Origin: a phage
NCBI GenBank assembly: GCA_014740375.1
Contig: GCA_014740375.1_3041.1
DNA length: 64,000 nt
Strand: one strand, 5' to 3'
Below the pieces are notes generated by a model. The model had not been told where the DNA came from and did no database searches. It saw only the letters and a list, made by a program, of their open reading frames with translations. The position numbers and the translations under genes are program-made. Shown here one piece after another: positions 1 through 64,000 of this stretch. Numbering within the stretch: position 1 is the stretch's first letter; every line of letters starts with the position of its first letter.

Positions 1-932
1 TTAAGAAACAAATGGAAGCTGGTGCACTGGTAGAAATCGCGGAAGGTATGGCTACTTCTATCGCTGAACTTCAGGAAGGTTTCAACGGTTCTACCGATAA
101 CCCATGGAATGAAATGGGCTTCCGTATCGATAAACAAGTTATCGAAGCTAAATCTCGTCAGCTGAAAGCTGCTTACTCTATCGAATTAGCACAAGACCTC
201 CGCGCTGTTCACGGTATGGATGCTGATGCTGAACTGTCTGGTATTCTGGCTACCGAAATCATGCTGGAAATCAACCGCGAAGTTGTTGATTGGATTAACT
301 ACTCAGCTCAGGTTGGTAAATCTGGTATGACCCTGACTCCGGGTTCTAAAGCTGGCGTATTTGACTTCCAGGATCCGATTGATATTCGTGGTGCTCGCTG
401 GGCGGGTGAATCCTTTAAAGCTCTGTTGTTCCAGATTGACAAAGAAGCAGTTGAAATTGCTCGTCAGACCGGTCGCGGTGAAGGTAACTTCATTATCGCT
501 TCTCGTAACGTAGTTAACGTTCTGGCTTCAGTTGATACCGGCATTTCTTATGCTGCACAGGGTCTGGCTACCGGCTTTAACACTGATACTACCAAGTCAG
601 TATTTGCTGGTGTTCTGGGTGGTAAATACCGTGTATATATCGACCAGTATGCTAAACAGGATTATTTCACTGTAGGTTATAAAGGTCCGAACGAAATGGA
701 TGCTGGTATTTACTATGCTCCATATGTAGCTCTGACTCCGCTGCGTGGTTCCGATCCGAAGAACTTCCAACCGGTAATGGGATTCAAAACTCGTTACGGT
801 ATCGGTATCAACCCATTTGCAGAATCCGCTGCTCAGGCTCCGGCTTCTCGCATCCAGAGCGGTATGCCTTCTATTCTGAATAGCCTTGGTAAAAACGCTT
901 ACTTCCGCCGTGTATATGTTAAAGGTATCTAA
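1..932 (+). CDS. 23: Major capsid protein gp23, C-terminal ~307 codons (5' end lies upstream of window)
   Basis: Frame is open from the window edge to the stop at 930-932; followed by hairpin terminator, late promoter and gene 24 as in T4. Confidence 0.85.
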   Translation, partial: KKQMEAGALVEIAEGMATSIAELQEGFNGSTDNPWNEMGFRIDKQVIEAKSRQLKAAYSIELAQDLRAVHGMDADAELSGILATEIMLEINREVVDWINYSAQVGKSGMTLTPGSKAGVFDFQDPIDIRGARWAGESFKALLFQIDKEAVEIARQTGRGEGNFIIASRNVVNVLASVDTGISYAAQGLATGFNTDTTKSVFAGVLGGKYRVYIDQYAKQDYFTVGYKGPNEMDAGIYYAPYVALTPLRGSDPKNFQPVMGFKTRYGIGINPFAESAAQAPASRIQSGMPSILNSLGKNAYFRRVYVKGI

Positions 933-945
933 TCTTTGACGATTT

Positions 946-965
946 AAGGGACCTTCGGGTCCCTT
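946..965 (+). terminator. Rho-independent terminator-like hairpin after gene 23
   Basis: AAGGGACC-TTCG-GGTCCCTT stem-loop followed by T-rich tract. Confidence 0.6.
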
Positions 966-980
966 TAGTTGTTTTTATGG

Positions 981-988
981 TATAAATA
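981..988 (+). promoter_or_regulatory. T4-type late promoter (TATAAATA) for gene 24
   Basis: Exact TATAAATA 28 bp upstream of gene 24 ATG, with AAAGGAAA Shine-Dalgarno between. Confidence 0.6.
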
Positions 989-1015
989 AATCATATAAAC
1001 CAAAAGGAAAGCGCA

Positions 1016-2299
1016 ATGGCTAAAATCAACGAACTTCTGCGCGAATCAACCACAACGAATAGCAACTCAATCGGTCGCCCAAATCTCGTTGCTTTGACTC
1101 GCGCTACCACTAAATTAATATATTCTGACATTGTAGCAACGCAAAGAACTAATCAACCTGTTGCTGCTTTTTATGGTATCAAATACCTTAACCCGGATAA
1201 CGAATTTACATTTAAAACTGGTGCTACTTACGCTGGCGAAGCTGGGTATGTAGACCGAGAACAAATCACAGAATTAACAGAAGAGTCTAAATTAACTCTC
1301 AATAAAGGCGATTTATTCAAATATAATAATATCGTTTATAAAGTATTAGAAGATACACCATTTGCTGATATTGAAGAAAGCGATTTAGAATTAGCTCTTC
1401 AGATTGCAATCGTTCTTTTAAAGGTTCGTCTATTTTCTGATGCTGCAGTAACAAGCAAATTTGAAAGCTCTGATAGTGAAATTGCGGATGCTAGATTCCA
1501 GATTAATAAATGGCAAACCGCAGTTAAATCTCGTAAACTTAAAACTGGCATCACAGTTGAATTAGCGCAAGATTTAGAAGCAAACGGATTCGATGCTCCT
1601 AATTTCTTGGAAGATTTGCTTGCAACTGAAATGGCGGATGAAATCAATAAAGATATTCTGCAGTCTTTGATTACAGTGTCAAAACGCTATAAAGTTACAG
1701 GAATTACTGATACTGGATTCATTGATTTGAGTTATGCATCTGCCCCTGAAGCTGGTCGTTCATTATACCGAATGGTGTGTGAAATGGTTTCGCATATCCA
1801 AAAAGAATCAACTTATACTGCAACGTTCTGTGTTGCTTCAGCTCGTGCCGCTGCGATTCTTGCTGCATCAGGTTGGTTAAAACATAAACCAGAAGATGAC
1901 AAATATCTTTCACAAAATGCCTACGGGTTCTTAGCTAATGGTTTACCGCTTTATTGCGATACCAACAGCCCATTAGATTATGTAATCGTTGGCGTAGTAG
2001 AAAATATCGGTGAAAAAGAAATTGTTGGATCAATTTTCTATGCTCCGTATACAGAAGGTCTTGACTTAGATGACCCTGAACATGTGGGTGCATTTAAAGT
2101 TGTAGTTGATCCAGAAAGTTTGCAACCGTCTATCGGTTTATTAGTTAGATATGCTTTATCTGCAAATCCTTACACTGTAGCAAAAGATGAAAAAGAAGCA
2201 AGAGTAATTGATGGTGGAGACATGGATAAAATGGCGGGTCGTTCAGATTTGTCTGTTTTATTAGGTGTTAAATTACCAAAAATTATTATTGATGAATAA
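1016..2299 (+). CDS. 24: Head vertex protein gp24
   Basis: 427 aa, same length as T4 gp24; directly downstream of gene 23; own late promoter. Confidence 0.9.
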   Translation: MAKINELLRESTTTNSNSIGRPNLVALTRATTKLIYSDIVATQRTNQPVAAFYGIKYLNPDNEFTFKTGATYAGEAGYVDREQITELTEESKLTLNKGDLFKYNNIVYKVLEDTPFADIEESDLELALQIAIVLLKVRLFSDAAVTSKFESSDSEIADARFQINKWQTAVKSRKLKTGITVELAQDLEANGFDAPNFLEDLLATEMADEINKDILQSLITVSKRYKVTGITDTGFIDLSYASAPEAGRSLYRMVCEMVSHIQKESTYTATFCVASARAAAILAASGWLKHKPEDDKYLSQNAYGFLANGLPLYCDTNSPLDYVIVGVVENIGEKEIVGSIFYAPYTEGLDLDDPEHVGAFKVVVDPESLQPSIGLLVRYALSANPYTVAKDEKEARVIDGGDMDKMAGRSDLSVLLGVKLPKIIIDE

Positions 2300-2302
2300 A
2301 AC

Positions 2303-2324
2303 AAAGGGACCTTTCGGTCCCTTT
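2303..2324. terminator. Bidirectional terminator hairpin between gene 24 and rnlB
   Basis: AAAGGGACC-TTTC-GGTCCCTTT flanked by A/T runs on both strands, between convergent genes. Confidence 0.6.
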
Positions 2325-2328
2325 TTAT

Positions 2329-3333
2329 TTAGCTCACCAACTCAATCCAAGCTGGACGAAGTACATCTTGCACCATTTTAACTAATTCCTTTTTAATCAA
2401 AGAAGGATTATCTGCTTGAGTTAAAGTAATACCTTCACGAGAAGTTTCTTCCAAAATATCTTGAACAGTTAGCCCCATCACCTTTCCAAAATCCTTTGGA
2501 CCAATTTCACCAATTTTAGAAATAACGTTATTTACTCGGTTTAGTGTAACGTAACAAGCTAAAATCCCCACCAATTTGTTATCAGCTTCTGACAGTTCAA
2601 CTTTAGCTTTAATAGGCTTATCAGACTTTTTCTTTTCACTAAATTTAGAATTCTTACATTTGATGGCTACACGATTGCGATTAGGCAGCCAAGAAGGATA
2701 ACAAGGTTTCAATACATATCCTTCAGCGGTAAATACTTCGCCTTTGGCTTCAGCTTTCCAAACACATTTGTTAGCGTCAATTAAACCTGCATTATCTACG
2801 GTAAAATTATAAGACGGAACAACAGAATCCAAATCATTTGGAAGTTTAATAAGATCTTCAAATTTACCACGACCCAAAAGTGGAGCGATTTTAAACCCAA
2901 ATGAATTACAAAACGATTCCATCATGTAATCATCAACATAAGTTACATCACCACTTTCGGTAGTGACAATAATGTCAAATACATAAAAATCTTTATCGCC
3001 ATAATCAACATTCTTCTGAATGCCAGGTCCAGCGAATTCGCCAAAAACTTGATAAGTCACAACAGCTGAAGTTTCCATAATTTCTTGGACAGCTTTAATA
3101 GAATCTTCGTAATTCTTTAAAATAATTTCATAACCGAAGAAATCTTCAGCAGGAAGAATCGGTCCAGTACGTTTAGCGCAAGTTACTTTATCACGCTCAA
3201 TAATCAATGAGAAATTTGTGCCGTGAATCTTTTCACGAGCTACCCATTCGCCGCCAGTCAATCCCAAGCTATAAAGTTTTTCAATAAATTTAGAGTTGTA
3301 ATGATTTTCAAGACTGCTATACTTTTTAAACAT
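2329..3333 (-). CDS. rnlB: RNA ligase 2 (Rnl2)
   Basis: 334 aa; nucleotidyltransferase motif I KIHGTN near N-terminus; T4 position downstream of gene 24. Confidence 0.92.
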
Positions 3334-3342
3334 AATTAATCC

Positions 3343-3621
3343 TCAAAATGTAATTTCTAACCAATCACCATCACGCTGATCACTATTGACTTTAAAGCTG
3401 AATCCCTCTTTTCTCAGCCAATCACCAATTTCTTCAGTAATCAATTTATCGCGAGCAGTACAATAATAACTAAAATATGTTTTACCTTGTTCAGCTGCTT
3501 TATTAGCAAGTTCTGAAAAATCTTTAATAAAACACTCTAGCTTAAACTGTTTATTTTTTAATGCTTTTTCACGTAATTGATTAGCAAAAGATTCATTTTC
3601 ATAAAGATCATACTGTTCCAT
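3343..3621 (-). CDS. Hypothetical protein (T4 24.2 position)
   Basis: 92-aa ORF in operon with rnlB. Confidence 0.55.
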   Translation of the reverse strand: MEQYDLYENESFANQLREKALKNKQFKLECFIKDFSELANKAAEQGKTYFSYYCTARDKLITEEIGDWLRKEGFSFKVNSDQRDGDWLEITF

Positions 3622-3823
3622 TTTTCACCTTTTTATTGATATGTCTTTTTCTATAGACAACTTTTTCTCGAGTTTCAAATTTATTCTTAGCAGTCATAGC
3701 TCGAGCCCATAATACAGCCACTTCTTTTGCCTGTAAGTTCAATTCACGAGCAATTTCAATGAATGACTTTCCAGACTCATGAAGAGTAAACACCACAACC
3801 TCAGTTCTCATAATCAATCTCAT
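3608..3823 (-). CDS. Hypothetical small protein (T4 24.3 position)
   Basis: 71-aa ORF overlapping start of downstream ORF. Confidence 0.5.
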   Translation of the reverse strand: MRLIMRTEVVVFTLHESGKSFIEIARELNLQAKEVAVLWARAMTAKNKFETREKVVYRKRHINKKVKNGTV

Positions 3824-3890
3824 GTTATCGAGTTGGTGCCATTATATACATCATTTTCTGAGTGTGTTTTGTGTGCTTTCAAAATGAAGA

Positions 3891-3908
3891 AAGGGGCCGA
3901 AGCCCCTT
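3891..3908 (-). terminator. Terminator-like hairpin downstream of hoc
   Basis: AAGGGGC-CGAA-GCCCCTT stem-loop just past hoc stop, T-rich tract following on minus strand. Confidence 0.55.
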
Positions 3909-3912
3909 ATGA

Positions 3913-5337
3913 TTATGGATAGGTATAGATGATACCAGTTTCTAAAGCAGTTTTATGAATGATGTATCCATTACGTGATTCTTGAACATCAACTTCTGGA
4001 TAGTCTTTCATCATCTTCTGAAGAGTGTAACGATGCAGGTAGTATTTACTATCTGGATCTTCAGTTTTCCAATCTTTACCTTCTTCGGTCATTTTTTGGA
4101 TTTCATCCATAACCCACCAACCGCACCAGATATAAGCCGAAGTACGATGTGGAAGAGGATGAACATAAGGCAATTCACCTTCTGGTTCTGGAGCAACTTT
4201 ATCAGTTACCTGAACTTGACCTTCTGCTGTGATAGTTTTGCTATCATAATCAGTAGCAGTAACAGTTGCAGTAACTTCAATAGTTTGACTTCCAATAGAT
4301 GATGTATCAACGGTGTATACATTAGTTGACCCTTCTACTGGAGAAGAATCTTTCTTCCATGAATATTCAATTTGAGCTTCTTCTGGAGCATCAGTAACAT
4401 TAGCAGTAAATGTAGCCGAAGCATCTTGCTGAACGTTAATAGAAGGAGGAGTCAATGTAACCTGTGGATTCATTGTCTTCTTATTAACTGTTAATGATAC
4501 TTCATTAGAAGTAACTTCCTTTTCATTGTAATTTTCTGCAGTTACTTGCGCTACACACTTAACTGTTTTAGCTCCAACTGTGGTAGGAGTATAGTTAAAT
4601 GTAGAGTTAGTTTCTTCACCAATTTGAGAATCATCTACATACCATTGATATGTAGCAGACGCTCCATCGGGTTGAGAAACTAAGGCAGCAGTAAATTGAA
4701 CTGGGGTTCCAATAACTCCTGCTGGAGGACTATCAGGAGTTACTGTCAAGGTAGTTGTCTGCGTCTTTTTATTAACAGTCAGTGACACTTCATTAGAAGT
4801 AACTTCCTTTGCATCATAATCTGTCGCGGTTACTTGAGCTACACACTTAATTGTTTTAACTCCGCTTGCGTCAGGAGTGTAATTGAATGTAGTGCCAGTT
4901 GCTTCGCCCACAGGAGAACCGTCAACGTACCATTGATATGTAGCGTTTGCACCTGATGGCTGTGAAGCTAAGGCAGCAGTAAATTCAATTGGAGCTCCAA
5001 TCACTCCAGCATCAGGGCTACCAGGAGTTACAGCTAAGGTAGTTGTCTGTGTCTTATTTTGAACTGTGATAGTTGTCGTAGCTTCTGCTGTTTCAGGTTC
5101 AGATTCAGATTCTGGAACTGTATTTGTTGCAACGACTTTAATAGTCTTTTGACCGGCAGGTCCTTTTAATACATAATCAAAAGTTGCCGCCGATCCTTCT
5201 TGCGGAGCATTATCTACACTCCAAGCATAGGTAATAGTTCCACCTTCAGTTTGACCACTGGGTGCAGCAGTAAACTGCTTAGTTTCATCAATAACTCCAG
5301 TAGGTGTTTTAGGAGTTATATCAACTGTAAAAGTCAT
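3913..5337 (-). CDS. hoc: Hoc (highly immunogenic outer capsid protein) with four Ig-like domains
   Basis: 474 aa; Ig-like repeats plus C-terminal capsid-binding region; two adjacent domains are near-identical; T4 Hoc is 376 aa. Confidence 0.85.
   Translation of the reverse strand: MTFTVDITPKTPTGVIDETKQFTAAPSGQTEGGTITYAWSVDNAPQEGSAATFDYVLKGPAGQKTIKVVATNTVPESESEPETAEATTTITVQNKTQTTTLAVTPGSPDAGVIGAPIEFTAALASQPSGANATYQWYVDGSPVGEATGTTFNYTPDASGVKTIKCVAQVTATDYDAKEVTSNEVSLTVNKKTQTTTLTVTPDSPPAGVIGTPVQFTAALVSQPDGASATYQWYVDDSQIGEETNSTFNYTPTTVGAKTVKCVAQVTAENYNEKEVTSNEVSLTVNKKTMNPQVTLTPPSINVQQDASATFTANVTDAPEEAQIEYSWKKDSSPVEGSTNVYTVDTSSIGSQTIEVTATVTATDYDSKTITAEGQVQVTDKVAPEPEGELPYVHPLPHRTSAYIWCGWWVMDEIQKMTEEGKDWKTEDPDSKYYLHRYTLQKMMKDYPEVDVQESRNGYIIHKTALETGIIYTYP
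4477..5058 (-). repeat. Tandem direct repeat (2 x 291 bp) encoding duplicated Ig-like domain of Hoc
   Basis: Hoc residues ~94-190 and ~191-287 both run TQTTTL(A/T)VTP ... EVTSNEVSLTVNKK with ~75-80 percent identity. Confidence 0.8.
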
Positions 5338-5346
5338 AAGTTATCC

Positions 5347-6027
5347 TTATTTTAATGTTACGAAAGAAGAATTGCGTGTTTCACGAATTAGAACTGATCC
5401 GTCACGATTAATGTAGTAAATTAAGCTAAATAAAGTTTGGTGTGCCGACGCATGTTCAAAACTAGTTGGGTGAGATTTCCAATCCGGAGTTTCAGCAATC
5501 CACTGGTAAATCCACCAAGGAACAGTGCAGAATCCTGGATTTTTTCCAATCAGCTGAAGATTCGGACTAAAGTTTTCCGGAAGAGTAAATACAGACGGCT
5601 TTTCAGATTCAATAATCTCAGCTACAGCCTGCTCGAATTTTTCTTCAACAAAAGGAGTATCTTCAATCAAAACATCGGTATTTTCAGTAATTTTATCCGT
5701 TTCTACTACTTCAATTTTAATGTCAGATTTAACCGGAGAATCAATCAGAAGTGCTGCTTCTGGATTGACTTCTTCATCGTCATATTTTAATCCGTCTGCA
5801 GCATCAGCAGCATCAATTAAGTCTTTAATAGATAACCCATCAGTCTCTGGCATAGGTTCACTAGCGAGCTTCTGGAGGGCTTCTTCAATATCATTAACGA
5901 TATTATCAAAAGATTTATTCTTTTTGACTTTTATACCAAACTGTTCAGCATATTCAGCTAATTTAGCTTTAGCTTCTTTATTATCATCAAGAGCCTTCAG
6001 CTCTGCAATATAATCTTTATCTATCAT
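5347..6027 (-). CDS. inh: Inhibitor of prohead protease (Inh)
   Basis: 226 aa, same length and position as T4 inh (downstream of hoc). Confidence 0.7.
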   Translation of the reverse strand: MIDKDYIAELKALDDNKEAKAKLAEYAEQFGIKVKKNKSFDNIVNDIEEALQKLASEPMPETDGLSIKDLIDAADAADGLKYDDEEVNPEAALLIDSPVKSDIKIEVVETDKITENTDVLIEDTPFVEEKFEQAVAEIIESEKPSVFTLPENFSPNLQLIGKNPGFCTVPWWIYQWIAETPDWKSHPTSFEHASAHQTLFSLIYYINRDGSVLIRETRNSSFVTLK

Positions 6028-6076
6028 AATATTTCCTCAGTATAAATATAGATATATTTATTACTCGGAAAATAGT

Positions 6077-6694
6077 ATGTACCACTTTGTATATGAAACA
6101 ACAAATCTAATAAATGGTAAAAAGTATATAGGAAAACACTCTACTGATGACTTGAATGACGGTTACCTTGGTTCCGGTAAGGCAATTCAGCAGGCTATAA
6201 AGAAATATGGTGAAAACAATTTCTCTAGAACAATACTAAAAGAGTTTAAAACTTCCGAAGAAGCGTACATGTATGAAGAAGAAATTATAACTCCTGAACT
6301 AATAAAAAGCAAAAATTATTATAATATGAAACCTGGTGGAATTGGTGGAATTGTTATGACTACAGAGGTTATAGCAAAGATGAAAGAATCTTCCGCTAAA
6401 AGATTTGAAAACTCACCAGGCACGGTATTAGGTAAAACTTGTTACACTAATGGAACTAAAAATATTTTTATTAAACCTGGAGAACTTGTTCCAGAAGGAT
6501 TTGTAAAAGGGATGGTTCATCCTAATAGAAAGTCCAGAAAAGGATGTAAAGTCAAACCGACTACCACAGGAACTTTTTGGGTCAATAATGGCGCAATAAA
6601 TAAATTAATACAACCAGACGGTATTATTCCCGACGGATTTATTAAAGGTCGTCTCATGAAAAGAGATTCTAAAGGCAAATTTAGTAAGGCATAA
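6077..6694 (+). CDS. segE: GIY-YIG family Seg homing endonuclease (205 aa)
   Basis: N-terminal GIY-YIG module (HFVYETTNLINGKKYIGKH ... YNMKPGG); located between inh and uvsW where T4 segE lies; symbol by position. Confidence 0.65.
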   Translation: MYHFVYETTNLINGKKYIGKHSTDDLNDGYLGSGKAIQQAIKKYGENNFSRTILKEFKTSEEAYMYEEEIITPELIKSKNYYNMKPGGIGGIVMTTEVIAKMKESSAKRFENSPGTVLGKTCYTNGTKNIFIKPGELVPEGFVKGMVHPNRKSRKGCKVKPTTTGTFWVNNGAINKLIQPDGIIPDGFIKGRLMKRDSKGKFSKA

Positions 6695-6696
6695 TT

Positions 6697-8205
6697 ATGG
6701 ATATTAAAGTACATTTTCACGACTTCAGTCATGTACGCATCGATTGTGAAGAGAGCACGTTCCACGAATTAAGAGATTTCTTTTCGTTTGAAGCTGATGG
6801 GTATAGATTTAACCCTCGCTTCAGATATGGCAACTGGGATGGACGAATCCGTCTTTTAGATTATAATCGTCTTCTTCCATTCGGCTTAGTCGGGCAAATT
6901 AAAAAGTTCTGCGATAACTTTGGCTATAAAGCCTGGATTGACCCGCAGATTAACGAAAAAGAAGAATTATCAAGAAAAGATTTTGATGAATGGCTTTCTA
7001 AATTAGAAATCTATTCAGGAAATAAAAGAATTGAACCACACTGGTATCAAAAAGATGCAGTGTTCGAAGGATTAGTTAATCGTCGTAGAATTCTTAATCT
7101 TCCAACATCCGCAGGTAAATCTTTAATTCAAGCTTTGCTTGCTCGGTATTATTTGGAAAATTATGAAGGCAAAATTCTTATCATTGTTCCAACAACTGCT
7201 CTGACAACTCAGATGGCTGATGACTTTGTTGACTATCGTTTATTCAGTCATGCAATGATAAAGAAAATCGGCGGTGGAGCATCAAAAGATGATAAATATA
7301 AAAATGATGCACCAGTTGTTGTTGGTACATGGCAAACTGTAGTAAAACAACCGAAAGAATGGTTCTCACAGTTTGGAATGATGATGAATGATGAATGTCA
7401 TCTTGCCACAGGAAAAAGTATTTCATCTATCATATCAGGTTTAAATAACTGTATGTTTAAATTTGGTTTGTCTGGTTCATTACGTGATGGCAAAGCCAAT
7501 ATAATGCAGTATGTTGGAATGTTTGGTGAAATATTTAAGCCAGTAACGACCTCTAAATTAATGGAAGATGGACAAGTAACTGAGTTAAAAATTAATAGTA
7601 TTTTTCTTCGCTATCCCGATGAGTTCACTACTAAATTAAAGGGAAAAACTTACCAAGAAGAAATAAAAATTATTACTGGACTCAGTAAAAGAAATAAATG
7701 GATCGCTAAATTAGCTATTAAGCTTGCACAAAAAGATGAAAACGCTTTTGTCATGTTTAAACACGTATCGCACGGTAAAGCTATTTTCGATTTAATTAAA
7801 AATGAATACGATAAAGTTTATTACGTATCAGGGGAAGTTGATACCGAAACCCGCAACGTAATGAAAACCTTAGCTGAAAACGGTAAAGGAATAATTATAG
7901 TAGCTAGTTATGGTGTATTTTCTACCGGTATTTCAGTTAAAAATCTGCATCACGTTGTTTTAGCACACGGTGTTAAATCTAAAATTATTGTATTGCAAAC
8001 AATAGGTCGCGTATTACGTAAGCATGGTTCCAAAACAATCGCAACAGTCTGGGACCTCATCGATGATTGTGGTGTTAAGCCAAAATCTGCTAATACGAAA
8101 AAGAAATACGTTCATTTGAACTATCTTTTAAAACACGGCATTGATCGTATTCAGCGCTACGCAGATGAAAAATTTAATTACGTAATGAAAACAGTTAATT
8201 TATAA
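6697..8205 (+). CDS. uvsW: UvsW DNA helicase
   Basis: 502 aa; helicase motifs (PTSAGKS, DECH); T4 position. Confidence 0.92.
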   Translation: MDIKVHFHDFSHVRIDCEESTFHELRDFFSFEADGYRFNPRFRYGNWDGRIRLLDYNRLLPFGLVGQIKKFCDNFGYKAWIDPQINEKEELSRKDFDEWLSKLEIYSGNKRIEPHWYQKDAVFEGLVNRRRILNLPTSAGKSLIQALLARYYLENYEGKILIIVPTTALTTQMADDFVDYRLFSHAMIKKIGGGASKDDKYKNDAPVVVGTWQTVVKQPKEWFSQFGMMMNDECHLATGKSISSIISGLNNCMFKFGLSGSLRDGKANIMQYVGMFGEIFKPVTTSKLMEDGQVTELKINSIFLRYPDEFTTKLKGKTYQEEIKIITGLSKRNKWIAKLAIKLAQKDENAFVMFKHVSHGKAIFDLIKNEYDKVYYVSGEVDTETRNVMKTLAENGKGIIIVASYGVFSTGISVKNLHHVVLAHGVKSKIIVLQTIGRVLRKHGSKTIATVWDLIDDCGVKPKSANTKKKYVHLNYLLKHGIDRIQRYADEKFNYVMKTVNL

Positions 8206-8219
8206 GGGCTTCGGCCCTT
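8204..8219 (+). promoter_or_regulatory. Intercistronic GC hairpin (UUCG loop) between uvsW and uvsW.1
   Basis: AAGGGC-TTCG-GCCCTT immediately before GGAG Shine-Dalgarno of next ORF. Confidence 0.5.
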
Positions 8220-8230
8220 TGGAGAAAAAG

Positions 8231-8461
8231 ATGTTACTAGAATTTAAACAATTTCTTTATGAAGCTTCTATTGATGAATTTATGGGTAAAATTGCCTCTT
8301 GTCAAACAATAGAAGGTCTAGAAGAACTTGAAGCTTATTATAAGAAAAGAGTTAAAGAAACTGAATTAAAAGATACTGATGACATCTCTGTGAGAGATGC
8401 TTTGGCAGGAAAAAGAGCTGAATTAGAAGATTCAGACGATGAAGTAGAAGAAAGCTTTTAA
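8231..8461 (+). CDS. Hypothetical acidic protein (uvsW.1 position)
   Basis: 76 aa from ATG with GGAG Shine-Dalgarno; track ORF starts earlier at a TTG. Confidence 0.55.
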   Translation: MLLEFKQFLYEASIDEFMGKIASCQTIEGLEELEAYYKKRVKETELKDTDDISVRDALAGKRAELEDSDDEVEESF

Positions 8462-8465
8462 ATTA

Positions 8466-8493
8466 AAAAAGGCCCAACCGAAAAGGAAGGGCC
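8466..8493 (-). terminator. Terminator-like hairpin at end of uvsY operon
   Basis: GGCCC ... GGGCC stem with large loop, followed by T run on minus strand; weak. Confidence 0.4.
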
Positions 8494-8516
8494 AAAACTA
8501 TAGACTAAAGGTCACA

Positions 8517-8684
8517 CTATAGCAAAAGTTGTGTTTCATTTAATTGTTCTTCCGAACTTTCTGAAACTGGTAGTTCTTTAATGTAATTATAACAAGGCCC
8601 AGGATGTACAGGACCTTTGTCTGTTTCAACAACCAATGCAGAATCGATTGGAGTTTTACAGACAACGCAAATCTTATCTGACAT
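8517..8684 (-). CDS. Small Cys-rich (zinc-ribbon-like) protein, 55 aa (uvsY.-2 position)
   Basis: ATG preceded by GAGGAG; translation MSDKICVVCKTPIDS ... GPCYNY; below the 60-aa ORF track cutoff. Confidence 0.5.
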   Translation of the reverse strand: MSDKICVVCKTPIDSALVVETDKGPVHPGPCYNYIKELPVSESSEEQLNETQLLL

Positions 8685-8712
8685 GATTGTCTCCTCTAAA
8701 TTATATATCTAT

Positions 8713-8937
8713 TTATATAACTCTCATATGCATATCAATGCCCATATCTTTAGAATAAAAATATTCATCAAGATATCCGGCAAATTTTCCTTTAACATAA
8801 AGTACATCTTCACCGCATGGATGGTCGGCCAGGATACGAATATCCTGACGCTTGAGATTATACTTTTTCATTAAGAATTGAATTTCCGTTTCGAATTCTT
8901 CTTCATAATTAAAAGCATCATCAATGCTATATTTCAT
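8713..8937 (-). CDS. Hypothetical protein (uvsY.-1 position)
   Basis: 74-aa ORF immediately downstream of uvsY. Confidence 0.55.
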   Translation of the reverse strand: MKYSIDDAFNYEEEFETEIQFLMKKYNLKRQDIRILADHPCGEDVLYVKGKFAGYLDEYFYSKDMGIDMHMRVI

Positions 8938-9350
8938 TATTTTCCAGCCTCAAATGCTCGCATGTCTTGAATATGCTTAATAGCAAATCCGCGTGATTTG
9001 ATAGCATCAAGAGCTCCGCTACAGAAATCCAATAAAATTCCCCAATATTGCAATGAAGTATCAACTTTTAAAACATCCTTATCAGCTGATAGAACTGTTT
9101 TCATTTCTGATTTCTCGTAACGATCCATACTAAATTCATCACCATCTCCTCGTCCCGAGTAGTAGTCTAATTTAGCTTTAAGAGCAACTTTTTTCTGTGC
9201 ATCAATTCTAAGCATTTCCTTTTTAATACTTGAATGCTTATTGAGCCATTTACTATATAACATCACATTATTAGCTGCTTCATACTGTAATTTAGTCGAA
9301 TCTATAAACACATCTTTCTTCAATTCTTCTTGAAGATCTTCTAATCTCAT
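8937..9350 (-). CDS. uvsY: UvsY recombination mediator
   Basis: 137 aa, same length and position as T4 UvsY. Confidence 0.92.
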   Translation of the reverse strand: MRLEDLQEELKKDVFIDSTKLQYEAANNVMLYSKWLNKHSSIKKEMLRIDAQKKVALKAKLDYYSGRGDGDEFSMDRYEKSEMKTVLSADKDVLKVDTSLQYWGILLDFCSGALDAIKSRGFAIKHIQDMRAFEAGK

Positions 9351-9390
9351 ATTGCTCTCTATTCAATTGTTATTGGATGGACTTAGATTC

Positions 9391-9418
9391 ATTATACCAC
9401 GTTTATACGTGAAGCATT
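9391..9418 (-). promoter_or_regulatory. MotA-dependent middle promoter for uvsY
   Basis: Minus strand AATGCTTCA (MotA box) then 13 bp then TATAAT, about 40 bp upstream of uvsY ATG. Confidence 0.55.
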
Positions 9419-9815
9419 ATACTCTGTTACTGGAAGCCAGTTGTAGTTTTATCTGCTCAATATCATCAGGGTTATCGATGACTGAAAAGCGTATTTCTAC
9501 TATCAGAGTATAATCATCATAAACCGGTATTACATTAACTGCTAATTTATCAATACGTGGCTCGTAGTTTCTTACTGCGCTTTCAATGTTACGCTCAACA
9601 GTATCAGCAGTAAGAGGAGTCATATTCTCAAAAAGCTGATCAGATAAATCGCATCCAAATTCTGGGTCAAATGGCCTTGACCCTTTCCTGGTTGTAATAA
9701 TTCCTAAAAGGCTATTTTTAATTGACCTTAATCCAAGAGATCTTGAAACATCTTTGTCCCAATCCATTTTCATTTCTGGGTCAATGTCAGAATAAAGCTT
9801 ATTAATATTTGCCAT
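9417..9815 (-). CDS. 25: Baseplate wedge protein gp25
   Basis: 132 aa; T4 position and length. Confidence 0.9.
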   Translation of the reverse strand: MANINKLYSDIDPEMKMDWDKDVSRSLGLRSIKNSLLGIITTRKGSRPFDPEFGCDLSDQLFENMTPLTADTVERNIESAVRNYEPRIDKLAVNVIPVYDDYTLIVEIRFSVIDNPDDIEQIKLQLASSNRV

Positions 9816-10441
9816 TACAATAGCTCAAAGAATTCTTTGAGTCCTCTTATTACATGAGCGTGAGTTTTTCCACACTCTGGACACTTAATTGGAACAGCCA
9901 AATAAACAGTAGGCTTTAAAAGCATATCTTTTATAGCTACAATATCTGACTCTGTGATGATAGAGTATAAATCTTCCAGTTCTTTTTCATTTAAATCTTC
10001 AACTGGAATGCTTTCACCATTAGCATGAATCGTTTCTATACATGATACTATCATGTGGGCTATATTTTTATCATCAAAAATTTTAGGGTAATGGAACTTA
10101 ATTTTAATGTCACCCAGTGTATACCAGAGGTCTTCTGGTGCATCTATTTGTGTATGTAATAGATTTATATGGGTTGGTATTTCAGTTCCGCAGGTGCACT
10201 TCCAGGAATTTTCGTGATTAACTTCTCCAAGAGAATGTGCCCATAAATGAATCAGCAGTAGTTCTGATTCTTGGCGGTTTAAATCTTTTGCATTTGTGCA
10301 GTCTTTAATTAGCTTTTTAACGATCTCTTCTACTGAACCGTTCTTTTTAGCAGTAATAAGTTCTAGATATTCTTTAAGAGTAAATGCGCGGCAGTTGATT
10401 ATTTTAGAACCAACTCTCACGTCAAATTTGTATTCATACAT
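9815..10441 (-). CDS. 26: Baseplate hub protein gp26
   Basis: 208 aa; T4 position and length. Confidence 0.85.
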
Positions 10442-10462
10442 ATTTAGCTCCTTTATTTATCA

Positions 10463-10474
10463 TATTTATAAATA
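10463..10474. promoter_or_regulatory. Divergent late promoters for genes 26 and 51 sharing palindrome TATTTATAAATA
   Basis: TATAAATA on plus strand (10467-10474) and on minus strand (10463-10470), each followed by AAGGAG and an ATG. Confidence 0.6.
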
Positions 10475-10491
10475 GAATAAAAGGAGCATCT

Positions 10492-11241
10492 ATGGCAAAC
10501 ATTATTCGTTGTAAATTACCAGATGGTGTTCATCGTTTTAAACCATTTACGGTAGAAGATTATCGAGATTTTTTGTTAGTTCGAAACGATATAGAACATC
10601 GGTCACCACAAGAACAAAAAGAAATAATTGCTGATTTAATTGCTGATTATTTTGGAGACTATCCGAAGACTTGGCAACCATTTATATTTTTGCAGGTATT
10701 TGTAGGGTCAATAGGTAAAACTAAAGTACCGGTCACATTTGTATGTCCAAAATGTAAAAAAGAAAAGACAGTTCCATTTGAAATATATCAAAAAGAATTA
10801 AAGGAACCTGTTTTTGATGTAGCTAATGTTAAAATTAAATTAAAGTTTCCTTCTGAGTTTTATGAAAATAAAGCAAAGATGATTACTGAAAATATTCATT
10901 CTGTTCAAGTAGATGAAATATGGTATGATTGGAAGGAAATTAGCGAATCGAGTCAAATAGAACTTGTTGATGCCATCGAGATAGAAACATTAGAAAAAAT
11001 TCTCGATGCAATGAATCCTATTAATTTAACATTGCATATGTCATGTTGTAATAAGTATGTAAAAAAATACACTGATATAGTAGATGTGTTTAAGCTATTA
11101 GTTAACCCAGATGAAATATTTACTTTTTATCAAATCAATCACACGCTCGTAAAAAGTAATTATAGCTTAAATTCAATAATGAAAATGATTCCTGCTGAGC
11201 GCGGATTCGTATTAAAACTGATTGAGAAGGATAAACAATAA
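10492..11241 (+). CDS. 51: Baseplate hub assembly protein gp51
   Basis: 249 aa; T4 position and length. Confidence 0.85.
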
Positions 11242-12416
11242 TGAGTATGTTGCAACGCCCAGGATATCCAAATCTCAGCGTTAAATTATTTGATAGCTAC
11301 GACGCTTGGAGTAATAATAGATTTGTTGAATTAGCTGCTACTATTACCACATTAACTATGCGGGATTCTCTTTATGGCCGAAATGAAGGAATGCTGCAGT
11401 TTTATGATTCTAAAAATATCCATACAAAAATGGATGGAAATGAAATAATTCAGATTTCTGTAGCTAATGCAAACGATATTAATAATGTTAAAACACGAAT
11501 TTATGGATGTAAGCATTTTTCCGTGTCAGTAGATTCAAAGGGTGATAACATCATTGCTATTGAATTGGGAACTATTCATTCTATAGAAAATCTTAAATTT
11601 GGCAGACCGTTTTTCTCTGATGCAGGTGAATCTATAAAGGAAATGCTTGGCGTCATTTATCAGGATCGCACGTTATTAACTCCAGCAATAAATGCTATAA
11701 ATGCCTATGTTCCTGATATTCCATGGACTAGCACATTTGAAAACTATTTGTCGTATGTCAGAGAAGTTGCTCTAGCTGTAGGAAGTGACAAATTTGTATT
11801 TGTGTGGCAAGACATCATGGGAGTTAACATGATGGACTATGATATGATGATAAATCAAGAACCGTATCCAATGATTGTTGGTGAGCCATCTTTAATAGGT
11901 CAATTCATCCAAGAATTAAAATATCCATTAGCATATGATTTCGTTTGGTTGACTAAATCGAATCCTCACAAACGCGACCCAATGAAAAATGCTACTATCT
12001 ATGCTCATTCATTTTTAGATTCTTCATTGCCAATGATTACTACAGGAAAGGGCGAAAACTCTATTGTAGTATCAAGGTCAGGTGCTTATTCTGAAATGAC
12101 TTATAGGAATGGCTATGAAGAAGCTATTCGTCTTCAAACTATGGCACAATACGATGGCTATGCTAAATGTTCTACTGTCGGTAATTTTAACTTGACTCCT
12201 GGCGTTAAAATTATTTTTAATGATAGTAAAAACCAATTTAAAACAGAATTTTACGTTGATGAAGTTATCCATGAATTATCCAATAATAATTCAGTAACTC
12301 ATCTATATATGTTCACTAATGCAACGAAACTGGAAACAATAGACCCAGTTAAGGTTAAAAATGAATTTAAATCTGATACTACCACTGAAGAAAGTAGTTC
12401 TTCCAATAAGCAATAA
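11241..12416 (+). CDS. 27: Baseplate hub protein gp27
   Basis: 391 aa; T4 position and length. Confidence 0.9.
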
Positions 12417-12894
12417 AGAAGTTTCTATTCCTAAAATGGGTCTTAAACATTATAACATTTTAAAAGATGTTAAAGGTCCTGATGAAAATTTAAAACTTCT
12501 TATTGATTCTATTTGTCCGAATTTATCACCAGCAGAAGTTGATTTCGTTTCCATTCATTTATTGGAATTTAATGGAAAGATTAAATCTCGTAAAGAAATA
12601 GATGGTTATACTTATGACATTAATGATGTTTATGTGTGCCAAAGATTAGAATTTCAATACCAAGGAAATACATTTTATTTTAGACCTCCTGGAAAATTTG
12701 AACAATTTTTAACGGTGAGCGATATGTTATCCAAATGCTTGCTTAAGGTCAATGATGAAGTTAAAGAAATTAATTTTCTTGAGATGCCAGCATTCGTTTT
12801 AAAATGGGCAAATGATATTTTTACAACTTTAGCAATTCCTGGCCCTAATGGTCCAATAACCGGAATTGGCAATATTATTGGATTATTTGAATGA
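12361..12894 (+). CDS. 28: Baseplate hub distal protein gp28
   Basis: 177 aa; overlaps 3' end of gene 27. Confidence 0.8.
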
Positions 12895-14663
12895 AAAAGC
12901 CACAAGAAATGCAAACGATGCGTAGAAAAGTTATTTCAGATAATAAACCAACACAGGAAGCGGCTAAATCCGCTTCCAACACTTTATCTGGACTTAACGA
13001 TATATCTACGAAATTGGATGATGCTCAAGCTGCCTCTGAATTAATAGCTCAAACTGTCGAAGAAAAATCGAATGAAATAATTGGAGCAATTGATAACGTA
13101 GAAAGCGCAGTGAGTGATACTACTGCCGGTTCTGAGTTAATTGCTGAAACTGTCGAAATTGGCAACAATATTAATAAAGAAATTGGTGAATCACTCGGAA
13201 GCAAATTAGATAAATTAACGAGTTTATTAGAACAAAAAATTCAGACAGCTGGAATTCAACAAACAGGAACCAGTTTAGCCACGGTTGAAAGCGCTATTCC
13301 TGTTAAAGTTGTTGAGGATGATACAGCTGAATCTGTGGGTCCTTTATTACCGGCCCCTGAAGCAGTTAATAATGATCCTGACGCTGATTTTTTCCCTACC
13401 CCTCAGCCAGTTGAACCCAAACAAGAATCGCCAGAAGAAAAACAGAAAAAAGAAGCATTTAACTTAAAATTATCTCAAGCTTTAGATAAATTAACGAAGA
13501 CTGTTGATTTCGGATTTAAAAAATCCATTTCAATTACTGATAAAATATCAAGCATGTTATTTAAGTACACCATCAGTGCTGCTATTGAAGCTGCTAAAAT
13601 GACTGCAATGATATTGGCTGTTGTTGTTGGAATAGACCTGTTGATGGTTCATTTTAAATACTGGTCAGATAAATTTTCAAAAGCCTGGGATTTATTTAAT
13701 ACTGACTTTACTAAATTCTCTAGCGAAACCGGAACATGGGGTCCTTTATTACAGAGCATCTTTGATTCTATTGATAAAATTAAACAACTTTGGGAAGCGG
13801 GAGATTGGGGTGGATTGACAGCAGCTATTGTTGAAGGACTCGGAAGTGTTCTTTTTAATTTAGGTGAACTTATTCAATTAGGTATGGCTAAATTATCTGC
13901 AGCAATTCTTCGAGTCATTCCTGGTATGAAGGATACTGCTGATGAAGTAGAAGGAAGAGCGCTGGAAAATTTCCAAAATTCTACTGGAGCATCTCTCAAT
14001 AAAGAAGACCAAGAAAAAGTAGCAAATTATCAAGATAAACGAATGAATGACGATCTTGGTCCAATAGCAAAAGGATTAGATAAAATTGCTAATTGGAAAA
14101 CCCGTGCATCTAACTGGATTCGTGGCGTTGATAATAAAGAAGCATTGACAACCGATGAAGAACGCGCAGCAGAAGAAGAAAAATTAAAGCAACTTTCACC
14201 TGAAGAAAGAAAAAATGCTTTAATGAAAGCTAATGAAGCTCGTGCCGCGATGATTCGTTTTGAAAAATACGCTGATTCGGCTGATATGAGTAAAGACTCA
14301 ACGGTTAAATCAGTTGAAGCTGCCTATGAAGACCTTAAAAAACGAATGGATGACCCGGATTTAAATAATTCACCGGCAGTTAAAAAAGAACTTGCTGCTA
14401 GATTTTCTAAAATTGATGCTACTTATCAAGAGCTCAAGAAAAATCAGCCTAATGCCAAACCTGAAACTTCTGCTAAATCGCCAGAAGCAAAACAAGTCCA
14501 GGTAATAGAAAAGAACAAAGCGCAGCAAGCTCCTGTTCAACAAGCATCTCCTTCAATCAATAATACTAATAATGTTATTAAGAAAAATACTGTCGTTCAT
14601 AATATGACACCCGTAACGAGCACGACTGCTCCTGGTGTATTTGATGCGACTGGAGTTAATTAA
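12891..14663 (+). CDS. 29: Tail tube tape-measure / baseplate hub protein gp29
   Basis: 590 aa; long alpha-helical protein with central hydrophobic segment; T4 position. Confidence 0.88.
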   Translation: MKKPQEMQTMRRKVISDNKPTQEAAKSASNTLSGLNDISTKLDDAQAASELIAQTVEEKSNEIIGAIDNVESAVSDTTAGSELIAETVEIGNNINKEIGESLGSKLDKLTSLLEQKIQTAGIQQTGTSLATVESAIPVKVVEDDTAESVGPLLPAPEAVNNDPDADFFPTPQPVEPKQESPEEKQKKEAFNLKLSQALDKLTKTVDFGFKKSISITDKISSMLFKYTISAAIEAAKMTAMILAVVVGIDLLMVHFKYWSDKFSKAWDLFNTDFTKFSSETGTWGPLLQSIFDSIDKIKQLWEAGDWGGLTAAIVEGLGSVLFNLGELIQLGMAKLSAAILRVIPGMKDTADEVEGRALENFQNSTGASLNKEDQEKVANYQDKRMNDDLGPIAKGLDKIANWKTRASNWIRGVDNKEALTTDEERAAEEEKLKQLSPEERKNALMKANEARAAMIRFEKYADSADMSKDSTVKSVEAAYEDLKKRMDDPDLNNSPAVKKELAARFSKIDATYQELKKNQPNAKPETSAKSPEAKQVQVIEKNKAQQAPVQQASPSINNTNNVIKKNTVVHNMTPVTSTTAPGVFDATGVN

Positions 14664-14671
14664 GGAATAAT

Positions 14672-15766
14672 ATGGCAATTGTTAAAGAAATAACTGCTGA
14701 TTTAATTAAAAAGTCCGGTGAGAAAATTTCAGCCGGACAGAGTACTAAATCAGAAGTAGTAACTAAAACATACACTGCCCAGTTTCCAACTGGGCGTGCT
14801 AGTGGTAATGACACTACAGGGGACTTCCAGGTAACAGATCTATATAAGAATGGATTATTATTTACTGCATACAATATGTCATCTAGGGATTCTGGAAGTC
14901 TTAGATCGATGAGATCTAACTACTCTTCTTCATCTTCGAGTATTTTAAGTACAGCTAGAAACACTATTAGTAGTACAGTATCAAAACTATCAAATGGATT
15001 AATATCAAATAATAATTCAGGAACAATAAGTAAAGCTCCTGTCGCAAACATTCTTTTACCGAGATCTAAATCTGACGTTGATACGTCATCACATAGATTT
15101 AATGATGTTCAAGAAAGTCTTATCAGCAGAGGCGGAGGTACTGCCACCGGTGTGTTAAGTAATATTGCTTCAACTGCAGTATTTGGGGCACTGGAAAGTA
15201 TAACACAAGGTATAATGGCTGATAATAATGAACAGATTTATACGACAGCCAGAAGTATGTATGGTGGTGCTGAGAATAGAACTAAAGTGTTTACATGGGA
15301 TTTGACTCCACGTTCAACGGAAGATTTGATGGCTATTATCAATATCTATCAATATTTTAACTATTTTTCTTATGGTGAAACGGGCAAATCTCAATATGCT
15401 GCTGAAATAAAGGGGTATTTAGATGATTGGTATCGTTCTACGTTAATTGAACCTTTATCTCCGGAAGACGCAGCTAAAAATAAAACACTATTTGAGAAAA
15501 TGACATCGAGCTTAACTAACGTTCTAGTAGTTTCAAACCCGACAATTTGGATGGTGAAAAACTTTGGTGCAACATCTAAGTTTGATGGAAAAACGGAAAT
15601 ATTTGGCCCATGTCAAATACAGAGCATCAGATTTGATAAAACACCTAATGGTAACTTTAACGGATTAGCTATTGCTCCAAACCTCCCTAGTACATTTACT
15701 CTTGAGATTACTATGAGAGAAATTATCACGTTAAACCGTGCTTCTTTATATGCGGGGACTTTTTAA
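14672..15766 (+). CDS. 48: Baseplate-tail tube junction protein gp48
   Basis: 364 aa; T4 position and length. Confidence 0.85.
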   Translation: MAIVKEITADLIKKSGEKISAGQSTKSEVVTKTYTAQFPTGRASGNDTTGDFQVTDLYKNGLLFTAYNMSSRDSGSLRSMRSNYSSSSSSILSTARNTISSTVSKLSNGLISNNNSGTISKAPVANILLPRSKSDVDTSSHRFNDVQESLISRGGGTATGVLSNIASTAVFGALESITQGIMADNNEQIYTTARSMYGGAENRTKVFTWDLTPRSTEDLMAIINIYQYFNYFSYGETGKSQYAAEIKGYLDDWYRSTLIEPLSPEDAAKNKTLFEKMTSSLTNVLVVSNPTIWMVKNFGATSKFDGKTEIFGPCQIQSIRFDKTPNGNFNGLAIAPNLPSTFTLEITMREIITLNRASLYAGTF

Positions 15767-16731
15767 TGTATTCTTTAGAGGAATTTAATAATCAAGCAAT
15801 AAACGCAGATTTCCAACGTAATAATATGTTTAGCTGCGTTTTTGCGACAACTCCATCAACTAAAAGCTCTTCGTTGATAAGTTCAATTAGCAACTTTTCT
15901 TATAATAACTTGGGTCTAAATTCAGATTGGTTAGGATTGACTCAAGGCGATATTAATCAGGGAATTACCACGCTAATTACCGCTGGCACACAAAAACTGA
16001 TAAGAAAATCAGGGGTTAGTAAATATCTTATTGGTGCCATGAGTCAACGTACAGTTCAAAGTTTATTGGGCTCATTTACAGTCGGTACATATTTAATTGA
16101 CTTCTTTAATATGGCATATAATTCATCTGGATTGATGATATACTCTGTAAAAATGCCAGAGAATAGATTATCCTATGAAACTGACTGGAACTATAACTCT
16201 CCTAATATTCGTATAACTGGGAGAGAATTAGACCCTTTGGTTATTTCATTTAGAATGGATTCAGAAGCTTGTAACTATCGTGCAATGCAAGACTGGGTTA
16301 ACGCTGTTCAAGACCCAGTAACTGGACTGCGTGCTTTGCCACAAGATGTCGAGGCAGATATTCAGGTTAATCTTCATGCTCGTAATGGATTACCTCATAC
16401 TGCAGTGATGTTCACCGGATGCATTCCAGTGTCAGTGAGCGCTCCTGAGTTATCATATGATGGAGATAACCAAATAACTACATTTGATGTTACTTTTGCG
16501 TATAGAGTCATGCAGGCTGGGTCGGTTGATAGACAAGCTGCGCTTGAGTGGCTTGAATCTGCTGCTATAAATGGCATTCAAAGCGTTCTCGGAAATAGTG
16601 GAGGTGTTACTGGATTATCTAATTCGCTTTCACGACTTAGTAGATTAGGGGGAACTGCTGGAAGCATTTCAAACATTAATACTATGACAGGAATTGTCAA
16701 TTCGCAAAGTAAAATATTAGGAGCAATATAA
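15766..16731 (+). CDS. 54: Baseplate-tail tube initiator gp54
   Basis: 321 aa; T4 position. Confidence 0.85.
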   Translation: MYSLEEFNNQAINADFQRNNMFSCVFATTPSTKSSSLISSISNFSYNNLGLNSDWLGLTQGDINQGITTLITAGTQKLIRKSGVSKYLIGAMSQRTVQSLLGSFTVGTYLIDFFNMAYNSSGLMIYSVKMPENRLSYETDWNYNSPNIRITGRELDPLVISFRMDSEACNYRAMQDWVNAVQDPVTGLRALPQDVEADIQVNLHARNGLPHTAVMFTGCIPVSVSAPELSYDGDNQITTFDVTFAYRVMQAGSVDRQAALEWLESAAINGIQSVLGNSGGVTGLSNSLSRLSRLGGTAGSISNINTMTGIVNSQSKILGAI

Positions 16732-16735
16732 CAAT

Positions 16736-16753
16736 GGGGACCGAAAGGTCCCC
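16736..16753. terminator. Terminator hairpin between convergent gene 54 and alt-region genes
   Basis: GGGGACC-GAAA-GGTCCCC followed by ATATTTTTATTT. Confidence 0.6.
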
Positions 16754-16759
16754 ATATTT

Positions 16760-17050
16760 TTATTTACGGAATGAAATAAAAGCAGCAACTGAAGCAACTA
16801 AACTGTCTTCAATATAAACTTCAATTTTTACCGGAGCTTCTGACTCAAATTTACCTGTTACTACGCCTTGGAAAATGCTTTCAGTCTGTTCTGGCTTTGA
16901 AAAATTTTCAGAAGGAAAAATTCCGAACTTTTTATCTGTTCCAAAAATTTTAATAAATTCATCGTAAACTGCTTCATTAAAAGCGTTATCAGCAGGAATA
17001 ACGCCTTCAACTACAAGTTCTTGACCTAAAAAGCGTAAAGAAGATTTCAT
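16760..17050 (-). CDS. Hypothetical early protein (alt.-3 position)
   Basis: 96-aa ORF directly downstream of an early promoter and GAGGA Shine-Dalgarno. Confidence 0.6.
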   Translation of the reverse strand: MKSSLRFLGQELVVEGVIPADNAFNEAVYDEFIKIFGTDKKFGIFPSENFSKPEQTESIFQGVVTGKFESEAPVKIEVYIEDSLVASVAAFISFRK

Positions 17051-17081
17051 TTTGTGTTCCTCATGTTATGTCAGTAAGATT

Positions 17082-17111
17082 ATTATAACACAACACGAGG
17101 GACTTGTAAAC
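17082..17111 (-). promoter_or_regulatory. T4-type early promoter
   Basis: Minus strand GTTTAC, 18 bp, TATAAT; part of a 54-bp cassette repeated at 32381-32434. Confidence 0.6.
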
Positions 17112-19168
17112 TACATCTTGAACTTTTTAGACATTCCGTTGATGTTAACCAAAGAAGCCAAGATTTGAGAAACTTCGTTTTCCTCTTCTTTTGATTCTTC
17201 TACAAGGAATTGATTAAACCCAGCCATTGGACGAACTTCGCCAGTTTCCATTAGATGATCGCCATCATATACCGATTCTTCTAATTGTTCAGAAGGAGGA
17301 ACGATTGTGCCTTCGATTAGATACTTGTTATAAGCAGTTTCTTTCATCATGTACGTGCTTACTTTATTAATCTTCAACAAAATTCCACGTGGTAGAATAA
17401 CTTCAGCTTCTGATGGAAATCCCGATAAATGACCTGGAACGATAACTTTGATTCGCTCAGCCCCTTTTATTACCATACCTACGCTAGTTTCAGCATCTTC
17501 ATTCGCATAAGCAGAATGACTGCCCATATGCATTAAATCTTCAGCATCAACAGAACCTTCTCCTTCACCAGAAAATACTGCGCCGGAATCATCTAGAGCC
17601 ATATAATTTTTACCATGCTCACCGAAGATATTTGGTTTAAGCGATGTTGATACGAAGTTCTTGAAATAGAACATTTTATTTTCAATATTATGGCGTAAAG
17701 TTTTAAAAGTAACTTCTTGTCCACGATAAAGCGTAGTTCCTGGAGGAAGAACTGAACCTTTGGCAAAGGCAGAATCCAGCGTCTCGATGTGTTTAATAGC
17801 TCGTTCCATATATTCTTCACGGGTAGAATCTGGTTTACCCAAGAGGAACGAGTTCATTTCAACATATGAATCTGCACAATAATCTTCAATTACATCAGAC
17901 TCAGCCTGAGTCAGTCCTTTTGGAGTTACTTCGGTGCTTGCGTATTCATATGCCTGAGCAGCAGATTCATTAATCAATTTATAAATGCCATTCATGACAA
18001 ATTGAATAATAGCTACCTTTTCGTCTGGTGTGGCTTTAGAACCTTTAACTAAATCATTGATAATTTTCTTAATAACATCAAAGCTATTAGAAATATTAAT
18101 GTCAGCGAGATCGCTCAAAATTTTATCGGTTTTATAATCAAAAAATTCTTTATTCTTTAAATATTCTTGAGAACCTTGATGTGTTATATCGCTCTGCAGT
18201 CTGATAGACGGATCACGTAAACGCGCATGGGCCAATGCAATATGATTTCGGAAGCTTTCTAGTTCATAATCGTTAGATTTAAAACGAGAAGCACTTCTCA
18301 TACCACCGATAGCTCCTTTGCCGAAGTTTGAACCAATCTGAATAACACCAGAGTTCATTGGTCCTTCTGCTTTATATACCGGAACTTTAGATTCAAACTC
18401 TTGATATTTCTTGGCAGCGAAGCTATCACCCTGAAGCGAAGCATCGACAGTAGAATATTGAGCTTGCGCTGCTAATCGACGACTAATTTTAGTTTTCTGA
18501 ATAACAGCTTGATCCGTGCGCTTATCATTTTCTAAAGCAATAGAAGCAGCAACAGCAACAGCTTTAGGAACAGCATTACCTGTTTTAACATCTACATAAA
18601 CATCACCAACCTTTGATTCAACTTTTGTGAATAACTCAGTTGAAATAGGAGGTACACCTGGAATGTCTTCTAAATTGGCATTTTTACGGTAAACCATAAT
18701 ATATGCATACTTTTTATCATAATCCCAGATTTCCTTTAAAAGAACATATCGACCTGCTCCTTTAGTACGTACTAAACGGTCAGCAATAACTTGCATTTGA
18801 CGAGCAGCGCCATTTGTTTTACTTTTTAGTACGCGGAATAGGCATGCGTCAATTTTGTACTGTTTCATTGTTTGAAGAGCAGTATCAAAAACCGCATTAA
18901 TGACACCAATTGGATTTCCACCCAAGTTTTTAAGTTTAACTAATGATAGTTTCTCATTGACACCTATCATTACGATATGCATCATTTTATCGCCTGGCTT
19001 AACGTTTTTATTTGTATCACCGCCAGAGGTGTATGTACAAAATCTAAATCCAGGAAGCACGCTTTCTTCACCGGCTTGAATAGCAAAAATTTGAGGTATT
19101 TTATGCTTAGGATTTAAGTTAACAACCGGCGCCGAAGCGCCGTCAAATAATTCTGTAATAAGTTCCAT
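17111..19168 (-). CDS. Alt-like ADP-ribosyltransferase, second paralog (685 aa)
   Basis: About 60-65 percent identical to upstream alt at both termini; ART R-S-E elements (YRG, FVSTSL, EAEVILPRG); divergent central region. Confidence 0.85.
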   Translation of the reverse strand: MELITELFDGASAPVVNLNPKHKIPQIFAIQAGEESVLPGFRFCTYTSGGDTNKNVKPGDKMMHIVMIGVNEKLSLVKLKNLGGNPIGVINAVFDTALQTMKQYKIDACLFRVLKSKTNGAARQMQVIADRLVRTKGAGRYVLLKEIWDYDKKYAYIMVYRKNANLEDIPGVPPISTELFTKVESKVGDVYVDVKTGNAVPKAVAVAASIALENDKRTDQAVIQKTKISRRLAAQAQYSTVDASLQGDSFAAKKYQEFESKVPVYKAEGPMNSGVIQIGSNFGKGAIGGMRSASRFKSNDYELESFRNHIALAHARLRDPSIRLQSDITHQGSQEYLKNKEFFDYKTDKILSDLADINISNSFDVIKKIINDLVKGSKATPDEKVAIIQFVMNGIYKLINESAAQAYEYASTEVTPKGLTQAESDVIEDYCADSYVEMNSFLLGKPDSTREEYMERAIKHIETLDSAFAKGSVLPPGTTLYRGQEVTFKTLRHNIENKMFYFKNFVSTSLKPNIFGEHGKNYMALDDSGAVFSGEGEGSVDAEDLMHMGSHSAYANEDAETSVGMVIKGAERIKVIVPGHLSGFPSEAEVILPRGILLKINKVSTYMMKETAYNKYLIEGTIVPPSEQLEESVYDGDHLMETGEVRPMAGFNQFLVEESKEEENEVSQILASLVNINGMSKKFKM

Positions 19169-19171
19169 GAT

Positions 19172-21268
19172 TTATCCTTGAACGAACTTGTAAGGCATGT
19201 TTGTAATATCTATGCAAGACGCAATAATTCCAAGAGATGATTCTACTTTTTGTTTAACATTTGATGAAACAAATGATGCAAAGTCAACTCTGTCTTCTAT
19301 TTCAATATCACCTGTCATTGCAACTACTTCACCAGTTTCCATTAGACGATCACCGTCATAAATTACTGATTCGGTGAGTTCTTCCGTAGTCATAACTTCA
19401 GCTTGAATGAGTTTTGTATTATTAGATGTTGTTCCGTCATTATTAGAAGCATCAGTTATTTTATTAACTTTGACCATCAATCCGCGTGGTAGAATAACTT
19501 CAGCTTCTGTTGCTATTCCGAGACTTCCTGGATATACAACATTAACTTTATGAGCTCCATCAATTGCCCATCCTATTTGAACTTTAACGTATTCAGGATT
19601 TTCTTTATACGCTCTTATTTCGTTTGGATTAATAGTTATTCCTTCTTCATTTTTATCAACTGTCAGTTCATTACGAGCTTCTGGTTCTAAAAGACCAATA
19701 CCAGCATGTGTAATTCCAAAACGTCCAAAAATGATAGGAGTTAAAGAAGTAGATACAAAATTTCTGAAATAGAACACTTTATTTTTAACTAGTGCTTCGT
19801 ATATAGGAGCAGTCATGCTTTGAGCACGATAAACTGTAATGCCTTCTGGTATACGGTCACCGTTTTCAAAAGCTGAATCTAAGTTATTTATAGCAGATTC
19901 AATTTCTTTTTCACTCATTACATCATATCGTTCTGGATTGTAGCGTCCTAAAAGAAGATTATTGATGTCAGTATATCCTGAACCACAATACTCTCTAATG
20001 CCGCGCTTTTGTGATGGAGTATATTTAGAACCATCACGGGCAATAGTAATATCAATCATTGGACCTGCACCAATTCCAGAAAAACTATAAATCATTCTTT
20101 TGAGGAATTTAGTTTTTGCTGCGTTCCAGGAATTTTTAGTTATTTCTTCCCAGACTTCATCTGGCTGCCCTTTACGAGTTTTATTATGTTTATCAAGCCA
20201 ATTATCTTTATATTCTTCAAAGAGTTGATTAACAGCTGCTGCGTATTTCTCTAAACATTTTATTGAAGTAGTTGGTTCATTTTTAATCGCATTAAGAATT
20301 ACATCTTTAATTTTTTCAGAAACTTCATTAACCTCACTTTTTGAAAAGAATTTATAGTCATAATGAAGTTCATCTGCAGTTCCTTCAGCAATAATTTTTG
20401 CTGCCTTAGTTTTAGAAGCTAATGAATTAATTCCAAGCTTCATTTCTTCTGCTTCGGGAATTAAAGGAGCGGTAGCAGGTTTATTGAAATTAGCTGCGGT
20501 AGATTCATACTTCTGGAATAATTCACTTTCAAATCTAGAAGATTCTAATGATTGACTTTGTGCAATTGCTCTACGGGAAATTTTAACTTTAACGATTACA
20601 GCTTGATCAGAACGTTTATCGTTTTCTTGCGCAATAGATGCAGCAATTGCCTCATTTTTAGTTACTTGAGCTCCGGTATCTTTATTGATATAAACATCAC
20701 CGACCTTCGATTCAACTTTAGTAAAGAGCTCTGTACTAATTTCCGGAACTCCTGGAATGTCTTCTAATGATACATTTTTGCGATGTATAAGAATATATGC
20801 GTACTTTTTATCGTAATCCCAGAGTTCCTTAAGAAGGACGTATCTGCCACCTGAACGACTACGGATAAGTCTATCAGCAATAAGTTGAATTTGACGAGCT
20901 TGACCAGCAGTTTTAGACTTAAGAATACGGAGCATGCAGGCATCAATTTTATACTGACGCATCGTCTGCATCGCAACAGTAAAAACTGAATTGATGTAAT
21001 TAATTGGGCTTGGACCGAGACCTTTTAATTTAGCGATTGAACCTTTAGCAGTTAATGTAAAAGGAACAATATGCATCATTTTATCGCCCATCTTTAAATC
21101 GCGATTAGTATCACCTCCAGATGTATAAGTACATAAACGAAAACCTGGTTGTTCAATTGCGTCATCAACATGAACTGAAAAAATTTGCGGTATTTTCTTC
21201 TTTGGATTTAAGTTTGTAATCGGAAGAGTAGTATCTTCGTCAAATAATTCTGTAATGAGTTCCATCAT
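19172..21268 (-). CDS. alt: Alt ADP-ribosyltransferase (virion-packaged)
   Basis: 698 aa; MELITELFD N-terminus; ART motifs (YRA, FVSTSL, EAEVILPRG); immediately downstream of gene 30 as in T4; late promoter upstream. Confidence 0.88.
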   Translation of the reverse strand: MMELITELFDEDTTLPITNLNPKKKIPQIFSVHVDDAIEQPGFRLCTYTSGGDTNRDLKMGDKMMHIVPFTLTAKGSIAKLKGLGPSPINYINSVFTVAMQTMRQYKIDACMLRILKSKTAGQARQIQLIADRLIRSRSGGRYVLLKELWDYDKKYAYILIHRKNVSLEDIPGVPEISTELFTKVESKVGDVYINKDTGAQVTKNEAIAASIAQENDKRSDQAVIVKVKISRRAIAQSQSLESSRFESELFQKYESTAANFNKPATAPLIPEAEEMKLGINSLASKTKAAKIIAEGTADELHYDYKFFSKSEVNEVSEKIKDVILNAIKNEPTTSIKCLEKYAAAVNQLFEEYKDNWLDKHNKTRKGQPDEVWEEITKNSWNAAKTKFLKRMIYSFSGIGAGPMIDITIARDGSKYTPSQKRGIREYCGSGYTDINNLLLGRYNPERYDVMSEKEIESAINNLDSAFENGDRIPEGITVYRAQSMTAPIYEALVKNKVFYFRNFVSTSLTPIIFGRFGITHAGIGLLEPEARNELTVDKNEEGITINPNEIRAYKENPEYVKVQIGWAIDGAHKVNVVYPGSLGIATEAEVILPRGLMVKVNKITDASNNDGTTSNNTKLIQAEVMTTEELTESVIYDGDRLMETGEVVAMTGDIEIEDRVDFASFVSSNVKQKVESSLGIIASCIDITNMPYKFVQG

Positions 21269-21288
21269 ATCCTCTCTAGTGTTTATTC

Positions 21289-21296
21289 TATTTATA
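21289..21296 (-). promoter_or_regulatory. Late promoter (TATAAATA) for alt
   Basis: Exact TATAAATA on minus strand about 21 bp upstream of alt ATG, followed by AGAGAGGA Shine-Dalgarno. Confidence 0.6.
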
Positions 21297-21301
21297 AAAT
21301 T

Positions 21302-21319
21302 AAAGGCCCGAAGGCCTTT
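21302..21319 (-). terminator. GC hairpin (GAAG-type loop) between gene 30 operon and alt
   Basis: AAAGGCC-CGAA-GGCCTTT; overlaps last codons of the 62-aa ORF. Confidence 0.5.
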
Positions 21320-21506
21320 AATAATCTATTGGTAAGAGAGTACGATATATTTCAAACTTTGGACCTTTTTCATAGGCATCAAATGTTTCTGTGAATTTAT
21401 TATAAGCATATGCATCTATAAATTCAATCATAATTTGTGATACAGAAGTAGAAACATCTCCACCTTCTTTTTGAGCCACGACAATTGTTTCTAAGTAAGC
21501 TTTCAT
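21318..21506 (-). CDS. Hypothetical small protein
   Basis: 62-aa ORF; start overlaps gene 30 stop (ATGA). Confidence 0.45.
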   Translation of the reverse strand: MKAYLETIVVAQKEGGDVSTSVSQIMIEFIDAYAYNKFTETFDAYEKGPKFEIYRTLLPIDY

Positions 21507-22966
21507 AGACCAGTTACCTCATGAAAATCACCAAATACATCCTCGAATGTATTAGCTTTAGTTTTATCTTCACGTAAACGAATCGCAATCGGAAGAAATA
21601 ATTTAACGTAATCAGTGCGTCCATCAGATTTTAACCAACCGTTGCATTCGCACTCTAGAATTTTTCCAATATAATAATTTTGGTTTTCCATGATGCGAGT
21701 ACGGTCAAGTTCATGCGATTTTACACCGGCTTTATCTTTTAAGCCTGAACCAGCATTTACTTTAATTTTTCCACACTCTGATTCAAGAATAAATCCACCT
21801 GCTTTAGTAGGGTCTTTACGGTGAGGATAAATTCCTACAATTTTTAAATCAACATCAATTACTTCTTTAAATTTATAGAGATTTTTTGAACGAGCATTTT
21901 CCCACAATCCATCGGTATTTTTGAGAATAATACCTTCAAGACCTTGGTCAATATACTTTTTATAAATTACCTTAGCTTCATCTAGGTTATTTACTACTTG
22001 GTTTTCAATTAAAATTACTTTATCATATCCTGATGTCATTTGTTCTAGTTTAGAAAAACGTACATCATATTTTAAACGAAACGCAGGAAGACCGTATATT
22101 TCTACCAACGGGACATAATCCCAGACCTGAAACTTCATGCATTGAGCTTCTTTTTCAGAAATGGTTCCTTTTAAGGATTTATTGGCGATTCCATTAGAAG
22201 TAGTACGAGATTCCGCTACTTCGGCGAATTCTTTAGCTTTACTAATTTCAGGATAAGCATCAAAAAGAAAATCTAGGCCTTCTGGTTCCTTTTTAACTTG
22301 CTCATGGTATACCAATTCGCCATCAATTAACACACCTTCTGGATGAATCTGGCGGGCTTCAGCAGTCATTTTGATTAACTCTTCCTTAAGAAGATCTAAT
22401 CCTAGATATTCATTACCAGCTCGTGATAAAAGACGAACATCATCTAATTCATCACCTCGGACTTCAGCAAAACACCGAGCTCCATCTGCTTTTAACTGTG
22501 CAAAGGCTGGAAACTTGATATTCTTATTAATGCCTTTTTCATCATAAGAACTTGCCAGCATTTGAGGTTGTTCAGGAATTAAACCTGGCCAAACTTTGTT
22601 TGCAATAGATACTGAAGCACCGCATTCAAGGTCTCGCATCATCACTCGACGCAAAACTTCAACATCATCTTTTTTACCGTCAGTAATATATCCAGTTAAT
22701 TCCTCAATTGCCGCATTTCCAGTCAATTTCCGAGTAGCTAACGTGAATTCAATGAAGTCAAGCATATCGGTAAGAGTCAACATTCCAAAACTCTGGGTAG
22801 CAATACCCGGTTTAGGCCATTTCTTGATATAATACTGTAACCCACGAGAATAAGTCAGACGATATACTCGTTTAAGCAATTCATTATCTTTATTCTTTTC
22901 AAGAATTGCTTGCTTCTGCTTAGTTGAACCAATAGATGCTATTTCGTTCAGAATTTTAAGAATCAT
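21503..22966 (-). CDS. 30: ATP-dependent DNA ligase
   Basis: 487 aa; adenylation motif KADGAR; T4 length. Confidence 0.95.
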   Translation of the reverse strand: MILKILNEIASIGSTKQKQAILEKNKDNELLKRVYRLTYSRGLQYYIKKWPKPGIATQSFGMLTLTDMLDFIEFTLATRKLTGNAAIEELTGYITDGKKDDVEVLRRVMMRDLECGASVSIANKVWPGLIPEQPQMLASSYDEKGINKNIKFPAFAQLKADGARCFAEVRGDELDDVRLLSRAGNEYLGLDLLKEELIKMTAEARQIHPEGVLIDGELVYHEQVKKEPEGLDFLFDAYPEISKAKEFAEVAESRTTSNGIANKSLKGTISEKEAQCMKFQVWDYVPLVEIYGLPAFRLKYDVRFSKLEQMTSGYDKVILIENQVVNNLDEAKVIYKKYIDQGLEGIILKNTDGLWENARSKNLYKFKEVIDVDLKIVGIYPHRKDPTKAGGFILESECGKIKVNAGSGLKDKAGVKSHELDRTRIMENQNYYIGKILECECNGWLKSDGRTDYVKLFLPIAIRLREDKTKANTFEDVFGDFHEVTGL

Positions 22967-23232
22967 TGTTCATCCTTTAGAGTTTGGTTTACAGCTCTAT
23001 TATAAATCAATTCATCATTAAGCTCAGTCAAAGACCTGTGGTACGTGGTTCTAACTTTATTTCCTTGCATCCAGTGCTTGACGTAAATGAAACCTTGCTC
23101 TACACATTTTTTAAAAATTCGTTCGTCTTTTTGAGCTCGGAATTCTGGATTGCATCTAAAAAATTGATTTACGTGACCGTAATCACGTGTAGTATTACCT
23201 TCATTTTCATAAATAGTGTGAACGACAAACAT
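22963..23232 (-). CDS. Hypothetical protein (30.1 position)
   Basis: 89-aa ORF translationally coupled to gene 30. Confidence 0.55.
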   Translation of the reverse strand: MFVVHTIYENEGNTTRDYGHVNQFFRCNPEFRAQKDERIFKKCVEQGFIYVKHWMQGNKVRTTYHRSLTELNDELIYNRAVNQTLKDEQ

Positions 23233-24068
23233 TAGAATGCTCCTTGGAAAATATTATCACCACTAGTAGGTCTATTATACAAATACTCTATGCCACCGGG
23301 TTTAATATAGTTCCATGTCTGAAACGGATGCGTCTGATATGGATGATATGGATTATAAGGATTAAACCCAGGAGTTCTCCAGGTAGTGTTCCAAGGAAAA
23401 GAATCGTTTTTGATCATCTTCTCAATTACATCTTTTATAGCTTTTTCACGATCAAAACTTTCTTTAATTTCCTTCGATGGAAAAAGCTTATTCTCGACAT
23501 CATTCCATGTATAAACTCGCTGTGCAGTTTTTGGAATACTGTCACGCTCTCCTCGAGCCATCCAATAAACAGGAACATTTAATATTTCACTCGCATGATC
23601 GCAATGGTGAGCGAGATCGTCAATGTAACAAATTACGTTATATTTCTCTTTTGCCTTTTTGAACAACTCTTCTTTTGAAGAATCATGACCACACATCATT
23701 ACTTCTGAGAAGGCACCAGGAAAAAGAGCATTCAAATTAAATTGACGATTCAACAGAGCGTCAATAGAATCACCCAATGCTGTAACAGCTACAAAATTAT
23801 AATCTTCTTTTAATTTGTTAATTACACACAGGGCATCTTTATATGGAGACAAGTAACGAATAAAATCTGAACGATTGTATTTTTCAATTAACTTGACGCC
23901 AAGTTCTTCATCACAATTAAAGAGTTTACCAGGAGAAATAAATTTCTCATCTTGGATCATTTTTAAAATATGTTCTAACGGAAGATTATATTTCTGAGCA
24001 AAATAAGGAAGGCCTGATTGCCAGCTTAAACATACTCCATCAATATCAGTTAAAATAGTAGGCTTCAT
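23232..24068 (-). CDS. HAD-superfamily phosphatase-like protein with C-terminal Pro/aromatic-rich tail (30.2 position)
   Basis: HAD motif I LTDIDGV near N-terminus; DD motif (YIDDLAHH); C-terminal PGFNPYNPYHPYQTHPF. Confidence 0.6.
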   Translation of the reverse strand: MKPTILTDIDGVCLSWQSGLPYFAQKYNLPLEHILKMIQDEKFISPGKLFNCDEELGVKLIEKYNRSDFIRYLSPYKDALCVINKLKEDYNFVAVTALGDSIDALLNRQFNLNALFPGAFSEVMMCGHDSSKEELFKKAKEKYNVICYIDDLAHHCDHASEILNVPVYWMARGERDSIPKTAQRVYTWNDVENKLFPSKEIKESFDREKAIKDVIEKMIKNDSFPWNTTWRTPGFNPYNPYHPYQTHPFQTWNYIKPGGIEYLYNRPTSGDNIFQGAF

Positions 24069-24529
24069 AGAGAGTCTCTTAATAGGTTTAACACATCAAT
24101 AAATTCAGCTTCGGTTAGTATTGTATCATCTTTTGTTAGACCACTAGCCATGCTGTGCTTCAAAACTTTTCCTTTCGAGGCTTGTAATGCATCACGAAAG
24201 CCCTTGTTTTGGATCGCTGCTTCAAAATATGCATTTGTGTATAATTCTTTCCACGCTGGAGAGTATCTTGAAAACGGAGTTCCAAGCCAGAAGAGGGTCC
24301 CACGGTCCTGAGCTCTAGCATAAGACCTTCCAGCTTGTTGGGCGGCAAGCCCGGATAACCCAAATACACGACGTTGTTGTTCAACATTTTTCACCTTGCA
24401 TCCTTGGAGGAATCCTTCAAGACCTCCAAATTGAATACCATCCATGACGAAAGGCCATTGGGCGAAATTACTTAATGCACATGATGGCCACCTAAAATTG
24501 CTTCTAATCTCTAACTCAGACATTTTCAA
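24065..24529 (-). CDS. NADAR (YbiA-like) domain protein (30.3 position)
   Basis: SNFAQWPFVMDGIQFGGLEGFLQGCK resembles the YbiA/NADAR signature; family assignment from memory. Confidence 0.6.
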   Translation of the reverse strand: MKMSELEIRSNFRWPSCALSNFAQWPFVMDGIQFGGLEGFLQGCKVKNVEQQRRVFGLSGLAAQQAGRSYARAQDRGTLFWLGTPFSRYSPAWKELYTNAYFEAAIQNKGFRDALQASKGKVLKHSMASGLTKDDTILTEAEFIDVLNLLRDSL

Positions 24530-24722
24530 TGCTTATAATCTCAACATCAGCCCAATGACCATAGCAAGGAAGACGAAATTCAACTGGCCAGTTAGGATCC
24601 TTTTCTAATATAATAGACTCAACTCGTGGTTCTTCATGTTCATCAGTATATGGATTTTTATCTGTTACTTTATATGTGACCTTAATGTACTGAATTCCAA
24701 AAATCTTATTAATTATATTCAT
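24516..24722 (-). CDS. Hypothetical protein
   Basis: 68-aa ORF in 30.x early operon. Confidence 0.5.
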   Translation of the reverse strand: MNIINKIFGIQYIKVTYKVTDKNPYTDEHEEPRVESIILEKDPNWPVEFRLPCYGHWADVEIISIENV

Positions 24723-24916
24723 ACTAATTCCTTTAATCCGTAAATAGGAGATAATTCATCACCCATACGAAGGTCTTCATTTCCATCTACCCAGGAAACA
24801 ATATAAGCCTCTTTTATTTGAACACCACTCCATTTAAATGGAGGTAGAACCTTAGAAATTAATCCAGGTATACCAACTCCCTTTAATTCAACAGTTTGAC
24901 CTAAAAAGAATTTCAT
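24719..24916 (-). CDS. Hypothetical protein
   Basis: 65-aa ORF, overlapping stop-start. Confidence 0.5.
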   Translation of the reverse strand: MKFFLGQTVELKGVGIPGLISKVLPPFKWSGVQIKEAYIVSWVDGNEDLRMGDELSPIYGLKELV

Positions 24917-25203
24917 TAGAACCTCATCTGAAAGCCGTGTGATTTAACATTACCACCGCCAATATCAGAAATGTTAATTTCACTCGCAATTGAAGGGTCA
25001 ATGTCAATTTCACGATTGAGTTTAGTGATAGCTAAAGTATCGCGCCCATTTACAGTACGAAACTCTAAAGGACAAACCACATCAACGTAGTTTTTAATCG
25101 ATTCACTGGTAGGCTGCAAATGAGCAGGAAGGTCTTTAGGCGCCTTTGAGAAAACAACTTCGCAGAAGTTTTTACGGGTATCAAAATAAGTAGTCATAAA
25201 CAT
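24916..25203 (-). CDS. Hypothetical protein
   Basis: 95 aa from ATG with GAGGA Shine-Dalgarno; track start at 25239 would put the start codon inside the hairpin. Confidence 0.5.
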   Translation of the reverse strand: MFMTTYFDTRKNFCEVVFSKAPKDLPAHLQPTSESIKNYVDVVCPLEFRTVNGRDTLAITKLNREIDIDPSIASEINISDIGGGNVKSHGFQMRF

Positions 25204-25220
25204 AATATTTTCCTCAGTAA

Positions 25221-25234
25221 GGGGCCGAAGCCCC
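25221..25234 (-). promoter_or_regulatory. Intercistronic GC hairpin (UUCG-type)
   Basis: GGGGC-CGAA-GCCCC between stop of upstream ORF and Shine-Dalgarno of next. Confidence 0.45.
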
Positions 25235-25244
25235 CTCATTTATT

Positions 25245-25610
25245 TTAAATATCAAATTCATTAAGAACTACATCAAAGATTGCTTCAAGATGCTCAGGTT
25301 TAGCTCTGTTACTCAGAATATGACGAATCCAAGTTTTAACCAGAAGCTTGCGATTAGCACCATTCCAGCAAGGATGAGCCCCTAAATCGCGTTGACGGAA
25401 ATCATCATCCAGAGCAATTTTGAAGTTGGAACCTTCCATTGTGATTGAAACCGTGATACCGTTTTCAAATCGCATATAAACGTAATTAGGAGTCATATAC
25501 TGCTCAATTTCGCATACTGATCCATTTTGATGTTTCCAAAGGCAAATAGTATCAATAGAACCTGCAATACCATTAGAAACATATTTACGTTCAAAGTTGA
25601 TGTAGTTCAT
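25245..25610 (-). CDS. Hypothetical protein
   Basis: 121-aa ORF. Confidence 0.55.
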   Translation of the reverse strand: MNYINFERKYVSNGIAGSIDTICLWKHQNGSVCEIEQYMTPNYVYMRFENGITVSITMEGSNFKIALDDDFRQRDLGAHPCWNGANRKLLVKTWIRHILSNRAKPEHLEAIFDVVLNEFDI

Positions 25611-25678
25611 TTTTATTCTCCAAGATGTTTAATTGCGGTACAGGTATATAATATCATATCCTGTACCAAAGTAAACAA

Positions 25679-26011
25679 TTATTTTACTACTTTCCAGTGC
25701 TTCATGTCAAGTTTACCGACTTTTTTCATCTTCTCAATTAAGCGTTCTGCACGTTGGCGAGCTGTAACATAATGCCATTCACCTAATTCATTTTGTTCAA
25801 TTTTTCCAACGATTACTGTATTCAATTCATAAATCCAACCAGTAAAGAAATTATGAACTTGAATTGTAAAGGTGAAATCTGTTCCCATACCTTCTGTTGT
25901 TTCTACTTCAATAATATCACCTTCAACTGCCATTAAGAACCACATAGTTTCATCATATTTACCATTGAAGCATTTAGTTTTAACTGCAGCGTTCAGATTA
26001 ATCGTTTTCAT
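25679..26011 (-). CDS. Hypothetical protein
   Basis: 110-aa ORF with AAGGAG Shine-Dalgarno. Confidence 0.55.
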   Translation of the reverse strand: MKTINLNAAVKTKCFNGKYDETMWFLMAVEGDIIEVETTEGMGTDFTFTIQVHNFFTGWIYELNTVIVGKIEQNELGEWHYVTARQRAERLIEKMKKVGKLDMKHWKVVK

Positions 26012-26038
26012 TTTATTCTCCTTTGTTTGTGTAAGATA

Positions 26039-26068
26039 ATACTATCACAAAGGAGCTATACTGTAAAC
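26039..26068 (-). promoter_or_regulatory. T4-type early promoter
   Basis: Minus strand GTTTAC, 18 bp, TAGTAT. Confidence 0.45.
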
Positions 26069-26096
26069 AACTTTATGCAATCTTTGGAAAATAAAA

Positions 26097-26116
26097 AGGA
26101 CTCCCGAAGGAGTCCT
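26097..26116 (-). terminator. Rho-independent terminator
   Basis: AGGACTCC-CGAA-GGAGTCCT followed by TTTTATTTT on minus strand. Confidence 0.6.
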
Positions 26117-26120
26117 CAAC

Positions 26121-26297
26121 TTATGCTTTCTGCTTACCAAAACGAGAAGCATCATCTCGAAGAACCGCACGTGCTCGGCGCATGATCTTCTCAACAGTTT
26201 GATTGATACGAGAGTTCGACCCACGCTTGTAACCAGCGCGTTTAGAATCACCAACTTTCTTTTCAACTGCTTTCTTTGCTTTAACTTGTTTTGCCAT
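26121..26297 (-). CDS. Small highly basic protein (58 aa from MAKQVKAKK; alternative start at 26339)
   Basis: Lys/Arg-rich ORF ending just before terminator; start ambiguous. Confidence 0.45.
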   Translation of the reverse strand: MAKQVKAKKAVEKKVGDSKRAGYKRGSNSRINQTVEKIMRRARAVLRDDASRFGKQKA

Positions 26298-26454
26298 TAT
26301 AAATTCTCTTTTAAACGAAAATGCAGGACTTATTGGCATTGCCTGCGAAAGCCCTCAAAGGGGTACTTAGGTTTTGAATATTTACCGACAGGATAACCAT
26401 AAACCCGTCATCATACCACCAAGACTTACACAGATAACACTTTTCTGACGCATG

Positions 26455-26484
26455 ATAGTAACATTCAAGAGGTACACCGTAAAA
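26455..26484 (-). promoter_or_regulatory. Early-promoter-like element in 245-bp non-coding gap
   Basis: Minus strand TTTTAC, 18 bp, TACTAT; same spacing as other early promoters. Confidence 0.4.
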
Positions 26485-26585
26485 CTGCCGGGGTCTTAAA
26501 ACTATAATGATTCGCAAATCATTAATCAGACAGTTCGACGGCTCCTCGATTTTAGCTCACACTAAGGCAGTGAATCTCCAATAAA

Positions 26586-26834
26586 TTACTTCAGTGTTAC
26601 CACAAAGTGACGAACTGCTTTTCGTGCAGCAGAAGCCAGAGGCTTAGCATATTTAAGTTCATCTTTTTCCTGAAGCTCAGCAGCTAATGCAGTTTGAGCA
26701 GGATTCAGATGTTTGAAATAACGCAGGATTTCAAGAGCTTCGGCTTCAACATCAATAGATGCGCCATAGTTTTCGTGACCATTATTCCATGCGTTTCGTT
26801 GCAGTTCAAGAGCGTGTTGTAATTGTTTAATCAT
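26586..26834 (-). CDS. rIII: rIII lysis-inhibition accessory protein
   Basis: 82 aa, directly downstream of gene 31 as in T4. Confidence 0.7.
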   Translation of the reverse strand: MIKQLQHALELQRNAWNNGHENYGASIDVEAEALEILRYFKHLNPAQTALAAELQEKDELKYAKPLASAARKAVRHFVVTLK

Positions 26835-26973
26835 TTAAAAATTCTCGTTAGAGATTAAAACTCGGTAGTCACGTTCTTCTGAATTTCATCTTCTTTCGAC
26901 AGATCTCTCAGTTGTAGACTACCACATAGAATTGTTCGGTTAACTTATTATTCCGACACCCAATTCATATTAT

Positions 26974-26981
26974 TATTTATA
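26974..26981 (-). promoter_or_regulatory. Late promoter (TATAAATA) upstream of rIII
   Basis: Exact TATAAATA on minus strand abutting gene 31 stop, about 140 bp upstream of rIII. Confidence 0.5.
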
Positions 26982-27317
26982 TCACTTATAAAGACACGGA
27001 ATAGCTTTATAATGACAGGTAACGAATTTTTGTTTAATTTCTTTTGGCTGCTTAAGACCCAGAGCTACAAAAGGATGCGGAACATTTCGAATTTGACCAA
27101 CTGGAAGAGAAGTCAAATCACCAACTTCGCAGAAACCTTCAGGAACATCAGGACCGACAGAGTGAACTACACACAGTTCAGGAACTTCACCTTGAACACG
27201 TTTACCGATGATAAGTCCTGATTCTGTAACTTCTTCATCACCGGCTTGTGCAGGTTCAGAAACTAAAATAATATATTCACCGACAGCACGAATTGGTAGC
27301 TGTTGTACTTCAGACAT
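26982..27317 (-). CDS. 31: Co-chaperonin gp31 (GroES analogue)
   Basis: 111 aa; T4 length and position. Confidence 0.92.
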
Positions 27318-27347
27318 CGTTTTTCCTTTTTGTTAACAGATGAATTA

Positions 27348-27374
27348 ATAATAACAAATAATTCTTAAAGCATT
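27348..27374 (-). promoter_or_regulatory. MotA-dependent middle promoter for gene 31
   Basis: Minus strand AATGCTTTA (MotA box) then 12 bp then TATTAT. Confidence 0.5.
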
Positions 27375-27682
27375 TATTTACCAATAAATTGGAGTAAATG
27401 CTCAACTTTCATACCATTAACAGAAATCAATTTGTCAATAGAAAAACCTCGCCATGCACCAAGCTCAACATCAAATACTGGAATCATGTCAGTAGATTCT
27501 TTCCGAGTAGATTCAGTCAATTTACCAGTTTGCATGGTTGGCATAAAGTCTGCATCACGAGTACCTTTCATAGTACGAATAGTACCATCAGACTTTTCAA
27601 AAACTACGTTTGAAATACCCATGGACAATTTAGTTTTCAAAATTTCACGAATTGCTACTTTTTGTTCAGTCGTCAATTTCAT
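27374..27682 (-). CDS. Hypothetical protein (31.1 position)
   Basis: 102-aa ORF. Confidence 0.55.
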   Translation of the reverse strand: MKLTTEQKVAIREILKTKLSMGISNVVFEKSDGTIRTMKGTRDADFMPTMQTGKLTESTRKESTDMIPVFDVELGAWRGFSIDKLISVNGMKVEHLLQFIGK

Positions 27683-27919
27683 TTATTTACCTATTACAGT
27701 TTTAATATGAGTTGTTCCACGTTCTTTAAGAGTGGAAAGCAACTTTTGGCATTTTTCTAAATCAGATTTCCAACTATATGGTCTATCAATACTAGTCCAA
27801 TCAGTTTTATAATACTGTTTCCATTTAGAGAAAAAATATTTCTTATACTCTACAGCAAATGAGATGTTCTCATTAGAATAAGAACTAATTGCTGTGAGCT
27901 TTACCAAACGAAATTTCAT
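27683..27919 (-). CDS. Hypothetical protein (31.2 position)
   Basis: 78-aa ORF. Confidence 0.5.
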   Translation of the reverse strand: MKFRLVKLTAISSYSNENISFAVEYKKYFFSKWKQYYKTDWTSIDRPYSWKSDLEKCQKLLSTLKERGTTHIKTVIGK

Positions 27920-28500
27920 TATTCACCACAGAATTCGTTGATATTTTCCCAGTTTAACTTATTCAAGTTTTTCTTAGGAACATTAAACACTTCAATACCT
28001 GCATTTCGCAGAATATCATCCCAACCAGGTTTATTTTTATCGTATGTTTCACAATAAACTAGCTTTTTAATACCAGATTGAGCTATCGCTTTTGCGCAAT
28101 CCGGACAAGGAGAAAGTGTTACATACATAGTAGCACCTTCAATAGAAGAACCATTTCGTGCAGCAAACAAAATTGCATTTAGTTCAGCATGAATTTCATT
28201 TTTAGATGACCATTCCGAGTGAGCACTACGATGTTCTTTCGCCAAGACAAAACGATCAGTTGAACCAAACGATACACATTCAGGCTTATGACCTTGAATG
28301 ATAGTATGTTTAGGTTTATTCAACAACCAACCTTGCTCAGCAGCATAATCACAGCAGTTCACACCACCAGCAGGTGAACCATTATATCCGGTAGAAATAA
28401 TACGTCCATTCTTTTCAATTACTGCTCCTACTTTCCAGGAGCAACATTTTGATTCTTGTGATACTAAATATGCAATTTGAAGTACTGTACTCGCTTTCAT
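27919..28500 (-). CDS. cd: dCMP deaminase
   Basis: 193 aa; zinc-binding deaminase motifs HAE ... PCPDC. Confidence 0.93.
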   Translation of the reverse strand: MKASTVLQIAYLVSQESKCCSWKVGAVIEKNGRIISTGYNGSPAGGVNCCDYAAEQGWLLNKPKHTIIQGHKPECVSFGSTDRFVLAKEHRSAHSEWSSKNEIHAELNAILFAARNGSSIEGATMYVTLSPCPDCAKAIAQSGIKKLVYCETYDKNKPGWDDILRNAGIEVFNVPKKNLNKLNWENINEFCGE

Positions 28501-28835
28501 TTCATAATCACCAGATAAGCAGATTTAGCAGTTTCAACACGATAAATTTCGTGACGAAGTTTAGTTATACTTTTAATAACAGAACTAATTATATTCTGCC
28601 CATCTTTAAAGCGGTTTTTCTTATCAATAAAAATTGCACCAGCCATCTTTTTGTGAAGCTCAACTGGATACTTCGTCACAATAATAGCATCATACACAGA
28701 AGGATGAATACTATTCACTAGAGTGTCATTCATTAAAGTTATTCTAATGAACTGTGCTGTGTCAGAGTCAAGCGCTCTATGATCGCCAGTATCATTTTCA
28801 AGACAATTATCAATTATATCAGTTAAATTCATCAT
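28497..28835 (-). CDS. Hypothetical protein (cd.1 position)
   Basis: 112-aa ORF. Confidence 0.5.
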   Translation of the reverse strand: MMNLTDIIDNCLENDTGDHRALDSDTAQFIRITLMNDTLVNSIHPSVYDAIIVTKYPVELHKKMAGAIFIDKKNRFKDGQNIISSVIKSITKLRHEIYRVETAKSAYLVIMK

Positions 28836-29068
28836 AGTACGCCATACACCCTTTGTGCTTCAACTAATCCATCAAAATCCAATTTGAGATGTGTTATTTG
28901 ATCACCATCACCTGGATTCACAATTACTAATACTGAACGAGGAGTTTCGGTAATAACACGAACCGATGTTTCAGGAAATCGTTCAGAAACCTTATTTACC
29001 AATTCCTGTGCAAATAGCTTAACTTTTTCTTGGAATTCTTTAACAGTAATCGGTTTTTCACTTAGCAT
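28832..29068 (-). CDS. Hypothetical protein (cd.2 position)
   Basis: 78-aa ORF. Confidence 0.5.
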   Translation of the reverse strand: MLSEKPITVKEFQEKVKLFAQELVNKVSERFPETSVRVITETPRSVLVIVNPGDGDQITHLKLDFDGLVEAQRVYGVL

Positions 29069-29130
29069 TTTGTTTTCCTCATTTGTTTTGGTAGAGCTAT
29101 AATATCACAACTCTACCAAAAAGTAAACTA

Positions 29131-29412
29131 TTAAATTGCCTTGAATTCTGATGTCTGTGATTCAAAGCGAATATCGCCTTTGATGACTAGCTCAACATCA
29201 AGACCAAATACGACAATGATATGCGCGGAACCCGGATACAGCGTAATTGCAATAGAATCCACCTGGTCTGGAAGCAAAGTGTTCAATACATGAGTCACTT
29301 GAGCATGAATTCGAAGCTCGGCTGCGTTATCAAGCTTTTCAAACATATTATTAGCGATAATTTGACTAAACACTACTTCTACGATTTTAGAATAAGTCGG
29401 AAACATATTCAC
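29131..29412 (-). CDS. Hypothetical protein (cd.3 position)
   Basis: 93-aa ORF. Confidence 0.5.
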   Translation of the reverse strand: MNMFPTYSKIVEVVFSQIIANNMFEKLDNAAELRIHAQVTHVLNTLLPDQVDSIAITLYPGSAHIIVVFGLDVELVIKGDIRFESQTSEFKAI

Positions 29413-29601
29413 CTCACATAATTTTCTTCAAGCCAATTAATAACATCCAACGCATTATCAAAAGTTGAACCATCTACTCTGTCTTCTGTTTCATAATCAA
29501 GAACATCTAAGCCTACTCTTCCATCAACAATAGGCCATAAACAAAATAGATATTTCTTTTCTTTTTCAATTTTATCACAAAGACGATAAATCTTTTCTAT
29601 G

Positions 29602-29609
<8 letters not shown>
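29409..29609 (-). CDS. Hypothetical protein (cd.4 position)
   Basis: 66-aa ORF. Confidence 0.5.
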
Positions 29610-31002
<1,393 letters not shown>

Positions 31003-31006
<4 letters not shown>

Positions 31007-31233
31007 TTATTTTTCTCAACCAATGATTGAATATAATCATGCAGGTCTTTAGATGCTTTACCCCACTTATTTTGGTATTCATTTTTAAGATTAGCACGTG
31101 ATTGAGCTAATAAAACATCATTAGTTGGAGGTAAAGATTCTAATCGTTGAATCTGACGTCCATAAATCATTGCTGCCATCTCTGATTCATAAATCAATCC
31201 TTTGAGATGTTCAAATTGATGCCATGAAATCAT
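31003..31233 (-). CDS. Hypothetical protein
   Basis: 76-aa ORF. Confidence 0.5.
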
Positions 31234-31529
31234 TTACATTTATCCTCTTTTAACTCTTGACGATAATAACATATCATAGTTTTCTGGTCATGTACATATC
31301 GTTTTACATCATTAAGCCAAATACGAAATTCCTGAGAATCTTCAAATGGCATACCGACCCAAGCTTTACCATCAATAACTTTAACTTGCCAAGATAGTTT
31401 GGCTTCGTCATATGACTTTATTTGCACAGGCCAATTAGGATGAACTGTTTCTTTCTTTACTTCTAGAGGCTTTGTAGAACAACCAACTAGAAGACCAATA
31501 GATAATATTACTGCTGATAGTTTAATCAT
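31230..31529 (-). CDS. Outer-membrane spanin-like lipoprotein (o-spanin candidate)
   Basis: Signal peptide with lipobox LVGC-S (MIKLSAVILSIGLLVGCSTK); start overlaps stop of upstream i-spanin-like ORF. Confidence 0.65.
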   Translation of the reverse strand: MIKLSAVILSIGLLVGCSTKPLEVKKETVHPNWPVQIKSYDEAKLSWQVKVIDGKAWVGMPFEDSQEFRIWLNDVKRYVHDQKTMICYYRQELKEDKCK

Positions 31530-31879
31530 TTAGAAAGGTCCTGGATGTCTTCTGCGAACTTGTTGAAGGAGTTGTTGATTTGTTTTTCAACCAATCCTGG
31601 CTTATGAGCCACCACATCCGCCTTCTTTGCGTCTTTGCGCAGTTTTTCATTTTCACGCTCAATAGCAGCAATCGCCTCACGATTTTTATTATTCATCGCA
31701 TCAATATAATTATACTGAATTCGCAAATTATTTAATGCTAAGGCGTTTTCATTGGCCGTTTTTGTAATTTCTACAACAGACGTTTCTAATCTTTCAATTT
31801 TATTTTTTAAAATTAAAGAAGTTCCGCCCAATGCAATTACAATTAATAACAAGCCTGCTGTCGTATTACTTAATTGCAT
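31526..31879 (-). CDS. Inner-membrane spanin-like protein (i-spanin candidate)
   Basis: N-terminal transmembrane helix followed by coiled-coil-like periplasmic region; coupled to lipoprotein gene. Confidence 0.65.
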   Translation of the reverse strand: MQLSNTTAGLLLIVIALGGTSLILKNKIERLETSVVEITKTANENALALNNLRIQYNYIDAMNNKNREAIAAIERENEKLRKDAKKADVVAHKPGLVEKQINNSFNKFAEDIQDLSK

Positions 31880-32376
31880 AAAGTTTTAATAACCTCTATA
31901 ATATCGTCTTGAGAAAGACCGTTAATTAAAATATGATGTTCCGCCGGAGATTTAGAAATTTTAAAGCATGCCGCAACATCTTCTGCCATATCTGATGCGC
32001 TACGATTTGGATTACTAATTCCAAGACGATGTTTTCCCGTTAAAGGATTAACGATAATATAGCATTTGCAGCTATTGATATGAACATTGGGTTGAGTCTG
32101 ATTAATGAACACTTCACAATCATACTTAGCGAGTTGATTTTCTAAAAAGACTTTCATCTCTTCAACCGCATCAGGAAGCATATCACGGGCTTGCTCAAGA
32201 CGACGATTTCGATATTCTTTAATGGTCGTTTTCCGCTTGACTTGCTTAGCTAAATCTTTCTTAAGATCGGTGATATATCCAACTCGACGATTTCCTTTGA
32301 ATACAGAAATCCCATCTGTAGTATCACCGTATGCTTCAACGACCATTTCAGTAGTAATAAGTTGTAAATCCATCAT
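31870..32376 (-). CDS. alc: Alc (host transcription elongation inhibitor)
   Basis: 168 aa (167 from second Met); T4 position upstream of the pseT block; own early promoter. Confidence 0.75.
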   Translation of the reverse strand: MMDLQLITTEMVVEAYGDTTDGISVFKGNRRVGYITDLKKDLAKQVKRKTTIKEYRNRRLEQARDMLPDAVEEMKVFLENQLAKYDCEVFINQTQPNVHINSCKCYIIVNPLTGKHRLGISNPNRSASDMAEDVAACFKISKSPAEHHILINGLSQDDIIEVIKTLCN

Positions 32377-32404
32377 AAAGTCCTCATGTTATGTCAGTAA
32401 GACT

Positions 32405-32434
32405 ACTATAACACAACACGAGGGACTTGTAAAC
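32405..32434 (-). promoter_or_regulatory. T4-type early promoter for alc
   Basis: Minus strand GTTTAC, 18 bp, TATAGT; 54-bp cassette near-identical to 17058-17111. Confidence 0.6.
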
Positions 32435-32437
32435 AGC

Positions 32438-34025
<1,588 letters not shown>

Positions 34026-34033
34026 AATAAAAT

Positions 34034-34054
34034 GGGCCTTGCGGCCCACTCCTT
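34034..34054 (-). promoter_or_regulatory. Hairpin-bridged (split) ribosome binding site of denA
   Basis: AAGGAG, then 14-nt GGGCC-GCAA-GGCCC hairpin, then 8 nt, then ATG; hairpin would bring the Shine-Dalgarno to about 9 nt from the start. Confidence 0.5.
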
Positions 34055-35231
34055 AAAAGTATTTTTTAAAACTCATCATAACTTTATCATCAACATCATT
34101 ATCAATCTGTGCAACAAGATAAGATGACAGTTCTACTTCTTGTGGCGCGGATTGAACATTATCAGAATTAAGATATTCACGAATCCAAGGATATGGATGT
34201 TTAACCGGAGCATCGGTAATTGGGCATGGAAGACCGCACTGTTTCATACGAGATACAGTTAAGTAATCAATAAAGCTCCACATGCTATTTGTATTTAATC
34301 CAGGAACATCGCCATCTTTAAATAAATGAACTGCCCAATCTTTTTCTTGGCGGTTAACTTCCATGAAAATATCAACTGCTTCTTGTTCACACTCTTGAGC
34401 AATTTTAACCCATTGACCGCCATCAGTACCAGATTGAAGTTGACGAATAATATATTGGGTGCCTTTAAGGTGAAGCTGTTCATCGCGTGCAATGAACTTC
34501 ATAATCTTGGCATTACCTTCCATGATTTCCATGTTCTTATGGAAGTTAAAGGTACATGCGAAAGATACATAAAAACGAATAGCTTCCAATGCGTTGATTA
34601 CATGCAAACAGAGGTAAAGAGATTTCATTAGCTCACGCTTCCAATATGTCTCATGCTCAATAGCATCTTCAATAACGTCTTCGTCTGCATTAATTTCTTT
34701 TTGGTATTCGATATCAGCTTTAGCGTTTTCCCAATAACGAGTTTTAATCAGAACATCATCATAATAACGTCCAATGGATTCAGCACGTTTCATAATAGCT
34801 TCATCTAATACAATTTCATCAAATACCTTCGATGGATCAGTATAAAGATTTCGCATGATATGAGTATATGAACGACTGTGAATAGTTTCACTAAAAGTCC
34901 ATGTAGCAACCCATGTATCAAGACTTGGGTCTGAAATTAATGACATAAGTACAGCAGATGGCGCGCGACCCTGAATACTATCTAAAAGTGATTGATACTT
35001 CAAGTTGTTAGTAAAAATATTTTGCTGATACTGAGGAAGCTTATTAAACTGTGCAGCATCCATCATCAAGTTTACTTCTTCAGGACGCCAGAAAAATGAT
35101 AATTGCTTTTCGGTTAAATCTTCAAAAACTTTATGACGTTGAATATCATAACGCGCAATACCAAGACCTGAACCAAAAAACATAGGTTCTTTTAAAACAT
35201 CAACTGGATTTGTATTAAAAACTGTGCTCAT
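34053..35231 (-). CDS. nrdB: Ribonucleotide reductase small subunit (uninterrupted)
   Basis: 392 aa continuous ORF with di-iron ligands; no intron interruption. Confidence 0.93.
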   Translation of the reverse strand: MSTVFNTNPVDVLKEPMFFGSGLGIARYDIQRHKVFEDLTEKQLSFFWRPEEVNLMMDAAQFNKLPQYQQNIFTNNLKYQSLLDSIQGRAPSAVLMSLISDPSLDTWVATWTFSETIHSRSYTHIMRNLYTDPSKVFDEIVLDEAIMKRAESIGRYYDDVLIKTRYWENAKADIEYQKEINADEDVIEDAIEHETYWKRELMKSLYLCLHVINALEAIRFYVSFACTFNFHKNMEIMEGNAKIMKFIARDEQLHLKGTQYIIRQLQSGTDGGQWVKIAQECEQEAVDIFMEVNRQEKDWAVHLFKDGDVPGLNTNSMWSFIDYLTVSRMKQCGLPCPITDAPVKHPYPWIREYLNSDNVQSAPQEVELSSYLVAQIDNDVDDKVMMSFKKYF

Positions 35232-35282
35232 AAATTTTCCGCTTAGTTAATAGTTGGTGACTCGTCCGTGAGTCAAATTATA

Positions 35283-37547
35283 TCATAATTTACAGGATGA
35301 ACAATCTTCAGCTTTTGGAGTTTCTATTTCATAATCATCAGTACCAGAACCATCGCGGGTATTATGATAATAGAAATTTTTTCCGCCAAAATACCAAAAA
35401 TACAAAAGGTCATCAATCATTATTGACATTGGAACCTTGCCTTTAGGGAAGATTTGGGGGTCATAGTATGTATTCGCCGAAGCTGATTGACATACCCATT
35501 TCAGCATAATAGCTACCTGCGTAAGATAAGGTTTATTACCTTTCTTAGCTAATTTCCATGTATAATCATAGAGGTCTATGTTATGCTCAATATTGGGCAC
35601 GACTTGATTAAAGGAGCCCTCTTTTGATTCTTTAACAGAGACTGGTCCACGTGGAGGCTCGATACCGTTTGTACTGTTAGAAACTTGGGAAGATGACTCA
35701 CATGGCATAAGTGCTGATAATGTGCTATTACGGATGCCAAAGAGCTTAAGGTCTTCCCGCAGCGACGACCAGTCACAAACGTATTTTGGAGCTGCGATTT
35801 GGTCAATCTTTTTATTGTACCAGTCGATAGGTAATTCGCCTCTAGACCAACGAGTGTCTGAATAATATTCGCAAGGTCCTTTTTCTTTGGCGAGCTTAAT
35901 GGATGCTTTAATGAGTCCATACTGTAATCTCTCAAATAGTTCATGTGTTAAATCGTTAGCATCTTCATAAGAAGCAAAGTTACTTGCCAGCCAAGCTGCA
36001 TAGTTAGTAACACCTACACCGAGGTTACGACGCTTTTTAGCTTTTTCTGCTTCAGGAACTGGATATCCTTGGTAATCCAAAAGATTATCAAGAGCACGAA
36101 CTTGGACTTCTGCCAATTCATTAATTTTATCTTGGTCTTGCCAGTCAAAATTATCCAGTACGAATGCAGAGAGAGTACACAATCCAATTTCAGCATCAGG
36201 ACTATTCACATCATTTGTTGGAATAGCAATTTCACAGCACAAGTTACTCTGACGAATAGGTGCCTTTTCACGAATAAACGGAGTATAGTTATTCGTATTA
36301 TCAATGAACTGTACATAAATTCTTGCTGTTCCTGAGCGTTCAGTCATGAGCAATTCAAATAGTTCACGGGCTTTAATACGCTTTTTACGAATATTAGGGT
36401 CTTTTTCTGCTGCTTCGTATAATTCACGGAAACGGTCTTGGTCTTTAAAATAAGAATAATAAAGCTCGCCACCCATTTCATGCGGACTGAACAAAGTAAT
36501 GTAATCGTTCTTTCCGAATCGTTCCATCATCAAATCATTCAGCTGAACACCATAATCCATATGACGAATGCGGTTTTCTTCTACGCCTTTGTTATTTTTC
36601 AAAACGAGAAGATTTTCAACTTCCAAATGCCAAATAGGATAATAAGCAGTAGCAGCGCCGCCACGAATTCCACCCTGTGAACATGATTTAACTGCAGTCT
36701 GAAAATGTTTCCAAAAAGGAATAACACCAGTATGGCGTACTTCACCCATGCCAATCTTAGAACCTTCGGCACGAATCATACCAACGTTAATACCAATTCC
36801 AGCGCGTTTAGAGATATATTCAACAATTGAAGCGGAAGCCTTATTAATAGACTTTAATGAATCACCTGCCTCAATAACAACGCATGAACTAAACTGTCGA
36901 GTCGGAGTACGACAACCAGCCATAATAGGAGTTGGCAGTGAAATCTGTCGAGTAGATACTGCTTCATAAAAACGGATAACATGTTTTAATCTATCAACAG
37001 GTTCATCTTGATGCAGTGCCATTCCAATAGCCATAAATGCAAACTGTGGAGTTTCATAAATTTGACCGGTGGTTTTATCTTTGACTAGATATTTTTCTTT
37101 TAATTGCATCGCTCCGGAATAAGTAAATTCCATATCCCGCTCGTGCTTAATTTTTGATTCTAAAAATGTAATTTCTTCTGCTGAATATTTTGACAACAAT
37201 TCAGGGTCGTATTTACCTTCATTTACACAGTAAGAAATATGGTCAATAAATGAACGCGGTTCATACTGCCCATAAACATGCTTACGAAGAGCAAACATTA
37301 AACAACGTGCAGCTACATATTGGTAATCAGGCTCTTCAACCGAAATAGAATTCGCAGCGGCCTTAATGACAATAGTCTGAATATCATCAGTTGTCATTCC
37401 ATCACGGAGATAAGATTTAATATTTTCATATAATTCATAAGGATCTACTGATGTTCCCTCAGCTGCCCAAGATAAAACTTTAATAATTTTTTGTGGGTCA
37501 AAGCTCTGAGAAACACCACTACTTTTGATAACATTAATTAATTGCAT
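35283..37547 (-). CDS. nrdA: Ribonucleotide reductase large subunit
   Basis: 754 aa; class Ia RNR. Confidence 0.95.
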   Translation of the reverse strand: MQLINVIKSSGVSQSFDPQKIIKVLSWAAEGTSVDPYELYENIKSYLRDGMTTDDIQTIVIKAAANSISVEEPDYQYVAARCLMFALRKHVYGQYEPRSFIDHISYCVNEGKYDPELLSKYSAEEITFLESKIKHERDMEFTYSGAMQLKEKYLVKDKTTGQIYETPQFAFMAIGMALHQDEPVDRLKHVIRFYEAVSTRQISLPTPIMAGCRTPTRQFSSCVVIEAGDSLKSINKASASIVEYISKRAGIGINVGMIRAEGSKIGMGEVRHTGVIPFWKHFQTAVKSCSQGGIRGGAATAYYPIWHLEVENLLVLKNNKGVEENRIRHMDYGVQLNDLMMERFGKNDYITLFSPHEMGGELYYSYFKDQDRFRELYEAAEKDPNIRKKRIKARELFELLMTERSGTARIYVQFIDNTNNYTPFIREKAPIRQSNLCCEIAIPTNDVNSPDAEIGLCTLSAFVLDNFDWQDQDKINELAEVQVRALDNLLDYQGYPVPEAEKAKKRRNLGVGVTNYAAWLASNFASYEDANDLTHELFERLQYGLIKASIKLAKEKGPCEYYSDTRWSRGELPIDWYNKKIDQIAAPKYVCDWSSLREDLKLFGIRNSTLSALMPCESSSQVSNSTNGIEPPRGPVSVKESKEGSFNQVVPNIEHNIDLYDYTWKLAKKGNKPYLTQVAIMLKWVCQSASANTYYDPQIFPKGKVPMSIMIDDLLYFWYFGGKNFYYHNTRDGSGTDDYEIETPKAEDCSSCKL

Positions 37548-37864
37548 AAGTCCTCAACTTGAAAATCGTCTTTAAACAATCGGTTAACTATATGAGCTAT
37601 TATATCACCATGACACGGCTTTGGTTTACATGTGCATCCTAGCCTCATTCCACGTAAAGGCTCTAAATGTGCTTTAGTTATTTCTCCGGATTTAATTCGA
37701 CGTATAAAATCTTTTTTGAATAATTCAATGGCAGCCTCCCGGCTGCCAGCATCTTTACCGACGTAATTTCCCCAAAATGTACCGCGGTGAATATTAACAT
37801 CAAAGTCGGATTTGTATTTATTCACTACCCGGCATAGACGGCCCACGCTGGAATAATTCGTCAT
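37538..37864 (-). CDS. Hypothetical Cys/His-containing protein
   Basis: 108-aa ORF between td and nrdA. Confidence 0.5.
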
Positions 37865-38093
37865 ATTGTTTTTCCGTTAATACAGTAATATCATAGTAAC
37901 AATCGGAAGAAGTTTTAACTGTGGAAATTTTATTATCAAAATACTCACGAGTCATTTTATGAGTATAGTATTTTTTACCATAAATGGTAATAGGCTGTTC
38001 TGGTCCTGGAACTTCTAACTCGCTTGGGTTAGGAAGTGTAAAAAGAACAACACCAGAAGTATCTTTAAATCGTAAAATCATATATCCTCGCAA
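37818..38093 (-). CDS. Hypothetical protein
   Basis: 91-aa ORF, out-of-frame overlap with the downstream ORF. Confidence 0.5.
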
Positions 38094-38101
38094 TAATAAA
38101 A

Positions 38102-38962
38102 TTACACCGCCATCTTTCCTTTAATAGGAGGGTGTGATTCATAGTTGTTAAGAATAAAATTATGCGGCTTTGCGAATTGACTCAACCAAAATACCTGCGA
38201 TTCTGTGTCCCATTCATCAAATTCATCTGGAAATTTTAATTGTAATTCGCATAAATCCATAGGTTCACGACGCAAAATTTCTTTACATTGTTCTACGTGA
38301 TTCATATAGATATGAGTATTACCGCCAGAAAATATCAAATCTCCCGGAATAAGATTACACATCTTAGCTACAATATGAACTAACGTAGCATATGATGCAA
38401 TATTAAATGGAAGACCGAGGAAAACATCTACTGATCGTTGATACCACTGAAGGTCAAGGTATCCATTACGAACATTAAATTGATAGAACATATGACAAGG
38501 CGGTAATGCCATATATTTAAGTTCAGCTGGATTCCATGCAGAAACAATTTGACGCCTATCATTTGGCAGTTTTTTAATACGATCAATAACTTCTATAATT
38601 TGGTCTACACCGCCAAAATCACGCCACTGTTTTCCATAAATTGGACCAAGTTCACCGCTATGGTATCCTAAATCTTTTGCTTGATTTTCGTAATTTTCAT
38701 CCCAGACTGTTTTGCCTTGGATTAACGAATCATGCTGAATTAATCGTAAATCATTGACATTTGTGCTTCCTGACAAAAACCATATTAACTCAGCAATGCA
38801 AGCTTTCCAGGCGAGCTTTTTAGTTGTTACCGCAGGAAAACCTTTAGTTAAATCCCAACGTAATTTAGTACCGAACAAAGCAATTGTTCCTGTGCCTGTT
38901 CGGTCATCGGTTTCATAGCCATTTTCAAAAATGTCTTTAATTAAATCTTGGTATTGTTTCAT
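38102..38962 (-). CDS. td: Thymidylate synthase (uninterrupted)
   Basis: 286 aa continuous ORF starting [12 protein letters not shown]; no group I intron. Confidence 0.95.
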
Positions 38963-38978
38963 TTAGTACCTTATATAA

Positions 38979-39002
38979 ATTATAATACATTTTATGAAGC
39001 TA
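38979..39002 (-). promoter_or_regulatory. Promoter-like element upstream of td (imperfect MotA box plus TATAAT)
   Basis: Minus strand TAGCTTCA then 10 bp then TATAAT in the 45-bp td leader; box mismatch and short spacing make it weak. Confidence 0.3.
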
Positions 39003-39007
39003 AATAA

Positions 39008-40202
<1,195 letters not shown>

Positions 40203-40213
40203 ATTATCTCCTA

Positions 40214-40546
40214 TTAAAAAGGATCAGGAACATATCCGCTAGCTTTAATCATTTTAATTAACGTTAACATTCCTTTGTTAACTGCTCGTGAGATTTCATC
40301 AAAAACTTCATCACTAAAAAGTTCTAACACGCCCTTCTGAACTTTTAATTTACAGCCAACAATTTCTTCATCGCCTATAGTAAATTCATTACCACCAATT
40401 CCACCGAAAAACTTAATTACACCAGTTAACTGTCTTCCACGAGAATATGGGTCGTGTGATAAAGTAATATGAGTCACCCCGGGTACAGTTTTAAATTGGC
40501 AGCGAATATTTACTTGTGAAATTCCAGTTACATGAATGTCAGACAT
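40214..40546 (-). CDS. Hypothetical protein (frd.2 position)
   Basis: 110-aa ORF. Confidence 0.55.
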   Translation of the reverse strand: MSDIHVTGISQVNIRCQFKTVPGVTHITLSHDPYSRGRQLTGVIKFFGGIGGNEFTIGDEEIVGCKLKVQKGVLELFSDEVFDEISRAVNKGMLTLIKMIKASGYVPDPF

Positions 40547-40556
40547 AATATTTTCC

Positions 40557-40799
40557 TCAAATAGACTTTTTCACAATTTTCCAATCAGCTTTAAACTGAT
40601 CAACGTCAGAGTGATAAATCCAAAATCCTGCGCTTTCACCGTCTTCATAAAGCGGACACCCATCGCATTCATCTTCCCATCCCATATCACGCAAAAGATG
40701 TTCAGCTTTTTCAACAAGCTCAGAATCTTTACCGATGATATTAAAATACCATTTACCTCTAACTTCTGAATCTTTGATGCTCTGACGTTGTAATCTCAT
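40557..40799 (-). CDS. Hypothetical protein (80 aa)
   Basis: ATG at 40799 preceded by AGGAG and an early promoter; track start at 40856 lies inside the promoter. Confidence 0.5.
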   Translation of the reverse strand: MRLQRQSIKDSEVRGKWYFNIIGKDSELVEKAEHLLRDMGWEDECDGCPLYEDGESAGFWIYHSDVDQFKADWKIVKKSI

Positions 40800-40824
40800 T
40801 TTATTCTCCTTAGTTGATAAGGCT

Positions 40825-40854
40825 ATAGTATCACTACCATAGCCTGTTGTAAAC
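40825..40854 (-). promoter_or_regulatory. T4-type early promoter
   Basis: Minus strand GTTTAC, 18 bp, TACTAT. Confidence 0.5.
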
Positions 40855-40856
40855 AA

Positions 40857-41117
40857 TTATTTTTGAATTTTATCAAGCCACTTACCAAGCTTAATCATTT
40901 CTTTAGTAGCCTTTTCCATACTTCTGAACTTAACCAATAGAGGATAGGTATCGACACCCATAACTAAGCTAGTTACAAGACTGTGTTCACCCACAAGCCA
41001 TAACGAATACGTTTGAATATCGAGCCCGTAATTTCTGTCTTTATGGACCCGTACACCCATCACTTCAAATTTCTCACTAGCTTTTTCTACCGCATCCAGG
41101 AAATCATCTTTAGTCAT
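40857..41117 (-). CDS. Hypothetical protein (86 aa; alternative start 41159)
   Basis: ORF immediately downstream of the 126-aa ORF. Confidence 0.45.
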   Translation of the reverse strand: MTKDDFLDAVEKASEKFEVMGVRVHKDRNYGLDIQTYSLWLVGEHSLVTSLVMGVDTYPLLVKFRSMEKATKEMIKLGKWLDKIQK

Positions 41118-41118
41118 A

Positions 41119-41499
41119 TTAGGCCTTAAAAGTTTTTCGCAAAAGTTCAATGATTTCATCTACATTGTTTTCGTCAACAATGCAGTGAATTTTTGTTACG
41201 CCAGAAACCTTGTCTTTGACTTCATCTTTTTCAGAAGTCGGTTCTTTATACTCACGAAAACAATGAAATTCGTCTTCGCAAATTTCTAAAAGTCTATCTT
41301 TGAGGTAAAAATGCTTTCCATTTGCGCATTCAATGTGTTTTACTGCTTTATATCCATTAGCGACGGAAACTTCTTTAACTTCAAACCATCCGCCATTATC
41401 TCGAATCGCTTTAACTATTGATGAATTAGAACGTGGGCTATAATTAATAAATGTATCAATAAGTCTTGGAACAAGCTCATACTTTTTACCGGTATACAT
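41119..41499 (-). CDS. Hypothetical protein
   Basis: 126-aa ORF. Confidence 0.5.
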   Translation of the reverse strand: MYTGKKYELVPRLIDTFINYSPRSNSSIVKAIRDNGGWFEVKEVSVANGYKAVKHIECANGKHFYLKDRLLEICEDEFHCFREYKEPTSEKDEVKDKVSGVTKIHCIVDENNVDEIIELLRKTFKA

Positions 41500-41544
41500 T
41501 ACGTTTTCCTCATTTTAATAGGGGCTGTAATAGCCCCTCGATAA

Positions 41545-41772
41545 TTATTGTTCAATCAGTCCCATGTAAAATTCTGCGTCTTCAGAATCCATGCCATCAC
41601 AGTATTCATTAGCCATAAAGCGGGTGAGATCTTCAAGAGGACCTTCAATAACGATTTGAATACTCCAAAACTTAGAATCTTGCACGCTTGTGATACTAAG
41701 TTCAGGATAACGATTACGAATAATCTCTTCAATATATTCAAAATCAACGATGTCAATATCAACTTTAGCCAT
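41545..41772 (-). CDS. Hypothetical acidic protein (75 aa)
   Basis: ATG at 41772 with GAGGA Shine-Dalgarno downstream of an early promoter; track extension to 41898 would include promoter and terminator. Confidence 0.55.
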
Positions 41773-41815
41773 ATTATTTTCCTCTTTAATCATCAGCAGT
41801 ATTGCCGATAGTTGT

Positions 41816-41845
41816 ATAGTACCATAGAAGGACAAGGATGTAAAC
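41816..41845 (-). promoter_or_regulatory. T4-type early promoter (cassette family B)
   Basis: Minus strand A/T-rich upstream tract, GTTTAC, 18 bp, TACTAT; flanks shared with 58928-58957 and 62736-62765. Confidence 0.55.
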
Positions 41846-41877
41846 CGTTTTGTGAAAAAAATTTTTGAAATAAAAAA

Positions 41878-41896
41878 GGGGACCTCTAGGGTCCCC
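41878..41896 (-). terminator. Rho-independent terminator of gene 32
   Basis: GGGGACC-loop-GGTCCCC followed by TTTTTTATTT on minus strand. Confidence 0.65.
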
Positions 41897-41918
41897 AATT
41901 AATTAGTAATATAATCTA

Positions 41919-42827
41919 TTAAAGGTCATTCAAAAGGTCATCCAGGTCCGTGTCATCAGCACTAGATGAACTGCCAGAGCTTGAGCTCATAAAATCATCT
42001 TCAGTTTTTGTATTGAAGTCATCAACATTGAATGCATCCAAATCATCAGCAACTTTATCAGCTTTCTTAGCAGCAGTTGCTGCGGCACCACCCATAGCAG
42101 CAGTTCCCATAACTTGACTGAACTTAGTGCTCAGTTCTTCAAACGATTTGAATTTATCTTTAGAAGTCATTTCAGAAAGGTCAACCATTTGTTCGAACAG
42201 TTCTTTCTGGAAAGATTCATCGTCAATGTTTGGAATCGCAGATTGATTCAGGAATTTAGATTCGTCGTAGTTACTAAATCCAGAAACCTGTTTAACTTTC
42301 AGTACAAAGTTAGCACCTTCCCACGGACAAGTTACATCAACCGGAGTTTCACCCATTTCAACATCAACTGCAATCATCGCGTTGATTTTATCCCAGATTT
42401 TCTTACCGAAACGGTATTTAAATACTTTACCTTCGTTTTCTGGAGCAGCCGGGTCTTTTACTACAAGAATGTTAGCCCAGTAAGAAGTTTTACGTTTAAC
42501 AAGGCTGTACTCTTTATTGTCAGTGTTGTACAGATCATTTTTACTGATGTACTGACATACTGGACAAGAATCGTAATCACCGTGGGTAGATGAGCAATTT
42601 TCGATATACCATTTACCGTTTTTCTTGAAACCGTGATTTACAAGAATTGCGAATGGTGCTTGTTCATCATTTTTAGACGGAAGAAAACGAATTACTGCTT
42701 GACCGTTACCCGCATTGTCGAGTTTCAGTTTCCACTCGCCTTTATCTTCAGAAGAAAAACCACCTTTATTTCCAGCCAGTTTAGCCATTTGTGCAGCGAG
42801 TTCAGCAGTAGATTTACGTTTAAACAT
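41919..42827 (-). CDS. 32: Single-stranded DNA-binding protein gp32
   Basis: 302 aa; zinc-binding Cys/His cluster; acidic C-terminal tail. Confidence 0.95.
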
Positions 42828-42926
42828 TTTTATTTCCTTTTTAATTTAATTAACAGTTGGTGCTATGACGATGTATGACCTCATAGCTGGTCAGTGAGAT
42901 AATTATAATCTATTTATAATAAGCAA
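42828..42926 (-). promoter_or_regulatory. Gene 32 leader and promoter region
   Basis: Late promoter TATAAATA on minus strand (plus 42910-42917), adjacent TATAAT and MotA-box-like TTGCTTA, then A/U-rich leader TTAAATTAAAAAGGAAATAAAAATG. Confidence 0.55.
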
Positions 42927-43580
42927 TTAATACTTGCAAGATTTCACAGTTTCAATAAAAACATTTTTAGCTTTCTGTGAATCAATATTTAAAATTTTTC
43001 TATAAGCCTTTAACTTTATAGAATAATTATTCCAGACTAAATTATCAGTCTGTTCATCATGTTTATCAATTATATTTAAAAACGAATCAAGCAAGATAAA
43101 CGTTTCAAACGAAATTATATTCGACTGAAGCAGTTTAAAAATATAACTTGATTGAACCTTTGGATTATATTCAAAGATTTCTTTAAAAGCAGAAACTTCA
43201 ACTTTTTTACTAAAATAATAAATGTTGCGAATATCTTCTTCAAACTTAAATTTAATTTGCTTTAAGCGTCCGATATATTCACGATAAAACACAAGTGCAT
43301 CAGCGTCAGAGATGTCACCAATCCAAGCATCTTGGTTAGCAACCAAATTACTTATAAAAATTAAAGCAAGTTCCTTTAATTTATATTTTTCTGATAACTT
43401 CTGGAAAAAATACTTATCCCTTCGTTTTTGATAAGCGGCATCAGACACCCGCATGCACCAATTATACTTAATTACATCATACTTTCCATTCATATGTTGT
43501 TTTATCATTAAGTATAATTTATAAACTGATTTACCATCAATGTATCTTTCACCACCAGCAGGCATGCGGAGTTTAATCAT
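42927..43580 (-). CDS. 59: Helicase loader gp59
   Basis: 217 aa; T4 length and position directly upstream of gene 32. Confidence 0.9.
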   Translation of the reverse strand: MIKLRMPAGGERYIDGKSVYKLYLMIKQHMNGKYDVIKYNWCMRVSDAAYQKRRDKYFFQKLSEKYKLKELALIFISNLVANQDAWIGDISDADALVFYREYIGRLKQIKFKFEEDIRNIYYFSKKVEVSAFKEIFEYNPKVQSSYIFKLLQSNIISFETFILLDSFLNIIDKHDEQTDNLVWNNYSIKLKAYRKILNIDSQKAKNVFIETVKSCKY

Positions 43581-43915
43581 AGCAGAAAATCTAATGTATT
43601 AGTTTTTTCACAACGAACAACAGAAGGACGCAAAAGATTTTCGTCAATAGCTTCTGACTGAATTTTTTCAATTATACCCGAAGGAATAAATTTAGCAAAT
43701 TGAGTTTCAGGAATAGAGTTTTCTTCCAAGAATGCTGTCGTAGCTTCAAGATAACTCATTCCAAACTCTTCTACCATTTTTTCAATGATAAATCCATTTT
43801 CTTGACGATCAAGAAGCTTTGCAATTTCATCCTTTTCTTTCTTAAGGGAAAGTTCTTTTTCTGAAAGACCGGTCTCATCGACCGGACGAATATCATTTAG
43901 AGAAAACTGTGTCAT
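43577..43915 (-). CDS. 33: Late transcription co-activator gp33
   Basis: 112 aa from ATG at 43915 (track start is TTG). Confidence 0.8.
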   Translation of the reverse strand: MTQFSLNDIRPVDETGLSEKELSLKKEKDEIAKLLDRQENGFIIEKMVEEFGMSYLEATTAFLEENSIPETQFAKFIPSGIIEKIQSEAIDENLLRPSVVRCEKTNTLDFLL

Positions 43916-44162
43916 AAAGTTCAACTACCTCTTCAGTTTCAGCTTCAAACACATCACGGTTATCTTTATGATACAAAGCTAACAGACGATTAAACATCTT
44001 GCCATCAACACCAAGTTCATCTTTGGCACGAATTCGAATATCTTTAATCAGTTCATTATAACCGGAAATTTTCAGTTTATGATCAGATGCTTCTTTAATA
44101 AATTTAGCCAAGTCTTCGCCATGGATAGCTTCATCAAATTCAACCATTTCTTTTTTAGCCAT
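43893..44162 (-). CDS. dsbA: Double-stranded DNA-binding protein DsbA
   Basis: 89 aa; overlaps start of gene 33 as in T4. Confidence 0.75.
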   Translation of the reverse strand: MAKKEMVEFDEAIHGEDLAKFIKEASDHKLKISGYNELIKDIRIRAKDELGVDGKMFNRLLALYHKDNRDVFEAETEEVVELYDTVFSK

Positions 44163-44170
44163 TATTCACC

Positions 44171-45088
44171 TCAAAATTCATTAATGCTATTAGTTAATTT
44201 AGAAAGACCCGCTTTTACAAAATATGAATAAATTTTGCCACGCGGTGGTAATTTATATGAATTATAGTAATTCACAATGTTTGAAGCAATATTATCAGGA
44301 ATATAATCAAAATCAATTAGAACTAGATTTTCTTTATAACGATTATATTCAGATTCTGTGAGAAGCACCTTAGCTTGCTCACGGTCATTAGCAATAGCTT
44401 CAACGATTGAAGTTTTCATTGAAGGAGTTCGTTCACCTTCAACTTTGGTAAACCAAAAGTCAGATCGTACTTTAACTGAAGCAACGTTATCCTTTTTGTC
44501 GCCTTTAAGGATTTTAGTCATACAGTCAATTTCAGCAGAACCGCTTTTAATTTTAACCCATTTCTTGTGCATCGGCGACCATTGCTTAACATTTGGGTAT
44601 TTGTGAAGCTGTGTAAAGTCACCATCCGATGAAATGATTAAAATCTTGTGTCCTTCTAAAGAGAACTTTTTAACAAGAACAGCAATGTGGTCATCTGCTT
44701 CATACTTATCAATATCCATAACAATGTATGGCATATAAGCTTTCAATTCATCTATAACTTTATGGCTGGATTCAAAATAACCTTCCCAGTCCCAAGTAGA
44801 TTCTTCTCGTGCTTTTCCACGGTTTTTCTTGTAATAGTAAGCAAAATCACGACGCCAGTATCCAGATTTCGCATTATCAATACACAGTACAATTTTAGTG
44901 TATCCAAGCGTTTTTGCTTTTTTAACATTAAACTTAATTGAGTTCAATATCAAATGACGAACCATTGATAAATTAATTTTTTCTTTATCTGGGAAGTTTA
45001 CCAGAGCAGTTGAAAGCGCAATTTGACTAAAGTCAATGAAGCAAATTCCTTCTTTGTAATCTTCATCCAGCATCATTTCTAAATCCAT
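44171..45088 (-). CDS. rnh: RNase H (5'-3' exonuclease / flap endonuclease)
   Basis: 305 aa from MDLEMML; FEN-family acidic residues. Confidence 0.88.
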   Translation of the reverse strand: MDLEMMLDEDYKEGICFIDFSQIALSTALVNFPDKEKINLSMVRHLILNSIKFNVKKAKTLGYTKIVLCIDNAKSGYWRRDFAYYYKKNRGKAREESTWDWEGYFESSHKVIDELKAYMPYIVMDIDKYEADDHIAVLVKKFSLEGHKILIISSDGDFTQLHKYPNVKQWSPMHKKWVKIKSGSAEIDCMTKILKGDKKDNVASVKVRSDFWFTKVEGERTPSMKTSIVEAIANDREQAKVLLTESEYNRYKENLVLIDFDYIPDNIASNIVNYYNSYKLPPRGKIYSYFVKAGLSKLTNSINEF

Positions 45089-45117
45089 ATGAACCTCGTT
45101 CAATTAGTGAGATTTCT

Positions 45118-45147
45118 ATTATATACCATCCAAATCTTAAAGTAAAC
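45118..45147 (-). promoter_or_regulatory. Early promoter for rnh
   Basis: Minus strand GTTTAC, 18 bp, TATAAT, about 30 bp upstream of rnh ATG; divergent from the gene 34 late promoter. Confidence 0.5.
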
Positions 45148-45150
45148 AAG

Positions 45151-45158
45151 TATAAATA
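45151..45158 (+). promoter_or_regulatory. Late promoter (TATAAATA) for gene 34
   Basis: Exact TATAAATA 35 bp upstream of gene 34 ATG with GGAG Shine-Dalgarno. Confidence 0.65.
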
Positions 45159-45192
45159 CTTATTATTGAAAACACAATAGGAGCCCGGGAGA

Positions 45193-48100
45193 ATGGCCGA
45201 GATTAAAAGAAAGTTCAGAGCAGAAGATGGTCTGGACGCAGGTGGTGATAAAATAATCAACGTAGCTTTAGCTGATCGTACCGTAGGAACTGACGGTGTT
45301 AACGTTGATTACTTAATTCAAGAAAACACAGTTCAACAATATGATCCAACTCGTGGATATTTAAAAGATTTTGTAATCATTTATGATAACCGCTTTTGGG
45401 CTGCTATAAATGATATTCCAAAACCAGCAGGAGCTTTTAATAGCGGACGCTGGAGAGCATTACGTACAGATGCTAACTGGATTACGGTTTCATCTGGTTC
45501 ATATCAATTAAAATCTGGTGAAGCAATTTCGGTTAACACTGCAGCTGGAAATGACATTACGTTTACTTTACCGTCTTCTCCAATTGATGGTGATACTATC
45601 GTTCTCCAAGATATTGGAGGAAAACCTGGAGTTAACCAAGTTTTAATTGTAGCTCCAGTGCAAAGTATTGTAAACTTTAGAGGTGAACAGGTACGTTCAG
45701 TACTAATGACTCATCCAAAGTCACAGCTAGTTTTAATTTTTAGTAATCGTCTGTGGCAAATGTATGTTGCTGATTATAGTAGAGAAGCTGTAATTGTAAC
45801 ACCAGCGAATACTTATCAAGCGCAATCAAATGATTTTATCGTACGTAGATTTACTTCTGCTGCACCAATTAATGTTAAACTTCCAAGATTTGCTAATCAT
45901 GGCGATATTATTAATTTCGTTGATTTAGATAAACTGAATCCACTTTATCATACAATTGTTACTACATACGATGAAACGACTTCAGTACAAGAAGTTGGAA
46001 CTCATTCCATTGAAGGCCGTACATCGATTGACGGTTTCTTGATGTTTGATGATAATGAGAAATTGTGGAGATTGTTTGACGGTGACAGTAAAGCGCGTTT
46101 ACGCATTATAACGACTAATTCTAATATTCGTCCAAATGAAGAAGTCATGGTATTTGGTGCGAATAACGGAACAACTCAGACAATTGAACTTCAGCTTCCA
46201 ACTAATATTTCTGTTGGTGATACTGTTAAAATTTCCATGAATTACATGAGAAAAGGACAAACAGTTAAAATCAAAGCTGCCGGTGAAGATAAAATTGCTT
46301 CTTCAGTTCAATTACTGCAATTCCCAAAACGCTCAGAATATCCGCCTGAAGCTGAGTGGGTTACAGTTCAAGAATTAGTTTTTAATGGTGAAACTAATTA
46401 TGTTCCAGTTCTAGAGCTTGCATATATTGAAGATTCTGATGGAAAATACTGGGTTGTACAGCAAAATGTTCCAACCGTAGAAAGAGTAGATTCTTTAAAT
46501 GATTCTACTAGAGCAAGATTAGGCGTAATTGCTTTAGCTACACAAGCTCAAGCTAATGCCGATTTAGAAAATTCTCCACAAAAAGAATTAGCAATTACTC
46601 CAGAAACGTTAGCTAATCGTACTGCTACTGAAACTCGCAGAGGTATTGCAAGAATAGCAACTACTGCTCAAGTGAATCAGAACACCACATTCTCTTTTGC
46701 TGATGATATTATCATCACTCCTAAAAAGCTGAATGAAAGAACTGCTACAGAAACTCGCAGAGGTGTCGCAGAAATTGCTACGCAACAGGAAACTAATACA
46801 GGTACTGATGATACAACCATCATTACTCCTAAAAAGCTTCAAGCTCGTCAAGGTTCTGAATCATTATCTGGTATTGTAACTTTTGTATCTACTGCAGGTG
46901 CTACTCCAGCTTCTAGCCGTGAATTAAATGGTACGAATGTTTATAATAAAAACACTAATAATTTAGTTGTTTCGCCAAAAGCTTTGGATCAGTATAAAGC
47001 TACGCCTACTCAACAGGGTGCAGTAATTTTAGCAGTTGAAAGTGAAGTAATTGCTGGACAAAGTCAGCAAGGATGGGCAAATGCTGTTGTAACGCCAGAA
47101 ACGTTACATAAAAAGACATCAACTGATGGAAGAATTGGTTTAATTGAAATTGCTACGCAAAGTGAAGTTAATACAGGAACTGATTATACTCGTGCAGTCA
47201 CTCCTAAAACTTTAAATGACCGTAGAGCAACTGAAAGTTTAAGTGGTATAGCTGAAATTGCTACACAAGTTGAATTCGACGCAGGCGTCGACGATACTCG
47301 TATCTCTACACCATTAAAAATTAAAACCAGATTTAATAGTACTGATCGTACTTCTGTTGTTGCTCTATCTGGATTAGTTGAATCAGGAACTCTCTGGGAC
47401 CATTATACCCTTAATATTCTTGAAGCAAATGAGACACAGCGTGGTACACTTCGTGTAGCTACACAGGTTGAAGCTGCTGCAGGAACATTAGATAATGTTT
47501 TAATAACTCCTAAAAAGCTTTTAGGTACTAAATCTACTGAAGCACAGGAAGGTGTTATTAAAGTTGCAACTCAGTCTGAAACTGTGACTGGAACATCAGC
47601 AAATACTGCTGTATCTCCAAAAAATTTAAAATGGATTGTGCAGAGTGAACCTACCTGGGCAGCTACTACTGCGATAAGAGGTTTTGTTAAAACTTCATCT
47701 GGTTCAATTACATTCGTTGGTAATGATACAGTCGGTTCTACCCAAGATTTAGAACTGTATGAGAAAAATAGCTATGCAGTATCACCATATGAATTAAACC
47801 GTGTATTAGCAAATTATTTGCCGTTAAAAGCAAAAGCTGTAGATAGTAATTTATTGGATGGTCTAGATTCATCTCAGTTCATTCGTAGGGATATTGCACA
47901 GACGGTTAATGGTTCACTAACCTTAACCCAACAAACGAATCTGAGTGCCCCTCTTGTATCATCTAGTACTGCTACGTTTGGTGGTTCAGTTTCGGCAAAT
48001 AGTACATTAACTATTTCTAATACTGGAACAGCAACTCGTCTGATTTTTGAAAAAGGACCTCAAACTGGAACTAACCCAGCACAGACGATGACTATCAGAG

Positions 48101-49062
48101 TATGGGGAAATCAGTTTGGTGGCGGATCAGATACAACACGTTCTACTGTATTTGAAGTTGGTGATGAAACGTCTAATCATTTTTATTCTCAACGTAATAA
48201 AGATGGGAATATAGCGTTTAGCATTAATGGTACTGTAATGCCAATAAACATTAATGCTTCCGGTTTGATGAATGTGAATGGCGTTGCAACATTCGGTCGT
48301 TCAGTTACAGCCAATGGCGAATTCATTAGCAAGTCTGCAAATGCTTTCAGAGCAATTAATGGTGATTACGGATTCTTTATTCGCAATGATGCTGCTAACA
48401 CCTATTTTATGCTCACTGCATCGGGTGATCAGACTGGCGGATTTAATGGATTACGTCCTTTAGCTATTAATAATGCATCTGGTCAAGTAACGATCGGTGA
48501 AAGCTTAATCATTGCCAAAGGTGCTACTATAAATTCAGGTGGTTTAACTGTTAACTCGAGAATTCGTTCACAGGGCACTAAAACATCTGATTTATATACC
48601 CGCGTGCCAACATCTGATACTGTAGGATTCTGGTCAATTGACATTAATGATTCAGCCACTTATAATCAGTTCCCAGGTTATTTTAAAATGGTTGAAAAAA
48701 CTAATGAAGTGACTGGACTTCCATACTTAGAACGCGGTGAAGAAGTTAAATCTCCTGGTACATTGACTCAGTTTGGTAACACACTTGATTCGCTTTACCA
48801 AGATTGGATTACTTATCCAACGACGCCAGAAGCGCGTACCACTCGCTGGACACGTACATGGCAGAAAACCAAAAACTCTTGGTCAAGTTTTGTTCAGGTA
48901 TTTGACGGAGGTAACCCTCCACAACCATCTGATATCGGTGCTTTACCATCTGATAATGCCACAATGGGTAATCTTACTATTCGTGATTTCTTGCGAATTG
49001 GTAATGTTCGCATTATTCCTGACCCAGTGAATAAAACTGTTAAATTTGAATGGGTTGAATAA
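45193..49062 (+). CDS. 34: Long tail fibre proximal subunit gp34
   Basis: 1289 aa; internal repeats of ITPKKL ... ATE ... G ... IAT. Confidence 0.93.
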   Translation: MAEIKRKFRAEDGLDAGGDKIINVALADRTVGTDGVNVDYLIQENTVQQYDPTRGYLKDFVIIYDNRFWAAINDIPKPAGAFNSGRWRALRTDANWITVSSGSYQLKSGEAISVNTAAGNDITFTLPSSPIDGDTIVLQDIGGKPGVNQVLIVAPVQSIVNFRGEQVRSVLMTHPKSQLVLIFSNRLWQMYVADYSREAVIVTPANTYQAQSNDFIVRRFTSAAPINVKLPRFANHGDIINFVDLDKLNPLYHTIVTTYDETTSVQEVGTHSIEGRTSIDGFLMFDDNEKLWRLFDGDSKARLRIITTNSNIRPNEEVMVFGANNGTTQTIELQLPTNISVGDTVKISMNYMRKGQTVKIKAAGEDKIASSVQLLQFPKRSEYPPEAEWVTVQELVFNGETNYVPVLELAYIEDSDGKYWVVQQNVPTVERVDSLNDSTRARLGVIALATQAQANADLENSPQKELAITPETLANRTATETRRGIARIATTAQVNQNTTFSFADDIIITPKKLNERTATETRRGVAEIATQQETNTGTDDTTIITPKKLQARQGSESLSGIVTFVSTAGATPASSRELNGTNVYNKNTNNLVVSPKALDQYKATPTQQGAVILAVESEVIAGQSQQGWANAVVTPETLHKKTSTDGRIGLIEIATQSEVNTGTDYTRAVTPKTLNDRRATESLSGIAEIATQVEFDAGVDDTRISTPLKIKTRFNSTDRTSVVALSGLVESGTLWDHYTLNILEANETQRGTLRVATQVEAAAGTLDNVLITPKKLLGTKSTEAQEGVIKVATQSETVTGTSANTAVSPKNLKWIVQSEPTWAATTAIRGFVKTSSGSITFVGNDTVGSTQDLELYEKNSYAVSPYELNRVLANYLPLKAKAVDSNLLDGLDSSQFIRRDIAQTVNGSLTLTQQTNLSAPLVSSSTATFGGSVSANSTLTISNTGTATRLIFEKGPQTGTNPAQTMTIRVWGNQFGGGSDTTRSTVFEVGDETSNHFYSQRNKDGNIAFSINGTVMPININASGLMNVNGVATFGRSVTANGEFISKSANAFRAINGDYGFFIRNDAANTYFMLTASGDQTGGFNGLRPLAINNASGQVTIGESLIIAKGATINSGGLTVNSRIRSQGTKTSDLYTRVPTSDTVGFWSIDINDSATYNQFPGYFKMVEKTNEVTGLPYLERGEEVKSPGTLTQFGNTLDSLYQDWITYPTTPEARTTRWTRTWQKTKNSWSSFVQVFDGGNPPQPSDIGALPSDNATMGNLTIRDFLRIGNVRIIPDPVNKTVKFEWVE
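46560..47640 (+). repeat. Degenerate in-frame repeats within gene 34
   Basis: At least six copies of ~40-aa unit (x-TP-x-x-L-x-x-R-x-ATE-x-x-x-G-x-x-x-IAT-x-x-E) seen in translation. Confidence 0.6.
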
Positions 49063-49070
49063 GAGGTATT

Positions 49071-50186
49071 ATGGAAAAATTTATGGCAGAGTTTGGACAA
49101 GGATATGTCCAAACGCCATTTTTATCGGAAAGTAATTCAGTAAGATACAAAATAAGTATAGCGGGTTCTTGCCCGCTTTCTACTGCAGGACCATATGTTA
49201 AATTTCAAGATAATCCCGTAGGAAGTCAAACATTTAGCGCAGGCCTTCATTTAAGAGTTTTTGACCCTTCCACCGGAGCATTAGTTGATAGTAAGTCATA
49301 TGCTTTTTCGACTTCAAATGATACTACATCAGCTGCTTTTGTTAGTTTCATGAATTCTTTGACGAATAATCGAATTGTCGCTATATTAACTAGTGGAAAG
49401 GTTAATTTTCCTCCTGAAGTAGTATCTTGGTTAAGAACAGCAGGAACGTCTGCTTTTCCATCTGACTCTGTATTGTCAAGATTCGACGTATCATATGCTG
49501 CTTTTTATACTTCTTCTAAAAGAGCTATTGCATTAGAGCATGTTAAACTGAGTAATAGAAAAAGCACAGATGATTATCAAACTATTTTAGATGTTGTATT
49601 TGACAGTTTAGAAGACGTCGGAGCTACCGGGTTTCCAAGAAGAACGTATGAAAGCGTTGAGCAATTTATGTCAGCGGTTGGTGGAACTAATAACGAAATT
49701 GCAAGATTACCAACTTCAGCTGCTATAAGTAAACTCTCTGATTATAATTTAATTCCTGGTGACGTTCTTTATCTTAAAGCCCAGTTATATGCCGATGCTG
49801 ATTTACTTGCGCTTGGAACTACAAATATTTCAATTCGTTTTTATAATGCGTCGAATGGATATATTTCCTCGACACAAGCTGAGTTTACTGGACAGGCTGG
49901 GTCTTGGGAATTAAAGGAAGACTATGTAGTTGTTCCAGAAAATGCAGTTGGATTTACGATATATGCACAGAGAACTGCTCAAGCGGGACAAGGCGGTATG
50001 CGAAATTTAAGCTTTTCTGAAGTATCAAGAAATGGCGGAATTTCAAAACCTGCTGAATTTGGCGTCAATGGTATTCGCGTTAATTATATTTGTGAATCTG
50101 CTTCACCTCCGGATATAATGGTACTTCCTACGCAAGCATCGTCTAAAACTGGTAAAGTGTTTGGGCAAGAATTTAGAGAAGTATAA
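49071..50186 (+). CDS. 35: Long tail fibre hinge protein gp35
   Basis: 371 aa; T4 position. Confidence 0.88.
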   Translation: MEKFMAEFGQGYVQTPFLSESNSVRYKISIAGSCPLSTAGPYVKFQDNPVGSQTFSAGLHLRVFDPSTGALVDSKSYAFSTSNDTTSAAFVSFMNSLTNNRIVAILTSGKVNFPPEVVSWLRTAGTSAFPSDSVLSRFDVSYAAFYTSSKRAIALEHVKLSNRKSTDDYQTILDVVFDSLEDVGATGFPRRTYESVEQFMSAVGGTNNEIARLPTSAAISKLSDYNLIPGDVLYLKAQLYADADLLALGTTNISIRFYNASNGYISSTQAEFTGQAGSWELKEDYVVVPENAVGFTIYAQRTAQAGQGGMRNLSFSEVSRNGGISKPAEFGVNGIRVNYICESASPPDIMVLPTQASSKTGKVFGQEFREV

Positions 50187-50190
50187 ATTG

Positions 50191-50210
50191 AGGGAGCCTT
50201 CGGGTTCCCT
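50191..50210 (+). terminator. Terminator-like hairpin after gene 35
   Basis: AGGGAGCC-TTCG-GGTTCCCT followed by TTTTCTTT. Confidence 0.55.
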
Positions 50211-50217
50211 TTTTCTT

Positions 50218-50225
50218 TATAAATA
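50218..50225 (+). promoter_or_regulatory. Late promoter (TATAAATA) for gene 36
   Basis: Exact TATAAATA 24 bp upstream of gene 36 ATG. Confidence 0.65.
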
Positions 50226-50248
50226 CTATTAAAATAAAGGGGCATACA

Positions 50249-50911
50249 ATGGCTGATTTAAAAGTAGGTTCAACAACCGGAGGCTCTGTCATTTGGCATC
50301 AAGGAAATTTTCCATTGAATCCAGCCGGTGACGATGTACTCTATAAATCATTTAAAATATATTCAGAATATAATAAACCGCAAGCTGCTGATAACGATTT
50401 CGTTTCTAAAGCTAATGGTGGTACTTACGCCGCGACTGTTCGATTTAATGGAGGAGTACATGTTCCTACTATAGGTAGTAGTCAACAGTGCGGTGTTTAT
50501 CCAGGTAACGGTGATGCAGCTACCTTTGCTATGGCAAATATTGACATCGTTTCGTGGAATGGTATTGGTTTTAAATCATCACAAGGTTCAGCAGACCGAA
50601 CTGTTGTAATTAATGCACGTAATGGTGATATTAGTACAAAAGGCGTTATGACAGCAGTAGGTCAAATAAGAAGTAATGCAGTTGCTCCTGTAGCAGCAAA
50701 TGACCTTACTCGAAAAGATTATGTTGATGGAGCAATAAATACTGTTACGGCAAATGCGGATTCTAGAGTTTTCCGTAAAGGAGACACTATGACTGGAAAC
50801 TTAACCGCACCAAACTTTTTCTCGCAGAATCCTGCATCTCAACCTTCACACGTTCCACGATTTGACCAAATCGTAATTAAGGATTCTGTTCAAGATTTCG
50901 GCTATTATTAA
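50249..50911 (+). CDS. 36: Long tail fibre distal connector gp36
   Basis: 220 aa; T4 position. Confidence 0.88.
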   Translation: MADLKVGSTTGGSVIWHQGNFPLNPAGDDVLYKSFKIYSEYNKPQAADNDFVSKANGGTYAATVRFNGGVHVPTIGSSQQCGVYPGNGDAATFAMANIDIVSWNGIGFKSSQGSADRTVVINARNGDISTKGVMTAVGQIRSNAVAPVAANDLTRKDYVDGAINTVTANADSRVFRKGDTMTGNLTAPNFFSQNPASQPSHVPRFDQIVIKDSVQDFGYY

Positions 50912-50919
50912 GAGGACTT

Positions 50920-53900
50920 ATGGCTACTTTAAAACAAATACAATTTAAAAGAAGCAAAACCGCAGGTGCACGTCCTGCTGCTTCAGTATTAGCCGAAGGT
51001 GAATTGGCTATAAACTTAAAAGATAGAACAATTTTTACTAAAGATGATTCAGGAAATATCATTGATCTAGGTATTGCTAAAGGCGGTCAAATTGATGGAA
51101 ATGTAACTATTGATGGAACTTTACGCGTCAATGGACCAATAAACAACTTTGGAAATTTTTCTACAAGTGGTACTATTACGGCAAGTAATATTGTTTCTGC
51201 TACAGTATTCAGATCAACATCCGGTTCATTTTATACAAGAGCAATAAATGATACTGCAAATGCCCATCTTTGGTTTGAAAATACAAATGGCTCAGAACGT
51301 GGTGTTTTATATTCAAAACCGCAGTCTGAAAATGAAGGCGTAATTACAATGCGTGTTCGTCAAGGAACCGCTGCGGGAGCTCAAAATTCAGAATTTCATT
51401 TCATTTCTACTGATGGCGGTATCTTCCAGGCACGTAAGTTAACTGCTTTAACTTCTATTAGTACACCAACTATTAGTGTTAATTTAATTAATCATGATTC
51501 TAAATCATTTGGACAATACGATTCGCAATCTTTGGTTAACTATGTTTATCCTGGAACCGGTGAAACAAATGGTGTAAACTATCTTCGTAAAGTTCGAGCT
51601 AAATCAGGTGGAACTATTTACCATGAAATTTGTACAGCTCAGACTGGGCTAGCTGATGAAGTTTCTTGGTGGACTGGTAATATACCGTTATTTAAACTAT
51701 ACGGTATTCGTAACGACGGTAGAATGATTATCCGCAATAGCTTGGCCATTGGTACTGTGACTGAAGGATACCCGTCAAGCGATTATGGAAATACCGTGGT
51801 AATGGGAGATAGGTATTTAGCTCTTGGCGATAATGCTTCTGGACTTAAATGGGTTCGTACTGGCGTTATTGACTTAATGGCTAACGGTATTTCTGCGGCG
51901 ACTATTATTAATAATGGTATTAATAGTACTAAAAAATTGATGGTTGGTTATAGCCGTGATTCCGGCTCTACTTGGGATTTCCCAAATAACAACCAGGCAA
52001 TGTTTACTGCGCGTACCGATATTGATGGTAATAATAACGGCGATGGTCAGACTCATATTGGTTATAGCAGCAATTCTAAAATGTATCACTATTTCCGTGG
52101 CACGGGTCGTATGGCTGTCGGAATGGCTGAAGGTTTAATTGTTGAGCCGGGTATTTTAGATATTAAAACTGGGTCCAATAGAGTTGCTATTAGAGCAGAT
52201 GGTACATTTGACTCAACCCAACGTATTTCAATGCGTACTGGGTTATTTTTATCAGGTGATGACAATACCAATGCTTTGTCATTTAAAGCGCCTACAGGTG
52301 TTGACGGGACAAAAACCATTAACTGGGATGCAGGCACTCGTAATGGTCAGAATAAAAATACTGTAACCATTAAAGCGTGGGGTAACTCATTTAACTCAAC
52401 TCCAGGTAATAGAGAAACTGTATTCGAAGTTTCAGATTCACAAGGTTATTATTTCTACGCTCAACGTACTAATCCTGCGTCAGGTCAAACAGTAGGTCCG
52501 GTTAACTTTAAATTTAACGGAACTGTTGAAACAGACCATATCATAGGCCTTGGAAATATAAGTGCCTCCGGTACAGGTTCTTTTGGTGGCAATGTTACCA
52601 TGTCTAACGGTTTGTTTGTCCAAGGTGGTTCTTCTATTACTGGACAAGTTAAAATCGGCGGAACTGCTGATGCATTAAGAATTTGGAATGCTGAATATGG
52701 TGCTATTTTCCGTCGCTCAGAAAGTAATCTTTATATTATCCCGACTCCTAAAGGTGCCGGAGAATCAGGCGGTATAAGTAATCTTAGACCATTGATAATA
52801 GAACTGAACACCGGCACAGTTAAAATGTCGCATGATGTTCATTTAGGAGATTCTGGATCTGGTACAGGATTATTACAAGTAAGTAATAGTCTTAAAACTA
52901 TTAAAATGATATGTCCAGTAACTATTAATGAACGTAATGCAGCGCTTACTTTAGATTCTCCTTCATCTTCTTCTGCTAATTATTTGCAGGGTTCTAAAGC
53001 TGGAACTAGATCGTGGTATGTTGGTCTTGGTGGTGCTGGAAATGATTTATCACTTTATAGCCAATCTTATGGACATGGTCTTGTTATAAGTGATAATTTC
53101 ACGTCAATCACTAAACCTCTTAAAGTCGGAAATGCCCAACTAGGAACTGACGGTAATATTACCAACGGTTCTGGTAATTTTGCTAACTTAAACACTACGC
53201 TAAATCGTAAAGTTAATTCTGGATTTATTACTTATGGAGCAACTGCTGGATGGTATAAGTTTGCAACAGTAACAATGCCACAATCCACTTCTACGGTCTT
53301 CTTTAAAATAGCCGGTGGTTCTGGATTTAATAGTGGATTATTCACACAATGCAATATTGCTGAAATTGTTTTACGTACTAGCAATGAAAGACCTGCTGAC
53401 TTAAATGCTGTATTATACACAAGAACAATTGCAGCTGCATTTAAAAATATTGCAGTTAATAACGTCTCTGGAGATACATATGACATTTATGTTTATGCCG
53501 GAACATATTGCAATCAATTAACTTGTGAATGGTCATGTACCGAAAATGCTACTGTTAGCGTTATTGGTATTAACTCATCGACCCAATCACCTGTGGATGC
53601 TCTTCCAGATACAGCAGTTGATGGGCAAGTTGCTAATGTTCTTAATAACTTGGTTGATCGTGGTAAAGTTAAGCGTTATGAAGCTGATTCTGAAATAGCT
53701 ATCAATAGTCAAACTGGTATTCGTATTAGAAGCAATGGCGATAAAACTGGTTCTGTTGCTACAATGCTACGAAATGATGGCGGTAGTTTTTATATTCTAT
53801 TTACAGATAAAAATGCCACCGATGGCGCAGCAACCGTTAATGGTGATTGGAATAGTAAACGTCCTTTTGCAATTAACTTAACAACCGGCGAAGTGCTAAT

Positions 53901-54648
53901 GAATAACGGCATAGCTGTTCGCAGCGCAGCTTTATTCTATAATAGTATAAATGTCAAAGATAATGGTTCTATTAACTTTGATAAGTCTGGTGCTAACCCA
54001 AGAAATATGAGAATATTTCATGCTGGCGATGCTTCTCGTGGTAACCGTATTGAAATTGCAGATGAAACTAACTATATTGCTTACTTTGAAAAAGCTCCAG
54101 GTGGAGCTAACCGCTTTGTAGTAAATAATGCTACTGTAGCTGGTGTTAATCAAATGAATTCATTTGGTATTAACATCAATAACGCACTTGGTGGAAATAG
54201 TATAGCATTTGGTGATAATGATACTGGAATTAAACAATCCGGTGACGGACTTCTTGATATTATTACTAACGCCGCACGCCGAATGAGATTCCAGACGGGT
54301 GACACTTATTCTGACATGAATATAAATGCCCCAAACGTTTATATTCGTTCTGATATTCGTTTGAAATCTAATTTCAGACCTATTGAAAATGCTCTTGAAA
54401 AGGTTGAACAGCTTGATGGTTTAATCTATGATAAAGCTGACTATATAGGTGGTGAAATTGTTCAGACTGAAGCGGGTATTGTGGCTCAAACACTGCAAGA
54501 TGTTTTACCAGAAGCAGTTCGTGAAGTTGAAGATATTAAAGGTAATAAAATACTCACTGTTTCTTCTCAATCCCAGATTGCTCTTCTAGTTGAAGCTGTG
54601 AAAACACTTTCTGCTCGTGTAAAAGAACTTGAATCTAAACTTATGTAA
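50920..54648 (+). CDS. 37: Long tail fibre distal subunit gp37 with C-terminal intramolecular-chaperone-like domain
   Basis: 1242 aa; C-terminal ~100 aa (SDIRLKSNF ... LIYDK ... ending in coiled coil) resembles self-cleaving chaperone domains of tail fibres. Confidence 0.88.
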   Translation: MATLKQIQFKRSKTAGARPAASVLAEGELAINLKDRTIFTKDDSGNIIDLGIAKGGQIDGNVTIDGTLRVNGPINNFGNFSTSGTITASNIVSATVFRSTSGSFYTRAINDTANAHLWFENTNGSERGVLYSKPQSENEGVITMRVRQGTAAGAQNSEFHFISTDGGIFQARKLTALTSISTPTISVNLINHDSKSFGQYDSQSLVNYVYPGTGETNGVNYLRKVRAKSGGTIYHEICTAQTGLADEVSWWTGNIPLFKLYGIRNDGRMIIRNSLAIGTVTEGYPSSDYGNTVVMGDRYLALGDNASGLKWVRTGVIDLMANGISAATIINNGINSTKKLMVGYSRDSGSTWDFPNNNQAMFTARTDIDGNNNGDGQTHIGYSSNSKMYHYFRGTGRMAVGMAEGLIVEPGILDIKTGSNRVAIRADGTFDSTQRISMRTGLFLSGDDNTNALSFKAPTGVDGTKTINWDAGTRNGQNKNTVTIKAWGNSFNSTPGNRETVFEVSDSQGYYFYAQRTNPASGQTVGPVNFKFNGTVETDHIIGLGNISASGTGSFGGNVTMSNGLFVQGGSSITGQVKIGGTADALRIWNAEYGAIFRRSESNLYIIPTPKGAGESGGISNLRPLIIELNTGTVKMSHDVHLGDSGSGTGLLQVSNSLKTIKMICPVTINERNAALTLDSPSSSSANYLQGSKAGTRSWYVGLGGAGNDLSLYSQSYGHGLVISDNFTSITKPLKVGNAQLGTDGNITNGSGNFANLNTTLNRKVNSGFITYGATAGWYKFATVTMPQSTSTVFFKIAGGSGFNSGLFTQCNIAEIVLRTSNERPADLNAVLYTRTIAAAFKNIAVNNVSGDTYDIYVYAGTYCNQLTCEWSCTENATVSVIGINSSTQSPVDALPDTAVDGQVANVLNNLVDRGKVKRYEADSEIAINSQTGIRIRSNGDKTGSVATMLRNDGGSFYILFTDKNATDGAATVNGDWNSKRPFAINLTTGEVLMNNGIAVRSAALFYNSINVKDNGSINFDKSGANPRNMRIFHAGDASRGNRIEIADETNYIAYFEKAPGGANRFVVNNATVAGVNQMNSFGININNALGGNSIAFGDNDTGIKQSGDGLLDIITNAARRMRFQTGDTYSDMNINAPNVYIRSDIRLKSNFRPIENALEKVEQLDGLIYDKADYIGGEIVQTEAGIVAQTLQDVLPEAVREVEDIKGNKILTVSSQSQIALLVEAVKTLSARVKELESKLM

Positions 54649-54649
54649 A

Positions 54650-54667
54650 AGAGGGCTTCGGCCCTCT
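54650..54667 (+). promoter_or_regulatory. Intercistronic GC hairpin (UUCG loop) between genes 37 and 38
   Basis: AGAGGGC-TTCG-GCCCTCT. Confidence 0.5.
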
Positions 54668-54678
54668 AAGGATTTTTA

Positions 54679-55470
54679 ATGGCAATTGTAGGTGTTCCTG
54701 GCTGGATTGGCGAATCTGCCGTGAATGAAACTGGACAACGTTGGATGGATGCTGCGATGAAAGCTGTTCGTGTTTCAGTTCCCGGCTGGATGAGCTCAAT
54801 GGCTGGACAATCTAAAGAAGTATATTATAGTGTTGGTGCTAGCAATTCTTACAATAAAGACACATTGATAAATTGGATAAAAGCCCAAGGCAGTACTCCT
54901 GTTGTTATTACTATTACAGGAAATATTGTTTCTCAATCTACTGGTGTTCCATGCTTAGATTTTCCTAGCTCATTAACTAATGCATATGTTACCTTAAATA
55001 TTAATAGTGGGGTTCATGTATTAGGTCGGGGAGGAAATGGCGGAAGTAACTCTGCTGGTGGAGCAGGAGGAACTGCAATAAATAACGGAATTGGAACTCG
55101 TTTAAGAATAAACAATAATGGTATTATTGGTGGCGGTGGCGGTGGCGGCGCTGGTGCTAGATATCATCCTTTCCCCCAAATGGATATGATATTTGGTGGC
55201 GGCGGAGGTCGTCCATTTGGTGCAGCAGGTCGAGCAGGCGGCGGCGCTGCGGCAGCATCTGCCGCTACAATTTCTGCTCCTGGTAAAGGTACTGTTTCTG
55301 GGGTTCACCATGGAGGAGATGGTGGAGATTTGGGGGCTGCGGGCAAATCTTCATATATTCAAGGTGGTACTGGAGGAACTGTTCACTCGGGTGGCGCAGC
55401 AGGTAAAGCTGTTACTGGTAATGCTCCAACTTGGACTAAAGTTGGTACAATATATGGTGCAAGAGTATAA
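54679..55470 (+). CDS. 38: T2-type tail fibre tip adhesin gp38 with glycine-rich motifs
   Basis: 263 aa; several Gly-rich motifs (GGGGGGGAGA, GGGGGRPFG, GGDGGDLGAAG) separated by variable segments; T4 gp38 is a 183-aa chaperone. Confidence 0.85.
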   Translation: MAIVGVPGWIGESAVNETGQRWMDAAMKAVRVSVPGWMSSMAGQSKEVYYSVGASNSYNKDTLINWIKAQGSTPVVITITGNIVSQSTGVPCLDFPSSLTNAYVTLNINSGVHVLGRGGNGGSNSAGGAGGTAINNGIGTRLRINNNGIIGGGGGGGAGARYHPFPQMDMIFGGGGGRPFGAAGRAGGGAAAASAATISAPGKGTVSGVHHGGDGGDLGAAGKSSYIQGGTGGTVHSGGAAGKAVTGNAPTWTKVGTIYGARV

Positions 55471-55475
55471 TTTTG

Positions 55476-55483
55476 AATAAATA
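55476..55483 (+). promoter_or_regulatory. Possible late promoter variant (AATAAATA) for t
   Basis: One mismatch to TATAAATA, 19 bp upstream of t ATG with AAGGAGG Shine-Dalgarno. Confidence 0.3.
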
Positions 55484-55501
55484 TCCTTAAAAGGAGGGTC
55501 T

Positions 55502-56158
55502 ATGGCAGCACCTAGAATATCATTTTCGCCCTCTGATATTCTGTTTGGTGTTCTAGATCGCTTGTTCAAAGATAACGCTACCGGGAAGGTTCTTGCTTCC
55601 CGGGTAGCTGTCGTAATTCTTTTGTTTATAATGGCGATTGTTTGGTATAGGGGAGATAGTTTCTTTGAGTACTATAAGCAATCAAAGTATGAAACATACA
55701 GTGAAATTATTGAAAAGGAAAGAAATGCACGCTTTGAATCTGTCGCCCTGGAACAACTCCAGATAGTTCATATATCATCTGAGGCAGACTTTAGTGCGGT
55801 GTATTCTTTCCGCCCTAAAAACTTAAACTATTTTGTTGATATTATAGCATACGAAGGAAGATTACCTTCAACAATAACTGAAAAATCACTTGGAGGATAT
55901 CCTGTTGATAAAACTATGGATGAATATACAGTTCATTTAAATGGACGTCATTATTATTCCAACTCAAAATTTGCTTTTTTACCAACTAAAAAGCCTACTC
56001 CCGAAATAAACTACATGTACAGTTGTCCATATTTTAATTTGGATAATATCTATGCTGGAACGATAACCATGTACTGGTATAGAAATGATCATATAAGTAA
56101 TGACCGCCTTGAATCAATATGTGCTCAGGCGGCCAGAATATTAGGAAGGGCTAAATAA
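55502..56158 (+). CDS. t: Holin T
   Basis: 218 aa; single N-terminal transmembrane helix and large periplasmic domain. Confidence 0.92.
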   Translation: MAAPRISFSPSDILFGVLDRLFKDNATGKVLASRVAVVILLFIMAIVWYRGDSFFEYYKQSKYETYSEIIEKERNARFESVALEQLQIVHISSEADFSAVYSFRPKNLNYFVDIIAYEGRLPSTITEKSLGGYPVDKTMDEYTVHLNGRHYYSNSKFAFLPTKKPTPEINYMYSCPYFNLDNIYAGTITMYWYRNDHISNDRLESICAQAARILGRAK

Positions 56159-56431
56159 TTATTTGTTCGTATACATCTCTAGATATCGATATACACCCTC
56201 AAAACCCTCGTTGAATTCGTCGATGAGGGTTTTCTTATCTTCTTGAGTTAATTCAGAAACAATTTTACGGAATGAATTCTGATTTAATTTTCTACCTTCA
56301 TGCGTTACTCCAATCTCATTCAGAAATGCAATAAAATTAGCACGATTTTCAACAATATCTTCTCTGGAAAATTTAATCAAAATAGACGCAACAGTAATAA
56401 TTTCACGAACTGTATCAATGTTTTTATTCAT
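56159..56431 (-). CDS. asiA: Anti-sigma-70 factor AsiA
   Basis: 90 aa; MNKNIDTVREIIT N-terminus. Confidence 0.92.
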   Translation of the reverse strand: MNKNIDTVREIITVASILIKFSREDIVENRANFIAFLNEIGVTHEGRKLNQNSFRKIVSELTQEDKKTLIDEFNEGFEGVYRYLEMYTNK

Positions 56432-56443
56432 TAACTATACCAC

Positions 56444-56596
56444 TCAATTAGTTGACTTTGTTATAATATCATCAGACGCTTGATTTGTAAACTGGTCTGT
56501 GTTATTTTCTTCAAAAATTTTTTCTACGAATTCCTTGAACGACTCGCGTTCCTGAGCTACATTATGCTCGATTACCTTTTCAAGATTATGACTCAT
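56444..56596 (-). CDS. Small acidic ORF (50 aa)
   Basis: ATG overlaps arn stop (ATGA); contains the asiA promoter; not in ORF track (<60 aa). Confidence 0.3.
   Translation of the reverse strand: MSHNLEKVIEHNVAQERESFKEFVEKIFEENNTDQFTNQASDDIITKSTN
56463..56492 (-). promoter_or_regulatory. Early promoter for asiA
   Basis: Minus strand GTTTAC, 18 bp, TATTAT, about 30 bp upstream of asiA ATG. Confidence 0.5.
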
Positions 56597-56871
56597 TCGA
56601 AATAATCTTCAATTTCGTAATCATGGACGTAAATCATTATAGTTTTTAATACATCATCAATACTTTTTCCTGGAGCTGGAATTACGTAAAAATATCCTGC
56701 TTTTGAGAGGTCTTTATAAGTTCCAATCAAGAAATCATTATTCTCAAGATGTAGTTCTTCAACTAATTCATTAACAATTGAATGGTATAGGTTTGGTAGA
56801 AACTTATATAGCTTTTCTAGAATATCAATTTTGATTGTGTATTGAACCACAGACTGAGAATCAATAATCAT
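56593..56871 (-). CDS. arn: Arn (anti-restriction nuclease, McrBC inhibitor)
   Basis: 92 aa acidic protein at T4 arn position next to asiA. Confidence 0.75.
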   Translation of the reverse strand: MIIDSQSVVQYTIKIDILEKLYKFLPNLYHSIVNELVEELHLENNDFLIGTYKDLSKAGYFYVIPAPGKSIDDVLKTIMIYVHDYEIEDYFE

Positions 56872-56980
56872 AGACCTTCCCCTTATGTTTCTGTTTGCGA
56901 TTAGATTCTTTAAACGCTTTCTTCTTATCCTTATGAACAGAAGCTTTATTAAAATTATGTTTTGCGACTAAATTGTTCAT
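56861..56980 (-). CDS. Possible small basic ORF (39 aa)
   Basis: ATG-initiated Lys-rich ORF ending within the first codons of arn; weak Shine-Dalgarno. Confidence 0.2.
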   Translation of the reverse strand: MNNLVAKHNFNKASVHKDKKKAFKESNRKQKHKGKVYDY

Positions 56981-57173
56981 AGTGCTGAATTACCTCTCTC
57001 AAACATTTGCATGTGAATGAAAACTTTTTAGCTACACCACATTCAAATATATGTTCTCTTAAATCACGTGTATCAATATATCCCATCTCAACAATAAAAT
57101 GCCGTATTAGATTTTTATCTTTATCATTGAGAGAATTAAAATAATCAGATTTTGAATTAATTTCCCTGGCCAA
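56955..57173 (-). CDS. Hypothetical protein
   Basis: 72-aa ORF. Confidence 0.45.
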   Translation of the reverse strand: MAREINSKSDYFNSLNDKDKNLIRHFIVEMGYIDTRDLREHIFECGVAKKFSFTCKCLREVIQHYEQFSRKT

Positions 57174-57453
57174 ATTGAATCACCTTCAGTTGACGTTTTA
57201 GTTCTTTTATCATCTCTTCGTTCATTGCAATATAAAGATCGCGTAGAGCAGGTTTTAGCATTCCATTTACCGGAGAACTAAATGGGCATACATAATCTTT
57301 TCCTACGAGCTTTTTAGTGAATTCCATATCACAGAACTTAAATCCAGGCTCATTGGTATAAATTCCCCAATTAGTTGACATCATTTTATTAGCATATTCC
57401 AGTGCCTTAATTTGATTCGTAATTCCATCAATTTGAAACTCTTTAATATTCAT
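57157..57453 (-). CDS. Hypothetical protein
   Basis: 98-aa ORF. Confidence 0.5.
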   Translation of the reverse strand: MNIKEFQIDGITNQIKALEYANKMMSTNWGIYTNEPGFKFCDMEFTKKLVGKDYVCPFSSPVNGMLKPALRDLYIAMNEEMIKELKRQLKVIQFGQGN

Positions 57454-57914
57454 TAGTAAAGGTCCTCAGAGTAAAGTTCTTTTTCACTACCACCACGTTC
57501 AATACGTACTTGTCCAGCGTAAGTTGCAATAATCATTGCTTCTTCACGTGTCCAATAATTACTATATTGGTCAATAAACCCTTGGTCATCATCACAAACT
57601 TGCTGAGTAACTAATTGAGGTTTAACTACATCTAAAACTTCTGCCATATCTTTAGAATAATGACGAGCACCTGGAATAATAAGAGTTCGTCCATCTTTTA
57701 ATTTAAAACGGTTGGCTGCACAGACAATTCGTCGTTGATACTTTTGGTTTTCATCCCAATATGCAGGCTGCCAACAGATTTCAGGAACTTCTTTCAGAAT
57801 ATCTTCTTCTGTGCATTTATAACCATGCGCTTTAAATTTTTCAACAAGACTTTCTGGAGTTTCACGAGATAAAGGAACATTCAGCATTTTTAAACGATTA
57901 ATAAATGGATTCAT
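57453..57914 (-). CDS. Hypothetical protein (153 aa)
   Basis: ORF with overlapping stop-start coupling. Confidence 0.55.
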
Positions 57915-58240
57915 TTAAACCATCCTTTAATACGTTGCCACAAAGTTTTCTGTTGAGCTTTGTTAACACCAATTGAACGAATAACCGGTTGAGATTCCTG
58001 GAATTCTTTATAATCGGCAAGGTAAATTTCGTAAGCTGCATCTGTAAAGGAACTTATCGCTGCCATGAAATTATTGCGAATACCTACTGGAGCATCTTTA
58101 CTTTCACGAATAATCATGTATTTACCAGTCTTAATCTTTACAATAGTTCCAAGATAAGCTCCATGGTACCAGATGTCCCAACCCTCTTGAGTAGGTTCTG
58201 CGCAACGACGAAGTTCATTAACAATTTCTAACTTGTTCAT
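57911..58240 (-). CDS. Hypothetical protein (motA.1 position)
   Basis: 109-aa ORF directly downstream of motA. Confidence 0.55.
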
Positions 58241-58250
58241 TATTTATTCC

Positions 58251-58886
58251 TCACAGTTCAGATGCTACAGTGATTACTGCTTCAATGTTTTCTGCCGAGC
58301 GTTTAATGTCAAGATACACATTACCGTTTTTAGCGATTTTACAAGACATTCCGATGTCAGTAAATTTCTGAATATGATGTTCCATCATTTTGTATCCAAA
58401 AATTCGCATATTTCCATTGTTGTTAATTTCAAAATTACGAATTCCGTGAGTGCGTTTTTCTAAAATAGCAAGATAGTTACTGCGATAAGTTTCAACCTTT
58501 TTAAGAACAAATCCATTTTCATCCAAAAGTTTTAACATGAGGTCTTTATCTTCTTCCATATCAGAAGTAATCTCGCGAGCTTTACGAGTTGCTCGTTTTT
58601 TCAGCAGTTCCGGAGCATTTTCCTGTGCGTATAAAGTTGCTGCGTTTGAAATAATATCCTGAGCTTCACCTGTAATGATTAATCCATCACCAGATTTCTC
58701 TACCAGGCCTTTTTTAATCAATACCCCAATATTACTATTAACTACTGCGTTACCTAAATCTGGATGCACCTCACGAACTTCTGCAGCTGTAATGAAATCT
58801 TTCTTAGCAATGGTAATTAAAATCGCAGCAGTTTTTTCATTCAGAACATCGTTAGAAGCTTTGATGATGTAAGTTACTTTAGACAT
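58251..58886 (-). CDS. motA: Middle-transcription activator MotA
   Basis: 211 aa; T4 length; own early promoter and GGAG Shine-Dalgarno. Confidence 0.92.
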   Translation of the reverse strand: MSKVTYIIKASNDVLNEKTAAILITIAKKDFITAAEVREVHPDLGNAVVNSNIGVLIKKGLVEKSGDGLIITGEAQDIISNAATLYAQENAPELLKKRATRKAREITSDMEEDKDLMLKLLDENGFVLKKVETYRSNYLAILEKRTHGIRNFEINNNGNMRIFGYKMMEHHIQKFTDIGMSCKIAKNGNVYLDIKRSAENIEAVITVASEL

Positions 58887-58927
58887 TTTCTAATCTCCGT
58901 AATTCTGTATCAGTAGTTGATAGTTGT

Positions 58928-58957
58928 ATAGTACCACAGTATGCTTTGGTTGTAAAC
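58928..58957 (-). promoter_or_regulatory. Early promoter for motA (cassette family B)
   Basis: Minus strand A/T-rich upstream tract, GTTTAC, 18 bp, TACTAT. Confidence 0.6.
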
Positions 58958-58988
58958 CGTTTTGTGAAAAAATTTTAAAATAAAAAAA

Positions 58989-59008
58989 GGGAGAGCCTCG
59001 GCTCTCCC
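58989..59008 (-). terminator. Rho-independent terminator downstream of gene 52 operon
   Basis: GGGAGAGCC-loop-GGCTCTCCC followed by TTTTTTTA on minus strand. Confidence 0.65.
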
Positions 59009-59013
59009 TAAAA

Positions 59014-59163
59014 TTACTGCATGACAGTTATCACAGTCATGATAACACGTTGAATTCCGAACGCAAGAAGACCTCCTGCTACGGCTGGAACAACGCCTAA
59101 ACCCGCCAGTAAAATGCTACCAGATACTAATGCAGCGCTTGTAATACCAATGAATGGACTCAT
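59014..59163 (-). CDS. Small hydrophobic membrane protein (49 aa)
   Basis: ATG overlaps gene 52 stop (ATGA); AGAGGA Shine-Dalgarno; translation MSPFIGITSAALVSGSILLAGLGVVPAVAGGLLAFGIQRV ... Confidence 0.4.
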   Translation of the reverse strand: MSPFIGITSAALVSGSILLAGLGVVPAVAGGLLAFGIQRVIMTVITVMQ

Positions 59164-60488
59164 TTGATTTCCTCTAAATCTTTAGTGTATTCAGTAACTA
59201 CATCAGTAGTTTTCCAATATTCGTTTTCTTCTTTTTTGGCTTTAGCTTCTTCGGCAAGTTTCTTCGCTTCATCGGAAGTCATATGAAAAATATTCATTCC
59301 AACTAGTTTATCAACATAAGAAGAATACATATCGATTTTCGAAAGTTCTTCGGTCAGTTCTTTACGAGTTTTACCCTGCACAACGATTTCACCTGAAATT
59401 ACTTTCTTAATGAAATGTGCCTTGGCAAAGGCTAAACGAAAAGCTGACTCAGTTTCTTTAATTTTGTTATCAATTCGTTTTTGGACATAAGTTTTACGAA
59501 CTTCAACAAAGTCTTTAATTAAATCAACTACGTTATCGTAAACTTGTAGTTTTCCTTTCTCATTAATAACCGTAATATTCTGAGAACGACGCTCAATCAA
59601 CCCGAAGTCTTTCATAATTTTTGCATGACGTTCTTCTTCATTATCGCTCAAAGAATATTCTTTGCGGAATTTAACTTTGAATCCAAAACCATGCTCACCA
59701 CAAGCATCATCCCATGTAATGAAGCCTTTATCTTCAAGTGGGTCTAAGATTTTACTCACATAAGTTTCACGATCATACTTATACGGAATCTCAGTGATAT
59801 GCATTTGAGTTCGTGAAGTAAACTTATATGTTCCACGAATTTCATATTGCCCATCAATTTCAACGACTTCACCACGAAATTCTGGGAATTCTACCTTCGG
59901 TTTAGTTACTTTCTTTCCTTGAAGAGCTTGCAGTACAGCTTTCTTGACAGAAGAAACACTATGAGGAAGAATGTAAGTTGCATAACCAGTTGCAATACCG
60001 GAAACACCATTAAGAAGAACAGTAGGAATAATAGGCAAATAGAAAGCAGGCGGAATGTGTTCTTTATCTTGATGTACCGGAGCATATTCAGTATCTTTAT
60101 ATACGTTATAGAAATTTTTACTTACACGAGCAAAAATATAACGACTTGCCGCTGCCTTTTGGACAGTACGAGAACCGAAGTTTCCTTGGCCATCTAACAA
60201 AGGAAAGTTATTATTCCAAGTATTAGCCATCAAAGCCCCCGCATCTTGTGCAGAGTTTTCACCATGATGATATCCAAGGTCAGCTACACCACCTGCAATA
60301 GAAGCAAGTTTGTGAAACTTATCTTTATTTCCTCGCGCCAAATCAAGAGCTCGAGCAATAACAAATCGTTGAACTGGCTTAAATCCATCAATCATATTTG
60401 GAATAGCACGATTTTCAACCGTGTACATAGCATAAGCCAATGCTTCATTATCAATGATACTTTTTAAATCGCGATTATTCAGTTGCAT
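59160..60488 (-). CDS. 52: Topoisomerase II medium subunit gp52
   Basis: 442 aa; T4 length; GyrA-like N-terminal region. Confidence 0.9.
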   Translation of the reverse strand: MQLNNRDLKSIIDNEALAYAMYTVENRAIPNMIDGFKPVQRFVIARALDLARGNKDKFHKLASIAGGVADLGYHHGENSAQDAGALMANTWNNNFPLLDGQGNFGSRTVQKAAASRYIFARVSKNFYNVYKDTEYAPVHQDKEHIPPAFYLPIIPTVLLNGVSGIATGYATYILPHSVSSVKKAVLQALQGKKVTKPKVEFPEFRGEVVEIDGQYEIRGTYKFTSRTQMHITEIPYKYDRETYVSKILDPLEDKGFITWDDACGEHGFGFKVKFRKEYSLSDNEEERHAKIMKDFGLIERRSQNITVINEKGKLQVYDNVVDLIKDFVEVRKTYVQKRIDNKIKETESAFRLAFAKAHFIKKVISGEIVVQGKTRKELTEELSKIDMYSSYVDKLVGMNIFHMTSDEAKKLAEEAKAKKEENEYWKTTDVVTEYTKDLEEIK

Positions 60489-60492
60489 AAAT

Positions 60493-60633
60493 TTACCATA
60501 CTAGTGAATGTAGTGCCATAATAACATCAGAAATGAAAAGCACGACTTGAATTAATCCGAACATTACTCCATAATATAGTGCTACCAATAAAGTAGCAAG
60601 GGCTAATGAATAGCCCAAGATTTTCTTAATCAT
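60493..60633 (-). CDS. Possible small hydrophobic ORF (46 aa)
   Basis: ATG-initiated hydrophobic ORF between gene 52 and upstream small ORF; no clear Shine-Dalgarno. Confidence 0.3.
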   Translation of the reverse strand: MIKKILGYSLALATLLVALYYGVMFGLIQVVLFISDVIMALHSLVW

Positions 60634-60784
60634 TAGTAGATAACAACACAAATGTTAAATATGCACACATACCCTGGGCTAAAGCTTGTGAAAACACACT
60701 GCTAGCATCGATACAGATAGTTAAAACACATGCTACTATCCAACAAATAAATGAAATAACTCCTAATAATTTTGCAATATTCAT
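60626..60784 (-). CDS. Small membrane protein (52 aa from MNIAKLL)
   Basis: GAGGAG Shine-Dalgarno; hydrophobic core; paralog of 60795-60950. Confidence 0.45.
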   Translation of the reverse strand: MNIAKLLGVISFICWIVACVLTICIDASSVFSQALAQGMCAYLTFVLLSTND

Positions 60785-60794
60785 AATATTCTCC

Positions 60795-60950
60795 TCAACT
60801 ATTTTTAGAACCAATGTACGCGAATAATGATAAAATCGCTAATACACCCTGAGCTGATGCTTGCAAAAATACTGAAGTTTCTCCAGTTATTACTGTTCCG
60901 ATGCATAAAAAGAACCAACAGAAAAAGGCTATACCGTGAACAAATTTCAT
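60795..60950 (-). CDS. Small membrane protein (51 aa), paralog of downstream ORF
   Basis: Shares SSVFSQALAQG / TSVFLQASAQG motif and hydrophobic helix with 60626-60784; GAGGA Shine-Dalgarno. Confidence 0.45.
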   Translation of the reverse strand: MKFVHGIAFFCWFFLCIGTVITGETSVFLQASAQGVLAILSLFAYIGSKNS

Positions 60951-60957
60951 ATTTTCC

Positions 60958-61038
60958 TCACTGGCGTCCGAAGACGCCTTTGGTTTTAAGATTGTTACGA
61001 TAAAACTGCATCACATGTTCGTTATGGAAATTACTCAT
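60958..61038 (-). CDS. stp: Stp peptide (26 aa; suppressor of three-prime phosphatase)
   Basis: Translation [26 protein letters not shown] matches T4 Stp as I recall it; ATG overlaps ndd stop by 1 nt. Confidence 0.8.
60963..60978 (-). promoter_or_regulatory. GC hairpin within 3' end of stp
   Basis: GGCGTC-CGAA-GACGCC covering the last codons of stp, just before the next Shine-Dalgarno. Confidence 0.4.
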
Positions 61039-61481
61039 TAATATGCCTGCAAAACAAATTTAAAGTTATCAGCCAACATACGGTTCATTTCTTCAAGTGT
61101 TTGATACTCAGAATGATGATTACGAGTAAACGCTAAAGCTAACTGACCTTTTCCAAATCCCGTCGTCAGAGGTTTCATCTTAGAAGCAGGCAGATAAAAC
61201 ACCGTGTATACCATATTATTATTTGCAATAGTACGCGCAAGTTGAGACCGTCGTTGACGAATATGACTTAAAACCGCGCTGAATCCTTGCTTAGAACGCT
61301 GATTACCTACATAAAATCGTGCAGATACACATGAACCATCGAATTCACTTACTAAAAAGTAAAATCCAGGTTTAGACAAAATGTCTTTGTGTGGAGTTCC
61401 CAAAAACCACTCACCGCCCTTGATTGTACCAATAACAGTAGCGCCTGCGTTGTTCAGATCAGTAACAGCCATATATTTCAT
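61038..61481 (-). CDS. ndd: Ndd (nucleoid disruption protein)
   Basis: 147 aa from [18 protein letters not shown] with GAGGA Shine-Dalgarno; track extension to 61529 lacks a ribosome binding site. Confidence 0.75.
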
Positions 61482-61541
61482 TTTAATTTCCTCTAAATTA
61501 TTTTCTACTCCAAGGCCGCATGAATACATACGGCCGATAAA

Positions 61542-61757
61542 TTAATCGTCGCAGTCGACGCTCAATTCCCAAAACTCTTCTACAGTATAAGTTTCAGTAT
61601 CATTTTCAATACAGAAACGTTCATTACTATTATTTGCTAAAGTAGCATTAACTGTCGGTTTCTCGCTAGTGCTCTTAAGAGGTGAAATACGAATTAACTG
61701 ATCACCATTATCTAAACAGAAAATTTCACCAACTTTTACATCTTTAAAACTTTTCAT
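61542..61757 (-). CDS. Hypothetical protein (ndd.1 position)
   Basis: 71-aa ORF. Confidence 0.5.
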   Translation of the reverse strand: MKSFKDVKVGEIFCLDNGDQLIRISPLKSTSEKPTVNATLANNSNERFCIENDTETYTVEEFWELSVDCDD

Positions 61758-61872
61758 AATTCACCTCAAGGAGTATAAAATCCAAATGCAGTTGTTGACC
61801 ATCCCATCCAATATGGGAAATTTGCACCAATGTAAAACATGAGAATATAAAACCAACCACTCAGCAAATTCA

Positions 61873-62070
61873 TCATTTTACACCATTCCAAATTGTTTCA
61901 ACCACAGATTTTAAACCATTTTGATGAATATCCATTCCGACTACCGCCATCAAATAGATTCCAACTACAACTGAACCTAAGGCAAAAATCAGCATGAAAA
62001 TGAATAAAGCCGGAAAAATATTATCGAAAAACCATTCAATAAATGTAAAAGCACTACGTTTACGCTTCAT
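61873..62070 (-). CDS. Small membrane protein (65 aa from MKRKRS)
   Basis: GAGGA Shine-Dalgarno; two hydrophobic segments. Confidence 0.45.
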   Translation of the reverse strand: MKRKRSAFTFIEWFFDNIFPALFIFMLIFALGSVVVGIYLMAVVGMDIHQNGLKSVVETIWNGVK

Positions 62071-62077
62071 ATTTTCC

Positions 62078-62191
62078 TCACATAAATCCAAAATAAGCGT
62101 TTAATACATCAATCATTAAAACGATTGGGAATATACTCAAAACTATTAGTATTATAACTACATTCCATATAGCTTTAATAATCTTTTTCAT
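62078..62191 (-). CDS. Small membrane peptide (37 aa)
   Basis: GGAGG Shine-Dalgarno downstream of an early promoter; track ORF over-extended through the promoter. Confidence 0.4.
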   Translation of the reverse strand: MKKIIKAIWNVVIILIVLSIFPIVLMIDVLNAYFGFM

Positions 62192-62219
62192 TTTCTGTTC
62201 CTCCGTAGTTGATAGGGTA

Positions 62220-62249
62220 ATAGTACCACGGAAGAACAGTCTTGTAAAC
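62220..62249 (-). promoter_or_regulatory. T4-type early promoter
   Basis: Minus strand GTTTAC, 18 bp, TACTAT. Confidence 0.5.
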
Positions 62250-62434
62250 AACTTTTTTAAAAATATTCGTAATAAATGTGAATACCAACTACTACCGCTG
62301 AAACCTGTGCAACCCACCACGCACAAGCAATAAGTACAGAATTCAAAATTTTCATAATAACCTCATCACAAAAGTAAATGTTAAACAAATTACTGGAATA
62401 CTAATTAACCAAACAAAACACCACCATAATGAAC

Positions 62435-62698
62435 TCATAGCTCAATCTCAGCGATTTTCATTTCATTACTATTAATAGCCTCTTTAAGACTATCTGAAAG
62501 AATTACATTCCAGTGGTCATTCATATGACCATTAACTAAGCGTGTAATTTCTTCAGGAGTTGAAAAATAAGGCTGATCAGACTCCCAATGCGATAATCCT
62601 AAGCGAGTATAAATCATGCCTTCATCATCGCTCGAATATTCAACTGACACAAACTCATCAGTTATTTTATGTTTAGCGTAATAAAATTTAAATTTCAT
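62435..62698 (-). CDS. Hypothetical protein (87 aa from MKFKF)
   Basis: ATG with GGAG Shine-Dalgarno downstream of an early promoter; track start is TTG. Confidence 0.5.
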   Translation of the reverse strand: MKFKFYYAKHKITDEFVSVEYSSDDEGMIYTRLGLSHWESDQPYFSTPEEITRLVNGHMNDHWNVILSDSLKEAINSNEMKIAEIEL

Positions 62699-62735
62699 TT
62701 TATTCTCCAAATCCGTATCAGTAGTTGATAGTTGT

Positions 62736-62765
62736 ATAGTACCACGGTCCTTGTGGTATGTAAAC
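62736..62765 (-). promoter_or_regulatory. T4-type early promoter (cassette family B)
   Basis: Minus strand A/T-rich upstream tract, GTTTAC, 18 bp, TACTAT. Confidence 0.55.
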
Positions 62766-62783
62766 CGTTTTGTGAAAAAATTT

Positions 62784-63341
62784 TTAAATGGAAAGATACC
62801 ATCCGTTGTAGTTGCTTTTTCTTACAACCTTACGAAGGTCTTCTCTGTCACCGATGAACTTCGGAGTGTACTGGATGACACCTGGATGAATTTCTTTAGT
62901 GTTGAATATAATTATACAGTCAGCGACTTGATGATTTAGAATGGGCCCTAAATTTATTCCAGAACCATATGGATACTCTCCGCTGCATCCCGTTGTTACC
63001 GAAATCCAACGCGAGTCAGTTTGATGTGTTTTGACTTCTACACGAAGCCCGCAATATTTTGGATGCGCTAAAACATCCCATGCATACGTGTACGGATCAT
63101 CGACATTTTCTTGGCCTTTATTGACATATCCGCTTAGCCAATCTGCCACAAAAAACTCTGCGTACACAGCGATACGGCATCTTTCGATAACTTCTGCTTT
63201 ATCCTGGTTCGGGTTTTGTTTTAAAGAGTATCTTGCTGTATCAGCAATTTTGACCTTCATTTCACTAGTCAAGTCACTGTTCGATAGGGTAAATGTCGGA
63301 ATCTGAAATAGTCTCTGTAACCCAGGATTCGTTTTCTGCAT
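62784..63341 (-). CDS. denB: Endonuclease IV-like protein
   Basis: 185 aa, same length and map position as T4 denB (upstream of ndd cluster); assignment by length and synteny. Confidence 0.6.
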   Translation of the reverse strand: MQKTNPGLQRLFQIPTFTLSNSDLTSEMKVKIADTARYSLKQNPNQDKAEVIERCRIAVYAEFFVADWLSGYVNKGQENVDDPYTYAWDVLAHPKYCGLRVEVKTHQTDSRWISVTTGCSGEYPYGSGINLGPILNHQVADCIIIFNTKEIHPGVIQYTPKFIGDREDLRKVVRKSNYNGWYLSI

Positions 63342-63385
63342 TTAAACTTTCCTTTATGTCGGAATCATAATTTCTCTTAAAACAA

Positions 63386-63401
63386 AAGGGCCGAAGCCCT
63401 T
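63386..63401 (-). terminator. GC hairpin (GAAG-type loop) flanked by T-rich tracts
   Basis: AAGGGC-CGAA-GCCCTT between the 64-aa ORF and denB. Confidence 0.45.
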
Positions 63402-63404
63402 ATT

Positions 63405-63599
63405 TTATTTGAATTGTGCGATTCTTTTCTCTAGACACTCAGCATAAGATTTCATTGAGATGAACTGCGAAAGTAGCAGTTCTTGCTCAACTGCGTTAAC
63501 TGTTAGAAACTTTGCGCTTTCTAAAAATTTGCTCAGTGCATTAATTTTGAGCATTAATTGATCGTATTCTTCTTTTACTCGTGCTTGATAACCTAACAT
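63405..63599 (-). CDS. Hypothetical protein (denB.1 position)
   Basis: 64-aa ORF with AAGGA Shine-Dalgarno. Confidence 0.5.
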   Translation of the reverse strand: MLGYQARVKEEYDQLMLKINALSKFLESAKFLTVNAVEQELLLSQFISMKSYAECLEKRIAQFK

Positions 63600-63616
63600 A
63601 ATTTTCCTTAATATGA

Positions 63617-63634
63617 TAAGGGCCGAAGCCCTTA
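63617..63634 (-). promoter_or_regulatory. GC hairpin overlapping stop of upstream gene
   Basis: TAAGGGC-CGAA-GCCCTTA. Confidence 0.4.
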
Positions 63635-64000
63635 TTTAAATTGTTCAGTAACGTCTTCAACTACTTCGTATTGGCAGGTACGCATTTTAGCATCGTTGTA
63701 ATCAATCGGAATTGATACTACATCACGTGGATGTACTTTAACTTTTACAACTCGGCTGGTTGAACTGCCAAAGTGACGAATATAAGATTTAGAACATACA
63801 TGCAGACCACGAGAACAAGTTTGTGTATCATCGTCATTCACACGAGTACGCGGCATTTTAACTACTTTACCAGGACTGTTATCAAAGGTGTTTGAGTGAC
63901 AGTCAAAGTAGTTGTCACGAACTACTTTCCAAGCATAGAAGTAACCATCTTCTGTAATTTCAATATCGTTTGCTACCAAGAAATCAAAGAGTCGAGATAC
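63632..64000 (-). CDS. C-terminal part of an ORF that continues beyond the window end (possibly rIIB by synteny)
   Basis: Minus-strand frame is open from position 64000 down to the stop at 63632-63634; track start at 63979 is an internal TTG. Confidence 0.45.
   Translation of the reverse strand, partial: VSRLFDFLVANDIEITEDGYFYAWKVVRDNYFDCHSNTFDNSPGKVVKMPRTRVNDDDTQTCSRGLHVCSKSYIRHFGSSTSRVVKVKVHPRDVVSIPIDYNDAKMRTCQYEVVEDVTEQFK

Follow-up and report, generated by a model that had tools for sequence, protein, structure and literature searches.

An overlooked 26-codon stp gene overlapping ndd in a T4-like Shigella/E. coli phage, and Stp-like reading frames in siphophages

Directly downstream of ndd in this phage lies a reading frame of only 26 codons, and the locus raises the question of whether such a short frame is a gene and, if so, how it is related to the tRNA-repair genes of the same DNA. 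The window, meaning the whole stretch of 64,000 nucleotides that was analysed, belongs to a Tequatrovirus and is collinear with T4 over the regions compared. An initial annotation had recognised an 81-bp open reading frame (ORF) at 60958-61038 as encoding the T4 Stp peptide and had grouped it with pseT and rnlA into a 'PrrC-countermeasure set'. The ORF of 26 residues is present at this position on the minus strand, which had been left unstated; the plus-strand frame of the same interval is open yet meaningless. The genes at and around the locus are as follows.

60958..61038, minus strand: stp, 26 codons and a stop, assigned by its translation, identity to T4, PF08133 and PHROG 6763
61038..61481, minus strand: ndd (nucleoid disruption protein, 147 aa), Pfam PF06591 with 288 bits, 139/151 identical to T4 Ndd
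60795..60950, minus strand: ac-like paralogue (51 aa, membrane-type), PHROG 2501 with 91 bits, directly downstream of stp
60626..60784, minus strand: ac (acridine resistance protein homologue, 52 aa), PHROG 2501 with 88.6 bits, Sf22 gp160, at the position of T4 ac

With 41 ORFs of 20 aa or more overlapping the 3 kb around stp, a bare ORF of 26 codons is no more than what chance would produce, and it is the identity of its product to T4 Stp together with a coding-type pattern of conservation that marks this one as real. Minus-strand translation of 60958..61038 gives a 26-residue peptide followed by a stop, and its alignment with T4 Stp (NP_049878) is identical at 26/26 positions. Alignment of the DNA reveals three nucleotide differences from T4 stp (CAT/CAC, TTT/TTC and ACC/ACT), all three of which are synonymous third-position changes. 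The peptide matches the Pfam family PF08133 ('Anticodon nuclease activator family') with 75.3 bits (E 2e-21; the curated cut-off is 25 bits), its residues 1-26 lying on profile positions 1-26, and PHROG 6763 ('activator of host PrrC lysyl-tRNA endonuclease') with 75.4 bits. The position relative to ndd and ac agrees with these matches. As judged from sequence comparison, 60958..61038 is the T4 stp gene, and the identification made at first was correct.

The nearest relative of the window is Shigella phage Sf22, to which the 1-kb stretch around stp is 99.7% identical; among the 552 phage records that match this stretch, 472 do so with 90-95% identity. In a tblastn search, Stp at least 99% identical to the peptide was found to be encoded in 423 phage records, and the rows sampled from these are mainly genomes of Tequatrovirus size. 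The gene is rarely annotated. The Sf22 record (MF158045.1) carries no annotation of stp (L002:2663-2751), a stp-type feature lies under the match in 1 of about 27 T-even rows sampled (T2), and a 'terminator' is annotated at the stp match in three GenBank records. That stp goes unannotated in Sf22 and in most of the sampled T-even records is due to gene callers, which skip ORFs of 26 codons.

The start codon of stp had been described as sharing a nucleotide with the ndd stop, and the coordinates bear this out. On the minus strand the TAA of ndd (whose coordinates are taken from the ATG preceded by GAGGAAA) occupies 61040..61038 and the ATG of stp 61038..61036, forming TAATG with base 61038 in common. 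The overlap of 1 nt is identical in T4, where ndd lies at 165585..166040 and stp at 165505..165585. This overlap, together with a weak AGG 7 nt upstream, suggests that translation of stp is coupled to that of ndd through termination and reinitiation. The gene order 52 - 52.1 - ac - (ac paralogue) - stp - ndd - ndd.1 is that of T4 save for the paralogue, whose counterpart in Sf22 is gp161, annotated as 'similar to T4 ac'. Downstream of stp, the hairpin described below, the ac paralogue and ac follow one another in the window and in Sf22, whereas in T4, which is without the paralogue, the hairpin is followed by ac, with the junction at the start-codon ATGAA after which the alignment with T4 diverges. 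T4 stp is thus like that of the window in its 26 aa, its position between ndd and ac, the TAATG overlap and the hairpin in codons 21-25, and unlike it in three synonymous bases and in a downstream neighbour that is not an extra ac-like paralogue.

A pattern scan of the minus strand from 61038 to 64000 detected no MotA-type middle promoter for ndd and stp, while several sigma-70-like sites are present farther upstream on this strand. The absence of a MotA-type promoter is consistent with the expression of T4 stp, reported to be delayed-early and of the read-through mode (PMC3014915). Across the window the MotA pattern has 31 matches as compared to 24.6 +/- 5.5 expected, which is not above chance. 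MotA-box-like patterns were seen on the minus strand at 33589-33614 (TGCTTCCACATGGAATGTGGTACTAT), just upstream of the rnlA start, and at 60518-60542, inside 52.1 and upstream of gene 52. It seems plausible that stp is transcribed with ndd in an early leftward polycistronic message and that it is probably translated by ribosomes which terminate on the UAA of ndd and reinitiate on the AUG that overlaps it, aided by the weak AGG.

The last codons of stp form a GC hairpin, as the initial annotation had stated.

60963..60978, minus strand: C(UUCG)G tetraloop hairpin with a 6-bp stem (GGCGUC/GACGCC), in stp codons 21-25

Folded in a 31-nt context (60955..60985), the hairpin has an energy of -12.2 kcal/mol (z = -2.6), and 1 of 200 shuffled sequences folds as well. 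A gap of 2 nt separates its end from the stp stop, and one of about 3 nt from the Shine-Dalgarno (GAGGA) of the gene that follows, into which the stop UGA runs. Its presence gives rise to another explanation of the locus, in which the ORF is a product of chance and the conserved element is really an RNA hairpin that separates ndd from ac, either a processing site or a terminator. The density of ORFs around stp, the stability of the hairpin, its terminator-like score in a scan and the 'terminator' features of some GenBank records all speak for this explanation. The terminator-like score was obtained on the antisense (+) strand only, and the sense (minus) strand continues after the stem with AGUGAGGAAAAUAUG and has no U-tract. 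On these grounds we rejected the hairpin as an intrinsic terminator of the stp/ndd transcript, and the same two observations count against the explanation by an RNA element. In the plus-strand reading, antisense to every gene nearby, the hairpin is followed by TTTGGTTTT with a terminator-like score; in this orientation it could stop antisense transcription entering the early-gene block.

Natural variation of the gene bears on the respective roles of peptide and hairpin. Three further Stp sequences were compared.

L003:1201-1284: T2 Stp (YP_010073913), 27 residues, C-terminus NFGILGFKK
L004:1201-1287: YUEEL01 Stp, C-terminus NFGILGSKNS
SP18 (Gaprivervirus) Stp: 26 residues, hairpin with a UUUG loop

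Residues 1-18 of Stp are identical in the window, T4, T2 and YUEEL01. The T2-type allele resembles the window in these residues and in the ndd overlap but has another C-terminus, a length of 27-28 aa and no hairpin. In YUEEL01, the 3' end of stp (15 coding nucleotides and the stop, GGTTCTAAAAATAGTTGA) agrees base for base with that of the ac paralogue of the window, which suggests that this allele is an in-frame deletion fusing stp codons 1-18 to the tail of an ac paralogue. The apparent in-frame deletion of T2 and YUEEL01 is natural support for the dispensability of both the C-terminus of Stp and the hairpin. In published work, deletion of the last 8 stp codons reduced activity only moderately, loss-of-function mutations cluster at residues 4-14, and relatives of T4 show almost no variation in the N-terminal 18 residues (PMC3014915).

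Stp-like ORFs of 25-27 aa are also present in siphophages, namely in Kagunavirus, Drexlerviridae, Skatevirus and their relatives, where nearly all records leave them unannotated. A query of the Skate type alone retrieved 186 siphophage records with such ORFs at E<=0.01, which makes this number a minimum. Five copies were extracted.

L006:2501-2578: RP180 (Kagunavirus), Stp-like peptide of 25 residues
L011:2001-2078: Ro145clw (Kagunavirus), peptide of 25 residues; position 15 is N or H in RP180/Ro145clw
L007:2501-2578: PH1062 (Drexlerviridae), peptide MSSHHNEHVMQLYRHNLKSHGRLGK
L010:2001-2081: JohannLBurckhardt (Drexlerviridae), peptide of 26 residues
L008:2501-2584: Skate, peptide MSNWHNEHIMQWYRRRIKVITNSCEVQ

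All five pass PF08133 (34.9-70 bits), each is preceded by its own GGAG-type Shine-Dalgarno, and the siphophage ORFs have in common the N-terminal core MS-x-x-HNEH-x-MQ-x-x-R-x-x-x-K. Among 11 sequences from five phage lineages, the residues M1, S2, H5, N6, E7, H8, M10, Q11, R14 and K18 are invariant, and most of them fall inside the published loss-of-function cluster at residues 4-14. A search of the literature found no description of Stp outside the T-even phages; this search was incomplete and is weak evidence of novelty, and the PF08133 family may already contain siphophage members. An occurrence of Stp on plasmids was considered and rejected, since the sole match, CP088689.1, is the 44-kb genome of a Kagunavirus-like phage. 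This record (E. coli pC16EC0033-2) is circular, encodes lysozyme, NinH and terminase, and is filed as a non-mobilizable plasmid of a blood isolate.

These copies bear on the choice between peptide and RNA element. The peptide is kept without the hairpin in the T2-type, Kagunavirus, Drexlerviridae and Skatevirus copies, and the window differs from the Kagunavirus copies by 10-11 synonymous codons as compared to 1-2 non-synonymous ones. The excess of synonymous changes and the separate Shine-Dalgarno sequences of the siphophage copies indicate selection on the peptide and not on the DNA or RNA. Moreover, genetic and in vitro work in T4 used the Stp peptide itself (PMC3014915). A chance ORF over a conserved RNA element is in effect refuted by the conservation pattern, and we regard its probability as negligible.

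With stp read as a peptide gene, the hairpin needs an account of its own. It is found in the T4 allele and, with its UUUG loop, in SP18, and neither the T2-type allele nor any of the extracted siphophage copies has it. It is not forced by the peptide sequence, a possibility which we rejected because RP180 encodes KGVFGK with GGGGTGTTTGGAAAA, which folds at only -1.9 kcal/mol. Since it is missing from the T2-type and siphophage copies, including RP180, the hairpin is, on this comparison, an RNA-level feature of one (T4-type) allele lineage and dispensable for the peptide. Most likely it would contribute to stability or form a barrier at the 3' end, or else modulate coupling to the downstream ac-like gene.

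T-even DNA, with its glucosyl-hydroxymethylcytosine, largely escapes type I restriction, for which reason the benefit of an anti-restriction peptide to the phage of the window is not obvious. It could be argued that stp, though conserved, is a relic that lies functionally idle, type I restriction being irrelevant to a phage with hypermodified DNA. In addition to the general resistance of such DNA to type I enzymes, the natural rearrangement of the C-terminal third of stp in the T2/YUEEL01 allele would fit with a relic. Against it, codons 1-18 show no non-synonymous change between the window, T4, T2 and YUEEL01 while the neighbouring Ndd has diverged to 92%, and the peptide is retained at no less than 99% identity in the 423 phage records mentioned above. 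The unchanged codons and the number of records point to ongoing purifying selection, and we hold an idle relic to be highly unlikely.

The function of Stp is known from T4. Stp relieves type Ic restriction (EcoprrI, EcoR124I) but not type Ia restriction (EcoKI, EcoBI); it is both necessary and sufficient to activate the anticodon nuclease PrrC, which is latent on EcoprrI and for whose unmasking GTP hydrolysis, dTTP and unmodified DNA serve as cofactors, and the cleaved tRNA is repaired by Pnk and Rnl1 (PMC3014915, PMC1484252, PMC12707154). The description of the peptide in the initial annotation as an activator of the host PrrC anticodon nuclease agrees with the same literature (PMC3014915, PMC1484252, PMC12707154). 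A review of 2025 (PMC12707154) still lists the mechanism by which Stp inhibits EcoprrI as unknown. As the peptide is identical to that of T4, both type Ic inhibition and PrrC activation should apply here. By analogy with the T4 experiments, the N-terminal 18 residues would act on type Ic complexes such as EcoprrI and EcoR124I and block restriction. In hosts that carry PrrC on EcoprrI, this inhibition would unmask PrrC, which cuts tRNA-Lys 5' of the wobble base. Stp hence acts against restriction and at the same time triggers PrrC, with Pnk and Rnl1 as the countermeasure. We are highly confident of this account as a whole, that is, of stp in a Tequatrovirus nearest to Sf22 along with its inferred expression and T4-derived function, and none of the data speak against the identification.

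The same logic, in which a restriction inhibitor is sensed and an abortive response follows, applies to T7 Ocr, which PARIS senses, and to the Ronin system (PMC12409349; bioRxiv 10.1101/2023.04.06.535777). Ocr is a DNA-mimic protein and is unrelated to Stp in sequence and size; unlike Ocr, Stp is a peptide, of 26 residues, whose specificity is for type Ic enzymes (PMC12707154).

The repair enzymes named by the initial annotation, polynucleotide kinase at 29799-30704 and RNA ligase 1 at 32438-33562, are both intact.

29799..30704, minus strand: pseT (Pnk, polynucleotide 5'-kinase/3'-phosphatase, 301 aa), 'healing' of PrrC-cut tRNA-Lys
32438..33562, minus strand: rnlA (gene 63, RNA ligase 1, Rnl1, 374 aa), the 'sealing' enzyme
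30704..31006, minus strand: extra ORF of 100 aa, PHROG 2364, between pseT and pseT.1 and absent there in T4

Pnk is identical to its T4 orthologue at 299/301 residues (99%) and Rnl1 at 368/374 (98%). Both match the T4 structures over their full length, with the catalytic residues conserved: Pnk aligns with PDB 1LTQ over residues 1-301 (E 2.6e-209) and Rnl1 with PDB 2C5U (E 5.5e-253). In Pnk, the Pfam domains AAA_33 (residues 5-148, the P-loop kinase) and HAD_PNKP (159-301, the phosphatase) are present, and K15, S16, D35, R38, R126, D165 and D167 are kept, the last two forming the DxDxT motif. A further in-frame ATG lies upstream of pseT at 30707, and the T4 gene is annotated from the second ATG. 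Rnl1 consists of RNA_lig_T4_1 (52-246, the nucleotidyltransferase) and T4_Rnl1_C (253-374, the C-terminal domain peculiar to Rnl1), and retains K99 of the KxDG adenylation motif (TKEDGS), E159, E227, K240 and K242. The order denA-rnlA-alc-pseT.3-pseT.2-pseT.1-pseT is that of T4, with the one extra ORF added. The T4 annotation credits Rnl1 with tail-fibre attachment too, and Pnk is also credited with the processing of RegB-cut mRNA (PMC3014915). ARAGORN found no tRNA genes in the 64-kb window and so no phage tRNA-Lys that might serve as a third route of PrrC evasion. An Rfam scan of the whole window (1-64000) gave no matches at gathering thresholds, group I introns included. T4 has a group I intron in nrdB, close to rnlA.

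The presence of stp, pseT and rnlA in the same window, to which the initial annotation had drawn attention, is real, but they do not form a linked module. The distance from stp is about 30 kb to pseT and about 27 kb to rnlA, with equal spacing in T4, and the presence of all three in one window reflects the genome order of T4. The designation 'PrrC-countermeasure set' is right for Pnk and Rnl1, which counter PrrC, but not for Stp, which inhibits EcoprrI and triggers PrrC (PMC3014915, PMC1484252, PMC12707154); being the trigger, Stp is mislabelled by it. A stronger version would have the three genes as a dedicated, co-selected anti-PrrC module in which Stp itself helps against PrrC. All three genes are present and intact, and the T4 annotation ties rnlA and pseT to prr hosts, as such a module would have it. 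The genetics of T4 indicates the opposite for Stp, since phage that are pnk- or rli- are rescued on prr+ hosts by loss-of-function mutations in stp (PMC3014915), which means that Stp works against the phage there. The separation of 27-30 kb and the different transcription units are likewise at odds with a module, and so is the Drexlerviridae phage JohannLBurckhardt, which has a Stp-like ORF.

In JohannLBurckhardt, the only Stp-carrying siphophage genome examined whole, tblastn found no Rnl1 homologue. About 480 bp downstream of its Stp-like ORF lies an isolated phosphatase domain homologous to that of Pnk (HAD_PNKP with 75.5 bits; L010:2558-3094 = L013:43448-43984). A 'P-loop NTPase' near this homologue gave no match in a Pfam search. 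A full repair pathway in this phage was rejected, as the phosphatase homologue stands alone without Rnl1. The lack of Rnl1 suggests that Stp spreads independently of the repair enzymes. We therefore see very little chance that a co-selected anti-PrrC module is the correct description, and keep to Stp as the trigger and Pnk and Rnl1 as the countermeasure.

The joint presence of stp, pseT and rnlA is already known, textbook T4 biology. Finding this textbook set intact in a T4-like phage of Shigella/E. coli has little weight for the window itself, and the practical value lies in the annotation of the overlooked stp. As the Stp/PrrC pair founded the class of defences that sense the inhibition of a restriction system, a correct inventory of where Stp occurs is useful background. 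Siphophages of the Kagunavirus, Drexlerviridae and Skatevirus type are not known to carry hypermodified DNA of the T-even kind. It is conceivable, although we put this forward tentatively and with some doubt, that the Stp family is not peculiar to T-even phages and that, provided the siphophage peptides work, the real niche of Stp is ordinary anti-restriction in small siphophages, with PrrC guarding against it, and that T4 is the exception by virtue of its tRNA repair. The siphophage homologues are the only part of these findings that is worth an experiment. Should their peptides prove able to inhibit type Ic enzymes, PrrC would guard effectively against such phages.
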